NCBI GenBank assembly: GCA_029263375.1 | Contig: JAJCXP010000025.1 | Location: forward strand, 1-59,865 | Length of the DNA stretch: 59,865 nucleotides | Direction of reading: 5' to 3' | Source: Acidobacteriota bacterium | Lineage (GTDB): Bacteria; Acidobacteriota; Thermoanaerobaculia; Multivoradales; JAHEKO01 | In this document: positions 1-59,865 of the stretch, piece after piece | Numbering within the stretch: the stretch's first letter is position 1 | How the letters are laid out: every line of letters begins with the position of its first letter | Translations under genes and position numbers: made by a program | Notes under the pieces: generated by a model | The model's input: the letters and a program-made list of their open reading frames with translations, nothing else | Databases searched by the model: none | Told to the model about the DNA's origin: nothing

Positions 1-1
1 C

Positions 2-2905
2 ATGTTCATCCGCGCCAAGAAGCCGCCGCCGCCGGGAACGGTCCTCGAATTCTCGTTCCAGCTCGGCGACGACTTCAACCTGATCGCCGGCAAGGCGGAG
101 GTGGTCTGGAACCGATCGCTCGCCGACGGCCCCGAGCGGCCCTCCGGGATGGGAGTCAAGTTCCTCGAGCTCGACAAGGTCAGCCGCCGGGTGCTCGATC
201 AGATCCTCGAGAAGAGGCTCGGCCAGGACGACACCAGTGACGACCTTGCCGACGACTCCAAGGCCGCGGCGCGAATCACCAAGCTCGAGCAGGCGCGTGA
301 CGCGCTTCAGGGCGAGCTCGACAAGATCCGCACGCAGCTGCAGTCGAGCCTCGAGCACCGCGACGAAGTCCGACGACGGCTCGAGGAGCGTCTCGCCGAC
401 GTCGAGCACGAGCGCGACCGACGGCGCGACGAGCAACACTCGCTGCAGAAGCAGCTCGAGACCGCCCAGGCGGAGCTCGAGGCAACCTTGGCCGCGCGCG
501 GTACCGAGCAGGCCGAGGTCCAGGCCGCCCTGGCCCAGCTCGAGCTAGCCCGCGCGGAGCATCAGGCCGACGACGCCGAGCGCGAAAGCGCGCAGGCTTT
601 GATCGAAAACGAGCGCGAAAGCGCGCAGGCTTTGATCGAGAACGAGCGCGAACGCGCGCAGGCTCTGGTGGAGTCCGAGCGAGCAGCCGCCGAAGCCGGA
701 GCTGACGAGACCCGCCGGGAGCTCGAAGCTGCCCGGACAGCTGTCGACGAGCTCCGAACGGAGCTCGAGGACGCGCGTGGGCAACGAGTGGCCGCGGAGG
801 AGCGGCTCGCCTCGGCGGAGTCCGCGCACAGAGAGCTCGAGCAGCAGCTCGAGACAGCGCTGGCAGAACGCGAGTCGTTGCGTGAGCGCCACCGCGCAGC
901 CGCCGACCAGCAGGACGAGATCCGGCAGCAATACGAGAGCAGCCTGGCGCAACAGCAGAGCCTCCGCGAGCAGGTCGAGGTCGCCGAGGCCGAGTGCGAG
1001 GAGCTCCGCCAGGAGCGCAACAGCGCAGTAGCAGCTCGGCGAACGCTAGGCGAGCAGCTCGAAGCCGCCGAGGCCGCGCAGCTGGCGCTCCGAAACGAGC
1101 TCGAGGCCTCCCAGGCGGAGCGCGAAGGGATCGGCTCGGAGCTCGCGGCGGCACAGGCGGACAATGCGCGCTCGATCTCGGACTGCGAGGCCCAGGCGGA
1201 ACGCATCGCCGAGCTCGAGGCGACGATCTCCCAAGCCGAAGGCACCATCGAGTCGAGTCGCGGGGAGGCCGAGACGGCGCGCGCCGACGCCGAAGCAGCG
1301 ACCCGCGACGCTGAGCTGGAGCGCCGGCGGCTGGCGGAAGCCCAGGCCGCGATCGCCGAGCTCGAAGAACGGACCCGAGAGCTCGTCGGGCGTAGCCGCG
1401 AGCTCGAGGAAGAGCTCCACGCGGAGCGCGAGGGGCGCGCTGAGGCTTCGCGCCAGATCGATGACCTTCAGACGAGCGTGTCCGAGCTCCGGGACGGCTC
1501 CGAGGTTCGGCTCGTGGCGCTCCGCGAGCAGCTCGCCGAGTCGGAGGAGCGCTGCGAGCGACGCCAGCAGCGGCTGGAGGCCGCGAGCGAGCAGACGGCG
1601 GTTCTACGGGATGAGCTCACCCAGCGTCATGAAGCCGAGATTCGCGTCCTCGAGGAGCAGATCGAGCAGGTACAAGCAGACCACGAGGATCGCGTTCACC
1701 GGACTGAAGCAGAGCTCGAGACGGCCCGTGGTCTGGAAGGCGAGCTGCGCGTCGAGCTCGAGCAAGCGGCTCAACAGCGCACCGAGCTCGAGAGTCGACT
1801 CGAACAGCAGGCGGAGCGTGAGCAGGCGATCCACTCCGAGGCGCTCGAAGCCGAGCGCGCCCTCAGAGAAGAGGTCGATCGACTCGAGAGCCGCCTCGCG
1901 GAGGAGAGCGACGCCCAGATCCAACAGCTTTCCGAAGCCGGCGCCGAGGTCGAGCGGCGGCAGCAGGAGCTCGAGGCGACCCTCGGCGACCTGAAGGAGC
2001 TGCGCGAGGAGTCCGGGCGATCGCTCGAGGGTCTCGAGCGTGAGCTGAGCGAGACGCGAGCCTCCGAGAGCCAGCTCCGCGAACAGCTCGAGTCCATCAC
2101 TCGCAAGCTCGAGCGCGAGAGCGAGAGCCGTGCCGGCCTCGCTGCCGAGCTCGACGAAGCGGCCGCCGACGCCGAGAGGATCGCAGAGGAGAATCGCGAG
2201 CTCGCCTCGATCCCGCCGGCCACCGGCCAGGTCGAGCGGAGAACCGGCCTGCGGCGACCCAGCGCCCTGCGCGCGGCCGCCCTGGTCGGCTTCGGTCTGG
2301 TCCTCGGTTTCATGGCCTCCTACCCGTACGAGACCCTTCTGGTCTCGGCGGACCCGATCATGATTCGTCCCGCGACGTCATTCGCCGGCTCTGGGAGCAC
2401 TCAGCCAACGGTAGCTCCGACGGCCGACGCTTTGGCCGCACTCACGCCCGAGACAGAGGACGACGCCCTGCTCTCCGCGACGGCCGAGCTCGCCAACGAG
2501 CCCGCGGTAGAGCCAGTGCAACCAGCTCTTGAAGAAACGCCGGTGCGACCCGCTCCTGAACATGCGGTGGAGCGCTGGGCAGTCGCCTGGTCCGAACAGC
2601 GCGTCGCAGACTACCTGAGCTCGTACGCGAGCACCTTCCAAGTGCCCGACGATCTCGAGCGTGCCGTCTGGGAGCTGCAGCGCGCTCGCCGCATCCAGAG
2701 CCCCGAGTCGATCCGCCTGACCCTCGGCAAGATCGAGACCGTCACGAGCGGCCCCGACACAGCCACCGCCAGCTTCAACCAGTCCTACGTGGCCGGCGCC
2801 TACAGCGATCGGGTGCGCAAGACCCTGGAGTTGACCTGGGAGGGCGAAGCCTGGCGAATCGCCCGCGAGACCTCCGCCCCGCTCGGCGAGCCCGGCAACA
2901 ACTAG
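2..2905 (+). CDS. PilZ-like (TIGR02266-type) domain / very long coiled-coil / single TM / C-terminal NTF2-like domain protein; 5' end cut by window edge
   Basis: The ORF is open from the window edge. Its N-terminus (MFIRAKKPPPPGTVLEFSFQLGDDFNLIAGKAEVVWN...GMGVKFLELD) is a clear paralogue of the second domain of the 4900..5691 product. It is followed by ~650 aa of E/A/R/L/Q-rich coiled-coil-type sequence and a hydrophobic helix (AALVGFGLVLGFMASY). The C-terminal ~110 aa is globular; the NTF2-like call for it is inference. Confidence 0.8.
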   Translation: MFIRAKKPPPPGTVLEFSFQLGDDFNLIAGKAEVVWNRSLADGPERPSGMGVKFLELDKVSRRVLDQILEKRLGQDDTSDDLADDSKAAARITKLEQARDALQGELDKIRTQLQSSLEHRDEVRRRLEERLADVEHERDRRRDEQHSLQKQLETAQAELEATLAARGTEQAEVQAALAQLELARAEHQADDAERESAQALIENERESAQALIENERERAQALVESERAAAEAGADETRRELEAARTAVDELRTELEDARGQRVAAEERLASAESAHRELEQQLETALAERESLRERHRAAADQQDEIRQQYESSLAQQQSLREQVEVAEAECEELRQERNSAVAARRTLGEQLEAAEAAQLALRNELEASQAEREGIGSELAAAQADNARSISDCEAQAERIAELEATISQAEGTIESSRGEAETARADAEAATRDAELERRRLAEAQAAIAELEERTRELVGRSRELEEELHAEREGRAEASRQIDDLQTSVSELRDGSEVRLVALREQLAESEERCERRQQRLEAASEQTAVLRDELTQRHEAEIRVLEEQIEQVQADHEDRVHRTEAELETARGLEGELRVELEQAAQQRTELESRLEQQAEREQAIHSEALEAERALREEVDRLESRLAEESDAQIQQLSEAGAEVERRQQELEATLGDLKELREESGRSLEGLERELSETRASESQLREQLESITRKLERESESRAGLAAELDEAAADAERIAEENRELASIPPATGQVERRTGLRRPSALRAAALVGFGLVLGFMASYPYETLLVSADPIMIRPATSFAGSGSTQPTVAPTADALAALTPETEDDALLSATAELANEPAVEPVQPALEETPVRPAPEHAVERWAVAWSEQRVADYLSSYASTFQVPDDLERAVWELQRARRIQSPESIRLTLGKIETVTSGPDTATASFNQSYVAGAYSDRVRKTLELTWEGEAWRIARETSAPLGEPGNN
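578..676 (+). repeat. In-frame tandem repeat, 3 x 33 nt (11 aa: ERESAQALIEN, ERESAQALIEN, ERERAQALVES) inside the coiled-coil gene
   Basis: Read directly: gagcgcgaaagcgcgcaggctttgatcgaaaac is followed by a near-identical copy and then a diverged third copy. Confidence 0.85.
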
Positions 2906-3585
2906 CCCGACTTGCGCTGCCGCTTGCGGGCGACCGCCCTCGGGATGTACTCGATCGCGTTCGGGGTCTTGCAGCCGGTCTCCCCGTGGTCGACCTCGAC
3001 CGGTCCGATCCGGCGCGCCGCCGCGAGTGCCTTCTTCTCGAGCTTGGCGTTGCGCATGCCGATCGCGATCAGCGCGTTGTTCATCGAATAGCGCACCCGG
3101 TTCTTCGCCCTGCCGATGCGTGCCTCGATGGTCTCGAGATAGGACTCGAAGACGCTGTTCGGGACCCCCTCACCCTTGAGCGCCTGGCTGGTGACAAGAC
3201 TCCAGCCCACTTGACCGGCAAACTCGGCACGAGCCCGTGACCACACCCGGCGCTTGCTGTCGACGAATCTGGTCTTGGCCACCAGGCCGCCGAAGGCGTC
3301 GGCGAGCGGATAGCAGTCGAGGTCGCGCAACCAGGCGTCGAGGGTCGAACTGCGGATCTTCTCGGGATCGGCCACCATCGCCGCCAACATGCGCGCGTCG
3401 TGATTACCGCTCGCCCAGAGCCGCTCGGCAAGCGCCTGATCCCGCTTGATCTTCTTCGCCAGCTTGCCCAGGACAGCGTAGCTGACTCCGAACATTGCGC
3501 CCTGCACCCCATGCCGGGCGTAGACCTTGCGGTTCTGGGCCGTTCCGGCCGCCTTCAGCGATCTGATCGCGTTCTGATAGTTCAT
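2902..3585 (-). CDS. DNA alkylation repair protein (AlkC/AlkD-like HEAT-repeat family)
   Basis: The 227-aa product (MNYQNAIRSLKAAGTAQNRKVYARHGV...WASGNHDARMLAAMVADP...) looks like the DNA alkylation repair enzyme family. GGAGG lies upstream of the ATG at 3585. Confidence 0.7.
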   Translation of the reverse strand: MNYQNAIRSLKAAGTAQNRKVYARHGVQGAMFGVSYAVLGKLAKKIKRDQALAERLWASGNHDARMLAAMVADPEKIRSSTLDAWLRDLDCYPLADAFGGLVAKTRFVDSKRRVWSRARAEFAGQVGWSLVTSQALKGEGVPNSVFESYLETIEARIGRAKNRVRYSMNNALIAIGMRNAKLEKKALAAARRIGPVEVDHGETGCKTPNAIEYIPRAVARKRQRKSG

Positions 3586-3663
3586 TTCCGCCTCCGAGCC
3601 CTCGATGACTGCCGGATTCTAGTCCGGATAGAGTCGGCACCGACCGAGAGAGGCGGGTTCGAG

Positions 3664-4821
3664 ATGGCAAAGAAGACGCGCAAAGGCGCCCCAAAGAAGA
3701 GCACACCCAAGAAGAGCTCCGCTCGCGCGGCACCGTCGCGGGTCGACGTCGTTGGCAAGATCCGCACCGAGGCACGGACCGTCCGCAAGAAGATCCTCGA
3801 GCGGACCGCACCGTCGATGAAGTTCCCGCTGCGTAGTCTGGCGAACGTGATCTACCGACCCGCCAAGGGCTACTTTCAGCTCAAGGGCAAGAAGAAGGAG
3901 CGCACGCTGACCGTCAGCACGGTCAAGACCTTCGCCCAGACATTGCGGATGATGGCGCTCTCGAAAGAGCTGGTCGAGACCGACGACATCGCCACCAAGC
4001 GAGAGGCGTACTACGTCAGCAAGAACTGGGATGACGCGCGCTTCGGCGAGCAGCCGGAAAGCGACGCAGTGATGGAGGATGTCGAGGCGCTGTTCGGCGT
4101 CAACCGTGAGCAGCTCGGCTTCATCCCCGAGGAGAAGGGCGGCGATGTCGCCGGACGCCTGGTGGTGATCGATCGCGATCGCGAGACCGACGAAGAGCTG
4201 CGCATCGACTGCACCCGGTTCGGCAGCGGCGCCTACTCGATTCCGATCTCGGTCGAGGACCTCGAGTTCGAGACCGAGGCGGAGTTCATCCTGGCGATCG
4301 AAACGGCGGGAATGTTCCAGCGCCTGGTCAAGCACACCTACTGGCGCCAGGCGAACTGCATCCTGGTGTCGCTCGGCGGCGTGCCCACCCGCGCCTGCCG
4401 TCGCTTCATCCGCCGGCTGGCCGACTCGAAGAAGCTGCCGGTCTACGTATTCGTCGACGGCGACCCCTACGGCTACTCCAACATCTACCGCACCCTCAAG
4501 GTCGGCAGCGGGAACGCGGCACATCTCAACGAGTTCTTCTGCGTGCCCCAGGCCCGATTCCTGGGCGTCACTCCGGGCGACATCGCCGAGTACGACCTGC
4601 CTACCCACCCGCTCAAACAGGTCGACATCAAGCGCGCCAAGGACGCACTCAAGAACGACCCCTTCATCCGCCACCACCGGCAGTGGCGGCGGGCGCTCGA
4701 GCAGCAGATCAAGATGGGGGTTCGCGTCGAACAGCAGGCGCTCGCCAAGCACGGCCTCAACTACGTCATCGACGAGTACCTGCCCCGCAAGATGGCCAAC
4801 ACCGAGGCCTTTCTTCCTTGA
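3664..4821 (+). CDS. top6A: DNA topoisomerase VI subunit A (Spo11/Top6A family)
   Basis: The translation carries the 5Y-CAP motif KREAYYVSKNW, the Toprim Glu (LAIETAGMF) and the Toprim acidic cluster VFVDGDPYGY. The C-terminus (VEQQALAKHGLNYVIDEYLPRK) resembles archaeal Top6A. I moved the start to ATG 3664 (MAKKTRKG...) because 3400..3585 overlaps the divergent AlkD-like gene. Confidence 0.85.
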   Translation: MAKKTRKGAPKKSTPKKSSARAAPSRVDVVGKIRTEARTVRKKILERTAPSMKFPLRSLANVIYRPAKGYFQLKGKKKERTLTVSTVKTFAQTLRMMALSKELVETDDIATKREAYYVSKNWDDARFGEQPESDAVMEDVEALFGVNREQLGFIPEEKGGDVAGRLVVIDRDRETDEELRIDCTRFGSGAYSIPISVEDLEFETEAEFILAIETAGMFQRLVKHTYWRQANCILVSLGGVPTRACRRFIRRLADSKKLPVYVFVDGDPYGYSNIYRTLKVGSGNAAHLNEFFCVPQARFLGVTPGDIAEYDLPTHPLKQVDIKRAKDALKNDPFIRHHRQWRRALEQQIKMGVRVEQQALAKHGLNYVIDEYLPRKMANTEAFLP

Positions 4822-4899
4822 ACATAGACGAATGAATCGACGTGTGGACTGGTCCATTGGGAGCCCTGAGGTCCATCTCTACCCTCAGCATCGAGAGCA

Positions 4900-5691
4900 A
4901 TGGGAGACCGGCGTGAATTTCCGCGGCTGGCGCTCACTCTGGAGGCTCGGTACCGCGCGGAGGGGTCGGTGCTGGGGCGACGGGCGACGCTGAGCGATCT
5001 GAGTGCAAAAGGCGTGTCGTTCGTCGCCGAAGAGCCACTCGAGCCCGGAACCCGCATCCACTACCTGCGCTTCACCCTGGGGCAAGAGCCGGCCACCCAC
5101 ACCCTGCGCCCCGCCGCCTTGGTCGTGCGCTGCGCGCGCCAGCCGGCCGTCGGCCGTTCCCACGAGTTCCTGATCGGCGCTGAGCTCGAGGAGCTCGGCC
5201 CCGCCGAGCACGCGATCGTCGAGGCCTTCGTGGCCGAGAGGCTCGCGAGCGTAGACGAGCCCGACGGCTCGGGCATCGACCTCGAGACGCCGGTGGCGGT
5301 CAGGTTCGAGCGCTTCGACGAGTTCGTCACCGAGGTCTCGAAGAACCTCTCGCGCACCGGCATGTTCATCCGCAGCGAGCGGCCGCAGCCGACCGGGTCT
5401 CGATTCGACTTCATCCTGCAGCTCGGCGACGATTTCAAGATCGTCCAGGGCCGCGCCGAGGTGGTCTGGAACCGGGCCAGTAGCGAAGGCGAGGATCAGC
5501 CGCCCGGAATGGGCATTCGCTTTCTGAGCCTCGACAGAAGCAGCGAGAACGTTCTCGGCCGCCTGATCGACGCACACGCCCAGGCCGAAATCCCCCGAGC
5601 GCTCGCTCTGGGGACGACGCCGACCCGACGCCCGGCTGATCCGCGCCCAGCCCTCCCAGCAGATGGGGCGGGGTCTCGAGACTTGCGATAG
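4900..5691 (+). CDS. Tandem PilZ-domain protein (canonical PilZ plus TIGR02266-like PilZ)
   Basis: Domain 1 has RxxxR (RREFPR) and DxSxxG (DLSAKG). Domain 2 has NLSRTG and is paralogous to the N-terminus of the 2..2905 product. Confidence 0.8.
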   Translation: MGDRREFPRLALTLEARYRAEGSVLGRRATLSDLSAKGVSFVAEEPLEPGTRIHYLRFTLGQEPATHTLRPAALVVRCARQPAVGRSHEFLIGAELEELGPAEHAIVEAFVAERLASVDEPDGSGIDLETPVAVRFERFDEFVTEVSKNLSRTGMFIRSERPQPTGSRFDFILQLGDDFKIVQGRAEVVWNRASSEGEDQPPGMGIRFLSLDRSSENVLGRLIDAHAQAEIPRALALGTTPTRRPADPRPALPADGAGSRDLR

Positions 5692-5727
5692 GCTCTCGCA
5701 AGCGACCTTTCGGAAGACCTGCTTTGA

Positions 5728-7038
5728 GTGGGGGGGCAAGTGAAGCCGGCGGTTTTCTTCTTTTGCTGTTTTGTAGCGAGTTTTGGAGCTCTGGGCGCGA
5801 GCGCCCCGGTGCAGCCTGAGGCGACACCGGAGGTAGCTGTCGCCGCGCCGGCCGAGGTCCACGTGGACTTCGATGTCGCGGTCGCCACGCGCGCCTACCT
5901 CGATCGGTTGACTCCCGAGGAGAGGGAGCGGTCCGACTCCTACTTCGAGGGCGGCTACTGGCTGCAGATCTGGGGGCTCCTGTACACCCTGGGCTTCTCC
6001 TGGCTGCTGCTCGGCACCGGTCTGTCGGCGCACATGCGCGATCTCGCCCACCGGCTCGGCCGTTGGCGGCCCCTTCAGACCGTGCTCTACGTGCTCCAGT
6101 ACCTGGTGGTCGCCACCATCCTGTACTTCCCCTTGACCTGGTACCAGGGCTTCCACCGCGAGCACCAGTACGGCCTCGCGACCCAGAGCTTCGGCGCCTG
6201 GTTCTCCGAGCAGCTGCTCGGGCTCCTGGTCAGCGCCGTCATGCTGTCGCTTCTGCTGGTGCCGCTCTACGCGGTCTTCCGACGCGCCCCGCGCACCTGG
6301 TGGGCCTGGGGCGCCCTGATCGGCGTCGGCTTCATGATCTCCGCCATCCTGATCGCGCCGGTCTACATCGACCCGATCTTCAACACCTACGTCACCCTCG
6401 AGGATCCCGAGGTGAAGGACCCGATCCTGTCCCTGGCTCGGGCCAGCGGCATCGATGCCGACCGCGTCTATCAGTTCGACGCCTCGCGACAGACCAACCG
6501 GATCAGCGCCAACGTCTCGGGATTCGCCGGCACGATGGCGATCCGGCTCAACGACAATCTGCTCGAGCGCTGCACGCTGCCCGAGATCCAAGCCGTGATG
6601 GCGCACGAGATCGGCCACTACGCCCTCAATCACATCTACGAATCGATCATCTTTCTCGGTCTCGTGCTGGTGCTCGGCCTGCTGTTCGTGCGCTGGGGCT
6701 TCGAGCGCGCGATCGCCCGTTGGGGCGCCCGCTGGCGGGTCGACGGCATCGGCGACCTGGCGGGGCTACCCCTCCTCAGTGCGCTCTTCGCGATCTACTT
6801 CTTCCTCGGCACACCGTTTCTGAACAGCTACATCCGGGTAAACGAGGCCGAGGCCGACATGTTCGCGCTGCACGCTTCCCGCCAGCCGGAGGGCTTCGCC
6901 GAGGTGGCGCTCAAGCTGGGCGAGTACCGCAAGCTGGATCCCGGCCCGCTCGAAGAGTGGATCTTCTTCGATCACCCGAGTGGTCGCGCGCGCATCGAGA
7001 TGGCCATGAGGTGGCGAGCTGAGCATCTGAATGAATGA
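5728..7038 (+). CDS. M48 family (Ste24/HtpX-like) membrane zinc metallopeptidase
   Basis: There are several hydrophobic helices, the HEXXH motif (MAHEIGHY) and a downstream NEAEAD. The track start is GTG; an alternative GTG lies at 5740. Confidence 0.8.
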   Translation: MGGQVKPAVFFFCCFVASFGALGASAPVQPEATPEVAVAAPAEVHVDFDVAVATRAYLDRLTPEERERSDSYFEGGYWLQIWGLLYTLGFSWLLLGTGLSAHMRDLAHRLGRWRPLQTVLYVLQYLVVATILYFPLTWYQGFHREHQYGLATQSFGAWFSEQLLGLLVSAVMLSLLLVPLYAVFRRAPRTWWAWGALIGVGFMISAILIAPVYIDPIFNTYVTLEDPEVKDPILSLARASGIDADRVYQFDASRQTNRISANVSGFAGTMAIRLNDNLLERCTLPEIQAVMAHEIGHYALNHIYESIIFLGLVLVLGLLFVRWGFERAIARWGARWRVDGIGDLAGLPLLSALFAIYFFLGTPFLNSYIRVNEAEADMFALHASRQPEGFAEVALKLGEYRKLDPGPLEEWIFFDHPSGRARIEMAMRWRAEHLNE

Positions 7039-7042
7039 AATC

Positions 7043-7096
7043 GAGAGGGGGGGTCCGTCTCACCACGGACCGCCACTCTCTTTGAATCTTTATTTG
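7043..7096 (+). terminator. Rho-independent-type terminator after the M48 peptidase gene
   Basis: The hairpin gagag-ggggg-gtccgt / acggac-cgcca-ctctc is followed by a T-rich tract (tttgaatctttattt). Confidence 0.55.
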
Positions 7097-7110
7097 ACTG
7101 GGGGTTTTCG

Positions 7111-7935
7111 ATGGGATCCAAGCTACTCGCGACTCACTTCCTGCTGCTCTCCGTGCTCTTGGGCTCGGCCGCCACATCGGCCGCAAAGTCCAAAGTGACG
7201 TTTCGATCCAACCCACCGGGCGCCACCGTGACCGACAGTGCGATGGGTGAGCTCGGCGTGACACCGTTCGAGCTCAACCTCAAGCGCAACACCGCTCTCG
7301 AGTGCACTTTCTCGAAGCGTGGTTACGAGAGCCGCACCGTCACCAGCACGGTTGACGCGCTCAAGGTCGAGGTGCGAGGCGACCTGCCGGCGCTCCCGGC
7401 GACCACGGTGCGGTTGGGGGTCGAGCCACGACAGACCATGGTCAAACTGAGCGCGGCCGATGGCACCGAGGTCTATTCCGGCGAAGGAGGGCGTGTACAC
7501 ACGCTGCCCGGAGATCACTGGGGGAGCGCCGACATCGCGACCTTCCACCTCGAGGCGTGGGCGCCCGGATACCGTCCGCTCGAGGAGGAGATCGTTCTGA
7601 CCAAGCACGAGTATCACGACCACTCCATCTCCCTTGCCGAGCTGTCGACGATCCTGACCGTCAGCTCCGAGCCCGCAGGGGTCCGAGTCTCCTCGCAGTT
7701 CCTCGGCGACCTGGGAATCACGCCGCTCGAGACCCGCGTGGCGCTGGTCGATCTGATGCGCGCACGCTCGCGACAGAATGCCGAGCAGGGCAACCCGGGA
7801 CGGATGTTGTTGACCTTCTCGAAGCCGGGTTACCGGAGCAGCGCGAGTCAGATTCTTCTCGATTTCGAGCGTGCTGAGAACGCCCTCAACGTCTCCCTCG
7901 ACGAGCTCGCCGTCGAAGCTGGGGGCAGCCGCTAG
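7111..7935 (+). CDS. Secreted PEGA-domain protein
   Basis: It has a signal peptide (LLLSVLLGSAATSAA). Repeated modules of the type V.F.S.P.GA.V....LG.TP are typical of PEGA domains. Confidence 0.65.
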   Translation: MGSKLLATHFLLLSVLLGSAATSAAKSKVTFRSNPPGATVTDSAMGELGVTPFELNLKRNTALECTFSKRGYESRTVTSTVDALKVEVRGDLPALPATTVRLGVEPRQTMVKLSAADGTEVYSGEGGRVHTLPGDHWGSADIATFHLEAWAPGYRPLEEEIVLTKHEYHDHSISLAELSTILTVSSEPAGVRVSSQFLGDLGITPLETRVALVDLMRARSRQNAEQGNPGRMLLTFSKPGYRSSASQILLDFERAENALNVSLDELAVEAGGSR

Positions 7936-8031
7936 CTTTAGATTGGTAGGGCGGCGGGAACCTTCCTCTGGCTCGAGCGTTGTCTGGTATGAACAGGGGG
8001 CGGACAACCGCCGCTGGAAAAAGGAGCTCGA

Positions 8032-8838
8032 ATGGACATGAAGAGAGAGCTGAGAACACTGCGCAGGGTCGGCTCGGCCTGCTGTGCTCTGATGGTCCCC
8101 ATCTTGATCGCCGGACCGGCGTTCGCCGAGGACGAGGAGCAGGTCAAAGTCGTCAAGAAGGTGATCGTCCGCTGCGACGGCGACGAGTGCGAGGAGAGCG
8201 GCGATCACATCGTCCTGGACGTCGAGAGCCTGCACGACCAGCACGGTTTCGCCTGGATATCCGGCGACGGCCCGGGACACATGACCTTCCGCACCCATGG
8301 GGGTGGCGGCTACCTGGGCATCGAGCTCGCCGAGCTGACGCCCGAGCTCCGGCGCCACTTCGGGGTCGACGAGAGCGCCGGCGTGATGGTCTCGAAGGTC
8401 CTCGACGACAGCCCCGCCGCGCGCGCCGGTCTCAAGGTAGGCGACATCATCAGCGCGGTCGAAGGCGAGGCTGTGGCCACGAGTCACGGGCTGGCGAGCG
8501 CGATCCGCAAGAAGGAAGAGGGCCAATCGGTCCTGCTCGAGATCTGGCGTGACGGCTCGGTCTCGAATCTGACCGCTGCGGTCGAGGAGCGCAAGCCGAT
8601 GGAGCACGGCATGGACTGGTCGTTCGTCGTCGACTGCAAGGACGAAGCGGGGGACTGCTCGTTCGCACGTCGGCGGATGCTCCACCACAAGCTCTCCGGC
8701 GGCCACGGGGATGCATGCGCGGGGGGGACCCCATGCGAGGTCAAAATCCAGTGCGAGAGTGAGGATCGCTCGGACTGCGAGTGCACGGTGAACGGCGAGG
8801 CCACCGACTGCGCCACCCTGCCGGGCTTCGACGACTAG
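8032..8838 (+). CDS. Secreted PDZ-domain protein with Cys-rich C-terminal tail
   Basis: It has a signal peptide (CCALMVPILIAGPAFA) and a PDZ signature (GYLGIEL...GVMVSKVLDDSPAARAGLKVGDIISAVEG). AAGGAG lies upstream of the ATG. Confidence 0.7.
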   Translation: MDMKRELRTLRRVGSACCALMVPILIAGPAFAEDEEQVKVVKKVIVRCDGDECEESGDHIVLDVESLHDQHGFAWISGDGPGHMTFRTHGGGGYLGIELAELTPELRRHFGVDESAGVMVSKVLDDSPAARAGLKVGDIISAVEGEAVATSHGLASAIRKKEEGQSVLLEIWRDGSVSNLTAAVEERKPMEHGMDWSFVVDCKDEAGDCSFARRRMLHHKLSGGHGDACAGGTPCEVKIQCESEDRSDCECTVNGEATDCATLPGFDD

Positions 8839-8940
8839 CCCGACCTTCTCACGCCGTCGCGTCGCGAGAGGCCGTAGTTCCTGAAGATGCAAGGCACCCG
8901 GCTGCGCAACGACGCAAGCGTACTCAGCCTAGCTTCTAGC

Positions 8941-8976
8941 ACGGCGTCGTCTACGGTCTCTTGTAGACGACGCCGT
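8941..8976. terminator. Perfect 13-bp stem / 10-nt loop hairpin at a convergent gene junction (possible bidirectional terminator, no clear U-tract)
   Basis: acggcgtcgtcta (8941-8953) is the exact reverse complement of tagacgacgccgt (8964-8976). The right arm and loop encode the last residues and stop codon of the minus-strand amidohydrolase. Confidence 0.35.
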
Positions 8977-10246
8977 CTTTCATCACGAAGTCGATCCGCT
9001 CGAGCAGGGTGATGTCAGCGAGCGGATCGCCGGTGACCGCCACCAGGTCGGCGATCTTGCCCGCCTCGACCGAGCCCAGGGTGTCGCTCACCCCCAGCAG
9101 CTCTGCGCAGCGCACCGTCGCCGCCCGGATCGCCTCGAGTGGCGGCATCCCCGCCTCCACCATGTAGCGGAACTCGCGGCCGTTCTCGCCGTGCTTCGAA
9201 ACCCCGCTGTCGGTGCCGAAAGCGATCGGCACTCCCGCCCGGTAGGCCTTGCCGAAGGTCTCCACGGCCAGCGGACCGATCGCCGCCGCCTTCGGCCGGA
9301 CGAGGTCGGGGAAGAAGCCGTCGATCTCGGCCATTTCGGCGACCGTGATGCCGGCCAGGAGAGTCGGTACATAGAAAGTCCCGCGCTCCTTCATCAGCTC
9401 CATCGCCTCGGCGTCCATGTAGGAGCCGTGCTCGATCGAGCGCACGCCGGCGCGGATCGCCCGCTTCATCCCCTCGGCGCCGTGAGCGTGTGCCGCGACG
9501 TGGAAGCCGTAGTCGGCGGCGGTCTCGACGATGGCGCGGATCTCGTCTTCGGTGAACTGCGGATTCTGGCCGTTCTTGGCAACGCTCAGGACCCCGCCGG
9601 TGGCGGTGATCTTGATCAGATCAGCTCCCTCCTTGTAGCGCTGGCGAACACCGGCCCGGGCTTCATCGACTCCATTGATCACTCCCTCGTACGGTCCCGG
9701 ATCGTCGAACAGCTCCGAGGCCATGCCGTTGGTCGGATCGGCGTGACCGCCGGTGGTCGCCAGGCTCTTGCCGGCCGCGAAGATCCGCGGCCCGTCGACC
9801 CAGCCCTGAGCGATCGCGTTGCGCAGCGAGATCGACACCCCACCGCCGGCGCCCAGGTCCCGAACCGTAGTGAAACCCGCCATCAATGTCCGCTCGGCGT
9901 AGACGACCGCCCGGAAAGCATAGTCCACCGCCTCGAGCTGGAAGCGCTCGAGATACTGGCGCGGGCTGAGCTCGCCGGCGACGTGGACGTGCATGTCCAT
10001 CAGGCCGGGCAGCACCGTCTGCTCGCGCAGATCGACCACCTCGTCGCCCTCCCCGGGCTCGACCCACCCGTTTTCGACCGCGACGATCTTGCCGCCATCG
10101 ACAATCACAGTGACGCGCTCTCGGGCGCTGTTGGCAACGCCGTCAATCAGGGCGCCGGCGTGAACCAGGGTCCGAGCCGACAGAGCCGTCGAGCCGGCGA
10201 GCAGCAGGGTCGCAAGTGCTAGTACGAGTTCGAGCCTTCGGGACAT
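8951..10246 (-). CDS. Secreted amidohydrolase family protein (imidazolonepropionase / Xaa-Pro dipeptidase-like metal hydrolase)
   Basis: The metal-binding HxH motif is present (LMDMHVHV), along with a later HAHG and a C-terminal [11 protein letters not shown] set the start at ATG 10246 ([19 protein letters not shown], a signal peptide) with GGAGGAGG upstream. Confidence 0.8.
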
Positions 10247-10288
10247 GTCGCGCCTCCTCCGTTGGGGAGGACCGAAGATATCAGCGGC

Positions 10289-10367
10289 GGGGGGACACAA
10301 TACGTAATTCAATGCGCAATGAGGGACACGGGCGCATTAGCTCGCGCATTACGTATTGTGTCCCCCC
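10289..10367. repeat. Perfect 20-bp inverted repeat with 39-nt AT-rich spacer (structured RNA or operator candidate)
   Basis: ggggggacacaatacgtaat (10289-10308) is the exact reverse complement of attacgtattgtgtcccccc (10348-10367). An inner aatgcgc / gcgcatt pair and a third GGGACAC copy sit in the spacer. Confidence 0.75.
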
Positions 10368-10927
10368 TAACCCCCCAGGCTGGCGCTGAAGCCGCCCGGA
10401 TCCTCGGCGATCAGATCGGCCAGCAGCTGGTCGACTCGTCCGCCGACCCGTACCAGCACCATCTCGGCGCCGTCCAGCGACAGCACCATCAGATCCCGAA
10501 TCTCCCCCTGCCCGTTCTCGCGGTTGAACACCCAGGTGATCTCCTCCTCCTCGCGCGTACGCAGGACACGGCCCCAGCCGTTTTCGCCGAGACGGGTCTC
10601 CATCGGTGCGAGCGCCATGGGCTCGTAGCGATTCGGGAACGACTCGACGTCGTAGATCGCGACGTCGATCCGGCGCAGACCACGCAGGAGCTTGTGGCCT
10701 TCGTCGTCGCCGCGCATCGCCCAGTGGGCGATCGGCTTGATCAGGGCGGTGGTGATGCGGCCGAAGTGGAAGGCGTGGACACGCTCGAAACGCGCGCCTG
10801 GAAGACTCGCCTCGAGCTCGTGATGGGTATTCGCGGCCAACGTGGAGCCGAGGCAGCCGGTGAGCGTCAGGGCGGCCAGGCCAACCACGAGGGTCAAGGC
10901 GATTCGGGAACGGACTCGGGCGGTCAT
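10367..10927 (-). CDS. DUF4252-like lipoprotein
   Basis: It has a lipobox (LTLTGC). The ~185-aa size and its position downstream of an ECF sigma / anti-sigma pair fit DUF4252. The family call is from recollection of the domain pattern. Confidence 0.6.
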   Translation of the reverse strand: MTARVRSRIALTLVVGLAALTLTGCLGSTLAANTHHELEASLPGARFERVHAFHFGRITTALIKPIAHWAMRGDDEGHKLLRGLRRIDVAIYDVESFPNRYEPMALAPMETRLGENGWGRVLRTREEEEITWVFNRENGQGEIRDLMVLSLDGAEMVLVRVGGRVDQLLADLIAEDPGGFSASLGG

Positions 10928-10931
10928 CCTC

Positions 10932-11528
10932 CTACCTCCTGTCGTCGGGATCCGGTGTCTTGGCCGGGTCGGCGTCGAGCGCCGATTCGAGGGTCGGGAT
11001 ATCGAACGCCTGGCCGATCGCGGCCAGCTGCTCGACGTCCACGCGACCGACCAGGTTGATCAGCGTCAGCTCGTCACTGGGCTCATAGACGAACAGGGTC
11101 ATGCCCTCGATCTGGCCATCGACTTCCTTCAGGTAGACGTGCACCTGCTCGTCAGCCTCGCGAACTTTGACCACCCGCTGCCAACCGGCTTTCTCGAGCG
11201 ACGCGGCGCCCCGGCCGAGGACCGTGTCGACCTGCTGCGCGCGGAGCTCGTTGGCCGGCGTCACCAGAACGCGGATCGCGACCAGATCCGACACCAGGGC
11301 GGCGAGCGACGGTTCCTCCTGCAGCACCGACGCGCCGACCAACCGCAGCATCGCGCCGCGCAGATTGATGTCGACGCTCGACAGGGCAGGATCGACCAGG
11401 CCCAGATCATCGAGCGAGAAATAGCCGGGATGGCTCTCGATCGGCTGTTCGGCGGCGGCCGCGAAGCCGCTCGTCCAGAGGGACAGGGCGAGTACCCCGA
11501 TCACGATACGGCGCTGTCTCGATCTCAC
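10932..11528 (-). CDS. DUF4252-like secreted protein
   Basis: The start is set at GTG 11528 (VRSRQRRIVIGVLALSLWTSGFAAAA, a signal peptide). Upstream of this the track ORF is R/G/A-rich and overlaps the anti-sigma gene. The body (HPGYFSLDDL...VHVYLKEVDGQIEGMTLFVYEPSDELTLINLVGRVDVEQL) fits DUF4252. Confidence 0.6.
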   Translation of the reverse strand: MRSRQRRIVIGVLALSLWTSGFAAAAEQPIESHPGYFSLDDLGLVDPALSSVDINLRGAMLRLVGASVLQEEPSLAALVSDLVAIRVLVTPANELRAQQVDTVLGRGAASLEKAGWQRVVKVREADEQVHVYLKEVDGQIEGMTLFVYEPSDELTLINLVGRVDVEQLAAIGQAFDIPTLESALDADPAKTPDPDDRR

Positions 11529-11533
11529 GTCTC

Positions 11534-12118
11534 TCAACCTCGCTCCGGCGCCGCGCTCACGGCGCGCTGATCGTCGTTCACCGTCCCCCCGTCCAGGGAA
11601 TCTCCAACGCTGCGCGCGAGCGGCAAGAGCGCCCGTTCTCGTAGGAGATCCCGGCCCAGCCCCGTACCCACTCGGCGACTTGCGCTCGCGAAGTGCGCCA
11701 GCGCCAGCTTCGTCTCGAGAGTCGCTCGCACGACCGCCGGATCCTCCAGCGCGAGCCGACTCTCCGGCTGCCGCGGCCGGATCCACCCGAAGGCGAGCAC
11801 AACCAGCAGCACGAGAGCGGCGACCGCGGCCACCGCCGCCGGACGCGGCAGCGCGAGCCACTGTCGCCAAATCGGCCGATCGCCCTGGTCCCGGACCCGC
11901 GCCAGCACCGCGTGCACCGCCGGGGCGGGCGCCTCCAGGCGCGGCAACGAGCGCAGCCCGGCCCGCACCCGCCGCGCCAGCGCCAGCTCGCTCGCGCACG
12001 CCTCGCAGCCGGCGACGTGGGTCTCGAGCGCGCTCGTCGCGTCGGCATCCAGCTCGCCGTCGAGGAAGACCTCGAAGCTGTCGTCGAAGCGCTCGCAGCC
12101 GCGGTCACGCCGGTTCAT
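11534..12118 (-). CDS. Anti-sigma factor (zf-HC2 type, single TM)
   Basis: The N-terminus has the H-x3-C-x2-C motif (HVAGCEAC). A central TM helix is present (AAVAAVAALVLLVVLAFGW). The gene overlaps the upstream ECF sigma gene by 14 nt. Confidence 0.75.
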   Translation of the reverse strand: MNRRDRGCERFDDSFEVFLDGELDADATSALETHVAGCEACASELALARRVRAGLRSLPRLEAPAPAVHAVLARVRDQGDRPIWRQWLALPRPAAVAAVAALVLLVVLAFGWIRPRQPESRLALEDPAVVRATLETKLALAHFASASRRVGTGLGRDLLRERALLPLARSVGDSLDGGTVNDDQRAVSAAPERG

Positions 12119-12632
12119 CGATCTCCACCCTTCGCAGCCGCTCGCGCAGCTGCTTGCGTCCCCGGTGCAGGTAGACCCGCACCGTGTTCAAAGGCAGCTC
12201 GAGGATCTCGCTGATCTCGCGATACTTCAACTCCTGGATCTCGCGCAGGATCAGGACGCTCCGGAACGGCTCGGCCAGCTGACCGAGCTCGCGGGTGATA
12301 CGCGCCACGAGCTGCGCCGAGGTCGCCCGCTCTTCCGGATCCCGGTCGCCGGCAGGAGCCCGCTCGAGCTGCTCGCTCTCTACCGACCGGATGAGTCCGC
12401 GCCCGGCCGAGGTGCGCCGCCGCAGACGGTCGTAGCAGGCGTTGCGGGTCACCCGGCCCAGCCACGGGCCGAGCCGGTCGGTCTCGACCTTGCTGCGGTG
12501 CTTCCACAGCCGCAGGAGCACCTCCTGCAGGATCTCCTCCGCGTCCTCCGGCTTGCCCAGGATGTAGTACGCGAGTGTGTAGACCCGATTCTTCTGGGCC
12601 TCCACGACCTCCTCGAACTCGGCCAACCGCAT
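12105..12632 (-). CDS. ECF-type RNA polymerase sigma-70 family factor
   Basis: Region 2 (VYTLAYYILGKPEDAEEILQEVLLRLW) and region 4 (FRSVLILREIQELKYREISEILELPLNTVRVYLHRGRKQL) are clearly present. Confidence 0.9.
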   Translation of the reverse strand: MRLAEFEEVVEAQKNRVYTLAYYILGKPEDAEEILQEVLLRLWKHRSKVETDRLGPWLGRVTRNACYDRLRRRTSAGRGLIRSVESEQLERAPAGDRDPEERATSAQLVARITRELGQLAEPFRSVLILREIQELKYREISEILELPLNTVRVYLHRGRKQLRERLRRVEIDEPA

Positions 12633-12644
12633 CCTGTCTCAGCA

Positions 12645-12671
12645 AACGAGCGTTCGTCATCGAAAGTTACA
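12645..12671 (-). promoter_or_regulatory. Candidate ECF-type promoter TGTAAC-N17-CGTT, proximal copy, 12 nt upstream of the sigma-factor ATG
   Basis: On the minus strand, TGTAAC lies at 12671-12666 and CGTT at 12648-12645 with exactly 17 nt between. This resembles the generic ECF -35 (G/T)AAC and -10 CGT architecture. Confidence 0.35.
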
Positions 12672-12703
12672 CCCCGAGGCCGATTGTGCCTCTCGGAGAA
12701 CTG

Positions 12704-12730
12704 AACGCAGACCGGCCGCGGAGAGTTACA
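12704..12730 (-). promoter_or_regulatory. Candidate ECF-type promoter TGTAAC-N17-CGTT, distal copy
   Basis: The same hexamer, spacing and CGTT recur 59 nt upstream of the proximal copy (TGTAAC 12730-12725, CGTT 12707-12704). Confidence 0.3.
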
Positions 12731-12735
12731 GCCAG

Positions 12736-13776
12736 CTATCTGCTGGGCGCGAAGTCCTCCGGTTGGAGCTGCGCCTGCAACGCTTCGAGAGCTCGGTCGA
12801 CCTCCGGGTCGTCGTCCAGGCGGGCGATGTGGAAGATCGCGTCGCCCTGATGGGCCACCGGTAGGAGCAGGCGACCGATTACGATGCCGTTCGAGCTCGC
12901 CCGAATCGTGCTCGGCTCGTCGCCCAGCGGATCGCCGATCTCGGCCAGCTTCTGCCCCTTCTCGACGCTCGCGCCGAGGGTCACGGCGCTCTGAAGCACG
13001 CCGCTGATCGGGGCCCGGAGCCAGTAGCTCGAACGCGCCACGACCGATCGCGCCCTCGTCCGCTTGTCCTGCCGCGCCGGCAGCATGCCGATGGCACGCA
13101 TCACCGAGACCACGCCGCGCACGCCGGTGCGCACCGAGACCTCGTCGAAGCGTAGAGCCTCCCCAGCCTCGTAGAGCAGCATCGGCATCCCCTGGTCGTA
13201 GCCCGCTTGCCGCAGCGAGCCGTCGCGCAGGTTCGAGTTCACGATCATCGGTGCTTTGAACGCCTTCGCCAACCGGGCGGTTTCGGGATGGTCCATACAC
13301 GCCCGGATCTGGGGCAGGTTGGTGCGATGGTTCGAGCCGGTGTGGAGATCGATGCCGTGCGTCGCAACCGCGACGATCTCGTCCGTGAAGCGCTTCGCCA
13401 GGCGAGACGCCAGCGAACCGTTCTCCGACCCCGGGAAGGAGCGATTCAGATCGCGGCGATCGGGCAGATAGCGCGACTGGCTGATGAATCCGAAGACGTT
13501 GACGATCGGCACGGCGATCAGCGTGCCCCGGATCGCCGACAGATTTCTGAGCCGCAGCAGCCGCCGGATGATCTCGACGCCGTTCATCTCGTCGCCGTGG
13601 ACCGCGGCGCTGACGAATAGCGCGGGTCCCGTCCGGCGACCGTGAACCACGCGCACCTGGATGTCGACCTCGGCGTGGGTGTAGAGACGAGGCACCTCCA
13701 CGTGCACGGTCGCACGCGTGCCCGGCGCTACGATCTCGCCGGCGATCGAGAACGGCTCCGAGCGACTCTGACTCAA
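12736..13776 (-). CDS. Succinylglutamate desuccinylase/aspartoacylase family (M14-like zinc hydrolase), RimK-associated
   Basis: It carries the zinc motif [10 protein letters not shown] and a family-typical body ([17 protein letters not shown]...GIDLHTGS). The proposed TTG start at 13776 overlaps the rimK stop (TTGA). The long R-rich track extension to 14112 is rejected. Confidence 0.75.
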
Positions 13777-14678
13777 CCCTTGCCCTTGGTGCCGGTCCGC
13801 CCATGCTGGGCGTTCGCGACGATGTAGTCGATGATCTCGCCGGCAACGTCCTTGCCGGTCGCCCCCTCGATCCCCTCGAGACCCGGCGAGGAGTTCACCT
13901 CCATCACCACCGGCCCGTGGTTCGAGCGCAGCAGGTCGACGCCGGCGGCGTTGAGACCCATGATCTTCGCGGCGCGGACCGCCGTCGACCGCTCCTCCGG
14001 AGTGATCTTCGCCACCGCCGCCGAGCCGCCGCGGTGGAGGTTGGAGCGAAACTCGCCCTCCTTGGCCATGCGCTTCATCGACCCGACCACCTTGCCGCCG
14101 ATGACGATGCAACGCAGATCCGTGCCTTTGGCCTCGGCGATGAACTCCTGCACGAGGATGTTCGCGTCGAGCCCGCGGAACGCCTCGATCACGCTCTCCG
14201 CCGCCTGGCGGGTCTCGGCGAGCACCACTCCGATGCCCTGGGTGCCCTCGAGCAGCTTGACCACCAGCGGCGCGCCGCCGACCAGATCGATCAGGTCCGC
14301 CGTGTACTGGGTGGAGTGCGCAAAGCCGCTGACCGGCAGGCCGATCCCCTTGCGCGCCAGCAGCTGCAGGCTGCGCAGCTTGTCACGCGACCGGGTGATC
14401 GCCACCGACTCGTTGAGGCAGAAGACGCCCATCATCTCGAACTGCCGAACCACGGCTGTGCCGTAGAAGGTGATGGAAGCGCCGATGCGCGGGATCACGG
14501 CGTCGATATCGGTGAGATCCTCACCTTTGTAGTGCACCGATGGCCGGTGCGAGGTGATATTCATGTAGCAGCGCATCGGGTCGACCACCCGCGCCTGGTG
14601 ACCACGCTCCTTCGCAGCTTGAACGAGTCTGCTGGTCGAATAGAGCTGTGAGTTTCGGGAAAGTATCGCGATCTTCAT
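13773..14678 (-). CDS. rimK: RimK family alpha-L-glutamate ligase (ATP-grasp)
   Basis: [27 protein letters not shown]...[19 protein letters not shown]...[10 protein letters not shown]...[26 protein letters not shown] is a classic RimK sequence. Confidence 0.9.
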
Positions 14679-15160
14679 GTGCCTCTCGATCTGCCGGCAG
14701 CGGTCGACCGCGCCGAATAAACACGGGCCGACATCCTGCCAGCCCGATAGGAAAGTGCCGGGTCGACCCGGGCCCAGCCGCTAAGGGCAGTTCGCCCCAG
14801 CAGCATACGGAACATCATCGTCTCTCGGTCGGTGAGCGTGATCTCGATCTGTCGATCGTGCTCGGCCACCCGGAGGTTGGTGCGAATCACATAGCGCCTC
14901 TCCCGATGCCCCCCCGAGTCGGTGACCATGCGGCGATCCGCGACCTCCGACTCACAGTGGAGCACCGGTTCGAGGCGCCGTTGCAGGGGATGGATGCCGA
15001 AGCGCACCCAGGTGCCGTCTTTGAACGGCTCGACGTAGAAAGCGTGCAACGCAGACGTGCGCGCTCCGGTGTCGAGCTTCGCTTTCAGCGCTGGAATGCC
15101 GAGGCCGGGGAGCTCCACCCATTCGCGCCAACCCAGGTTGGTTCTGATTCTCTTGGCCAT
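14675..15160 (-). CDS. Retropepsin-like 'ATP-dependent zinc protease' family protein (COG4067/DUF785, RimB-like)
   Basis: [32 protein letters not shown] contains the DTGA aspartic-protease motif. Its stop overlaps the rimK start (ATGA). Confidence 0.75.
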
Positions 15161-15389
15161 CTGATGAAGCGGTAAGACCCGTGAAGGTCGGAACTCTCCT
15201 GACTGTGCGACACCCGAACTCCAACACTCGAATGAAGCCTCATCTTACTGGATCGACGACGCTCGCCTCGGCTCGACGCGGCGCCTCAGGCCGGTTCGAG
15301 CTCCGCGCCCGGGACGTGCTCACCCGGGCCACACCGGATAGAGTCGTCGACCCGAGAAGAATCCGCTCGTCACCGACTGGAGGATGTTC

Positions 15390-18300
15390 ATGAGCTCGAT
15401 CAATTCCCTCGTTCGCCGCCACTCGCTCGGCGCCTTCTGCGCCCTGGGCCTGGCTGTTTGCTGGCTCGCCCCGGTTCCGACGTTCGCCTCGCAGGACGAC
15501 GACCCGGCGGAGGAGAGCGCGGACGGCGCACCTGAGGACGGCGAGGGGGAGGCCGAGGAAGGGGAAGAGGACACGTGGGACGTCAACGACCCCCAGGGCG
15601 AGTTCGAGACCATCACCATCGACACCACCGAGACCACCTGGTCGGACGTCGACGTGAGCCCGGACGGCTCGAACCTGATCTTCGACATGCTCGGCGACAT
15701 CTACACGGTGCCGATCGGCGGCGGCGAGGCGACCGCGGTGACGAATGAGATCGCCTGGAGCTACCAGCCGAAATACAGTCCGGACGGCTCGCTGATCGCG
15801 TTCATCAGCGACCGGGAGGGCGGCGACAACCTGTGGGTCATGAACGCCGACGGCAGCGAGCCGCGGTCGCTCACCGACGAGAAGGACAACCTCGTCCACA
15901 CGCCGTCCTGGAGCCCCGACGGCGACTACCTGGTGGCGATGAAGGGCTTCACCTCGACGCGGAGCATTCCCGCGGGCGAGATCTGGATGTACCACGTGGG
16001 TGGCGGCGGCGGCCTTCAGATCACCGAGCGTCCGCACGGCAAGGAAGACCAGAAGAACATGGCCGAGCCGAGGTTCTCGCCCGACGGCCGCTATGTCTAC
16101 TACAGCCAGGACGTCACGCCCGGCCGCGTCTGGCAGTACAACAAGGACTCGGCAGACTCGCTCTTCGCCATCAAGCGCTTCGACCTCGAGACCGGCGACG
16201 ACGAGATTTTCGTCAGCGGCCCGGGCGGGGCCATCCGGCCGACGCCGTCGCCGGACGGCAAGCAGCTGGCGTTCATCAAGCGGCTCTACGGCCTGGTGAG
16301 CGCCATCTATCTGAAAGATCTCGAGTCGGGCCGCGAGTGGGCGATCTACGACGACTTCGAGCGCGACCTGCAGGAGTCGTCCGGCAGCGAGGGCAACGCG
16401 CCGGCGATCGCCTGGACCCCCGACGGCGGCTCGATCGTCTTCTGGAGCGGCGGCGGGTTTCACCGTGTCGAGATAGCGAGCCGCGAAGTGACGCGGATTC
16501 CGGTGCATGTCTCGACCGAGAAGAAGATCCAGACCGCGCTGCGCGTGCCGGTCGAGGTCGCGCCCGAGACGGTCGAGGTCCGCATGCCACGCTGGGCGCA
16601 GTACGCGTCCTCCGAGCGGGTCGTCTTCCAGGCGCTCGGACACATCTACGTCAAGGACCTGGCGACCGCTCGCCAGCGCCGGCTGACCGACCAGACCGAT
16701 CACTTCGAGTACCACCCGTCGGTGTCGAGAGACGGTCGGCGCGTGGTCTACACCACCTGGGACGACCAGAAGCTCGGCAGCGTCCGAGTGACATCGATCG
16801 ACGGCGGCGCCGGCCGCACCCTGACACCCGCTCCCGGCCACTACGTCGAGCCGCGCTTTTCGCAGGACGGCCAACGGATCGTCTATCGCAAGATCACCGG
16901 CGGCTTCCTGCTGTCGCCCTTCTGGTCGATGGAGCCTGGGATCTACGTCGTCGACGTCAACGGCGGCGAGCCCGAGCGGATCTCCGAGTCGGGCTTCGAC
17001 GCCCACTTCGACGCCGGCGGCGAGCGCGTGCTGTTCTCCGAGAACGTCGACACCACCGAGCTGGCGCTCAAGAGCGTCGGTCTCGACGGTCACGAGGAGC
17101 GGACACACCTCCAGGGCGCCGAGGTCACCGAGTTCAGCGTTTCACCGGACGGCCGCTGGGTCGCCTTCACCGAGCAGTTCAACGGGTTCGTAGCGCCGTT
17201 CGCGCGCACCGGCAAGAAGGTGACGATCGGCAAGTCGGCCGACGCCTACCCGGTCAAGCAGGTGTCGAAGCGCGCCGGCGAGTTCCTGCACTGGTCCTCG
17301 AACAGCTCAGAGCTGCACTGGTCGCACGGGGCGAACCTCTACTCGCGGAAACTCACTGACGCCTTCGACTTCCTGGCGGGCTCTCCCGAGGAGCTGCCCG
17401 AGCCGGTCGAAGAGGGGCTCGACCTACGCTTCGAGGTCGCAGCCGACGTTCCGGGCGGCACCATAGCCATCACCGGCGCCCGGATCGTCACCATGCGCGG
17501 CGCGCGCGACGGCGACCGCGAGGTGATCGACAACGGCACCGTCGTGGTCGAGGGCAACCGGATCACCGCGGTCGGAGCCACGGACGAGGTGGCGGTGCCA
17601 GACGGCGCCTTCGTCCTCGATGCCGCCGGCAAGACCGTGATCCCCGGCCTGATCGACGTCCACGCCCACGGCGCCATGGCTCAGAGCGAGATGAACCCGC
17701 AGCAGAACTGGGCTCAATACTCGAATCTGGCCTTCGGCGTCACCACCGTCCACGACCCGTCGAACGACACCAGCTCGATCTTCTCCGCCGCCGAGCTGCA
17801 GCGCACCGGCAAGATCGTCGGCCCGCGCATCTTCTCGACCGGCACCATCCTCTACGGCGCGCACGCGCCTGGCTTCACGGCCGAGGTCAAGAGCTACGAC
17901 GACGCTCTGTTCCACGTCCGGCGCCTGAAAGAGGTCGGCGCGATCTCGGTGAAGAGCTACAACCAGCCGCGCCGCGACCAGCGGCAGCAGATCATCGCCG
18001 CCGCGCGCGAGCTCGACATGATGGTCGTGCCCGAAGGCGGCATGAAGTTCCAGCACAACATGACCGAGATCGTCGACGGCCACACCGGCATCGAGCACTC
18101 GCTGTCACTCAAGACCGGCTACGACGATGTCGTGCAACTCTGGTCCCAGACCGGCACCGGCTACTCGCCCACTTTCGTCGTCTCCTACGGCGGCATCTCG
18201 GGCGAGAACTACTGGTACGAGCACACCAACGTCTGGGAGAACGAGCGGCTGCTGCGCTACGTCCCGCGCTCGCAGGTCGAGCCGCGCGCGATCCGTCGCA

Positions 18301-18785
18301 CCAAGGCGCCGGAGGATCACTACAACCATTTCCACGTCGCCAGCTTCGCCAAGCGGCTCCGCGACCAGGGCGTCGGCGTCATGATCGGCGCCCACGGCCA
18401 GCGGGAGGGCCTGGGTGCGCACTGGGAGCTGTGGATGATGGGCCAGGGCGGCTTCACCCCCTGGGAGGCGCTGCGCGGTGGCACGGCCGACGGAGCCTGG
18501 TACCTGGGTCTCGATGGCGACGTCGGCTCGCTGGAGGTCGGCAAGCTGGCCGACCTGGTGATCATCGACGGCAATCCGCTCGAAGACCTGCGACGGTCCG
18601 AGTTCGTCAGCCACACGATGATCAACGGCCGCCTGTACGAGGCCGCGACCATGAATCAGGTGGCGCCGGACCGCGTCGACCGAGAACAGTTCTATTTCGA
18701 GCTCGAGGGGGGCGACACCATCCATCCGGCTACCGCGACTTGGCTCGAGACGTTCGAGATCAAGCACGGTTGGGTCCATCCATAG
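15390..18785 (+). CDS. Secreted PD40/TolB-like beta-propeller fused to a C-terminal amidohydrolase domain
   Basis: It has a signal peptide and an acidic linker. Repeated SPDG motifs (VSPDGS, YSPDGS, WSPDGD, FSPDGR, PSPDGK, VSRDGR, FSQDGQ, VSPDGR) mark the propeller. The amidohydrolase core follows (PGLIDVHAHG...GHTGIEH...GKLADLVIIDGNPLEDL). ATG 15390 is preferred over 15384 because of GGAGG spacing. Confidence 0.85.
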   Translation: MSSINSLVRRHSLGAFCALGLAVCWLAPVPTFASQDDDPAEESADGAPEDGEGEAEEGEEDTWDVNDPQGEFETITIDTTETTWSDVDVSPDGSNLIFDMLGDIYTVPIGGGEATAVTNEIAWSYQPKYSPDGSLIAFISDREGGDNLWVMNADGSEPRSLTDEKDNLVHTPSWSPDGDYLVAMKGFTSTRSIPAGEIWMYHVGGGGGLQITERPHGKEDQKNMAEPRFSPDGRYVYYSQDVTPGRVWQYNKDSADSLFAIKRFDLETGDDEIFVSGPGGAIRPTPSPDGKQLAFIKRLYGLVSAIYLKDLESGREWAIYDDFERDLQESSGSEGNAPAIAWTPDGGSIVFWSGGGFHRVEIASREVTRIPVHVSTEKKIQTALRVPVEVAPETVEVRMPRWAQYASSERVVFQALGHIYVKDLATARQRRLTDQTDHFEYHPSVSRDGRRVVYTTWDDQKLGSVRVTSIDGGAGRTLTPAPGHYVEPRFSQDGQRIVYRKITGGFLLSPFWSMEPGIYVVDVNGGEPERISESGFDAHFDAGGERVLFSENVDTTELALKSVGLDGHEERTHLQGAEVTEFSVSPDGRWVAFTEQFNGFVAPFARTGKKVTIGKSADAYPVKQVSKRAGEFLHWSSNSSELHWSHGANLYSRKLTDAFDFLAGSPEELPEPVEEGLDLRFEVAADVPGGTIAITGARIVTMRGARDGDREVIDNGTVVVEGNRITAVGATDEVAVPDGAFVLDAAGKTVIPGLIDVHAHGAMAQSEMNPQQNWAQYSNLAFGVTTVHDPSNDTSSIFSAAELQRTGKIVGPRIFSTGTILYGAHAPGFTAEVKSYDDALFHVRRLKEVGAISVKSYNQPRRDQRQQIIAAARELDMMVVPEGGMKFQHNMTEIVDGHTGIEHSLSLKTGYDDVVQLWSQTGTGYSPTFVVSYGGISGENYWYEHTNVWENERLLRYVPRSQVEPRAIRRTKAPEDHYNHFHVASFAKRLRDQGVGVMIGAHGQREGLGAHWELWMMGQGGFTPWEALRGGTADGAWYLGLDGDVGSLEVGKLADLVIIDGNPLEDLRRSEFVSHTMINGRLYEAATMNQVAPDRVDREQFYFELEGGDTIHPATATWLETFEIKHGWVHP

Positions 18786-18843
18786 CCGCGCGGCCATTGG
18801 ACCGATCACTCCGCCAACCGTAGTCTCGTCGTGAGCAGGCCGC

Positions 18844-19410
18844 TCAGGGCGAGGGCGCGCCGTAGAGCGCACGCACCACCGTCGCAGCGCCCTCGGCCGG
18901 CACCGTGACCACGAACAGGTGGTCGTACTCGGGGTCCGGGATCATGCAGCCGTGCTTCGGATCGATCTCGAACGGCGGACAGAGCGATGGTGCGCCCAGC
19001 GCCTCGATGATCTGGGGCACGCTGTTGCTGTGCCCGGCCACCAGGATCGTCTGACCTCTCTGATGGTCGAGAATCTCGCGCGCGACGTCGGCGGGCTCGG
19101 TGATCTCGAGCACCCGATCTGCCGGCAGACCGAGCGCCTCGACCGCCGGCGCGATCGTCATCCGGGTGCGCCGGTACTCCGAAGCGATGGCGACGGTGAC
19201 GCCGGCGCTCGCGACCGCAGCGACCAGTTCGCGCGCGCGCGCCTCGCCCTCCGGCCGGCTCAGCGACACGTCGCCGCCGGTGAGCTCCTTCTCGGCGTGG
19301 CGCACCAGGATCACGGTCGTCGAGTCGGCTGCTGCCGCCGAGCCGGAGAGAACCAGGCAGAAGGTGAGGGCGATCCCGAAGGTAAGGGCGATCAGGCTGG
19401 CTCGCATCAT
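18844..19410 (-). CDS. Secreted histidine phosphatase family protein (SixA/PGAM-like)
   Basis: It has a signal peptide, the RHxE motif (VILVRHAEKE) and the second catalytic His (ILVAGHSNSV). Confidence 0.7.
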   Translation of the reverse strand: MMRASLIALTFGIALTFCLVLSGSAAAADSTTVILVRHAEKELTGGDVSLSRPEGEARARELVAAVASAGVTVAIASEYRRTRMTIAPAVEALGLPADRVLEITEPADVAREILDHQRGQTILVAGHSNSVPQIIEALGAPSLCPPFEIDPKHGCMIPDPEYDHLFVVTVPAEGAATVVRALYGAPSP

Positions 19411-19599
19411 GCGTGTCGACTCTCCGTGGGAACTTCCTGCGTGCTCGGTCGGTCCATTCTAGTGCGCCCCGTGGCGGCCACCGACTCCTCCAGTCTCTCG
19501 ACTCGATCCGGCCGCCCCGGGTGCGCTCTGCGCGGCGCGCCCCAACGGACGTAGAATCGCCGTGTCAACCCGAGGACAGAATCGCTACAGGAGACTCCA

Positions 19600-20697
19600 A
19601 TGAATCCCGCAATCCTCCGTGCCGCACTCACTCTCGCGCTGCTCGTCGCTATCCCACTCTCTCTCGCCGCCGCCGGCCCGATGACCGTCGGCGCGCTCGA
19701 ATTCGGGCCCGGCGACACGCTGTTCGTCGCCGATTCCAAGGGTGCGGCGATCTGGGCGATCAAGACGGGATTCTCGAGTGAAGGCTCCTCGGAAGAGGCG
19801 GAGGGCGTGAGCGACCTCGACGCCAAGCTCGCCGCCATGCTCGGCGTGGACGTGCGCGAGGTCTTCATCAAGGACCTGGCCGTCCACCAGCCCTCGGGCA
19901 CCAGCGTGCTGTCGATCCTGCGCGGCTCCGGGGAGGATCTGACCCCGGTGCTGATGACCGTCTCGCGCTCCGGCGAGCTCGCCGAGCTCACGCTCGAGGG
20001 CCGAGAGGTCAGCAAGCTCGACATCGGCAACGCGCCCGGTCCGGAGGCGATGTCGGGCAGGCGCAAGGCGCGCGCCTACGCCGTCACCGACCTCGAATAC
20101 ATCGACGACCAGCTATACATTGCCGGCCTGTCCAACGAGGAGTTCGCCTCGAGCCTGCGGCGCGCCGCCTTCCCGTTCGACGGCAAGATCGAGACCACCG
20201 GCCTCGAGATCTTTCACGGTGCGCACGACGCCTACGAGACCCACGCGCCGATCTTCACCTTCATGCAGTACGAGCTCAACGGCAAGCCACACGTGGTCGC
20301 GAGCTACCTGTGCACGCCGCTGGTCACCTTCCCGGTCGAGCAGCTCAAGAACGGCACCAAGCTGCGCGGCAAGACCATCGCCGAGCTCGGCTTCGGCAAC
20401 ATCCCGCTCGACATCCTCCCCTACGAGTACCAGGGCGAGCGCTACGTGCTGCTCTCGAACACCAACCGCGGCACCATGAAGTTCAAGGCCAGCGACATCG
20501 AGGCGGCGAACACCCGCGACGGCATCACGACCGGCGTTTCCGACGCCGAGACGGTCAAGGGCGCGCCCTACATCGGCTCGCCGCTCGGCCACGTGGTGCA
20601 GATCGCGGAGTTCGACGACGACAGCATCATGGTGCTCTCCCGAGCCGGAGAGAACGGCGCCCTGACGCTTGGCCCCCGCAACAAGAAGTGGCTCTAG
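19600..20697 (+). CDS. Secreted hypothetical protein
   Basis: It has a good SD (CAGGAGA), a signal peptide (LTLALLVAIPLSLAAA) and genome-typical codon usage. I recognise no family. Confidence 0.6.
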   Translation: MNPAILRAALTLALLVAIPLSLAAAGPMTVGALEFGPGDTLFVADSKGAAIWAIKTGFSSEGSSEEAEGVSDLDAKLAAMLGVDVREVFIKDLAVHQPSGTSVLSILRGSGEDLTPVLMTVSRSGELAELTLEGREVSKLDIGNAPGPEAMSGRRKARAYAVTDLEYIDDQLYIAGLSNEEFASSLRRAAFPFDGKIETTGLEIFHGAHDAYETHAPIFTFMQYELNGKPHVVASYLCTPLVTFPVEQLKNGTKLRGKTIAELGFGNIPLDILPYEYQGERYVLLSNTNRGTMKFKASDIEAANTRDGITTGVSDAETVKGAPYIGSPLGHVVQIAEFDDDSIMVLSRAGENGALTLGPRNKKWL

Positions 20698-22018
20698 CCT
20701 GATCTTCTCACCCATCACTTGCGATGAGCCGTATGTCACTGAATCTGCTGCGTTACCCGGTCGCTCCGCTCCTCGACGTACGTCGAGTACGCCTGCGTCG
20801 CTTCGCACCCGGAAGCCTTGCATCTCCAGCGACCTACGCCCCCATGCCGCGCGATGGGGTGAGAAGATCAGGCTAGCGCTGACGGCGACGGTCGCGCGGA
20901 CGCTCGTGCTGTCGGTCCTGGCGGCCGGAGCGCTGCGCGCGGAGCCGCCGCGGGTTCTGTTCACCGCTGACGGCGAGCGCACGGTGGTCGAGGTACGCGG
21001 ACTCGAGCCTGACCGGCTCGCCGAGCTCCGACGGACGCCGCCGGCCGATTGGACCCGCCTGCTGATGGTCCATACCGAGGAGGCGAGCCTCGCGCCGGGG
21101 CTGCCGCCACTCATGGGCTCCTACTCGATCGAGGCCGACGCGATTCGATTCACGCCGCGCTTCCCGCTCGCTTCGGGAGTGCCCTACGTCGCCAGCTGGC
21201 ACGACCCGAATGCCGCCGGCGAACCGGTGGGCGCCCGCTTCGAGCAGTCCCGGGCCGAACTGCCGCCCTCGACCACGCTCACCGGGATCTTTCCGAGCGG
21301 CGCCCAGGTGCCCGAGAATCTGCTGCGCATCTACCTGCAGTTCTCGGCGCCGATGAGTCAGGGCCGGGCGCACGATCACATCCGGCTCCTGGACGAGTGG
21401 GGCGACCCGGTCGATGGGCCGTTCGTCGCCCCCGAGCGTGAGCTCTGGAGCCCGGACGGAACGCGGCTGACGCTGTTCTTCGATCCCGGCCGGATCAAGC
21501 GCGGCGTCGGGCCCAACGCCGAGGTCGGCCCGCCGCTGCGCGCTGGCGCAAGTTATCGCCTGGAGGTCGATCACGAGATCCCCGACGCCCGCGGTGTGCC
21601 GCTGGTGCGCGACTACTTCAAGGAGTTGTCCGTCGTACCGCCCGACCGCGAACAGCCGCGGACCGAAGAGTGGCGGTTGACGCCACCCGAGTCACCTACG
21701 GCAGAAGTGCGGCTGGACTTTCCCGAGCCGCTCGACCATGGACTGCTCCACGGACTGCTGGTGGTCCTGGACGCGTCAGACATGGCGGTAGAGGGTCGGA
21801 CCACCGTCCACCCCGGCGAGATCGCCTGGAGCTTCGAACCGCACAACGGCTGGGGCAAAGGTATCTATCGCATCCGTGTCGCGACCCTGCTCGAGGATCT
21901 GGCCGGCAACAGCCTGGAGCGCCCGTTCGAGGTCGTACTCGACAGCGCCGACTGGGACGCGGACGACGGCCCGCGCTACATGGATCTGACCTTCGGGCTG
22001 CCTTCGCGGCGCCCCTAG
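20669..22018 (+). CDS. Secreted hypothetical protein with bacterial Ig-like (SbsA/Big_5-like) C-terminal domain; start codon uncertain
   Basis: The signal-peptide-like segment (RLALTATVARTLVLSVLAAGALRA) begins only at ~20869, inside the right arm of the palindromic element. The only in-frame ATG (20669) lies inside the previous gene. The C-terminal part (EIAWSFEPHNGWGKGIYRIRVATLLEDLAGNSL) looks Ig-like. Confidence 0.55.
   Translation: MAPATRSGSSLIFSPITCDEPYVTESAALPGRSAPRRTSSTPASLRTRKPCISSDLRPHAARWGEKIRLALTATVARTLVLSVLAAGALRAEPPRVLFTADGERTVVEVRGLEPDRLAELRRTPPADWTRLLMVHTEEASLAPGLPPLMGSYSIEADAIRFTPRFPLASGVPYVASWHDPNAAGEPVGARFEQSRAELPPSTTLTGIFPSGAQVPENLLRIYLQFSAPMSQGRAHDHIRLLDEWGDPVDGPFVAPERELWSPDGTRLTLFFDPGRIKRGVGPNAEVGPPLRAGASYRLEVDHEIPDARGVPLVRDYFKELSVVPPDREQPRTEEWRLTPPESPTAEVRLDFPEPLDHGLLHGLLVVLDASDMAVEGRTTVHPGEIAWSFEPHNGWGKGIYRIRVATLLEDLAGNSLERPFEVVLDSADWDADDGPRYMDLTFGLPSRRP
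20694..20876. mobile_element. 183-bp MITE-like palindromic element with perfect 20-bp terminal inverted repeats
   Basis: ctagcctgatcttctcaccc (20694-20713) is the exact reverse complement of gggtgagaagatcaggctag (20857-20876). The arms extend to 23 bp with one bulge. A central 16-bp perfect palindrome, ctcgacgtacgtcgag, lies at 20772-20787. I saw no second copy in this window. Confidence 0.5.
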
Positions 22019-22741
22019 CTAAGGCCCGACCAGCTCCAGAATCTCTTTGCAGCGCTTGAGCCGCGCCCACCCCAGCGCCCAGCTGCCGTCGGCGAGCCGC
22101 AGATCGGGTGCGGCCTCCGCGAGCACCCGGACGGTGTCCGTCTGGCAGGCGCCGATGGTCAGGTGGTCGAGATCGGCGACGCCGCGCACCGCGCGTGAGA
22201 GCGCGGTCTCGCCGTCGGGGCTCTCGGCCAGCGGGTCGGCGCCGCGCTCGATCAACAGTTCAACGACCCGGTCGAAGCCGTAGCCGGCCGCCATCATCAA
22301 CGGCGTCAGACCCTCCGTCGACGCCGCGTTGGGGTCCGCGCCCGAGTTGAGCAGCGCGCGCACGACGTCCACCTCGCGGACGTGAATCGCGTGCATGAGC
22401 GGTGTCCAGCCGGTCGAGCCGCCGTCGCGCAGATCGGGGTCGGCGCCGCGCGAGATCAGCGGGCTCACCAGCCGCACGTGCCCGCGCTGTACCGCCCGAA
22501 TCAGCGGCGTCTTTCCCCCGCCGTCGATCGGATTCGGATCGGCGCCCTCGGCCAGCAGCCGGACCAGCGTCGGCCGATCGCCGGTCTCGGCCGCGGCGGC
22601 CAGTGGGCCGGAGGGCTCGTCGCCACAGCCGATCATGGACGCGACCGCGAGTGTCAGGAGCGCGCTCAAGGGCCAGCGACCCGGGAAGAGCCTCAGACCC
22701 GCCAGACCCGCCAATGGAAGGACTCGATTCCGTCGCGGCAT
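22019..22741 (-). CDS. Ankyrin-repeat lipoprotein
   Basis: It has a lipobox (ASMIGC) followed by 4-5 ankyrin repeats (GKTPLIRAVQRGHVRLVSPLISRGADPD, GWTPLMHAIHVREVDVVRALLNSGADPN, GLTPLMMAAGYGFDRVVELLIERGADP). Confidence 0.85.
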   Translation of the reverse strand: MPRRNRVLPLAGLAGLRLFPGRWPLSALLTLAVASMIGCGDEPSGPLAAAAETGDRPTLVRLLAEGADPNPIDGGGKTPLIRAVQRGHVRLVSPLISRGADPDLRDGGSTGWTPLMHAIHVREVDVVRALLNSGADPNAASTEGLTPLMMAAGYGFDRVVELLIERGADPLAESPDGETALSRAVRGVADLDHLTIGACQTDTVRVLAEAAPDLRLADGSWALGWARLKRCKEILELVGP

Positions 22742-22746
22742 CGGGT

Positions 22747-23940
22747 CTATTCTCTATCACCCGGAGCGCCGCGCACGGCGACCTTCCGACCGCGCCACGC
22801 GACACCGCGACCGGCAACGTGGCTCCAGGCCGACGAGACCGTCATGAGGCCGAACAGCAGGCTCGAGAGCGGTAGCACCAACGAATAGCGCGCCTTCAGC
22901 CCGTGGTGCCGGACGGCCGGGAGCAGGGCGCGGAACTGGAGCGCCAGCGTCACGAGCGCCCAGAGCAACACCCGCCAGCCGGCAGACGCTCCGGCAAGCG
23001 CCGCGCCGAGGCCCAGGAGAGCGACGATCGGCGGCGCCACGAAGAGGACGCCGAGACCGATCAGGACCAGGATCAGCCGTTCCGGCCGGTAGCCGAGCTG
23101 ATCGTAGGCGCTGCGCGCCACCATGGCCCAGAGATGTGCCAGGCGAGTGTACGGACGAAGCGACCGGATGCCGGTGTCGAGCCCCAACCAGATTCGACCA
23201 CCGGCCGCCGCCACCGCCCGGGCGAGCGCCACGTCATCGATCACCGCACCGCGGATCGCGGCGACGCCGCCGGCCCGCTCCAGGACGCTGCGGCGCACGA
23301 GGACGCAGCCGCCCGCGGCTGCTGCGATCTTCGAGCCGGCTTCGGCAACCCTTCTGAACGGGTAGAGCAGCTGGAAGAAGTAGACGAAGGTCGGCACCAG
23401 CAGACGCTCCCAGAACGAATCGGCGCGCAGGCGCGCCATCACCGACACCAGGTCGTAGCGGTCACCCGCCTGCTCGAGCAGCGCGCGCACCGAGCCCACC
23501 CGGTGCTCGATGTCCGCATCGGTCAGGAGCAGCCAGGCGTCCTCGTCAACCGAGACGGCGGCAGCCGCCTCGATCCCCCGTTCGAGCGCGTGCACCTTGC
23601 CCGCCCAGCCGACCGGCGTCTCTCCGGCGGCGATCACCCGGAGCTTCGCGGTGTCGCCCGCGATCTCGGCGGCGATCTCGGCGGTCGCGTCCTCGGAGCC
23701 GTCGTCGACCAGCACGGTCGTCTCGATGGCGGACTGGCGCAGGAGCGAGGGCAGGGTTTGCGGCAGCAGCTCCGCTTCGTTGCGGGCCGGGACGACCGCG
23801 ATCACCGACGGGACCGGCCCGTCCAGAGCGCGATCCCCGGCCGGAAGCCGCATTTCGGTGGGCCACGCCCGGGCTCGATCGAGAGCGAGACAGATCCAGA
23901 ACAGACACGCGATCCCCGCCAGCGCTTCAAGCGCGATCAA
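22747..23940 (-). CDS. Membrane glycosyltransferase family 2 (HpnB-like)
   Basis: GT2 signatures are present (VIAVVPARNEAELL, LVDDGSEDAT, LLTDADIEH) with flanking TM helices. I chose TTG 23940, which gives an N-terminal TM (IALEALAGIACLFWICLAL). The track ORF reaches 24117, so the start is uncertain. Confidence 0.7.
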   Translation of the reverse strand: MIALEALAGIACLFWICLALDRARAWPTEMRLPAGDRALDGPVPSVIAVVPARNEAELLPQTLPSLLRQSAIETTVLVDDGSEDATAEIAAEIAGDTAKLRVIAAGETPVGWAGKVHALERGIEAAAAVSVDEDAWLLLTDADIEHRVGSVRALLEQAGDRYDLVSVMARLRADSFWERLLVPTFVYFFQLLYPFRRVAEAGSKIAAAAGGCVLVRRSVLERAGGVAAIRGAVIDDVALARAVAAAGGRIWLGLDTGIRSLRPYTRLAHLWAMVARSAYDQLGYRPERLILVLIGLGVLFVAPPIVALLGLGAALAGASAGWRVLLWALVTLALQFRALLPAVRHHGLKARYSLVLPLSSLLFGLMTVSSAWSHVAGRGVAWRGRKVAVRGAPGDRE

Positions 23941-24103
23941 GCCGCGAGCCCCGGCACGATCGAGCCGCTCGGCCGAACGCTCTCGCGGTCCGGAGGCTCC
24001 ATGCAGGGTGCCGCAATCTGACGTTTCTGCATTAACCGCGACTCTACAGGCCGTGGATCGTCTGCTAGCCTCGCTGCTCCCTAGAGATGACCAAGGAGAG
24101 ACG

Positions 24104-25900
24104 TTGACCTGGCGCACCGTCCTTGCGAGCCCGATTCTCCTGATCGCTGCCCTCGGGTGCGACTCCGGAGACCCGACCCGCTCCGGCGCGGACCTCGTTC
24201 TGCGCGGCGGCCGCGTCTACTCACTGGCCTGGCCGGATCCCGATCCGAAGGGCGCGCCGGCCGCTGGAGCACCTCGAAGCGCCGACGGTTGGCGTCCCGA
24301 CGCCCAGGCCATCGCGGTAGTCGACGGACGAATCGTCGCGGTCGGCGGCGACTCCGAGGTCGCATCGTGGATCGGCCCGGAGACCCGGGTCGTCGAGCTC
24401 GGCGGGGCGACCGTGCTGCCGGGGATGATCGACTCGCACACCCACGTAGTGTCCTACGGCGAGCTGATCGGCCGAGTCAGCCTGCTCGGGGTCGAGACCG
24501 AGGAGGCAGCGGTCGAGCGCATCGCGGCCGCGGCAGCGACGACCCCCGCCGGCGAGTGGATCGTCGCCTGGGGCTTCGACGAGGGCGCCTGGGCGAACCG
24601 CCTGCCGGACAAGACGCTGCTCACGGAGCGAGTGCCCGATCACCCGGTGCATGCAATCAGCCTGCACGGTTTCGTCACCTGGGAGAACCAGATGTCGCTA
24701 GACCGGGCCGGCATCACCGGCACGACGGATGCCCCGGTTGGCGGGTCGATTGAACTCGACGACGCCGGCGACCCGACCGGAATCCTGCGCGACAACGCGA
24801 GCGATCTCTACGCCGAGATCATCCCGGCGGCGACCCTCGACCAGCGGATCGAGAACGCCCGCCGCGGGCTCCAGGCGATGGCCGACCTCGGCTACACCGC
24901 CGTGCACGACGCCGGCGTCCGGCGCGGCGACCTCGAGGCGTTCACGGCGCTTGCCGATCGGGGTGAGCTGCCGATCCGGGTCTACGCCATGCTAGCGATC
25001 GACGACGAGCAGTTGATTCGCGAGTGGATCGAGCGCGGGCCGGCGGTCGAGCCGCGCAACCGGCTGACCGTGCGCTCGGTCAAAGCGTATTACGACGCCT
25101 CACTCGGCGCCCGCGGCGCGCGGCTGCTCGAGGACTACGCAGATCGGCCGGGTCATCGAGGCGTGAGCGGCGGCGACTACGGCTTCGATCGGGCACTCGC
25201 GATCGAGGCGATGCGCGCCGGCTTCCAGCTTGGCATTCACGCCATCGGCGACGCCGGCAACCGCGAGACGCTCGACTTCTTCGAATCGGCCTTCACCCAA
25301 GCGCCCGGCGCAGAGAACAACCGACACCGGATCGAGCACGCCCAGATCGTCCATCCGCTCGACCAGCCACGCTTCGGCGCGCTCGGCATCATCGCCTCGA
25401 TGGAGCCACCGCACGCGGTCGAGGACAAGAGCTGGGCCGAGGATCGCCTCGGGCCGGAGCGGGTGCGTCACGGCTACGCATGGCGCTCGCTGCGAGAGCA
25501 GGGCGCCCGGCTGGCGTTCAACTCGGACATGTCGGGCTCGGATCCGAACCTGTTCTACGGCCTGCACGCCGTGGTCACCCGTCGCGGCAAGGATCGTCGG
25601 CCCCCAGGCGGCTGGTTTCCCGAACAGGCGCTGACGCCCGAGGAGGCCGTCCGTGCCTACTCGCTCTGGAACGCCTTCGCCGGCTTCGCCGAAGGCGAGA
25701 CCGGCACTCTCGAGGTCGGCAAGCTCGCGGACATGACGGTGACCGATCTCGACCCGTTCGTGGTTGGCGTGGATGATCCCGACCGACTGCTCGCGGGTGA
25801 AGTGCTGATGACCATCGTCGGCGGCGAGATCGCCTTCGAGTCGGGTGTCACCGAGCCGGTGCCGGGAGCGCTCTACAAGAACCCACTCGAGCTACCCTGA
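24104..25900 (+). CDS. Lipoprotein amidohydrolase, Amidohydro_3 / YtcJ-like family
   Basis: TTG 24104 is preceded by AAGGAG and gives a lipoprotein signal (ILLIAALGC). The body carries [20 protein letters not shown] and a C-terminal GKLADMTV. The 198-codon upstream track extension is antisense to the GT2 gene. Confidence 0.85.
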
Positions 25901-25958
25901 CCGCTCGTTGGACCCGCCAGGGTCGATCCGGTATCTTTCGCCGCGACTGGAGACATCT

Positions 25959-26726
25959 ATGGAAACCACAGACAAGACATTCCTGATCAGCGGCGGCGCC
26001 TCCGGACTCGGCGAGGCGACCGCGCGCGCACTGTCCGCGGCCGGCGCCAACGTCGTTCTGGCCGATCTGAACCAGGAGCGCGGCGAGGCGCTCGCGGCCG
26101 AGCTCGGCGACGGCGCCCGCTTCGTGGCGACCGACGTCACCGACGAGGTCGCGGTCGGCAGGGCGATCGCCACCGCCCGTGACGATTTCGGCGGCCTGAA
26201 CGGCGCGGTCAGTTGCGCCGGAGTCGGCGATCCCGCGAAGGTGCTCGGCAAGCACGGCCCCCATCCGCTCGAGCTTTTCCGGAAGGTGATCACGATCAAT
26301 CTGATCGGCACCTTCAACGTGCTGCGTCTCGCCGCCGAGGCGATCGCCGAGAGCGAGCCCGACGCCGAGGGCGAGCGCGGCGTGATCGTCAACACCGCCT
26401 CGGTCGCCGCGTTCGAGGGCCAGATCGGCCAGGCGGCCTACGCTGCGTCCAAGGGCGGCGTAGTCGGCCTCACGCTGCCGGCCGCCCGCGAGCTGGCGCG
26501 CCACGGGATCCGCGTGGTGACCATCGCGCCCGGGCTGTTCGACACGCCGCTGATGGCGGGCCTACCCGAGGCGGCGCGCGAGTCGCTGGGCCAGCAGGTG
26601 CCGTTCCCGTCGCGTCTCGGTCGGCCGCAGGAGTACGCCGATCTGGTGGTGCACGTCGTCGCCAACCGAATGCTCAACGGTGAGGTGATCCGGCTGGATG
26701 GGGCGATTCGGATGGCGCCGCGGTAG
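25959..26726 (+). CDS. SDR family oxidoreductase (3-hydroxyacyl-CoA dehydrogenase type-2-like)
   Basis: [25 protein letters not shown] contains the TGxxxGxG-type motif, and YAASKGGV is the YxxxK catalytic motif. Confidence 0.85.
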
Positions 26727-26734
26727 GGGTGTTG

Positions 26735-26809
26735 GACAAGGGGAGAGCCCTCCCCTTAGACCCCTCCTGAGTGTCTGACAAGGGGAGAGCCCTCCCCTCA
26801 AACCCCTCC
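26735..26809 (+). repeat. Two tandem copies of a 33-nt hairpin-containing repeat joined by tgagtgtct (REP/BIME-like), forward orientation
   Basis: gacaaggggagagccctccccttagacccctcc, then tgagtgtct, then gacaaggggagagccctcccctcaaacccctcc. Each unit holds the small hairpin GGGGAG-agcc-CTCCCC. Confidence 0.8.
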
Positions 26810-26989
26810 GATCGGGCCGGGTCGGTTGTGGATCGTGGCTGGGATGGGGCGTGACGATCCGGCTCTGTGAGGGATCGGTAGAACGATCGAGGCTCTCGGA
26901 CCGCCCTTGACCCACGAGACGGCATGCCGGCCTCCGATCGTGTCGCAGGTCAGATCGGGGCCAACCGCCTCCAGCTACCCCCACCAATA

Positions 26990-27049
26990 GGAGGGGTCTA
27001 AGGGGAGGGCTCTCCCCTTGTCAGACACTCAGGAGGGCTCTCCCCTTGT
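26990..27049 (-). repeat. Inverted copies of the same repeat (one exact 33-nt unit plus linker plus one truncated unit)
   Basis: 26990-27022 is the exact reverse complement of 26735-26767. 27023-27031 is the reverse complement of the tgagtgtct linker. 27032-27049 is a truncated unit. Confidence 0.8.
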
Positions 27050-27454
27050 TTAATCCTCGCTCGAGATCGAGATCTTGAAGCCGTCGGGGTCGATCACCGC
27101 GAAGTCGCGGGCGCCCCAGGGCTGATCGGTGGGTGGCTGGATGAGCTCACCGCCGCGCGCGCCGATCTGCGCCGCCAGTTCGTCCACGTCCTGGGTGGTC
27201 GTGCAGTAGATGCGTAGACCGAGCCCCTTCAGACGGTCACGACCCTGGGCGAAATCGTCCTGGCTCAAGACGAACTGGACGGCGCCGGCCTTCATCTCGA
27301 CGCCCTTTAGCTCGCCCTCCATTCGATACTCCTCCGCGACGATAAACCCCATGACGTCCCGATACCAGGCGACGCTGGCTTCGAGATCGTTCGCCGTGAT
27401 CGCCGGCATCGCCAGTCGCAGTCGCAACGTTTCCGGTTGCTTTCGATCCTTCAT
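27050..27454 (-). CDS. VOC family protein (glyoxalase / bleomycin-resistance fold)
   Basis: The product is 134 aa. ITANDLEASVAWYRDVMGF...PWGARDFAVIDPDGFKISI is typical of VOC proteins. Confidence 0.8.
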   Translation of the reverse strand: MKDRKQPETLRLRLAMPAITANDLEASVAWYRDVMGFIVAEEYRMEGELKGVEMKAGAVQFVLSQDDFAQGRDRLKGLGLRIYCTTTQDVDELAAQIGARGGELIQPPTDQPWGARDFAVIDPDGFKISISSED

Positions 27455-27529
27455 TTGGCACCTCCGGGTCCATCCGAGATTGGCTATGGACCGACTCTAG
27501 CAGGCACCCGGGCGCTCCGAGGAGCCGAC

Positions 27530-27976
27530 TCAGTCGAGCCAGGAGACCAGATCACCGACCTCCATCGTGGCGTCATCCAACACCTCACCGCAGGCGCCGC
27601 CGCGCCAGTCGTCACGCAGGGCATCCTGAAGGCCGGCCTGCGCCTCCTCCATCTGCCGGCACGGCTTGCACTCGGTGTGGATCCGGATCCGGCACTCGCC
27701 GACCTGGAGGGTCCGGCCGCGCTTGTCGACGAAATCGATTCCCGAGAGCAGGAGGTTCGCGCGTCGTACGCTCGGATCCACGTCGACGCCCAGCTCCGAG
27801 CGCACGGTCTGCCACTTGTCGGCGGAGAGCAGGATCACCTGGCGCTTGCCGCCCTGATTCGCGTTGCCCTCCAGCCCCTTGCCGGCAACCGCCGCGGCGC
27901 TGGCAACAGGGTCCATCGGACCGCCTTTGAACCGCTTGATCCAGATCGCCTCGACTCGTCCGTCCGCTTCGCTCAT
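27530..27976 (-). CDS. MOSC domain protein
   Basis: The start is set at ATG 27976 (MSEADGRVEAIWIKRFKGGPMDPV) with GGAGGCGG upstream. A conserved Cys region follows (ECKPCRQME). Confidence 0.75.
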   Translation of the reverse strand: MSEADGRVEAIWIKRFKGGPMDPVASAAAVAGKGLEGNANQGGKRQVILLSADKWQTVRSELGVDVDPSVRRANLLLSGIDFVDKRGRTLQVGECRIRIHTECKPCRQMEEAQAGLQDALRDDWRGGACGEVLDDATMEVGDLVSWLD

Positions 27977-27991
27977 ACTTCCGCCTCCGCG

Positions 27992-28672
27992 ATGGCCAAC
28001 AGTCACAGAGAGTTGATCATTCCAGTCAGCGAGAAGGTCGGCAAGGTCTCGGCGCTGATCGACCGGCCGATGGAGCCGCGGTCCATGCTTGTCATCGGCC
28101 ATGGTGCCGGCGCCGGCATGCGGCACCGGTTTCTCGAATCGCTGGTCGAGCGACTCAACGCGCGCTCGATCGCGACCCTGCGCTATCAATTTCCCTACAT
28201 GGAGCAGGGGCGCAAGCGGCCCGATCATCAGTCGCGTCTGCTGCCCACGGGGCGCGCGGCGGTCCGGACCGCCCGCGAGGTCGCCGGCGAGCTGCCCCTG
28301 TTCGCCGGCGGCAAGTCGATGGGCGGCCGGATGACCTCGTTGGCCGCCGCCAAGGAGCCTCTCGAGGGCGTCCGTGCTCTGGTTTTCTTCGGTTTTCCGC
28401 TACACGCCCCGGGTCGGGACGGCAGTGAGCGCGCCGAGCATCTGACGGCCGTCGACGTACCGATGCTGTTCCTTCAGGGAACCCGTGACCGGCTCGCTCG
28501 GCTCGACCTGCTCGAGCCGGTATGCGCCAGCTTGGACGGGCGCGCGACGCTGCACGTCGTCGACGGCGGCGACCACTCGTTCCACGTCCTCAAACGCTCC
28601 GGGCGAACGGACGACGACGCGCTCGACGAGCTGGCCGAGCGCACCGCGACGTGGACCCGCGAGTTGATCTGA
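27992..28672 (+). CDS. Alpha/beta hydrolase (KANL3/Tex30-like, dienelactone-hydrolase-like)
   Basis: The start is set at ATG 27992 (MANSHRELIIPV...). It carries LVIGHGAGAGM, the nucleophile-elbow-like GGKSMGGR, and DHSF near the C-terminus. Confidence 0.7.
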   Translation: MANSHRELIIPVSEKVGKVSALIDRPMEPRSMLVIGHGAGAGMRHRFLESLVERLNARSIATLRYQFPYMEQGRKRPDHQSRLLPTGRAAVRTAREVAGELPLFAGGKSMGGRMTSLAAAKEPLEGVRALVFFGFPLHAPGRDGSERAEHLTAVDVPMLFLQGTRDRLARLDLLEPVCASLDGRATLHVVDGGDHSFHVLKRSGRTDDDALDELAERTATWTRELI

Positions 28673-28693
28673 TCGGCGCCGTGCGCGGCCGGG

Positions 28694-28942
28694 CTACGCG
28701 CGCTTGATCAGGCCGACAAGCAACAGCAGCACCACCGCGCCGATCATCGCGGTGAGGATCGCGCCGACGATGCCGCCCCCCAGCGATACGCCGAGCGCGC
28801 TGAACAGGTAGCCGCCAACCACGGCGCCGATGATACCGACGACGATGTTGCCCAGGAGGCCGAAGCCACGGCCCTTCATCAACTGTCCCGCCAGCCAACC
28901 GGCGACGGCTCCCACCACCAACATCCAGACGAGCCCTTCCAT
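28694..28942 (-). CDS. GlsB/YeaQ/YmgE family small membrane stress protein
   Basis: The 82-aa product, MEGLVWMLVVGAVAGWLAGQLMKGRGFGLLGNIVVGIIGAVVGGYLF..., is a textbook member of this family. GGAGG lies upstream. Confidence 0.85.
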   Translation of the reverse strand: MEGLVWMLVVGAVAGWLAGQLMKGRGFGLLGNIVVGIIGAVVGGYLFSALGVSLGGGIVGAILTAMIGAVVLLLLVGLIKRA

Positions 28943-29058
28943 GCTCCTGCCTCCGTTCGGGTTGCGCTGCACGGCCGGACCCTCCCGACCGCCGTGAAAA
29001 GCAAACTGAATTGAACCTGGAGACTGTAGCAGGAGAGCCGCCACCGTCAGCGTGGCGG

Positions 29059-31164
29059 CTACGGGCGCCAGCTCAACGACACGCCGAGCGAGCGCTCAGC
29101 GGCCGGCGTCACGTCGCTGTCCGCGGAGTTGAAGTACTCCTCGTCGAACAGGTTGCGGGCGCTCACCGCCACGGTCAGGTCGTCCGCGAGTGCATACGAC
29201 ACCGAGCTCGACAGGAGGTTGACCGACGGGATCGGCTTCTCGCCGCTGCCGAAGTCGCTCTTGCTCGAACGATTCTCGAGCCTGCCGTCCCAGCGCCACT
29301 TGCCGCGTGACCAGCGACCGGTGACGAAGACGCTGTCGGCGGGCACGTCGGCGAGCGGTGTGCCGAGCTTGTCGCGGCCCTCGATCGAATGACCACCGAA
29401 GCCGACGCCCCATTCCGAGTCGAGTTGATAGAAGCCCTCGAGCTCGACGCCTTCGATGGTACCGGCGGTCAGGTTGACGAAGGTCAACCGGTCCGGGGCG
29501 ACCTCGATGCGCTCGATGTAGTCGTCGATCTCGTTGCGAAACAGATAGCCCGAGACGAATAGCTTGCGCCCGTACCAGCGTAGTCCGGTATCGACGTTGA
29601 GCGAGCGCTCGGGATCGAGCGTGGGGTTGCCGGTCACGAAGCCGCGGCCGGTGGTGCCGGTGAAAAAGCGCTCGCTCAGCGAGGGGAAGCGCAGCCCGGT
29701 GCCCGCGTTGGCGACCAGCTCGAAGCCGGCGCCGAGCGGCGCCACGATGCCGGCGAATCCGGTGAGCGCGCCGTCGTCGGTACCGCTCACACCGCCGTTC
29801 TCCTGTTGCTGGAAGGCGTATCGACCCCCGGCGAGCAGGGTGACGCTGCCGACGTGCCACTCCAACGCGCCGTACGCGCCCGCTTCGTCCTCCTGGGCGC
29901 CATCGAGGGTCTGCTGGAGGTCGGTGAGCCCGAGCGCGCCGTCGACGATCGCCTCGTTGGTCTCGCGCGCGTCGACCGACCGACGGCCGAAGTAATCGAC
30001 GCCGAAGCGCAGCGACGTGTCGGCGCTCGGTTGGATCCGCCTGTGCCAGTTGAGCCCGAGATCGAAGGCGTCGTTGCGCACGGTGTCCACCCGGCCATCG
30101 GCGCGGCTCACGCGGGTCTCGAGGTCGTTCGGATGCGCATAGGCCGAGAGCTCCCAGCCGTCGGCCGAGCTCACCCGGAAGCGCACCAGCCCGTGCATCT
30201 CGTCCGGGTAGGTCGTGACTTGGTCCGGGAAGTCGACGTTCGCTTTCTGGATGTCAGTGCCGACCGAGCCCACCGCCAAGAGCTCGAAGTCGAGGTCGCC
30301 GCGCACCCAGCTCCGGCCCAGGGTTGCCGACGTCTGGCGGAAAGCGGCGTTGAGCTCCTGACCTCCCGGGGTCGCGGAGTTGCCGGCGTCGCGATGAGCG
30401 AGGCCGAAGCTCCAGTCGCCATCGCCCCAGCCGATCATCTGGTGCAGCTCGTCGCCGCGCGTGTCGAAGCCGCTGCGCACCGTCCAGCCCTGGTAGCTGT
30501 CCGGGAACAGCTGGATGACCCCGCCGAGCGCGCCGGAGCCGTAGTAGGTCGACGACGGGCCCCGCACCACGTCGGCGGTACCGATCAGCAGGGGATCGAT
30601 GAACGACGCCGAAACCCCCGCCCGCCGCTCGCTGACGATCCGCATGCCCGACACCAGGGTCATCACTCGCAGCCGCGACACACCACGCACCGAGTACGTC
30701 TGGAAGATGCCGCCCTGGCCGTTCTCGGCGACGCCGGGCGTCTCGGCCACGAACTCGGTCAGCGTATTGGGCGGCGCCGCCGAGAGAGATGGATCGATGA
30801 CGCTGATCGCCACGCTCACCGGCGCGAAGTTCTCCTCGCCCGGATTGGCGCTGACGGCGATCGTCTCGTAGAGCTCCTGCTTGGATTCGAGCGCGATCTC
30901 GACCGCCGTGGATCCGTCTTCGACGCGCAGCCGGAGCTCGACGAACCGCTGATGGGTCACCAACAGCTCGACCGGGAGCTCGGCGGCAGGCAGGGTGAAC
31001 CAGCCCTTGGCGTCCGTGTAGTCGGACATAGCGTCACCCACGACCCGGACCCGCGCGTGCTCGATCGGCATTCCGGAGGCGCTCATGACCCGTCCCTCCA
31101 CCCCGGCGAGGGCGGCGGACGCTACAGCAGCGAGGACGAGGAAGACGAGCGGTTTCTGAGGCAT
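29059..31164 (-). CDS. TonB-dependent receptor with N-terminal carboxypeptidase-regulatory-like domain
   Basis: The start is at ATG 31164 (MPQKPLVFLVLAAVASAALA). A CarboxypepD_reg-like segment comes first (GRVMSASGMPIEHARVRVVG...DAKGWFTL). A plug domain (FQTYSVRGVSRLRVMTLVSGMRI) and a long beta-barrel follow. Confidence 0.85.
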   Translation of the reverse strand: MPQKPLVFLVLAAVASAALAGVEGRVMSASGMPIEHARVRVVGDAMSDYTDAKGWFTLPAAELPVELLVTHQRFVELRLRVEDGSTAVEIALESKQELYETIAVSANPGEENFAPVSVAISVIDPSLSAAPPNTLTEFVAETPGVAENGQGGIFQTYSVRGVSRLRVMTLVSGMRIVSERRAGVSASFIDPLLIGTADVVRGPSSTYYGSGALGGVIQLFPDSYQGWTVRSGFDTRGDELHQMIGWGDGDWSFGLAHRDAGNSATPGGQELNAAFRQTSATLGRSWVRGDLDFELLAVGSVGTDIQKANVDFPDQVTTYPDEMHGLVRFRVSSADGWELSAYAHPNDLETRVSRADGRVDTVRNDAFDLGLNWHRRIQPSADTSLRFGVDYFGRRSVDARETNEAIVDGALGLTDLQQTLDGAQEDEAGAYGALEWHVGSVTLLAGGRYAFQQQENGGVSGTDDGALTGFAGIVAPLGAGFELVANAGTGLRFPSLSERFFTGTTGRGFVTGNPTLDPERSLNVDTGLRWYGRKLFVSGYLFRNEIDDYIERIEVAPDRLTFVNLTAGTIEGVELEGFYQLDSEWGVGFGGHSIEGRDKLGTPLADVPADSVFVTGRWSRGKWRWDGRLENRSSKSDFGSGEKPIPSVNLLSSSVSYALADDLTVAVSARNLFDEEYFNSADSDVTPAAERSLGVSLSWRP

Positions 31165-31261
31165 GAGGTCACGGCGACGAGGCGTTTTACCATGCGATTT
31201 GCGTGCCGGTCCAGGTGGTTGTTCACACCCGCGCCGGCGGTTGACCACGTACAATCGGCCG

Positions 31262-32167
31262 GTGCTTGCCCCCTCCGTCGAGCTGATCGGCGTCTGCAAG
31301 TCCTATGGCCGGTTTCGGGCAGTGGACGAGCTTTCGCTGCAGGTCTCAGGTGGCGCGATCTTCGGGCTCCTCGGCCCGAACGGCGCCGGCAAGACCACCA
31401 CGATCCGGATGATCATGGACATCATCGCGCCGGATCGCGGCGAGGTCCGCCTCTTCGGCCGGCCGCGGGCGGCCGAAGACCTGCTCCGGATCGGCTATCT
31501 ACCCGAGGAGCGCGGTCTCTACCGCAAGATGACGGTCGGCGATCAGCTGGTGTTCCTGGGCCGCCTGCGTGGCCTCAGCCGGCGCGACGCCGACGCGGCG
31601 ACCACGCTCTGGCTCGAGCGCGTCGGCCTCGCCTCGTGGCGTCGCAAGAAGGTCGAGGAGCTCTCGAAAGGGATGCAGCAGAAGATCCAGCTGGTCGGTA
31701 CGGTGCTGCACGAGCCCGACATCCTGATCCTCGACGAGCCGTTCTCGGGCCTCGATCCGATCAACCAGGGCCTCTTCAAGGACCTGCTCGCGGATTATCG
31801 CCGCGGCGGCCGCACCGTGATCTTCTCGACCCACATCATGGAGCAGGCGGAGAAGCTGTGCGACGAGATCTGCCTGATCTCCGGTGGCAAGACGATCCTG
31901 TCCGGCCCGCTCGACGAGGTGAAGCGCCGCCACGGCGGTCGTGCCTATCGTCTCGAAGCCAGCGGCGAGCTGGACCGCGCGGCCGACGTGCCCGGAGTCG
32001 AGACCGCCCTGGTCCTGGATGGCTCGGTCAAGCTGATACTCGAGCCGGAGGCCGAGGGCGCGGCGGTCCTGCGCGAGCTGGTCGGCTTCCTGGCGGTCAC
32101 CGAGTTTCGCTCCGAGGAGCCCAGCCTGGAAGAGATCTTCATTCGATCGGTGCAAGATGCGAGCTGA
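31262..32167 (+). CDS. ABC transporter ATP-binding protein (ABC-2/NatA-like)
   Basis: Walker A (GPNGAGKTT), the signature motif (LSKGMQQK) and Walker B (ILILDEP) are present. I chose the GTG start at 31262; the upstream part of the track ORF is R-rich and overlaps the receptor gene. Confidence 0.85.
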   Translation: MLAPSVELIGVCKSYGRFRAVDELSLQVSGGAIFGLLGPNGAGKTTTIRMIMDIIAPDRGEVRLFGRPRAAEDLLRIGYLPEERGLYRKMTVGDQLVFLGRLRGLSRRDADAATTLWLERVGLASWRRKKVEELSKGMQQKIQLVGTVLHEPDILILDEPFSGLDPINQGLFKDLLADYRRGGRTVIFSTHIMEQAEKLCDEICLISGGKTILSGPLDEVKRRHGGRAYRLEASGELDRAADVPGVETALVLDGSVKLILEPEAEGAAVLRELVGFLAVTEFRSEEPSLEEIFIRSVQDAS

Positions 32168-33494
32168 GAACGTGTGGGTGATCGCCACCCGCGAGTACCT
32201 GGCGCGCATCCGGACGAAGGGATTCTGGATCGCGACCATCGGCCTGCCGGTGCTGATGGCGGCGGTGCTGATCCTGCCGGCGCTGCTTCTGACCCGCACC
32301 ACCAGCGCCCATCGCCTGGTGATCGTCGACACCACCGGCGAGCTGGGAGAGGCGCTGATCGCCGAGCTGAGGGACGATTCAGAGTTCCGAAAGGCGCTCG
32401 ATCAGCTCGACGAGACCCTCGACGGGGTCGACACCTCGGCGCTCGATGACAAGCTCCAGGGCTTCGTGCCACTGCTCGAGGCGCCGGACGCCGACCTCGA
32501 GCGGCAGCGCGCCGAGCTCGACCAGCGCATCATGACGGGTGAGATCGACGCCTGGGTCTGGATCAGCGAGCAGGGGCTTGCCGAGGACCGGATCGAGTAC
32601 CACGCCGAGAGCGTCTCCAACTTCGTCACCCAGGAGCGTCTCGGGCGCGCGGCTTCATCGGTGATTCGGTCCTTCCGGCTCGCCGACGCCGGGCTGGACG
32701 TAGAGCAGATCGAGCGGCTCCAGCGCTCGGTGAGTCTGACGACCCTGAGAGTCACCGAGGCAGGCAGTCGGGAACAGAGTGCGGCCACCGGAGTGATGCT
32801 CGCCTACACCCTCTTCTTCATGCTCTACATCTCGATCCTGGTCTACGGCCAGCAGGTGATGCTGGGCGTGATCGAAGAGAAAAGCTCACGAATCGTCGAA
32901 GTGATCGTCGCCACCACCCGACCGGTCGAGCTGATGATGGGCAAGCTCGCCGGCATCTGCTGCGTCGCCCTCACCCAACTCGCCATCTGGCTCGGAACCG
33001 TCGCGCTGCTCACCCTGCCGCCGGTGGTCGCGCGGCTCGGAGCCCTGCCGGAAGGCATCGACATCCCGACACTGGACCCCTGGCTCGTGGTCCACTTCTT
33101 CGCCTTCTTCATCCTCGGGTTCATCCTGTTCTCGAGCTTCTACGGCTCGGTCGGTGCGGCCTTCAACAACATCCAGGAAGCCCAGCAGTTCGCGGGAATC
33201 GGCGCGATCTTCGCCGTCGCCCCGATGCTGCTGTTCTGGATGGTGCTCAACGACCCGGACTCGAGCCTCTCGGTGGTCGCTTCGTTGATCCCGTTCTTCA
33301 CACCGCTCCTGATGCTGCTGCGCCTGGCGGTCAAGGCGCCGCCCTGGTGGCAGGTCGCGCTCGGCTACGCCTTGACCGTGTCGCTGGCGCTGGCGACCAT
33401 CTGGCTCTCAGCCCGGATCTACCGGGTCGGGATCCTGATGTACGGCAAGAAGCCGTCGCTGCCCGAGATCTGGCGCTGGATTCGCTACAGCTGA
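32157..33494 (+). CDS. ABC-2 type transporter permease (NatB/YhaP-like) with large extracytoplasmic loop
   Basis: An N-terminal TM is followed by a ~160-aa loop and then 5 C-terminal TM helices. The gene overlaps the ATPase gene by 11 nt. Confidence 0.8.
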   Translation: MRAENVWVIATREYLARIRTKGFWIATIGLPVLMAAVLILPALLLTRTTSAHRLVIVDTTGELGEALIAELRDDSEFRKALDQLDETLDGVDTSALDDKLQGFVPLLEAPDADLERQRAELDQRIMTGEIDAWVWISEQGLAEDRIEYHAESVSNFVTQERLGRAASSVIRSFRLADAGLDVEQIERLQRSVSLTTLRVTEAGSREQSAATGVMLAYTLFFMLYISILVYGQQVMLGVIEEKSSRIVEVIVATTRPVELMMGKLAGICCVALTQLAIWLGTVALLTLPPVVARLGALPEGIDIPTLDPWLVVHFFAFFILGFILFSSFYGSVGAAFNNIQEAQQFAGIGAIFAVAPMLLFWMVLNDPDSSLSVVASLIPFFTPLLMLLRLAVKAPPWWQVALGYALTVSLALATIWLSARIYRVGILMYGKKPSLPEIWRWIRYS

Positions 33495-33509
33495 GCGGCG
33501 TGCCGCCGG

Positions 33510-33911
33510 TCAGACGCTGAAGGCCGGGGTCAGCGGGATCGGCTCGATGCCGGAATCGGCCAGGCTTTGGAGCGCGACGGCCCAGGTCTCTCTCGCGCTT
33601 CCCGACGCGAACGAGACCCCGGCCTTGTAGACCGGCATCCGCTCGGCGCCCTGGGTGCCGGCAGTGCCGGCGAACCTGCACCACTCGACCCTGCCCGGAA
33701 GGCCCAGGCTCTTGCGGCCGATCTGCACGCGAAACACGTAATCGGCGCCGACCCGCAGCTGCTCGTTCGCCTCGACGCCCATACCCGAGTCGCTCACGTC
33801 GAGCACCGCCGCACCGATGGGAAACTCGACCGCGATGTCGCGCGTGGCGTAGCGCTGCGCGGCTCGACCCTCTTCGCCCGCTCTTACCCTCTCAACTCTG
33901 TTCCTGCTCAA
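33510..33911 (-). CDS. PilZ-domain protein
   Basis: RxxxR (RYATR) and DxSxxG (DVSDSG) are present. I chose TTG 33911, which lies 7 nt after GGAGG. Confidence 0.65.
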   Translation of the reverse strand: MSRNRVERVRAGEEGRAAQRYATRDIAVEFPIGAAVLDVSDSGMGVEANEQLRVGADYVFRVQIGRKSLGLPGRVEWCRFAGTAGTQGAERMPVYKAGVSFASGSARETWAVALQSLADSGIEPIPLTPAFSV

Positions 33912-33934
33912 GACCAAACCTCCAGAAGAGATAG

Positions 33935-34210
33935 TTAGCGAGTCGAGTCGAGCGCCGTCCGGTCGGAGCGGACACTCCAGGAGTAGCCATCGGTCGCCAG
34001 ATGAGCGGCCGTCGCGACCCGCTTGCGCTCGAAGTCGGGGCTCGAAGCCTGACTCCAAACGAAACCGTCGCTCTCGGCGATGGCGATGCCCTTCGGTCGT
34101 TCCGACGACTTGGCGGCCTGCGCGGACCCCCGGGACGAGTCGGCCAGGGGCTCTTGGTGTGGAATCAGTAGGAAGAGAATCGCCAGCGCGGCAGCTTGGA
34201 CCGTTTTCAT
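33935..34210 (-). CDS. Small secreted hypothetical protein (91 aa)
   Basis: ATG 34210 is preceded by AGGAGA and gives a signal peptide (MKTVQAAALAILFLLIP). It lies 23 nt upstream of the PilZ gene. Confidence 0.45.
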   Translation of the reverse strand: MKTVQAAALAILFLLIPHQEPLADSSRGSAQAAKSSERPKGIAIAESDGFVWSQASSPDFERKRVATAAHLATDGYSWSVRSDRTALDSTR

Positions 34211-34492
34211 GTCGAGGTCTCCTGACGGCGTAGACAGGAGCAAAGGGAGTGCCATGCACATCGGTCAATGTTTCGACCCTCCGTTACGGCGCGAGAGATC
34301 CAGCGCAGTCGCTCCCGAACCGGGCGAGACCCAGTGAATCCCCTGCTCGCCCACCCACCGGAGCCTGAGACCGCGGGCGCCAGGAGACAACCCGCGGCCG
34401 CAAAGCGCGGGCTCGATCCGCCATAATTTCGGCGCTCGCCGCCGGGAAACCGGCGCGGCGGCCACCGATCTTTACCGATAAGCTCAGGCGAT

Positions 34493-35266
34493 ATGCGTAT
34501 CGCCACCTGGAACATCAACGGGCTCCGCGCCCGCCTCGACTTCGTGCTCCATTGGCTCGAGGCCCGCGAGCCCGACCTGGTCGGGCTTCAGGAGCTCAAG
34601 CTCACCGACGAGCAATTCCCCCACGACGCCTTCGCCGAGATCGGCTACGCCGCGGCGACGCACGGCCAGAAGGCCTGGAACGGCGTCGCGGTCCTCGCGC
34701 GCGGACCGATCGACATCCGGCAGCAGGGCCTGCCCGGACAGGACGAGATGGGCGCCAGGCTCCTGACCGTGGACAGCCACGAGATCTCGTTCACCACGGT
34801 CTACGTCCCGAACGGCAAGGAGCTCGAGCACGAGGACTATCCGCGCAAGCTCGCCTGGCTGGAAGCCCTGCGCAGCCATCTCGACGAGGAACTCGAGGCC
34901 GACCAGCCGGCGATCCTGTGCGGCGACTTCAATATCTGCCCGGCGCCGATCGACAGCTGGAACGAAAAAGCTCTCGCCGGCAAGATCTTCCATACCGACG
35001 AGGAGCGCGCCCGTTTCCAGGCGCTGCTCGACTGGGGTCTCCTCGATCTCTTCCGCGAGCTCAACCCGGAGAACCAGAACTTCTCCTGGTGGGACTACCG
35101 GGGCGGCGCCTTCCACCGCGGCATGGGCCTGCGCATCGACTTCCTGCTCGGCACCCCGTCGATCCTCGAGCGCGTGCGCTCGGTCGAGACCGATCGCGAC
35201 TACCGCAAGAAGAAGGACGGCCTGACGGCGTCGGATCACGCGCCGGTGATCGCGGAGCTGGATTGA
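34493..35266 (+). CDS. xthA: Exodeoxyribonuclease III
   Basis: MRIATWNINGLRARLDFVLHWLEAREPDLVGLQELK...GDFNI...SDHAPV is a canonical ExoIII/APE sequence. Confidence 0.9.
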   Translation: MRIATWNINGLRARLDFVLHWLEAREPDLVGLQELKLTDEQFPHDAFAEIGYAAATHGQKAWNGVAVLARGPIDIRQQGLPGQDEMGARLLTVDSHEISFTTVYVPNGKELEHEDYPRKLAWLEALRSHLDEELEADQPAILCGDFNICPAPIDSWNEKALAGKIFHTDEERARFQALLDWGLLDLFRELNPENQNFSWWDYRGGAFHRGMGLRIDFLLGTPSILERVRSVETDRDYRKKKDGLTASDHAPVIAELD

Positions 35267-35273
35267 TCCACCT

Positions 35274-35900
35274 CTAGCGCAAGCGTAGATCCCGGACCAC
35301 CCTCAGCACGCCCTCGGCATCGGGCGAGATCGGCCGGATCGTCGCCCAGGTCGGGTTGGCGCCGGCGTCGCGCCCACGCGCGCCGAGCAGCGGGTCGCCC
35401 TCGAAGTTGAGAGTGAAGCTCTGGCGCGAGATCCCCGGACCCCACACCCGGTAGTGGACGTGGGCCGGCGGTCCGCCGGTCGCGTAGTGGCCCGGCCGGA
35501 CGGTCTCGAACCGGTAGCGGCCGTCGCCGTCGGTCAGCACGAGACCGCACAAGCGCGCGTTCGACTCGTCCATGCCGCCCGGCGAGTAGTAGCCGGCATC
35601 GTCGGTCTGGAACACGAACACGGTCGCTCCGGCGACCGGCGTCACGCCGTCGGCCGCGAGCACCCGTCCGGTGACGACCATCGGCGTGCCCGGCTCGCTC
35701 TCGGGAGCGATCCGGAGCGACCAGCCGGTCGGCTGCTGGCCGCGGCAGTCGCCGCGGTTCTGGGCGGAGGCGGGGGCGGCGACGCCGATCGCGAACACCA
35801 GAGCGAAGATCGACGAGCTCAGGCGACGCCCGACGCCGGTCGCCGCGGCCGGATCGGTCGGAGAGCAAGCCTTCTCGATACGGTTTGTAGGAAGCCTCAT
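35274..35900 (-). CDS. Secreted intradiol ring-cleavage dioxygenase-like protein
   Basis: The start is at ATG 35900, giving a signal peptide (SSSIFALVFAIGVAAPASA). VTGRVLAADGVTPVAGATVFVFQTDDAGYY...GRYRFETVRPGHY...HVHYRV matches the dioxygenase_C pattern. Confidence 0.7.
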   Translation of the reverse strand: MRLPTNRIEKACSPTDPAAATGVGRRLSSSIFALVFAIGVAAPASAQNRGDCRGQQPTGWSLRIAPESEPGTPMVVTGRVLAADGVTPVAGATVFVFQTDDAGYYSPGGMDESNARLCGLVLTDGDGRYRFETVRPGHYATGGPPAHVHYRVWGPGISRQSFTLNFEGDPLLGARGRDAGANPTWATIRPISPDAEGVLRVVRDLRLR

Positions 35901-35940
35901 AACCCTGTGTACGTCGAAACTACATGCTAGGTTGAGCCGC

Positions 35941-37371
35941 GTGACGGGACGACCGACGACCTTCCCGCTCGAGCTGTCGCGCGCAGAGATGAAGCGACTC
36001 GTGGACGCGGCGATGGAGCGCATCTTCGAGCACATCGACTCGCTTCCCGATCAGCCGGCGGCGGACCTCGAGGGGGCGACCGCGCTCGCGCGCTCGGTCG
36101 CCGAGCCCGAGCCGCCCGAGAGCGGCGTACCGTTCGAGCAACTGCTCGACCTGATCTTCGACCGCCTGGCCGAGAAGAGCTTCAACACCATCGGTCCCGG
36201 ATTCGTCGCCTACATCCCCGGCGGCGGGCTCTTTCACGCCGCGGTCGCCGATCTGATCGCCGACTCCATCAACCGGTACATCACCGTTTTCGCGGCGGCC
36301 CCGGGTCTCGTGCAGCTCGAGATCAACGTCATCAACTGGCTCAAGCGGATGGTCGGCTTCCCCGCCGACGCCGGCGGCTTCCTGACCAGCGGCGGCTCGC
36401 TCGCCAACTTCAGCGCTCTGGCGACAGCCCGGCGCGAGAAGCTGCCCGAGAACTTCCTGGACGGCGTCCTCTACGTCTCCGACCAGATCCACCATTCGAT
36501 CGACAAGGCCGCGGCGCTGGCCGGCTTCCCGGCGCGCGCCGTCCGGCAGATCGGCGTCGACGAGCGGTTCCGGATTCGAATCGACGAGCTCGAGCAGGCG
36601 ATCGCGACCGACCTCGAACGCGGACTGAGACCGTTTCTGATCGTCGGCAGCGCGGGCACCACCAACACGGGCGCGGTCGACGACCTGCCGGAGCTCTCTC
36701 GAGTCGCGCGTGAGCACTCGCTCTGGCTCCACGTCGACGGCGCCTACGGCGGCTTCTTCGCGCTCACGGAGCGCGGTCGGACCGCGCTCCGTGGACTCTC
36801 GGAAGCCGACTCGGTCACCCTCGACCCGCACAAGGGGCTGTTTCTGCCCTACGGCACCGGCGGCCTGCTGGTGCGTGACGGCGAAGCCCTCAAACGGGCG
36901 CACCAGCTGCGCGGCGAGTACATGCTGCCGCCCGAGGAGTCTCCCGACCTGGTGGACTTCTGCGACATCTCGCCCGAGCTGTCGCGCGACTTCCGCGGCC
37001 TGCGCGTCTGGCTGCCGATCAAGATGCATGGGCTCGCCGCGTTCCGTGAGGCGCTGGACGAGAAGCTCGACCTGGCGCACTGGGCAACCGACGAGCTGCG
37101 ACAGATTCCGGGCATCGAAATCGTCGCTGAGCCCCAGCTGTCGTTGCTCGCGTTCCGCCTGGCGCCCGACGGCTACGATCCGGAGCGACTCGACGAGCTG
37201 AACCGCGAGTTGATGGACCGCATCAACGCGCGCCAGCGCGTCTTCCTGACCGGCACCCGGCTCGACCTGGGGTTCGTGTTGCGGATCTGCATTCTGAGCT
37301 TCCGCACCCACCGCGACCGGATGGAGATGGGGCTCGAGGACATTCGGGCGGCGGTCGGCGAGCTCCGCTAG
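35941..37371 (+). CDS. Pyridoxal-dependent (group II) amino-acid decarboxylase
   Basis: TSGGSLANFSAL, HVDGAYGG and the PLP-lysine motif DPHKGLFLPYG are present. GTG 35941 (or TTG 35932) is the likely start, because earlier track codons overlap the divergent dioxygenase gene. Confidence 0.85.
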   Translation: MTGRPTTFPLELSRAEMKRLVDAAMERIFEHIDSLPDQPAADLEGATALARSVAEPEPPESGVPFEQLLDLIFDRLAEKSFNTIGPGFVAYIPGGGLFHAAVADLIADSINRYITVFAAAPGLVQLEINVINWLKRMVGFPADAGGFLTSGGSLANFSALATARREKLPENFLDGVLYVSDQIHHSIDKAAALAGFPARAVRQIGVDERFRIRIDELEQAIATDLERGLRPFLIVGSAGTTNTGAVDDLPELSRVAREHSLWLHVDGAYGGFFALTERGRTALRGLSEADSVTLDPHKGLFLPYGTGGLLVRDGEALKRAHQLRGEYMLPPEESPDLVDFCDISPELSRDFRGLRVWLPIKMHGLAAFREALDEKLDLAHWATDELRQIPGIEIVAEPQLSLLAFRLAPDGYDPERLDELNRELMDRINARQRVFLTGTRLDLGFVLRICILSFRTHRDRMEMGLEDIRAAVGELR

Positions 37372-37559
37372 GGGGACCGAGCACTAGCAGGAGACTCGCG
37401 GTACAACCGGGTCCCTCTGCTCTGAGCCGCAGACGTCCCACGAGGCGGCCGCGCGTATACTTGTGTGGAAGCACGATCAACAGCAAGTTCGAACGCAGCT
37501 GCGGCCGGGAGACCGGCGGTGGACCAAAACTCGCATCGGCGCCCGTCTAACCAAGGAAG

Positions 37560-38291
37560 ATGATCGATATCCTGCCTCATCTGCCAGTCGTCATTCTCGC
37601 GCTCGGGGTGCTGGTCATCGGCGGCCTCGCGCTCCGTTCGTCACGTGGACCCAAGCCGGTAGTCTTTCTGAGCTCGACGAGCGAGTTCGAGACGATCAGC
37701 CCCAAGCTTGTGACGTGGATCAGGGAACTGGGTGACTACGATCCCTGGTGGTATAAGCAGAACGATGCCACCGAGGAGATCATCGAAAAGACGATCTCGC
37801 TCAGTCGCTTCTTCGTTCTACTTCTTGGACACACGTTCGGCGCCAACTGGAGGAAGAGCGATCGCTCGATTGTTCAGCGCGAGTTCGAGCTGGCACTAGA
37901 GAACATTCCGATCCACGCCGTGCGCGCCTTTGTTAGGAATCCACCTGCCGGACCAATCGACCCGAGGCAGCAGCGCTTCATCAAGTCGATTCGGGACTAC
38001 GGCACCAAGATAAGAAGCAGGGAGTGGAGCTCCGACGAGAAGCTCTACAAGCGAGTCGTCGAGGCGCTTTCACGTGCGCAGGAGACCTACCAGAAACTGC
38101 ACGTAGAACGCGCCCGCCGGCTCAACCGGTTCATCTTCCTGCCTATGCTCGTTGTCACCGGTGCTCTTTCCGCCGGCAGCTATTACGGCGTGGGGGGCAC
38201 CTTCGCGAGCCAACCGATTACGTTCGGCGTATTCGGCGTCGTCGCTCTCGCAACAGCCGGTTTCAACATCTTCCATAGCCAGGAGCACTAG
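37560..38291 (+). CDS. Membrane-anchored DUF4062-like (TIR/deoxyribosyltransferase-like fold) protein
   Basis: An N-terminal TM (LPVVILALGVLVIGGLAL) is followed by VVFLSSTSEF...FFVLLLGHTFGAN...SIVQREFELA. That segment matches my recollection of the DUF4062 pattern (vFiSST...D.yv.iiG.rYG...S.Te.Ey..A). Two C-terminal TM helices close the protein. AAGGAAG SD. G+C is visibly lower than in the flanks. Confidence 0.6.
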   Translation: MIDILPHLPVVILALGVLVIGGLALRSSRGPKPVVFLSSTSEFETISPKLVTWIRELGDYDPWWYKQNDATEEIIEKTISLSRFFVLLLGHTFGANWRKSDRSIVQREFELALENIPIHAVRAFVRNPPAGPIDPRQQRFIKSIRDYGTKIRSREWSSDEKLYKRVVEALSRAQETYQKLHVERARRLNRFIFLPMLVVTGALSAGSYYGVGGTFASQPITFGVFGVVALATAGFNIFHSQEH

Positions 38292-38293
38292 CG

Positions 38294-39244
38294 ATGGCCG
38301 ACACGTCTGAGATCTCGAAAGCCGCAGCTGCCGAAGAGGACGAGACTCGACGGCGCTTCGAGCAGCTGGAGCGCCGTCAAGCCCGTCAGCGGCGGCTCCG
38401 CCTGCTCCTATGGCTCTTGCCGCTCGCGCTGGCTCTGCTCCTTCTGCTGCTCGCCGAGAACGAGGCCACTCTGGTCGAGGAGGGAGTCCAGGCAGCAGCT
38501 CCGTTCAAGAACCTACAACGAGAGGTCGGGGACACGAAGACGGACTTGACCACTCTCGGCTTGGCCCTGGGAAGCCTCGAACGACTGCCTCCGGCGGGCA
38601 CGATTGGAGAAACCCCAACCGCCGGTCGAGCGCCCGCCTCGGTCGTAGACGTCCTCGACTTCCACGCCAAGAGACTCGAACAGCTGGAATCGGAGCAGCA
38701 GCCTGCCGCTCCTGAGTCTGAACCGACACCAGCACCAGGGCCAGCTCACCCACCCTTCGAAGACGCGGCGGAGACGCATCAGCAGCTCGCGAGCGACATC
38801 GCGGCCAGCGGCGAGAGGCTCGAGGAGATGGCGCGCGAGCTCGCGACTCTGAGCTCCGCGGCCGATCTTACGAACCGACTGCAGGGGAGCCTCGACGCCG
38901 CCAACGAGAGCCTCTCGGAGATCCACCTACGCATCGAGCGATTGGAGCGGGAGGGCTCATACAGATCCTTGACTGTGCGTGAGAAAGAGGTCGCGGCGGT
39001 CTTGACACTTGGACTCAGAATCGCTCCGGGAACGGTCGATCGTCACGGCGTCCTACCGCAGTTCTCGATCACGACGCGCGGCGGTGAGGCGGTCTCGACA
39101 CTTCAGCCGAGCGTGGAGCTCAACAAGGAAAACTCGTTCAGGCTCGACGACTGCTCCTACACCTTCGAGGTGACACGTCACAAGAAGTCATGGTTCTTCG
39201 ACGACTACCTCGATATCGAGCTCGTGCGCTCGTGCGGATCCTGA
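38294..39244 (+). CDS. Membrane-anchored coiled-coil protein with small C-terminal beta-rich domain (hypothetical)
   Basis: It starts 2 nt after the previous stop. A basic N-terminus is followed by a TM (LLLWLLPLALALLLLLLA). Coiled-coil-like segments, a P/E-rich linker and a C-terminal ~90-aa globular part follow. I recognise no family. Confidence 0.55.
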   Translation: MADTSEISKAAAAEEDETRRRFEQLERRQARQRRLRLLLWLLPLALALLLLLLAENEATLVEEGVQAAAPFKNLQREVGDTKTDLTTLGLALGSLERLPPAGTIGETPTAGRAPASVVDVLDFHAKRLEQLESEQQPAAPESEPTPAPGPAHPPFEDAAETHQQLASDIAASGERLEEMARELATLSSAADLTNRLQGSLDAANESLSEIHLRIERLEREGSYRSLTVREKEVAAVLTLGLRIAPGTVDRHGVLPQFSITTRGGEAVSTLQPSVELNKENSFRLDDCSYTFEVTRHKKSWFFDDYLDIELVRSCGS

Positions 39245-39257
39245 GCGGCCTAGATGA

Positions 39258-40685
39258 TCAAGGGCGGGTCCGAAGTCCCGCCAGGCGTTCGCGGTAGCGC
39301 TCGACGGCCACGCGGACCCCTTCGAGGTCTTCGGAGAGCAGCTCGCCGCCCTCGACCAGCACCCGACCATCCACGATCACGGTCTCGACGTCCGCGGATT
39401 TGGTCGAATAGACCAACGTCGAATAGGGATCGTAGATCGGCTGCTGGTGCAGGCCGCGCGGATCGACGACGATCAGGTCCGCCCGCTTGCCGACCTCGAG
39501 CGAACCGATATCCGCTTCCATTCCCAGGGCGCGCGCGCCACCGATGGTGGCCATCGTCAGCGCCTCCTCGGCGCTCACGACGGTCGGATCGGACTTGATC
39601 ACTTTGTGCAGCTTGGCGGCGGTGTCGATCTCCTCCCAGAGGTCGAGATCGTTGTTCGAAGCCGGACCGTCCGTCCCCAGCCCCACGGCGATCCCCGCCG
39701 CGAGCATCTCGGGCACCGGGGCGACGCCCGCCGCGACCTTCATGTTCGACTGCGGACAGTGCGCCACGCCCACGCCGCGCTCGGCGAGCAGCTCGATCTC
39801 GCTCGGGCTCGGCCAGACGACGTGATTGGCGATCATCCGGTCGTCGAGAATCCCGAGATGATCGACGTATTCGACCGGGCGCATCCCGGTGCGCTCGAGG
39901 ATCTCGTCGACCTCGGACATGTCCTCGGCCAGATGCAGGATCAGCGGTACGTCGTGGCGGACGGCCAGCTCGTGCGCCGCCTGCAGGTGCTCCGCCGAGA
40001 CCGTGTAGGGCGCGTGCGGCGCCACCGCGGGGGTGATCCGGTCGTGGCCCTTCCAGCGCACCAGGAAGCGCTCGGTGTAGGCGATCGCGTCTTCCCAGCT
40101 CTTGTTGTCGGGCGCCGGGAAGTCGATCAGCGACTCTCCGACCACCGCTCGGGCGCCGCAGCGCTCGGCCTCCTCGGCGATCACGTCCTCGAAGTAGTAC
40201 ATGTCGACGAAGGTGGTCGTGCCGCCACGCAGCATCTCCAAGCAGCCGAGCCGCGTGCCCCAACGCACGAACTCCTCGTCGACGTACTCGGCTTCGGCCG
40301 GGAAGATCACGTCCTCGAGCCACTCCTTGAGCGGCAGATCGTCCGCCAATCCCCGGAACAGGGCCATCGGCACGTGGGTGTGGGTGTTGATCAATCCGGG
40401 CAGGACGATGCGTCCGTCGGCGGAGCGCACCTCCGCACCGGGGAAGCGCTCACCCAGATCAGCGGCGGTGCCCACCGCTTCGATCCGGCTGCCGCGGATG
40501 GCCACGGCGCCCGCCTCGATGACGGAGCCCTGACCGTCCATGGTGACTACCGTGCCGCCGCTCAGAAGCCAGACCCCGTCCGGCTGAGTCTCCCGGTCCG
40601 CGGCGGCGGGCGCCGACCCCTCGCCGCAGGACAAGACGAGGATCGCGCACGAGGCGACGACTGGCAGGAGTGTTGCGAACCGCAT
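39258..40685 (-). CDS. Lipoprotein amidohydrolase of the MtaD/ATZ-TRZ (chlorohydrolase/deaminase) family
   Basis: The start is at ATG 40685 (MRFATLLPVVASCAILVLSCG, with a lipobox). PGLINTHTHVPM, HLAE, HCPQSNMK and GLGTDG are typical of this deaminase family. Confidence 0.85.
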   Translation of the reverse strand: MRFATLLPVVASCAILVLSCGEGSAPAAADRETQPDGVWLLSGGTVVTMDGQGSVIEAGAVAIRGSRIEAVGTAADLGERFPGAEVRSADGRIVLPGLINTHTHVPMALFRGLADDLPLKEWLEDVIFPAEAEYVDEEFVRWGTRLGCLEMLRGGTTTFVDMYYFEDVIAEEAERCGARAVVGESLIDFPAPDNKSWEDAIAYTERFLVRWKGHDRITPAVAPHAPYTVSAEHLQAAHELAVRHDVPLILHLAEDMSEVDEILERTGMRPVEYVDHLGILDDRMIANHVVWPSPSEIELLAERGVGVAHCPQSNMKVAAGVAPVPEMLAAGIAVGLGTDGPASNNDLDLWEEIDTAAKLHKVIKSDPTVVSAEEALTMATIGGARALGMEADIGSLEVGKRADLIVVDPRGLHQQPIYDPYSTLVYSTKSADVETVIVDGRVLVEGGELLSEDLEGVRVAVERYRERLAGLRTRP

Positions 40686-40779
40686 CGGGGCACCCGGTGA
40701 GGCCGCAAAGCGTACCAGGATTCTTTGACCGCCGAGGCGACCTGGACTACCCTGACGATCCAACTTCGAGGAGGGATCC

Positions 40780-41403
40780 ATGTCCAATCGCCGAACCGTC
40801 GCCGCACTCGCTCTTTCCGGAATGGCCGTCTTGGCCGCACTCGCCGGCGCCCAACCCGCCGCTCCAGCCGATCAGATTCACGCCGCGGTGAGCCCCGCGC
40901 CCGAGGCGCTGCGAGCGACCGCGACCGTTCTGGGCTACGACCCGGAGGGCAAGATGATCGAGTTGCGCGCCGGCACCGGCGAGCTGGTCTGCCTCGCCGA
41001 CGATCCAGCGGACGAGCGCTTCCACGTCGCCTGCTACCACCGCTCGCTGGCGCCGTTCATGACGCGCGGGCGAGAGCTCCGCGCCGAGGGGCTGGAGCGG
41101 GCCGACGTGGTCAGCACTCGTGGCGAGGAGATCGCCGCCGGCAAGCTCAGCTTCCCTTCCGCCCCGGCGACGCTCTACTCGCTCACCGGCCCGGCCGGCA
41201 GCTTCGACGCCGAGGCGCAGGTCGTGCGCGGCGGCAATCGTGTCTATTCGGTCTATGTCTCCTACGCGAACGCTGAGACCACCGGCCTGCCGACCCAGCC
41301 GATCAGCGAGGGAGGGCCGTGGCTGATGAACGCCGGCGAGCCGTGGGCGCACATCATGATGGTCCAGCCCTCCGACCCGCCGGCGGCGGACAGCGGCGAC
41401 TGA
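40780..41403 (+). CDS. Secreted hypothetical protein
   Basis: It has a GGAGGG SD and a signal peptide (ALALSGMAVLAALAGA). I recognise no family. Confidence 0.55.
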   Translation: MSNRRTVAALALSGMAVLAALAGAQPAAPADQIHAAVSPAPEALRATATVLGYDPEGKMIELRAGTGELVCLADDPADERFHVACYHRSLAPFMTRGRELRAEGLERADVVSTRGEEIAAGKLSFPSAPATLYSLTGPAGSFDAEAQVVRGGNRVYSVYVSYANAETTGLPTQPISEGGPWLMNAGEPWAHIMMVQPSDPPAADSGD

Positions 41404-41421
41404 GCCGATCGACCGATCCGC

Positions 41422-43629
41422 TCAGGAGGCGGCGCTGCGCTGCCACTCGGCGGGCCACTGGCCGTCGACCAGCCACTGTTCGGCGGCTGCCGCCGGCACC
41501 GGACGGGAGAAGTAGAACCCCTGCACCGCGTCGCAGCGCATTCCCTGCATGATCTCCAGGGTCTCCTGGTCCTCGATGCCCTCGGCGATCGTCTGGATGC
41601 GCAGAGCGCTGGCCATGTCGATGATCGCACGCACGATCTCGACGTCGCGGCCGCTCTGACCCAGGTGACTGATGAACGAGCGGTCGATCTTGAGGGTGTG
41701 GATCGGCAGCTGATGGAGATAGCTCAAGGATGAGTAGCCGGTACCGAAGTCGTCCAGTAGCACCCAGACACCACGGTCGTTGAGCTCGGTGAGCTTCTTG
41801 CTCGCCGCCGACAGGTCACGCAGAATCATGCCCTCGGTGATCTCGAGACGCAGCGCTCCGTCGGGCAGGCCCGACTCGTCCAGGAGCCCGCCCAGATACT
41901 CATAGAAGGTCGGCTGCTCGAGATCGGAGGCCGTGGCGTTGAAGCTCAGATAGAACGGGTCGTCCGGGAACCGTCGGCGCCATTCCACCGCCTGATCCGC
42001 CGTGCGTCGCATGACCCACCGGTTGATGTCCCACATCAGCCCGAGATCCTCGGCCAACGGCAGAAACCTCCCCGGGGCGAGCGTTCCCTCGAGCGGGTGG
42101 TTCCAGCGAATCAGGACCTCCATGCCTCGCAGCTCACCGCCGGCGGTCGCCACGATCGGCTGATAGTGGAGCTCGAACTCCTCACGCTCGATCGCGCGCC
42201 GCAGATCGGTTTCGAGCTGGACCACGGAGGCGACCTCGTCGCCCTTCTCGGGCTCGAAATGGACGGTGCAGCCGGGGCGGGTCGCCTTCGCCTGGTACAT
42301 GGCCAGCTCCGCGTGGCGGAACACCTCACGGGCCCCCTCGTAGCCGGACTTCGCCAGCGAGATGCCGATACTGGCGGTGAGATAGACCTCCTTGTCGGCG
42401 GAGCTGAACGGCGTGGCCATCACCTCCAGAATCCGTTTCGCGCTGGCGTCCGCGGCCGCTTCGCTGTCGATGCCGTAGAGCAGCAGCCCAAACTTGTCGC
42501 CCCCGACCCGCGCCAGCGTATCGCCCGGGCGCACCGCGCTGTCCAGCCGCCGAGCAACCTCGGTCAACAGGGCGTCGCCGCGCTTCTCGCCCAGTGTCTC
42601 GTTGACTGAGCTGAAGCGATCGAGGCCCAGGATCAGAACGCAGAACTCAGAATCCTCCGCGGTCCTGACACGACCGAGTGCCCGTTCGATTCGGTGCACG
42701 AACTCCTTCTGATTCGGGAGCTCCGTCAACCGATCGTGGATCGCATTGAAGCTCGCCTGCTCGACCAGCCGCTGACGAAGCTCGGTCTCCTCGAGAACCC
42801 GCACACCGGCGGCGGCGAGCTCCTCATCGCGCACGCGCAGCTGGGCCGACATGTTCTCCCACCTGCGGGTCAGCTCGAAGGCTACGCCGGCAGCCACCAG
42901 CGCCAGGACGAGGGCGAGCGCGAGTCTTGTCGTTCTCGGATGCGGGGCCGGCATGCGCCGGCGGTCGGAGACCGCCAGCGTCCAGGAGCCGTCGTCCGAG
43001 GACACGGGCAGCTCGAAACCGCTGGAGCCGACCGGCTCGGACCAGCGGTGAACGAGGGTCCTCTCGCTGGACGCGAGATCGTCTATCCAGACCTCGTGCC
43101 CAAAGCCGCGCCGCGCCAGGTCAGCGACCCCCGAAACATCGATCAAAGCGCTCGCATCCACCGCGGCCGCTACCCTCGCACCGGTGTCACCGATCGGTCC
43201 GGTCAGCACGAAGACCATCGCTCGGTTGTCGGCCGAGTAGAGCACCCCGCTGCGCGGGCCGAGTGCGGGCGCCAGGGTCTCGAAGCCCCAGGGAGCGCCC
43301 AGCGCGAGGTGCGGGCACGAGTCCAGCAGTGTGCCCCGGGAATCGATGACCGCGCCGTGCACGGTCAACAGGTCGCGCTCCTCGGTCTCCGGCCACGATC
43401 GCTTGCCGACGATTCCGGGATCCGAATGTGAGGCCGCCCATCCTTCCGCGCGCGCTCTCAACAGGTCCAGCTGCCGCGCCAGGACCCGGGTCGCATCGAG
43501 GCCCGTCTCGACCGCCTCGGCCAGCTCCTGGGCACGCTCGCGATGCGACGCCGCGCGCGCGAACAGCATCGCCACCGACAGCGTCACGAGGAAGGCGATC
43601 AGCGCGGCAGCCAATCCGAGACGGTTCAT
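41422..43629 (-). CDS. Membrane sensor protein with degenerate GGDEF (GGDKF, intact RxxD I-site) and EAL (EVL) domains
   Basis: The start is at ATG 43629 (MNRLGLAAALIAFLVTLSVAML). An extracytoplasmic region and a second TM follow. The GGDEF domain reads RPGDTLARVGGDKFGLLL and the EAL domain reads FELHYQPIV...MEVLIRWNHP...DDFGTGYSSL. Confidence 0.85.
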   Translation of the reverse strand: MNRLGLAAALIAFLVTLSVAMLFARAASHRERAQELAEAVETGLDATRVLARQLDLLRARAEGWAASHSDPGIVGKRSWPETEERDLLTVHGAVIDSRGTLLDSCPHLALGAPWGFETLAPALGPRSGVLYSADNRAMVFVLTGPIGDTGARVAAAVDASALIDVSGVADLARRGFGHEVWIDDLASSERTLVHRWSEPVGSSGFELPVSSDDGSWTLAVSDRRRMPAPHPRTTRLALALVLALVAAGVAFELTRRWENMSAQLRVRDEELAAAGVRVLEETELRQRLVEQASFNAIHDRLTELPNQKEFVHRIERALGRVRTAEDSEFCVLILGLDRFSSVNETLGEKRGDALLTEVARRLDSAVRPGDTLARVGGDKFGLLLYGIDSEAAADASAKRILEVMATPFSSADKEVYLTASIGISLAKSGYEGAREVFRHAELAMYQAKATRPGCTVHFEPEKGDEVASVVQLETDLRRAIEREEFELHYQPIVATAGGELRGMEVLIRWNHPLEGTLAPGRFLPLAEDLGLMWDINRWVMRRTADQAVEWRRRFPDDPFYLSFNATASDLEQPTFYEYLGGLLDESGLPDGALRLEITEGMILRDLSAASKKLTELNDRGVWVLLDDFGTGYSSLSYLHQLPIHTLKIDRSFISHLGQSGRDVEIVRAIIDMASALRIQTIAEGIEDQETLEIMQGMRCDAVQGFYFSRPVPAAAAEQWLVDGQWPAEWQRSAAS

Positions 43630-44444
43630 CACGGCGCGCCCTTCTTCGGGCCGCGCAACGGTCGCTGCCAGGTCACGACCAGGGCGCGCCTGCGGATCGC
43701 CCCCTGCTCCGCCTGGCTCAGATAGAGCACCATGCGGTGGCGCTCGAAGATCGGCATCGAAAGGCCGGCGTAGACCTCCGAGTAGTCGGCCTCGGGCTCG
43801 AGACCGGCCACCACATTGGTGAGATCCGGAGTGCTGACACCGGTCGCGCCGCCGAAGAAGTAGTCGAGCGCCCGATCCACGTCGACCCGGATGGCGGCAA
43901 TCCGGCTGTCCCAGTTGCCGGAGACCGACTCCAGATAGCTGAGTCGGATCGCGAGCGGGCGGGAGAACCGATAGCTGACGCCGGCCTCCAGCAGCACGCT
44001 TTCGAATCGATCGATGTCGTACGCCTGCACCTCGCCGAAGAGCGCCAGGCGCCCACCGAGCTCGACGCGGGTGAGACGAGAGCGCACCTTGCGGTAGTCG
44101 AACGACCGCCCGGCCTGCTCGCCTGCTCCGATCTCGACCGACGCCTGGCCGAAGAGATCGTCGGCCAAGGCCCCCCCCAAGCCACCCCTGACGTAGGTCC
44201 ACTCGGAGCTGCCGATCGAGTTGGTCGAGGCACCGAGCGTCACGACCTCCTTTGGACTGCGTCGAACCCAGTCGAAGTCGGTTCCCCAGAGCTCCTCGCC
44301 GGCAACATTCTCGAGCCGAAGCGTCATCACCATCGACTGAGGGGCGTCGGTCGCTGGCGTTGTCTCTGCGCCCGCGTCAGCAAAACCGACGGCCGCAACG
44401 GCGCCCGCGCAGAGGATGGCAGTGACACGGCGAGCCGCGCTCAT
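43629..44444 (-). CDS. Outer-membrane beta-barrel protein (YaiO-like)
   Basis: It has a signal peptide (ILCAGAVAAVGFADA) and alternating hydrophobic beta-strand patterns throughout. The YaiO-family resemblance is from recollection only. Its stop overlaps the GGDEF/EAL start (TGATG). Confidence 0.5.
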   Translation of the reverse strand: MSAARRVTAILCAGAVAAVGFADAGAETTPATDAPQSMVMTLRLENVAGEELWGTDFDWVRRSPKEVVTLGASTNSIGSSEWTYVRGGLGGALADDLFGQASVEIGAGEQAGRSFDYRKVRSRLTRVELGGRLALFGEVQAYDIDRFESVLLEAGVSYRFSRPLAIRLSYLESVSGNWDSRIAAIRVDVDRALDYFFGGATGVSTPDLTNVVAGLEPEADYSEVYAGLSMPIFERHRMVLYLSQAEQGAIRRRALVVTWQRPLRGPKKGAP

Positions 44445-45778
44445 CGCTCCGCCTCGGCCAGGGTAATGATCGTCAGCTCGTCGCTCTCACCGGTGATTCC
44501 GGCCGCGGTGAGCTCAGCCGACCACTCCCGCTCGCCCAGGGTCACGCGGCGACGGCTTCGAACCTGAACTCCGAGCTGCCACCAGCCACCGGGCGCGCTC
44601 GAGCTCTCGAGAACCTCCGCGGCCGCGGCGCCGAAACAGAGGTCCGGGAACAGCTCCGCCGCGCGGGCGTTGAAATAGAGCAGCCGCTGGTCTGATCCAA
44701 CCAGCAGGTACGACATCGGAGCGGCATCGAGCGCGCTCTTCAAGTAGTGCAGGTCGCTGACGTCGTGGAGCGTCACGTAGAGATAGTCGGTTCCCCGGTT
44801 GCGCAGCGGGAAGCAGTGCACCCGCGCCACCCGGGTCTCGGGCCCGACCCGGTAGACCGCGAACGGCACCTCGCCCGAGCCGTCGGCGAGCAGGCGCTCG
44901 ATCACGTCCTGGTAGGTGAACCGCACGATCTCGAGAAAGCTCTTCGCGCCCAGGTCGTCCGGCTCGATCAACAGGCCGTCCATGAAGCCGTCGCTCGCTT
45001 GAGCGATCACCAGACTGTCGCGAAATATGAGAGCCGCCGGCTCGGGTGAGGCGCGCAGAACCGCCCCCGACAACCGCTCCTCCTCCTCGAGGGCGTGGCT
45101 CGACAGGGTGAGCCGCTCGTAGAGCTTGAGCAGCAGCGAGGAGATCGATTCGCTGGTCAGCGCCACCGTCACCAGCAGTAGCGAGAAGAAGACCAGAGAG
45201 ACCATCAGATACCCGGGCTGCGCAGCGACCGACGGGAACGGATCCTGTCTGCCCGCGAGCTCGGACGGCGCCAGACTCAACAGCGGGCCCAGCGCCTCAT
45301 AGCGGCTCAGGTACCAGCGCAGACCCGGCGAATCGACGATGGCGACGAAGCCGGTCGCCGCGATCGCCAGCAGGGCGACGCCGTAAGCGTGCCAGCGCAG
45401 GGTCAGCAGACCGGCGGCGACCACGGGCAGGACGAAGGCCAGCAGAAAGAGTGGGTTCTGCACGCTGCCGACCAGATGCCAGACCCAGGCGAGGAAGATC
45501 ACCCCGACCATCTGCACCGCGACCATGACGGCCAGAACAAATCGCTGAGAGCGGATCCGATCGGTGAGATATGCGGTCCCGAGGTAGGCCACCGAATAGC
45601 CGAACAGGCTCCAGGCGACCACCCCCATATCGATGTCCAGCACACGCAGATACCAGGGGGTCCCGGTAGAGAGCAGGACCGCGATCAGGACCAGCAACCA
45701 GGAGGCGTCGAGCGCCCGCTTGCGCTCGTAGAGCGCCGGCAGACGATCGGACAGCAGCTGACCGCCGAGCTCGCTCAT
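44441..45778 (-). CDS. Polytopic membrane protein with C-terminal PAS-like cytoplasmic region and no recognisable output domain
   Basis: It has ~6 TM helices in the first 215 aa and then ~230 aa of soluble sequence. ATGA overlaps occur at both ends. Confidence 0.55.
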   Translation of the reverse strand: MSELGGQLLSDRLPALYERKRALDASWLLVLIAVLLSTGTPWYLRVLDIDMGVVAWSLFGYSVAYLGTAYLTDRIRSQRFVLAVMVAVQMVGVIFLAWVWHLVGSVQNPLFLLAFVLPVVAAGLLTLRWHAYGVALLAIAATGFVAIVDSPGLRWYLSRYEALGPLLSLAPSELAGRQDPFPSVAAQPGYLMVSLVFFSLLLVTVALTSESISSLLLKLYERLTLSSHALEEEERLSGAVLRASPEPAALIFRDSLVIAQASDGFMDGLLIEPDDLGAKSFLEIVRFTYQDVIERLLADGSGEVPFAVYRVGPETRVARVHCFPLRNRGTDYLYVTLHDVSDLHYLKSALDAAPMSYLLVGSDQRLLYFNARAAELFPDLCFGAAAAEVLESSSAPGGWWQLGVQVRSRRRVTLGEREWSAELTAAGITGESDELTIITLAEAER

Positions 45779-47025
45779 CCCGCCGGCCCCGGCGACGGCT
45801 CACGCAGGACGCCACGTAACGGCGCGTCGATGCCGTTGCCACGTGACGCGTTGTCGTCGAGGAACGGTTGGGCGCGGACGGAGCGCGAGTCGAGCGCCAG
45901 ATAGTCGAGGATGCGCAGCGCGGCCGACCTGTTGCCGACCATGCGGTTGCCCCGCACGACCGGAGAGCCGCCGATGACGACCAGGCCGTCGATCCGATGA
46001 TCGACCAAAGAGTTCTCCGACAGCGTGTCGGACCCGTCGTCGGCGAACACCGAGACGACACCGTAGCCGTTTTCGTAGAGCCGGTTGCCGTGGACGACAC
46101 TCTTGCCGCCGCGGTTGAGCAGAATGCCCACCGCTTGGTTGTGGTCGATCTCGTTGTCGCTCAGCTCGAGACCGAAGGTCTCCACGGCGACCACCCCATT
46201 GCGCAATCCTCCCTGGATCCGGTTGCCGCGCACTCGAGCTCCGGATCCGAACAGAGAGAGCGCCGACTCCCGCGCACCGACGAAGTCGTTGTTCACGACG
46301 TGCAGCGGCACGTTGCCGGCGACCACGGAGATCTGATCGGCCGAGAAGGTGTTGCCCTCGATCGTCAGCGGCCTCCTGCTGTGACCCAACGGTGAAGCCA
46401 GAACCGCCCAGATCGCGGCCTCGCGATGGCCGCTGAAGCGATTGTCCGAGACGGTCACCCCGGCGGCGAAGTCCCTCATGACAATCCCGAGACCGGAACC
46501 CTCGAAGGTGCCTGAGCGAACCGCCAGATCGGCCGCCCGCGAGCCGACCAGAATGGCCGTACCACATTCGACGAAGTCGACCTGTTCGATCTTTACGCCC
46601 GGCTCGGTGACTACCACCGCCGCCTCCGGGCTGCCCACGAAACGGAGTTTGCTGAGTCGGCTGAACGGCGCGCTGATCTTCAGGACCGGGCCGCCTCCGA
46701 GCTCGCTGCCGTCGATCACCACCGTCTCTCGCCTGCCTTCGATCACGACACCGTGACTGTTGACGACCGCCGGCAACGGCGTGCGCACCTCGATCCGCGG
46801 CACGGCCAGGACGATCAACGCTCGGTGCGAAAGGCGATCGGCTTCGAACAGAGCCTCCCGCAGAGTGCTGGGACCGCGATCCCGCGAGCTGGTCACCAAC
46901 AGCTCGACCGCTGTGCGGGGCTCCACCGACGGCCGAAGCACCCGGATGCGCGCTTCGAGCAACGCCACCAGGCCGAGCAGAGCCACCACGCTCACTAGAG
47001 CTGCGTCACGCCGACGATTTCTCAC
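45775..47025 (-). CDS. Membrane-anchored right-handed parallel beta-helix repeat protein (NosD/AlgG/pectate-lyase-like fold)
   Basis: The GTG start at 47025 overlaps the upstream stop (GTGA). An N-terminal TM (ALVSVVALLGLVALL) is followed by repeated ~22-aa units (V.GN.F...., I..N.I..N..GI.L). Confidence 0.7.
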   Translation of the reverse strand: MRNRRRDAALVSVVALLGLVALLEARIRVLRPSVEPRTAVELLVTSSRDRGPSTLREALFEADRLSHRALIVLAVPRIEVRTPLPAVVNSHGVVIEGRRETVVIDGSELGGGPVLKISAPFSRLSKLRFVGSPEAAVVVTEPGVKIEQVDFVECGTAILVGSRAADLAVRSGTFEGSGLGIVMRDFAAGVTVSDNRFSGHREAAIWAVLASPLGHSRRPLTIEGNTFSADQISVVAGNVPLHVVNNDFVGARESALSLFGSGARVRGNRIQGGLRNGVVAVETFGLELSDNEIDHNQAVGILLNRGGKSVVHGNRLYENGYGVVSVFADDGSDTLSENSLVDHRIDGLVVIGGSPVVRGNRMVGNRSAALRILDYLALDSRSVRAQPFLDDNASRGNGIDAPLRGVLREPSPGPAG

Positions 47026-47810
47026 TTCTCGCCTCGAGGCTCGAGCACGATCACCTTGTGCCACGAGGGGGCGACCAGCCTGCGGCCCAGGAGCGCATCG
47101 ACCGGCAGCGAACCCAGGGTCAGCAGGGCCAGAATCGTCTTCGACAGAGCGCGCGGCAGACGCCGATAGTAGGGCAGGAACTGGACCTTCAGCGGCATCG
47201 GGTCGACACCACCCAGCGCAACCAGATCGAAGCCCGCGACGCTCCAGAGGGCGCGATAGTCCTCGAGCGTCCGGGCGGTGAAGATGTCCGAATCGCAACG
47301 GCTCACTCGACGGGTCGGCGCCGCTTCGAGCAGGACCAACTTGCCGTCGACAGCGAGATGCGAGCGGATCCGCTCCAGCGCGGTGCGCACTCGCTCACCG
47401 TCGAGGATGTGCTGCAGGACGGTAACGCCGAGGGCGAAGTCGTAGGTCTCTCCAAGGTCGAGGGTCGCCAGGTCTCCGACCTCGAACCGGCAGCGCGACT
47501 CGAGCCGGGCGCCGGCCGTCCGGCGCTCGGCCTCGGCGACCATGAATGCGCTCAGATCGACGCCGGTGACTCTTGCGCCGCGCGTCGCCAGAGCTCGACT
47601 CCACCGGCCGATACCGCACCCGAGATCGAGCGCCCTGGTCCCGGGCTCGACCCGCAACCATCGGCGCAACGCCAGCCTCTGGCTCCACTCGATCGCGCGG
47701 TTGTAGAACTCGGGCATTCCGTAGGAGCAGACCGCCCTGAGCCCCGCGCCTTCGCCGGCAAACCTACGCGCCCGACGCTCCCAATAGACCTCCGCCGGCA
47801 GTGAGCTCAT
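47022..47810 (-). CDS. Class I SAM-dependent methyltransferase
   Basis: The start is at ATG 47810 (MSSLPAEVYWERR...). Motif I is ALDLGCGIGRWS and the post-I acidic residue lies in VTGVDLS. The track's 330-codon R-rich extension is rejected. Confidence 0.85.
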   Translation of the reverse strand: MSSLPAEVYWERRARRFAGEGAGLRAVCSYGMPEFYNRAIEWSQRLALRRWLRVEPGTRALDLGCGIGRWSRALATRGARVTGVDLSAFMVAEAERRTAGARLESRCRFEVGDLATLDLGETYDFALGVTVLQHILDGERVRTALERIRSHLAVDGKLVLLEAAPTRRVSRCDSDIFTARTLEDYRALWSVAGFDLVALGGVDPMPLKVQFLPYYRRLPRALSKTILALLTLGSLPVDALLGRRLVAPSWHKVIVLEPRGEK

Positions 47811-49216
47811 CCCTCCTCCTCGATCAGCGCGCCTCGAACCTCGCTGCGCAGCGACCCTTCGTCCTGGTAGTGATCCTTGAACAGCCGCACGCCGATCGTG
47901 CGCAGGCAGAGCCAGTTCAGATACCCGACCGCGGTCGGAATCGCCAAGCCGAGGGCGTAGAACATGTAGAGCGGCACGGCGCCGACGAGCTCCAGGCGAG
48001 AGCCACGCGGAACCGCGGTCGTCAGCACCAGGATGGTGAGCAGGAGGTAGTGAACGTAGATCACGACGAACAGCGACGGAGGCACGCGCATCAGCTCCGG
48101 GAGGCCGTCGTAGCTGACCAGCTGCGCCACTCCATTCAGGAGACTCAGGCCGACACCCACCGTCGCCGCGAGCCGCAGCGGTTGCAGCAGGATCGAGACC
48201 AGCCCGAAGTAGCCCAGGAACTGGTAGGCGGCGTAGGGTCCGCGCGACGCCGCCTTGCAGACCTCCGAGAAGCGGAGCGCATAGGCTCGAATCAGACCGT
48301 AGGCCCACCCGACCCGTTGAGAGAACAGGCCCGCGAGCGTCTCCTCTCCATCCGTTTCGACCTCCAGGCGACCGTCGTACGAGAGCCGCTCGCCGGCGCC
48401 CAACAGCAGCAGGGAGAGCTCGAGATCCTCGGCATAGACCGAGAGCGAGTGCTGCTCGAGAGCACGCTCGAGGGGCTCCCGTTGATAGACGGCGATCCCG
48501 GAGCTCACCGCCGCATCGCCCAGGCTGCGTCGCCCCACCTCCAACGCCATGAAGTACTCGAGGCGTTGGAACGTGGTCAGCACGCCGCTCTGACCGACGC
48601 TGATCAGCGGCGTCACCCCGGCGGCGCCCGAGCGCTGCAGATCGAAGATCACGCTCTCCAGCGCTCCCTCGCCATTGCCGGTCCAACCGATCGGACGAAT
48701 GTCCGGGTCGAGTACGACGATCGTCTCGAAGTCGGGCGGCAACGCCGCCAGCAGCCTGCGTATCGCCCCCGGTTTCTTGCGATTCCTCCCGCCCGGCACG
48801 CACCGGTAGCCGGACCGCTGGAGCATCGGCACCGTACTGTCGGTCGAACCGTCGTCGATGATCCAGAGTCGATCGCGGTACGGTTCCATCTCGCGTAGAA
48901 AGGGCTGCAAACTACGTTCGCCGTTGTAGACCGAGACCACCAGCGCGAACGGTCGCACGTGCAGGCGCTTCTGAACGGGGGTGAGCGGGCCGGTCGCTCC
49001 GGACGGACCGTCACCCGCGGCCGCGCCGATACGAACGACGTAGAGCCGCACGAGATAGTCGATCAGGTCGAGGCTGATGATCCCCAGCGCCAAGAGATAC
49101 GTGGTCCCCTTGACCAGAGCACTGACGCCGGCCGAGGCCGTGATGATGGTCCAGCCAACGGCCAGTGCGGCGAGCGCCAGCGCCGTGCCCAGATGCGACG
49201 TCGTCGGCTGCTTCAC
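47807..49216 (-). CDS. Processive-type membrane glycosyltransferase family 2 (synthase-like)
   Basis: Two N-terminal TMs are followed by VVSVYNGE, IIDDGSTDS, VLDPD and YAEDLELS. A variant Q-x-x-R-W motif (QRVGW) and 4 C-terminal TMs follow. GTG 49216 overlaps the upstream stop (GTGA); the alternative is ATG 49261. Confidence 0.85.
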   Translation of the reverse strand: MKQPTTSHLGTALALAALAVGWTIITASAGVSALVKGTTYLLALGIISLDLIDYLVRLYVVRIGAAAGDGPSGATGPLTPVQKRLHVRPFALVVSVYNGERSLQPFLREMEPYRDRLWIIDDGSTDSTVPMLQRSGYRCVPGGRNRKKPGAIRRLLAALPPDFETIVVLDPDIRPIGWTGNGEGALESVIFDLQRSGAAGVTPLISVGQSGVLTTFQRLEYFMALEVGRRSLGDAAVSSGIAVYQREPLERALEQHSLSVYAEDLELSLLLLGAGERLSYDGRLEVETDGEETLAGLFSQRVGWAYGLIRAYALRFSEVCKAASRGPYAAYQFLGYFGLVSILLQPLRLAATVGVGLSLLNGVAQLVSYDGLPELMRVPPSLFVVIYVHYLLLTILVLTTAVPRGSRLELVGAVPLYMFYALGLAIPTAVGYLNWLCLRTIGVRLFKDHYQDEGSLRSEVRGALIEEEG

Positions 49217-50883
49217 GGTCCCGCAGCCACCGCCGCGCGTCGGACCGGGCCGGCGGGACACTCGCTCAAGCTCCGGAACCGTTCGCGCGCCGACTCATCC
49301 AGCCCGGGCAGCCTGGAGAGCAGCGCCTCGAGCGCTCCCTGTCGCAGCTCGGCATCGTCGGCAAAGAGGATCGGCGCGGCGGCGTTGATCCAGATCAGCG
49401 ATCGGATCCGAGAGGGCAGGTGCGCCGCACTCTCTCCGAGACGCGCCACCCAGCTCTCGAAGCCGACCTCGATCTGCTCGATCGCCGCTCGGACCAACGG
49501 CTCGATCGGCAGAATCTTGACCGGCTGCCGCCAGCTGATCTCGGTGCCCTCGATCCGTTGCTCCTGGAAGATCGTGTGCTCAGCGAGCGTCGGATCCGCC
49601 GCCATCGCGGCGCCGGAGAACGGAATGACGTACGGGTACATCCCCATCTCGCAGCCCTCTAGCAGCCAGCGATAGCCCTGCTTCACGGTGGTGGCGAGAT
49701 CGTCCAACCCGCAGCGCGGCGAGGTCAGGATCAGATCGAGGAAGGGCGTGATGCCGAGCTCGAGCGCCGTCGAGAGCATCGGCTCGATGTGGGAGTGGAT
49801 CTGCTTCTTGTTGAACTCGGTCAGTACTTCGAGTGAGAAGCTTTCGACACCGAATCCGAGGACCCGAAAGCCCGCGTCGCGCATCGCGGTCAGCCGCTCG
49901 CGGGTCATGGCGTCGATTCGATTCGTGCTGATGAACTGCAGGTCGCGCGGTAGGCGCCCGTCGCCCTTGGCTTCGACGATCGCCGCACAGAGCGGCAGGA
50001 TCCGATCGTCGTTCGTGAAGACGAAGATGTCGTCCTGGAAGATGATCGTTCGCACCGAGGGCTGCACCGTGACGATCCGTTCGACCATCGCCAGACACTC
50101 GCCGGCGTCGAGGCGCCGGATCCGGGCCACGCTGTCCTGGGCGGCGTGCAGAAAGTTCGTGGAGGAACAGAAGGTGCAGCCCATCGGACAGTAGTTGAGG
50201 GTGTTCAAGCGGACCGAGCGGATCTCGGCGAGCTGCGCCTCACGCTGCGCCTTGGTCGGCAGCGAGCCCACGTCGTAGGCCGTGGTGAGCTTGCGCCAGT
50301 AGCGCTCGAACGGCATGCGCTCGTAGGGCGTCTTGGCAACGGCGGCGGCCAGCTCGTCGCGGGTCAGGGCCTCCTGCGGAAGGCGCACCAGCTCACCGGA
50401 TCCATCCAGCCAGGCGGTTCCTCGAATGCCGAGCCAATCGGCACCCGTCACCAGACGCTCGGTCAGCTCGAGTAGCGGCCTCTCACCCTCGCCCAGGACG
50501 ACCAGGTCGAACGGACCCAGCTCGAGGATGCGCCGGGGCTCGAACGTCGCCTCCATGCCACCGGCGAGGAGCACCGCTCCGGGCTTCAGCCGACGCGCCA
50601 CATGGGCAAGCGCCAGATCGAAGCGCAGCGTCATGCCGGTCGTTGACGAACCGATGACGTGCCACTCACCCTCGGTCAGCAGCCGGGCAAGCGCCTCCTC
50701 AGGCGGGCCCGGACAGCAGTTCGGATCGAACACCTCGACCTCTACGCCGGTCGCAGCGAGGACACCTTGCAGCCGCCACACACCGAGCGGCGGCGCCAAG
50801 AAGGTGTACTCCCCGCAGTGCGGGTCGTAGGGACCGATCAGTAGGACGCGGGGTTTTGTTCTCTTGACTCCGTGTTGGGGCAT
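49213..50883 (-). CDS. B12-binding-domain radical SAM protein
   Basis: The N-terminal Rossmann-like B12-binding region reads PRVLLIGPYD...VLLAGGMEAT. The radical SAM cluster motif CPMGCTFC (CxxxCxxC) is present. I chose ATG 50883; alternatives are 50922 and 50937. Confidence 0.85.
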   Translation of the reverse strand: MPQHGVKRTKPRVLLIGPYDPHCGEYTFLAPPLGVWRLQGVLAATGVEVEVFDPNCCPGPPEEALARLLTEGEWHVIGSSTTGMTLRFDLALAHVARRLKPGAVLLAGGMEATFEPRRILELGPFDLVVLGEGERPLLELTERLVTGADWLGIRGTAWLDGSGELVRLPQEALTRDELAAAVAKTPYERMPFERYWRKLTTAYDVGSLPTKAQREAQLAEIRSVRLNTLNYCPMGCTFCSSTNFLHAAQDSVARIRRLDAGECLAMVERIVTVQPSVRTIIFQDDIFVFTNDDRILPLCAAIVEAKGDGRLPRDLQFISTNRIDAMTRERLTAMRDAGFRVLGFGVESFSLEVLTEFNKKQIHSHIEPMLSTALELGITPFLDLILTSPRCGLDDLATTVKQGYRWLLEGCEMGMYPYVIPFSGAAMAADPTLAEHTIFQEQRIEGTEISWRQPVKILPIEPLVRAAIEQIEVGFESWVARLGESAAHLPSRIRSLIWINAAAPILFADDAELRQGALEALLSRLPGLDESARERFRSLSECPAGPVRRAAVAAGP

Positions 50884-50958
50884 CTCGGTCGCACCGACAC
50901 ACTCGCCTTTCGACCCGCCCATCTTCGAACACGCCACCGTCGAGCACAGTTAGCTCCT

Positions 50959-52275
50959 TCATAGGGACGACCCCGTCGCAGGCCTGCGCAGAGCGGGACC
51001 GAGGAAGAGCGCCATGTCCACGAAATTGATCGCGTAGTAACGGAAGCCGTCGAGCTCGTCGATGCCGAGGTTGCACGCCAGGTAGTCCTCTCCGCCGTCG
51101 ACCAGGGGAGCGGTGTAGATCAGCGGCCGCCTCAGGCGCAGGTCGGCGCGAGCCACCTGGAGGGTGAGCGCCGATACCTCGATGGCCTCCAGTCTGCGCG
51201 CTCCGCCGACCCCCTCGATCTCCACCGGCTGCCGCTGACCGAGGCTCTCGATACGGCTGCGAAATCGCTGGAAGAAGGGAGCGTAGAAGAAAGTGCGACC
51301 GGACCCCGTGTCCAGCCGGCAGACGATGTCCTCCTTCTGGAACCGGGCGCTCACCAGAAGCTCCAGCCCGTCGAGCGCGAGGTTCGACTCCCCCCTCTTC
51401 GGGGGACGCGCCGGAATCTCGAGCACGTTGTCCGCCAGCAGCCGAATCTCGCCCAGCGCTTCGAGCACCGGCAATCCGATCAGCCCCGGCAGTCGAGCGC
51501 CGCCGGCAAAGCTCAGCAGCTCATCGGGAAACACGAGGAACACCACATTCCGCAGCTCGGCCCGGCCGAGGGTGACCTGATCGGCTACCGCCACGTCCGC
51601 CGGCACGATCCGACCGGTCGAGGTGGTCACCTGCAGCCCGACGCTGCGGATCGAGAGGCCGGCGGCCTGAGCTACCGAGCGCATGAGCACCGAGAAGTTG
51701 GCGCCGGTGTCGATTCCGAGCTCGACACGCGAGCCGCCGAGGGTGACCGCCACCAACCGGCGGCGCAGCTCCAGTTTGAGCCGGCTCGCGGACCGGATCT
51801 CGACCGTCTGGGGCGGTTCCGCCTGGAGAGCCTCGAGCAGCAGGGTCGTGTTGGCGACCTCGGAGACCAGTTCGCGTGGGTGCTCACCCGGAGCGCCGAC
51901 GATGCGACGCGCGGCGACCAGCGCCGCCGGGTAGTCATGCAGGCGCACGTGGTTCTCCATCTCGAGACGGAGCGCTTCGCTCTTCAGCTTCGCCGGCAGA
52001 TTCGAGCCCTGAGATGAGAGCTCGGCCAGCACCCGGTTCGAGGCCAGCGGTCGGTTGAAGGCGTGATCCACCGCCGCGGTCAGGAACCGGTGCTCGGGCC
52101 GCTCCACCAGCGCCGTCGCGCCGGCAAGCGCCGCTCGCAGCTCGAAGTAGTCGCGCTGATGGTAGAGCTCGAGCAGCTCGGCCAGCGGCTCAGCCTGGCC
52201 GGTGACGTCATCCGAGACCGCCAGGAGCAGCAGGAGAGCCGGTCCGACCCATCCAGAGAACCGCCGACGACTCAT
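50959..52275 (-). CDS. Secreted tandem retropepsin-like aspartic protease with N-terminal helical (TPR-like) region
   Basis: It has a signal peptide (GPALLLLLAVSDD). Two aspartic-protease signatures are present in one chain: GIDTGANFSVL and RLDTGSGRTFF. Confidence 0.7.
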   Translation of the reverse strand: MSRRRFSGWVGPALLLLLAVSDDVTGQAEPLAELLELYHQRDYFELRAALAGATALVERPEHRFLTAAVDHAFNRPLASNRVLAELSSQGSNLPAKLKSEALRLEMENHVRLHDYPAALVAARRIVGAPGEHPRELVSEVANTTLLLEALQAEPPQTVEIRSASRLKLELRRRLVAVTLGGSRVELGIDTGANFSVLMRSVAQAAGLSIRSVGLQVTTSTGRIVPADVAVADQVTLGRAELRNVVFLVFPDELLSFAGGARLPGLIGLPVLEALGEIRLLADNVLEIPARPPKRGESNLALDGLELLVSARFQKEDIVCRLDTGSGRTFFYAPFFQRFRSRIESLGQRQPVEIEGVGGARRLEAIEVSALTLQVARADLRLRRPLIYTAPLVDGGEDYLACNLGIDELDGFRYYAINFVDMALFLGPALRRPATGSSL

Positions 52276-52281
52276 CTACCC

Positions 52282-52287
52282 ACTATA
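52282..52287 (-). promoter_or_regulatory. Candidate -10 box TATAGT only 6 nt upstream of the protease ATG (leaderless-transcript candidate)
   Basis: The minus strand reads ...cggccgTATAGTgggtagATG. It is an isolated AT-rich hexamer in GC-rich DNA. I could find no convincing -35. Confidence 0.25.
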
Positions 52288-52456
52288 CGGCCGAGCGACC
52301 GAGCTTGGTCCGCCCGGGTTTTCCGCTCAGCTCCCAAACAATCCGGCACGCTTGAGGGCCTGGACGGCGCAAGACGGCCGGGCGGGGAGGACCGGCGCCC
52401 TCCCGAGCCGACCGGACGGGGCGGGGTCGAGCCCCGCCCACGCCGGCGGCGCGCGG

Positions 52457-55400
52457 CTATTCGTCGCCCGGAATCGCCCTGCCGGTGCTCCACGGCACCT
52501 TCGCGGCGTCGAGGCCCGCCTCGAGTGCGGGCATCTCTTGCTCCAGGATCGCCTTGAAGCCCGACTGGATCTCGGCGAAGTCCTCCTGGGCGATCTCGAA
52601 CTGGCGCTTGTGCATCGCCGTCGGACCGTAGGTCGACAGGAAGTTTCCGATGCCGACCGCACCCAGACGCTGGAGCACGCTGACCGGCCCCGGATCGCCG
52701 AAGTTGTCGCGACGGTCGTTGCCGGCCAGACGCTCGTGCAGGGCGATCACGCGGCGCTCGATGCCGCGCGTCCGGTCGCCGAGCTCGTGGTTGGACGCCG
52801 TCGACTGCAGCAGCGCGCCCTTGATCGCCTTGAGCTTGGCCTCGGTCTCGTGGAAGAGGGTATGCGTCGCTTCGGCCACCCGGTCCATCTCGGCCATCTC
52901 GCGCCAGAACGCCACGACCACCGCGGGCTCGGCGCCCTTGAGACCGCGCTCACGCATCGGCACGACCTCGAAGCTCTGCGACTTGCCGAGGTCGGTGACC
53001 TTGCCGTCGACCCGCTTCGCCATCCTGACGGTGTAGGTGCCGGGTGCGACCAGGTGGCCCGCATTGCCGAACGGTCCGCCGCCGCCGGCTTCGGGATCGA
53101 ACGGCGCAGGGTTCGGATAGGCCAGATCCCAGGCGACGCGGGAGATGCCGGCCGTGCCCGGCGTCTCGACCCGGCGCACGACGTTGCCGCCGGAATCGCT
53201 GACGGTGAAGATCAGGACCGGATCCTCCTCGATCTCCTCGAGGCCGAGCGCATCCCAGCCCGGATACGGATTGTCGCCACCCTTCTCCTTTACCTTCTTC
53301 TCCTGCTCGCTGCGCACCTGCTTGCGGGTCTTCAGATCGTCCTTGAGGTAGTAGCTGAAGACCGCGCCGAACGGCGGGTTGTCGGCGGTGAAGAAATCCG
53401 CCCCCTGAGACGCCTTGCGGCCGCCGCCGAGCGTCCGCCGCTCGAGATACCACAGGGCATCCCTGACCGGAAAGAGCTCCGCCTCCTGCTCGAACGTCGC
53501 CTCGGAGACGCTGCGCAGCGGCGAATAGTCGTCGAGAATGTAGAAACCGCGGCCAAAGGTCGCGCCGACGAGATCGTTCTCGCGCCGCTGGATCGCCAGG
53601 TCGCGGAACGGGATGGTCGGCGCGCCGCCCTCGAGCTTGATCCACTTGGTGCCGCCGTCGACGGTGAAGAACACGCCGAACTCGGTACCCGCGAACAGCA
53701 GCTTCGGGTTGACGTGATCCTGCACCAGACGCCAGACCACATGGCGATCGGGTAGATCGCCGACGATGCTCTTCCAGGTGCGACCACGATCGGTGCTCTT
53801 GAAGATGTAAGGCGTGAAGTCGCCCTGCTTGTGGTTGTCGACCACCACGTAGGCGGTCCCTGCATCGTGCAGGTCGGCCTTCACGTCGTTGACGAAGAAG
53901 TAGTCCGCGACTCCCGGCAGCGAGCCGATCCGGCGCCAGTTCTGCCCGCTGTCCTCGGTCACCTGGATCAGGCCATCGTCGGTGCCGACGTAGAGCAGAT
54001 TCTCATCGAGCGGCGACTCGCCGACCGAGGTGATCGTGGCGTACTTCGACATCGCCCACAGATCCCAGACGGCGTCGAAGCTCCAGACCCGGCCCATCAT
54101 CGGCAGCGTCAGCCGATCCTCGCCGCGCGACAGATCGCCGGAGAGCGGCGTCCAACTGTCGCCGCGATTGTCGCTGCGCCAGAGTCGCTGACTCGCGAAG
54201 TAGAGCCGCGCCGGGTCGTGAGCGCTGATCAGAATCGGCGAGTCCCAGTTGAAGCGGTCCGACTCCTCGTCGGCCTCGGGTTGCGGCTGGATGTAGATGA
54301 TCTCGCCGGTCTTGCGATCCCAGCGCGTGAGGTTCCCCTCCTGCCACTCGGAGTAGACGATGTTGGGATCGGTCGGGTCGATCGCCGGCTGGTGGCCGTC
54401 GCCGAACAGGGTGATCTGCCAGTCGGAGTTGCGGATGCCGTGGATGTTGTCGGTCCGCGACGGCCCGTACTGCGTGTTGTTGTCCTGGGTGCCGCCGACC
54501 ACGTTGTAGAACGGCTCGTCGTAGTCGACCGCCACCTTGTAGAACTGCGTCACCGGCAGGTTGGCGATGAACTTCCAGCTCTTGCCCAGATCCCAGCTCT
54601 CGTAGACGCCGCCGTCGGCGCCGTTCAAGAGGTAGTCGGGATCGTTGGGATCGAAGGCCAACGCGTGATTGTCGCCGTGCTTGTGCTCCTCGCCGACCTG
54701 CACGAAAGTCTGGCCGCCGTCCTCGGAGACGTGCATGCGCGGGTCCATCTGGTAGATCCGGTCGAACTTGTGCGGGCTGGCGAAGATCTCCTGGTAGTAG
54801 TGCGGACCGGTGCCGCCCGAAAGGTAGTCGCTGCGCTTCTCCCAGCTCTCGCCACCGTCCGCGGAGCGGTAGAAGCCCCCCAGGCGATGGGCCAGTTCGA
54901 TGGTGGCGTAGACCACGTCGGGGTGCTGCGGCGAGATCGCCAGACCGATCTTGCCCATGTCCTCCCCGGGCAGGCCGGTCGCCAGCTTGCGCCAGGTGGC
55001 CCCACCGTCGGTCGACTTGTGGATGCCGCTCTCTGGGCCGCCGTCGAGCAGCGCCGCGACGGTTCGGAATCGTTGGTGGGTCGCGGCGTAGAGCACGTCC
55101 GGATCGCGGGGATCCATGCGCACCTCGTTGACGCCGGTGTACTCACCGCCGCCGAGAATCATCTCCCAGGTGGCGCCGCCGTCGGTGGTCTTGTAGAGGC
55201 CACGCTCACCGCCGGCGGACCAGAGCGGTCCCTGGACCGCGACGAACAACGTGTTCGAGTCCTCGGGGTGGACGATGACGTTGCCGATGTGCTCGGACTT
55301 GCCGAGCCCGACGTTCTCCCACGTAGCGCCGCCGTCACGACTCCGGTAGAGGCCGTCGCCGTAGCCGACGTGCCGGCCGCCGACGTTCTCGCCGGTGCCC

Positions 55401-55753
55401 ACCCAGATGGTCGACGGGTTGTTCGGGTCGACGGTGATGCAACCGATCGAATAGGAGCCCTGGCCGTCGAAGATCGTGCTCCAGGTAGTGCCGGAGTTGG
55501 TGGTCTTCCAGACGCCGCCCGAGCCGACGCCGACGTACCAGACGCTCTGGTCGGTCGGATCGACCGCGATGTCGGCAATCCGGCCGGACATCAGCGCCGG
55601 GCCGATGCCGCGCATCTCGAGCCCCTTGAAGGTCGAGGCCTGCATCTTGGAGGTGTCTTCGACCTCCACCGTTTTCTTGTCTTTCTCCTTGGCCGCCCAC
55701 GCAGCGGGCAGAGTTAGAGCCATCAGGACAGCCAGCGCCTTGGCAAGCTTCAT
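52457..55753 (-). CDS. Secreted sortilin/VPS10-like BNR-repeat beta-propeller protein (glycoside-hydrolase-like)
   Basis: The start is at ATG 55753 (MKLAKALAVLMALTLPAAWA). It has many SxDxGxTW motifs (SRDGGATWE, TTDGGATWE, STDGGATWR, SADGGESWE, STDRGRTWK). The 169-codon track extension is rejected. Confidence 0.8.
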   Translation of the reverse strand: MKLAKALAVLMALTLPAAWAAKEKDKKTVEVEDTSKMQASTFKGLEMRGIGPALMSGRIADIAVDPTDQSVWYVGVGSGGVWKTTNSGTTWSTIFDGQGSYSIGCITVDPNNPSTIWVGTGENVGGRHVGYGDGLYRSRDGGATWENVGLGKSEHIGNVIVHPEDSNTLFVAVQGPLWSAGGERGLYKTTDGGATWEMILGGGEYTGVNEVRMDPRDPDVLYAATHQRFRTVAALLDGGPESGIHKSTDGGATWRKLATGLPGEDMGKIGLAISPQHPDVVYATIELAHRLGGFYRSADGGESWEKRSDYLSGGTGPHYYQEIFASPHKFDRIYQMDPRMHVSEDGGQTFVQVGEEHKHGDNHALAFDPNDPDYLLNGADGGVYESWDLGKSWKFIANLPVTQFYKVAVDYDEPFYNVVGGTQDNNTQYGPSRTDNIHGIRNSDWQITLFGDGHQPAIDPTDPNIVYSEWQEGNLTRWDRKTGEIIYIQPQPEADEESDRFNWDSPILISAHDPARLYFASQRLWRSDNRGDSWTPLSGDLSRGEDRLTLPMMGRVWSFDAVWDLWAMSKYATITSVGESPLDENLLYVGTDDGLIQVTEDSGQNWRRIGSLPGVADYFFVNDVKADLHDAGTAYVVVDNHKQGDFTPYIFKSTDRGRTWKSIVGDLPDRHVVWRLVQDHVNPKLLFAGTEFGVFFTVDGGTKWIKLEGGAPTIPFRDLAIQRRENDLVGATFGRGFYILDDYSPLRSVSEATFEQEAELFPVRDALWYLERRTLGGGRKASQGADFFTADNPPFGAVFSYYLKDDLKTRKQVRSEQEKKVKEKGGDNPYPGWDALGLEEIEEDPVLIFTVSDSGGNVVRRVETPGTAGISRVAWDLAYPNPAPFDPEAGGGGPFGNAGHLVAPGTYTVRMAKRVDGKVTDLGKSQSFEVVPMRERGLKGAEPAVVVAFWREMAEMDRVAEATHTLFHETEAKLKAIKGALLQSTASNHELGDRTRGIERRVIALHERLAGNDRRDNFGDPGPVSVLQRLGAVGIGNFLSTYGPTAMHKRQFEIAQEDFAEIQSGFKAILEQEMPALEAGLDAAKVPWSTGRAIPGDE

Positions 55754-55940
55754 CGTCGAGCCTCCTCGTGTCGAATCTCTTGTCGATTGGGGCCGCGCCA
55801 GGCACGGCATCGCAGAGCGTAGCAGACGCCTGACACCGCAGACGCCGCGGGTCACCGCGTCCACCTGGCGATTCGCCACGCTCTTTCTACTGCTCGTGCT
55901 ACGACTCGACGGGCGAAAAGTTCTGGTCGATTCTCGGGCC

Positions 55941-56008
55941 GGTGCCACTCGAATGTCGGGAGATCGCTCGGGTAGGTGCCGGGTAGGTGCCGCTCGAGTG
56001 TCGGGAGA
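55941..56008 (+). repeat. Direct repeat of a 23-nt motif (21/23 identical) 45 bp apart, with a tandem 11-mer (gggtaggtgcc x2) between, in a divergent promoter region
   Basis: ggtgccactcgaatgtcgggaga lies at 55941-55963 and ggtgccgctcgagtgtcgggaga at 55986-56008. gggtaggtgcc occurs at 55970-55980 and again at 55981-55991. Confidence 0.6.
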
Positions 56009-56126
56009 GTGTGGCGACCGCCACACGAATCGGCATCGTCCTGTTCCGAAATCGCACTCCCGCTGTCTTACTCCCTGAGCAGGGGCCATAGCGGTCCCGC
56101 AGACCCCACAAGAAAGAGGAGGAATC

Positions 56127-56510
56127 ATGATCAAGAAATTCGCATTGCTGGCAGCTCTGATGGTTGCCGTCGTCGTACCCGCCGTAGCCCAGGTGCCGCC
56201 ATTCGAGGCCGAGATTGACTGCGGCGGCGTCTTCCAGCCTGGCGCGAGCGTGCCGTTCACCGCACGCTTCGAGAACCAGACGCTTCAGGTTCAGAGCCTC
56301 GACATGACGATCGCGTTCGCGATTCCGGGCCAGGGGCAGCGGGATCTGATCAACCGAACCGTGGTCCTCAACCCCAACCAGGATCGCGACTTCAACCGTA
56401 ATCTGAATCTCCCGGCCAGCGCCCCCACGGGCAGCTACTCGATGAGCATCACCGCCTCGAACGGCACCGACACGGCGTTCGACACCTGTTCATTCAACGT
56501 CGTGCCCTGA
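56127..56510 (+). CDS. Small secreted protein, paralogue A (Ig/CARDB-like fold suspected)
   Basis: It has a GAGGAGG SD and a signal peptide (LLAALMVAVVVPAVAQ). A conserved Cys pair is present (EIDCGG...DTCSFNVVP). Confidence 0.65.
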   Translation: MIKKFALLAALMVAVVVPAVAQVPPFEAEIDCGGVFQPGASVPFTARFENQTLQVQSLDMTIAFAIPGQGQRDLINRTVVLNPNQDRDFNRNLNLPASAPTGSYSMSITASNGTDTAFDTCSFNVVP

Positions 56511-56545
56511 TCCGGGCCCGAACCGAAAAGCAAAGGAACGAATCC

Positions 56546-56932
56546 ATGAAGACTCTCTTCACCTCCCTGGCACTTGCCATCGTCCTGCTCGCGGCCGTTC
56601 CGGCCACCGCCCAGGTATTCCCTTTCGAGGCCGAGGTCGACTGCGACGGCATCTTCAGCGGCGGCCAGAGCGTGCCCTTCCTGCTGGAGTTCTCGAATCG
56701 CACCCTCGAGCAGAAGAACCTCGACATGACCCTGAGCGCCAACATCCCGGGCATCGGCGAGCGCACCCTGATTCAGCGGGTGGTCTCCCTCGGCCCGAAT
56801 CAGGATCGCTTCATCAACCGCCAGTTCAACCTGCCGGCCAGCGCTCCGTCCGGCAACTGGGTGATGACGATCACTGCGACCGACGGCGTCGACTCGACGT
56901 TCGACACCTGCTCGTTCAACGTCGTGCCCTGA
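56546..56932 (+). CDS. Small secreted protein, paralogue B
   Basis: By eye it is roughly 55-60% identical to paralogue A. It has the same length, the same Cys positions and an identical C-terminus (FDTCSFNVVP). Confidence 0.65.
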   Translation: MKTLFTSLALAIVLLAAVPATAQVFPFEAEVDCDGIFSGGQSVPFLLEFSNRTLEQKNLDMTLSANIPGIGERTLIQRVVSLGPNQDRFINRQFNLPASAPSGNWVMTITATDGVDSTFDTCSFNVVP

Positions 56933-56942
56933 CCTTTCCACC

Positions 56943-57003
56943 CACTGGCTCCCGCCCGCCGCATAACCCCCACTCCGAGGCCGGTCGGGGGCCAGTGTTT
57001 TTT
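56943..57003 (+). terminator. Rho-independent terminator after the paralogue pair
   Basis: The outer stem cactggc (56943-56949) pairs with gccagtg (56991-56997). There is inner ctccga / tcgggg pairing. The structure is followed directly by tttttt (56998-57003). Confidence 0.55.
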
Positions 57004-57090
57004 CCTCCCCCTCCCCTTCTACCCCCTCACCCTGCACGCGGACGCGAGCCTCACGAGGCGCGAGTTCGCTCCGACGCAACAACGACCGGC

Positions 57091-58434
57091 TCAGTGCACG
57101 TCGTACGCGCCGCCGCCGATGAACTCGCGCAGCAGCGAGGTCGCCGGCACCTTGGCCTCGTCGCTGGCACTGGCGTCGGCGATCGACTCGAGCAGATCGC
57201 TGATCCGGCGGGCCCGCAGGTAGCCGTCGAGCCGCTCCTCGCGGTCGCGCCACTTCTCCAGGAAGGGCGCCAGGTGGTGGCCGAGGTGACGCTCGAGGAG
57301 CGGCAGCTCGTAGGCCAGGGCGCTGTTGACCTGGTAGTCGGCCAGGCTCTGGAACGGGATGATGTGCTTGAGCTCGCTGCGCCGCACGAAGTGCCAGTGA
57401 AGGATCGTCTTCTCTGGTGAGTAGGCGCGGAACTTCGAGTCGCGAATCATCCGCCGCAGCAGCCGGATGTCGGTCCAGCGCACGTAGCGGCCGCTGCTGT
57501 TCTTGAGCTGGGCGATGGTCTCGATGTAGATCTTGAACTTGTGCTCGGCGGCGACGCTGGCGGTGAGCCCGTCGTAGAGACCGTGGAGCGTGTCGAGCAG
57601 GATCAACGTTCCCTTCTCCGGCTCGAAGCGAGTCGTCTCGCCGGTCCGCTTGCCGCTCTTGAAGTCGTACACCGGCACGTCGATGCCCCGGCCGCGGTCG
57701 AGCTCCGAGAGATGCTCGTTGATCAGCGGCAGGTCGAGAGCCTCGGGCGTCTCGAAGTCGTAGTCGCCGAACTCGTCCTTCGGGTGCAGCTCGAGATCGA
57801 AGAAGTAGTTGTCGAGCGCCAGCGGGATCACATCGGCGCCCGCGGCCTGCAGACGGTGCATGATCTTGTGAGTGGTCGTGGTCTTGCCCGAGCTGCTCGG
57901 CCCGGCAACGATGATGAAGCGCAGGTCGTCACGGCGCTCGAGGATGGCGGCCGCGGCGCCGTCGAGAATCGACTCGTAGCGGGCATCGCTGGCCTCGATC
58001 AACTCGCCGAGCCGACCCGTGCCGATGATCTCGTTCAACCCGTCCACCGTCTGGCATCCCTGTTCGACCGCCCAGTCGAGCGCCTGCCACATCTGCTTGT
58101 AGGGCACGTACTCGAGCTTGTCCGACTGCCGCAGTGAGCGCATCCGCGCCCGGTTCGAGCGATAGAGGATGTACGACTTGGCGGTGCGCGCGTGGCCGTT
58201 CTTGATCAGGATCCGCTCGACGATGTCCTGAGTCTCCTCGACCGTCGGCGAGGACTCCTCGGTGTAGGTCCCCTCGAGCGCCGCCACGACCTCGTCGCTC
58301 AGCCGCTCCGAGAGCTCCCGGTCGTGACCACCGATCGCGGCGGCCGCTTTGTAGATCGCGACGGTGATCTTCTCGCGATCGAACGGCGCCACCTCACCGT
58401 TGCGCTTGATGATCGTGCGGATCTCGTTTCCCAT
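57091..58434 (-). CDS. ATP-cone domain fused to a uridine kinase / phosphoribulokinase-family P-loop kinase
   Basis: The N-terminal ATP-cone reads IIKRNGEVAPFDREKITVAIYKA...ILYRSNR. The P-loop is IIVAGPSSSGKTTT, followed by LDNYF...YDFETPEALD..., typical of the UDK/PRK family. Confidence 0.8.
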   Translation of the reverse strand: MGNEIRTIIKRNGEVAPFDREKITVAIYKAAAAIGGHDRELSERLSDEVVAALEGTYTEESSPTVEETQDIVERILIKNGHARTAKSYILYRSNRARMRSLRQSDKLEYVPYKQMWQALDWAVEQGCQTVDGLNEIIGTGRLGELIEASDARYESILDGAAAAILERRDDLRFIIVAGPSSSGKTTTTHKIMHRLQAAGADVIPLALDNYFFDLELHPKDEFGDYDFETPEALDLPLINEHLSELDRGRGIDVPVYDFKSGKRTGETTRFEPEKGTLILLDTLHGLYDGLTASVAAEHKFKIYIETIAQLKNSSGRYVRWTDIRLLRRMIRDSKFRAYSPEKTILHWHFVRRSELKHIIPFQSLADYQVNSALAYELPLLERHLGHHLAPFLEKWRDREERLDGYLRARRISDLLESIADASASDEAKVPATSLLREFIGGGAYDVH

Positions 58435-58932
58435 CCGGATCGAGAATAGCGCAAGGACGCGCCACCAGTTTGCGTCATCTCCAGTGTCGTCCGGCGCCGG
58501 CTCGACAGACGACGGAGCTCACGAGGACGAAAAGCCCTCAGCACGCTCCGCCCCAGAAGCCGAACTCGCAACCCGAGTCACACACGAACTCGACACTGGA
58601 GGTACTTGACCATGCGCACTCGAACTCGTCTGCACGCGGCCGGATTCATCTGGTCCGACTAGCCCAGATCGGGGCGCCGGGCTCGCGATGGCTCGCTCCG
58701 CTCGTCTGCGCGTCGAACCGACGCTCGAGGAGCGGTCGCGACCCGCGGCCCGGCGCTCTAGACACCCGCCCAGAGTGCTACCGTAGCCCCTTCAACGTGA
58801 GTCGGAGCGCGGAGCTGATCGCAACGGATGAGGGCGACAACCTTCGCCTCGGGTCGAATCGAGGCGCGGGGTGAGTCGCTCTCTGAGGTTCGGGAGGCGC
58901 CACGCTCGGACGTTTAAGGGAGAGGGGTTGCG

Positions 58933-59865
58933 ATGACGCTGATGAAGCTCATGGATTCCAGGTATCGATCGCAGCGGCTGGTCTGGACAGGGCTGCTCTT
59001 GCTGCTCGCGGCCGGCGGTGCTCATGCCGGCTCGATCGGCGGCGTGGTCTTCGACGACCGCGATCGCGACGGCATCTTCGACGGCGGCGAGCTGCCGCTG
59101 CGCAACGCGCGCGTCCAACTGGTCGGGCAGGATGGCGCGGTCGTTCTTCAGGCTCGCAGCGGCGTCGACGGCAGTTGGCTGTTCGCGGGTCTCGCGGACG
59201 GCGACTATGTGGTTTCGATCGAGCCGCGCGGCTACCGTCACTCACTCCCGAACCCGGTGGCGGTGCCCTCGCCGATCCCCGACTTCCCGTTCGGCAGTCC
59301 GCGCTACAGCACCTTCGAGAACCTGGTGCGCGTGCTGCGTGACGGCAGCAGCTTCCGACACGTCGGGCTCGGCGACTCGATCGGCTTCGGCTTCAACTTC
59401 TGCGGCTCGCTCCTGGGGGAGGACGGCTACTTCGAGCCGACGTCCTCGAGACTGGCCGGAACCACCGCACCGGCGCTGATTGCCGACAAGCAGTCGATCC
59501 CCGGTCACGAGACCCACCACCTGCTGGAGCCCGGTGGCAGCTCGGACTTCCCGTTCACCGACAACGACATTTTCTACGCCGTCGACACCGGCGCCGATCT
59601 GGTCAGCATCTCGATCGGCGGCAACGACTTCCTGGGTGCCGAGGACGGCGGCGACCCGGCGGTCGCCGCGGCACTGGTGATCGCCCGCCGCAACATCCAG
59701 GAGATCCTGTCGAGCCTGCTCACTGAGCTGCCCGAGGCTGCGGTCGAGATCAACACGGTCTACGACAACGAGGAGGGCGGCGACGCGCTGCACAACGTGT
59801 GGGTGCCGATCTGGGACCAGGTCGTGCGCGAGGCCGCCTGGGCGCAGGACCGACCGGTGCGGATC
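58933..59865 (+). CDS. Secreted SGNH/GDSL hydrolase with N-terminal SdrD-B/carboxypeptidase-regulatory-like domain; 3' end beyond the window
   Basis: This gene is not in the supplied ORF track because it has no stop inside the window. I translated it codon by codon and found no stop from ATG 58933 to 59865. It has a GGGAGAGG SD and a signal peptide (LVWTGLLLLLAAGGAHA). GSIGGVVFDDRDRDGIFDGGE...DGSWLFAGLADGDYVV marks the N-terminal domain. SGNH block I (GLGDSIGFG) and block III (SIGGNDF) follow. Confidence 0.75.
   Translation, partial: MTLMKLMDSRYRSQRLVWTGLLLLLAAGGAHAGSIGGVVFDDRDRDGIFDGGELPLRNARVQLVGQDGAVVLQARSGVDGSWLFAGLADGDYVVSIEPRGYRHSLPNPVAVPSPIPDFPFGSPRYSTFENLVRVLRDGSSFRHVGLGDSIGFGFNFCGSLLGEDGYFEPTSSRLAGTTAPALIADKQSIPGHETHHLLEPGGSSDFPFTDNDIFYAVDTGADLVSISIGGNDFLGAEDGGDPAVAAALVIARRNIQEILSSLLTELPEAAVEINTVYDNEEGGDALHNVWVPIWDQVVREAAWAQDRPVRI

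Follow-up and report, generated by a model that had tools for sequence, protein, structure and literature searches.

A two-gene module of a membrane-anchored DUF4062/TIR-like protein and a bitopic coiled-coil partner in an Acidobacteriota bacterium: a candidate defence or signalling system

Recent work has shown the DUF4062 domain to be a defence NADase (bioRxiv preprints of 2026, 10.64898/2026.05.01.722283; 10.64898/2026.06.25.731849), a TIR-like enzyme that acts in the defence of bacteria against phages as well as in TEP1, a human vault protein. Hydrolysis of NAD+ into ADP-ribose plus nicotinamide has been shown for KpSwz and TEP1 only, and Osinski et al. allow that DUF4062 may do more than hydrolyse NAD+ (10.64898/2026.05.01.722283). 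In particular, KpSwz of the Swarozyc type (10.64898/2026.05.01.722283) and Eva01 of the Evangelion type (10.64898/2026.06.25.731849) are NAD+-depleting abortive-infection proteins that require an AUX region, and the stalk helix of KpSwz mediates dimer and oligomer contacts (10.64898/2026.05.01.722283). In these soluble systems the fused C-terminal AUX domain holds the enzyme off until a phage protein is bound, and every characterised bacterial example of DUF4062 is soluble, works as a single protein and senses phage components inside the cell. Membrane-resident components are known from other defence systems, among them type II Thoeris (a TM-Macro ThsA with a TIR ThsB), Zorya (ZorAB) and Kiwa (KwaAB), and the Zorya and Kiwa complexes are thought to sense envelope events.

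The locus described here lies in a 59,865-nucleotide stretch of contig JAJCXP010000025.1 (hereafter the window) and consists of gene 1 (37560..38291, 243 aa) and gene 2 (38294..39244, 316 aa), both on the forward strand, as are all features of the pair given below. It is preceded by a PLP-dependent decarboxylase gene that ends at 37371 (forward strand) and followed by an amidohydrolase gene at 39258-40787 on the reverse strand. The gene 1 stop codon (TAG, 38289-38291) is separated from the gene 2 ATG (38294) by 2 nt, so that the close packing between these two flanking genes recorded in the initial annotation is correct to the base, and an AGGAG ribosome-binding site for gene 2 can be read from the sequence within the 3′ end of gene 1 (38281..38285). 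The two genes form a self-contained, translationally coupled module. Its promoter is presumed to lie in the 188-nt upstream intergenic region between the decarboxylase stop and the gene 1 ATG (37372..37559); neither a sigma-70 consensus nor a terminator was seen in this region or at the island borders, and Rfam gave zero matches in it. With middling confidence, we regard the module as a membrane-embedded relative of the Swarozyc and Evangelion DUF4062 abortive-infection NADases, in which the partner senses or regulates in trans.

Gene 1 encodes a three-TM protein with a cytoplasmic DUF4062 domain. Pfam PF13271 (DUF4062) matches residues 35-112 over profile positions 2-82 of 82, with 28.1 bits against a gathering score of 24.7 (E 2.4e-6), and PF13271 is the precomputed annotation on all the relatives listed. 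The motifs VVFLSSTSEF, FFVLLLGHTFGAN and SIVQREFELA, by which the domain was at first recognised, are all present in the product, and that recognition is borne out by the Pfam score and by a family profile that finds the solved KpSwz DUF4062 structure among PDB sequences (10wc, E 1.1e-11); the same search with gene 1 alone gives nothing significant. The AlphaFold (AF2) model of gene 1 is confident (pLDDT 89.2, pTM 0.79). Its putative catalytic domain, residues 33-158 (37656..38033), has five parallel strands alternating with helices (strands 34-39, 61-64, 84-89, 121-126 and 153-156; block pLDDT 89-97, mostly 94-97), a parallel sheet in beta-alpha repeats with the topology described for KpSwz. 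Foldseek matches this model to TIR-STING (9lmq, E 1.9e-5) and, at E 1e-3 to 1e-2, to SARM1, the RPS4/RRS1 TIR domains and DNPH1/Rcl; the last of these is nucleoside-deoxyribosyltransferase-like, and the TIR/nucleoside-deoxyribosyltransferase-like fold that had been predicted from the motifs is indeed the one modelled. What gene 1 has in common with the canonical TIR NADases (SARM1, TIR-STING and plant TIRs) and with DNPH1/Rcl is the fold, identity being only 10-18%. Assignment to canonical TIR or to Thoeris ThsB was considered and rejected: TIR_2 (PF13676) reaches 17.2 bits where 28 is required, PADLOC gives no ThsA or ThsB match, and the neighbours are metabolic. By its sequence, gene 1 belongs to the DUF4062 branch of the TIR superfamily and is not a canonical TIR.

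The predicted catalytic glutamate, E108 (codon GAG, 37881..37883), lies in a column that does not vary across the 28 aligned family sequences, and the same is true of the other active-site columns. In the deposited KpSwz E97A mutant the position of E108 is taken by chain residue 84, an Ala that corresponds to the catalytic E97 (the chain numbering offset of 13 was checked via R18 and D71 as named in that paper). The window subfamily departs from some family motifs: four residues are missing from the 'SPE' region, and R152 stands where the family has a Trp. On these sequence grounds the gene 1 product is a putative NADase.

The catalytic domain family is common to gene 1 and Swarozyc (KpSwz; Osinski et al., 10.64898/2026.05.01.722283; PDB 10wc, 11cq, 11cv), the glutamate position is conserved (E108 = E97), and a helical stalk follows the TIR-like core in both. 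The window-family profile matches KpSwz chain residues 4-154 of 326, however, and beyond that point gene 1 continues into a TM hairpin. KpSwz is a soluble, single-gene protein whose C-terminal HTH/winged-helix AUX binds the phage portal, whereas gene 1 is without an AUX, has three TM helices and has an obligate downstream membrane partner. With Evangelion (Eva01-04; Ibarra-Chavez et al., 10.64898/2026.06.25.731849) the window protein shares an N-terminal aromatic in the core (F36; F11 in Eva01) and a second aromatic directly after the catalytic Glu (E108-F109; E87-Y88 in Eva01), and the Evangelion core also needs a second, variable, co-evolving module. Evangelion proteins are nevertheless soluble and encoded by single genes with a fused short AUX, are enriched on plasmids and other mobile elements, and sense intracellular replication-associated processes, while in the window two genes are present, TM helices replace the AUX, the variable module is on a separate membrane protein, and no relatives occur on plasmids or phages. 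The likeness to type II Thoeris, Zorya and Kiwa is one of concept: PADLOC indicates no sequence relationship for the window proteins or for the members and partners tested, and here the TIR-like enzyme is itself an integral membrane protein and the bulk of the partner is periplasmic rather than cytoplasmic. The initial annotation knew of no described system with this membrane-embedded two-gene form, which still holds; the 'NIR' preprint (10.64898/2026.09.04.749371) may mention a two-gene form.

The membrane topology of gene 1, proposed as one N-terminal and two C-terminal TM helices, is recovered at residues 7-25, 190-208 and 218-242. TM1 (37578..37634) has a hydropathy of 2.43 and lies in AF2 helix 5-29; by the positive-inside rule it would be a signal-anchor with its N-terminus out and RSSRGPK on the cytoplasmic side. 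Its hydrophobicity is kept in the closest relative, P0003, and TM1 is absent from the roughly 40 other family members. After the catalytic domain, AF2 predicts one long helix, residues 159-208 (38034..38183), a cytoplasmic stalk that runs directly into TM2 (at about residues 190-208), with the stretch ERARRLNR on the cytoplasmic side of the TM2 hydrophobic stretch. TM3, residues 218-242 (38211..38285; hydropathy 1.89, AF2 helix 218-242), completes a C-terminal membrane hairpin that is found throughout the family.

Gene 2 encodes the bitopic partner, and the layout first proposed for it (basic tail, one TM, coiled coils, beta-rich C-terminal domain) holds, even though its single-sequence AF2 model is poor (pLDDT 53). 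The cytoplasmic N-terminal tail, residues 1-34 (38294..38395), is a helix of AF2 pLDDT >90 with an Arg-rich juxtamembrane end, and every partner has an 'E-x-x-RRRR'-type motif ahead of its TM. A single TM helix, residues 35-53 (38396..38452; hydropathy 2.62), is followed by an extracytoplasmic helical/coiled-coil region and Pro-rich linker, residues 54-222 (38453..38959), in which AF2 places helices at 117-134, 156-184 and 189-219 with low confidence; among relatives the length of the extracytoplasmic region varies between 150 and 280 residues. The C-terminal domain, residues 223-316 (38960..39241), is beta-rich, with six strands predicted at low confidence. Gene 2 belongs to no Pfam, NCBIfam, PADLOC or PHROG family, and its Pfam coiled-coil matches are all sub-threshold.

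Homology of the window's partner to the others is nonetheless detected by BLAST and by hhalign. With the window and L001 partners set against 14 other partners, hhalign gives 92% probability (E 6e-7) over the TM and juxtamembrane region. For the C-terminal domain, homology rests on a collinear alignment and on a chain of BLAST matches among partners (L001 to L020, 3.6e-4; L020 to L005, 1.5e-17; L005 to L002, 2e-42): in five long partners the domain is nearly collinear, with a few 1-2-residue indels, and R224, L239, G246, G264, T294, D304, Y305 and E309 are invariant. A Cys pair of gene 2, C287/C314, is kept in L001 and L020. An HMM made from the C-termini of three distant partners ranks gene 2 first of 500 window ORFs, at a weak E of 0.13.

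An exhaustive HMMER search found 46 relatives of gene 1 (clusters) among 1.84 billion representatives. The closest of these, P0003, is 47% identical to gene 1 and has the same architecture; it comes from another metagenome, where its locus (L001) is in an unrelated context. The gene downstream of P0003 is 37% identical to gene 2 over its full length (E 9e-46), and the two L001 genes also have the 2-nt spacing. With either protein as query, word-indexed searches recovered the window's own sequences alone, and one with the family profile missed P0003. Metagenome scans for the close subfamily, with enzyme-pair and partner-pair queries, returned nothing, so the window/L001 subfamily has only two known members. 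Loci of the wider family were sought in a genome scan run with a narrower alignment (A2). The initial annotation had named three outcomes that would count against it (no significant DUF4062 or TIR-like match, no compositional deviation, and no joint occurrence of the two genes elsewhere), and each was looked for and none was obtained. As to the third, the two genes occur together in every other full-length locus recovered: the partner gene is directly downstream in 20 of 20, mostly from Acidobacteriota, with the same tail and TM signature and an intergenic gap of -17 to +42 nt. The window pair has the same make-up: the partner gene follows immediately on the same strand, and its product has a helical ectodomain behind an Arg-rich tail and a single TM. 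Among the relatives a frameshift splits one partner, and a natural deletion allele that lacks parts of both genes is present at one further locus.

Enzyme and partner similarity matrices are correlated (Mantel r 0.866, p<=0.0002), and the partner always diverges faster than the enzyme (for example, 76% vs 46%). The tail and TM are the most conserved part of the partner, and its periplasmic part is variable. The pair is real, conserved and co-diverging across the family, and such a conserved, co-evolving two-gene form would widen the known ways of regulating DUF4062 enzymes.

Spot counts of G+C made earlier (31/60 and 35/60 within the pair, 41/60 upstream) are exactly right on recount, and the anomaly that they suggested persists when the whole window is computed, the pair being its most deviant part in G+C, GC3 and codon usage. 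The G+C of the island at 37372-39257 is 0.618, where the window averages 0.672 (sd 0.017, 1885-nt windows), and this is about the minimum of the whole 59.9 kb; just 0.07% of 1885-nt windows are equally low. By gene, G+C is 0.585 (gene 1) and 0.637 (gene 2) against 0.675±0.020 in 29 reference genes, and GC3 is 0.75 in both against 0.866±0.033 (z about -3.5), the lowest among the window's 31 genes. A CAI-like index of 0.51 for gene 1 and 0.52 for gene 2, against 0.695±0.055, is also the lowest of the 31, and a native GGDEF-EAL gene (GC3 0.78) approaches the codon values of the pair. The called frame shows GC3>GC1>GC2, which supports coding sequence.

The horizontal acquisition that had been suggested from this anomaly stands as far as composition goes, and the different genomic context of the L001 pair, whose composition is like that of its own host, points the same way. 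The signatures of mobility are missing: the window tRNA search found none, repeats flanking the island are at chance level only with no target-site repeat, and among the Pfam families listed when 30 further ORFs of the window were examined there is no mobility or defence family and no integrase or transposase. Across the family, tblastn against 72,556 plasmids and 50,697 phage records found zero relatives, and viral contigs gave none, so a mobile-element origin is not supported. From its composition and the context of its closest relative, the module looks like a fairly recent acquisition in this genome.

We propose that gene 1 would act as a TIR-like NAD+ glycohydrolase whose catalytic domain faces the cytoplasm and is tethered to the inner membrane at both ends, by the N-terminal TM and by the stalk helix that runs into the C-terminal hairpin. 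The Arg-rich tail and TM of gene 2, conserved across the family, would dock on the membrane helices of the enzyme, forming a physical complex, and the variable coiled coil and C-terminal beta domain would project into the periplasm. The membrane hairpin would thus take the place of the AUX of the soluble systems, with sensing or regulation provided in trans by the partner. The trigger may be a periplasmic or membrane event, such as phage adsorption, DNA ejection or damage to the envelope, that the TM bundle passes on; this relay would free or oligomerise the TIR-like domains, leading to NAD+ hydrolysis and cell arrest. By analogy with the soluble systems, the role of the pair would be in defence. 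What is new in this arrangement is that the enzyme is integral to the membrane and that the variable module is a separate, envelope-facing protein, which would make the pair a concrete candidate for sensing infection at the envelope, ahead of phage gene expression. Acidobacteriota and related bacteria of soil and sediment have an immune repertoire that is little explored, and the module would add to it; current defence-finding tools miss it (PADLOC gives no match).

It is a tentative possibility that the pair is an 'outside-in' immune sensor, in which the periplasmic coiled coil and a disulfide-bonded beta domain detect adsorption, ejection or a breach, and the shared TM bundle activates the cytoplasmic NADase. 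If so, periplasmic control of a TIR-superfamily enzyme would be seen here for the first time, and the sensor module would have been split off the DUF4062 core and placed on a membrane protein of its own that evolves fast.

The surroundings of the pair bear on a different, unlikely reading, namely that it is a housekeeping or signalling module of Acidobacteriota-type bacteria, in which a periplasmic coiled-coil protein controls a membrane-tethered TIR-like enzyme and an NAD+- or nucleotide-derived signal is tuned to the state of the envelope (e.g. cell-wall stress, growth transitions). The pair's own neighbours and the rest of the 60-kb window are metabolic or housekeeping. PADLOC on 30 window ORFs (E<=1e-8) gives only one PDC-M72A candidate match and one ankyrin match, and TPR-S/patatin or TIR genes, sought across the window, are absent. 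Neither window protein matches any PADLOC model (no ThsA, ThsB, Zor or Kwa); PADLOC, NCBIfam and PHROGs give only noise for both, as PADLOC does for typical members and partners. Among relatives, several Acidobacteriota MAGs have housekeeping genes adjoining the pair (leuS in L013, L018 and L019; selA in L015), and some neighbour domains recur between loci (e.g. Peptidase_M19 three times, Aminotran_4 three times), a pattern that points to vertical descent and not to a mobile defence island. The lack of plasmid, phage or viral copies and the roles beyond NAD+ hydrolysis allowed by Osinski et al. also suit a housekeeping function. Against it, the family is rare and patchy (46 clusters in 1.84 billion representatives), the pair is compositionally foreign here with its closest relative in a different context, and in relatives the pair has conflict-type neighbourhoods, in which TIR_2, TPR-S/Patatin and soluble DUF4062 genes recur (the last as a second DUF4062 gene, with an AUX) and a trypsin-TIR fusion also occurs. 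Together with the deletion allele and the fast-evolving partner, these features are typical of conflict genes and not of core physiology. Should the pair prove not to serve defence, it would be a membrane-coupled NAD+-consuming signalling device in Acidobacteriota and related phyla.

The hairpin admits another mode of action, which we consider quite unlikely: on oligomerising, the C-terminal hairpin and the partner TM would open a pore or lesion and kill by membrane disruption, with DUF4062 serving mainly as a nucleotide-binding or oligomerisation switch. In this it would be comparable to TM effectors of the CBASS, Pycsar and type II Thoeris systems. The two-helix hairpin is fused straight to the stalk helix, the equivalent of which makes dimer and oligomer contacts in KpSwz, and at L002 the tight gene run after the pair contains a further 4-TM protein and a TIR_2 protein, the TIR of which could be a signal producer. 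No signal-producing enzyme adjoins the pair in the window, however, and the invariance of the catalytic Glu and active-site columns in 28 of 28 sequences argues for retained enzymology.

Enzymatic killing held in check by the partner, as in a toxin-antitoxin-like addiction pair, would need no periplasmic sensing: the membrane NADase of gene 1 would be toxic constitutively, and gene 2 would simply be its stoichiometric inhibitor. The tight, translationally coupled operon and strict co-inheritance fit such a pair, as does a deletion allele that hits parts of both genes at once, but the enzyme gene comes first and the putative inhibitor second, the partner is neither small nor labile-looking, and an inhibitor has no need of a long, variable, disulfide-bearing extracytoplasmic region. 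We think an addiction pair very improbable, and continue to prefer a membrane-embedded NADase regulated in trans.

That these are chance ORFs or a decaying, functionless remnant, as low codon adaptation and word-indexed searches returning the window proteins alone might suggest, has practically no standing: it is effectively refuted by the coding GC3 pattern, full-length homologues of both genes (47% and 37%), a 46-member family with invariant active-site residues and the confident AF2 model of gene 1. The locus is also present, with identical flanks, in a second public assembly of the same organism, the sole other copy of it, so it is not an assembly artefact.

Gene 1 (37560-38291, + strand, 243 aa) and gene 2 (38294-39244, + strand, 316 aa) lie on the same strand with a spacing of 2 nt and an AGGAG sequence within the end of gene 1, and the island is flanked by a PLP-dependent decarboxylase gene on one side and a convergent amidohydrolase gene on the other. 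Both ORFs are real coding sequence by their codon-position G+C pattern, and an independent assembly contains the same locus between the same flanking genes. The low G+C reported in the initial annotation is borne out: its three spot counts are exact on recount, and at 0.618 the island is the lowest 1885-nt stretch in the 59,865-nt window (equally low windows, 0.07%). G+C at third codon positions (GC3) is 0.75 in both genes vs 0.866+-0.033 (z about -3.5), and the codon-adaptation indices are 0.51 and 0.52 vs 0.695+-0.055; by both measures the two genes are the lowest among the 31 genes.

By HMM match, fold and catalytic residue the first product belongs to the DUF4062 domain family, as its motifs had suggested. 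The Pfam DUF4062 match scores 28.1 bits against a curated threshold of 24.7 and covers the entire profile; TIR_2 remains below the Pfam threshold. A word-indexed search with gene 1 found only the gene 1 protein itself, and an exhaustive HMMER search found 46 relatives, about 40 of which are 220-230 aa long with an N-terminal DUF4062 domain, then a helical stretch and two hydrophobic C-terminal helices. The relative P0003, encoded in metagenomic locus L001, is 47% identical to gene 1, with equal length and the same architecture, and only the subfamily formed by these two has the N-terminal TM. Nine columns are invariant in a 28-sequence alignment (F36, S38, T40, S41, G90, G94, S103, E108 and Q137), and the AlphaFold model built with this alignment is confident (pLDDT 89.2, pTM 0.79). 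It comprises a helix (residues 5-29), a five-stranded beta/alpha core (33-158), a continuous helix (159-208) and a final helix (218-242), and its Foldseek matches include TIR-STING, SARM1, plant and bacterial TIR domains and the NDT-like DNPH1/Rcl, in agreement with the TIR / nucleoside-deoxyribosyltransferase-like fold first suggested. Basic stretches follow TM1 (RSSRGPK) and precede TM2 (ERARRLNR), and from hydropathy and the positive-inside rule the TIR-like domain is predicted to be cytoplasmic.

The family profile also matches the sequence of the solved Swarozyc DUF4062 protein KpSwz (E 1.1e-11), and in this alignment E108 falls opposite an alanine of the deposited chain. Deposited KpSwz is the E97A catalytic mutant (Osinski et al., bioRxiv 10.64898/2026.05.01.722283); since the aligned alanine is the E97A site, with a chain-to-native offset of 13 verified via R18 and D71 named in that paper, E108 is the counterpart of the KpSwz catalytic glutamate.

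Gene 2 has no match to any curated family. Its N-terminal tail is acidic and then Arg-rich, a strong single TM helix spans residues 35-53, and past it come helical segments and a Pro-rich linker and then a C-terminal part of ~95 residues with six predicted strands. Of the layout originally described for this protein, the basic tail and one predicted TM hold, and the helical part and beta-rich C-terminus stand as low-confidence predictions; the single-sequence structure model is poor past the TM (pLDDT 53). The L001 gene directly downstream of that for P0003 encodes a protein 37% identical to the gene 2 product over its full length (E 9e-46), and a chain of BLAST matches connects gene 2 to the partners in L005, L020, L024 and L026. 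Over the C-terminal domain these long partners can be aligned with hardly a gap and show eight invariant columns, and an independent HMM of that domain alone ranks gene 2 first of 500 ORFs, as a weak match (E 0.13). An 'E-x-x-RRRR' tail and a TM are common to the 14 remaining partners (hhalign against these, 92% probability, E 6e-7), and their ectodomains are coiled-coil-like and of varied length, most without the beta domain. The only two cysteines of gene 2, C287 (nt 39152-39154) and C314 (nt 39233-39235), are present as a pair in the L001 and L020 partners and absent from those of L005 and L024, a conservation consistent with a disulfide in the predicted extracytoplasmic domain.

The two genes are also found together in other genomes. 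Among loci collected by looking up contigs and by scanning GTDB species genomes, a partner gene directly follows the enzyme gene in 20/20 distinct full-length family loci besides the window, with intergenic gaps of -17 to +42 nt. Two of the partners lay within longer alternative-frame ORFs in high-G+C DNA, and one more (L026:1958-2949) is in two pieces, 51 aa at the N-terminus with the tail and TM and a 247-aa remainder, owing to either a frameshift or a sequencing error. Across 17 loci enzyme similarity predicts partner similarity (Mantel r 0.866, p<=0.0002), and the partner is more diverged than the enzyme in every comparison. The family occurs mostly in Acidobacteriota MAGs (Holophagales, Thermoanaerobaculia, Vicinamibacteraceae, Acidobacteriaceae and Pyrinomonadaceae), with one gammaproteobacterial and one Desulfobacteraceae example outside this phylum in the GTDB species-genome scan. 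We also note a deletion allele (L021:7836-8459, compare L014:2156-3561) on a second contig of the same Vicinamibacteraceae MAG, in which a deletion of ~1.1 kb has removed the enzyme gene's 3' half together with the partner gene's 5' part. Its DUF4062 gene matches exactly as far as '...KEPLTNIEPG', where it is fused to the partner gene's 3' end. The flanks, among them a trypsin-like-TIR fusion gene, are unaltered, and the allele may reflect either loss of the module at strain level or an assembly variant.

Comparison with the known DUF4062 systems is informative as to how such a pair might act. In two 2026 preprints, KpSwz and the Evangelion protein Eva01 were shown experimentally to cause NAD+ depletion and abortive infection, which in both depends on the catalytic Glu and on a variable auxiliary region (AUX) fused at the C-terminus (Osinski et al., 10.64898/2026.05.01.722283; Ibarra-Chavez et al., bioRxiv 10.64898/2026.06.25.731849). 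The AUX senses a phage component, the portal protein, in KpSwz (10.64898/2026.05.01.722283) and replication-associated processes in Eva01 (10.64898/2026.06.25.731849), and the helical stalk after the KpSwz core mediates an autoinhibited dimer (10.64898/2026.05.01.722283). Gene 1 keeps the core and stalk and has a membrane hairpin in place of the AUX. Most economically, gene 2 would be the AUX equivalent in trans, since the hairpin stands where the AUX would be, a partner gene accompanies the enzyme gene in every full-length locus, and conservation in the partner falls exactly on the membrane-proximal tail and TM. It would bind the enzyme inside the membrane and keep it inactive, and a signal at its fast-evolving periplasmic part would release or cluster the enzyme; this outside-in sensing step specifically is a tentative proposal, less likely than not.

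The surroundings of the relatives bear on the function of the module. The metagenomic loci are abundant in conflict-type genes, namely TIR_2, TPR-S/Patatin, a trypsin-TIR fusion and a second, soluble DUF4062 protein, and the neighbouring TIR_2 proteins give weak ThsB-like and SAVED-TIR matches in the PADLOC library of defence-system profiles. TPR-S plus Patatin, as fused or adjacent genes, adjoins the pair in three unrelated metagenomic loci (L001:8429-11062, where it is immediately downstream, L005:3122-5689 and L024:1467-4494); the fused proteins of L001 and L005 have no PADLOC match. The soluble DUF4062 proteins (L005:10666-11541 and L024:9294-10175, both - strand; 291-293 aa) are encoded 3-4 kb from the membrane pair, near the TPR-S/Patatin and TIR_2 genes; lacking a TM and having a helical region at the C-terminus, they share the architecture of Swarozyc and Evangelion. 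A tight four-gene run (L002:6001-9062; gaps of 12, 6 and 5 nt) encodes, in order, a DUF4062-2TM protein, a 197-aa partner without the beta domain, a 348-aa four-TM protein and a 241-aa TIR_2 protein, which suggests larger operon variants of the module. Overall, the chances are about even that the gene 1/gene 2 pair is a membrane-bound DUF4062 NADase module of two genes with a role in conflict or defence.

The 90 neighbours counted form a mixed set, with TPR-S and Trypsin_2 three times each, nSTAND1, MAP3K_TRAF_bd and PLDc_2, plus many metabolic genes, and the neighbour domains Peptidase_M19 and Aminotran_4 recur in three loci each. In several genome loci the pair adjoins housekeeping genes (leuS in three MAGs, selA, and a PpiD-like chaperone gene), as might be expected if it had a non-immune role in envelope-to-NAD+ signalling in these phyla; we regard this as unlikely, and as the best of the alternatives. 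That membrane disruption is the true effector activity is less probable again, and a simple toxin-inhibitor pair is quite improbable.

A conflict or defence module of this kind would differ from the systems already described. Swarozyc and Evangelion, the latter associated with mobile elements, each consist of one soluble protein to which the AUX is fused, unlike the gene 1/gene 2 module, and no PADLOC model matched either gene. The Swarozyc and Evangelion preprints, in their accessible portions, make no mention of membrane or transmembrane DUF4062 forms; a third, the NIR preprint (10.64898/2026.09.04.749371), contains single mentions of 'membrane' and 'two-gene', so an earlier description is possible. 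DUF4062 NADase enzymology is now expected; the unexpected element is a TIR-like NADase that is an integral membrane protein and has an obligate, periplasm-facing partner co-evolving with it, and the module is a testable candidate for envelope-level infection sensing.

The horizontal acquisition suggested in the initial annotation is in part upheld. The L001 pair, the closest relative of that in the window, lies in a wholly different context and has a composition like that of its own host, so low G+C is not intrinsic to these genes, and the foreign composition in the window and the different context in L001 favour the pair being a relatively recent arrival in this genome. Against this, the window has no tRNA, no meaningful repeats flank the island, and there are no mobility genes among the families listed for the window ORFs. 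GC3 of the pair, and of the partner especially, is below that of the neighbours in L010 (0.36 vs about 0.55), L013, L016 (0.53 vs about 0.70), L020 and L022, and is like that of the flanks in L015, L018, L019 and L023, which suggests repeated acquisitions of differing age across genomes.

The flanks and remaining ORFs of the window are metabolic, transport or c-di-GMP-signalling genes, and no homologue of the relatives' TIR or patatin neighbours is present in it. One of 30 window ORFs has topoisomerase VI subunit A / Spo11 domains (TOP6A Toprim, E 3.8e-59), which are uncommon in bacteria, and a different one gives a match to PDC-M72A, a PADLOC candidate family (E 7e-24). The c-di-GMP content (2-2905, + strand; 41422-44202 and 44441-45778, - strand) comprises two PilZ proteins, a membrane GGDEF-EAL protein and, next to the latter, a PAS protein; the PilZ protein at 2-2905 carries a Cds6-like NTF2 domain in addition, and the GGDEF-EAL gene has the lowest codon adaptation among the native window genes.
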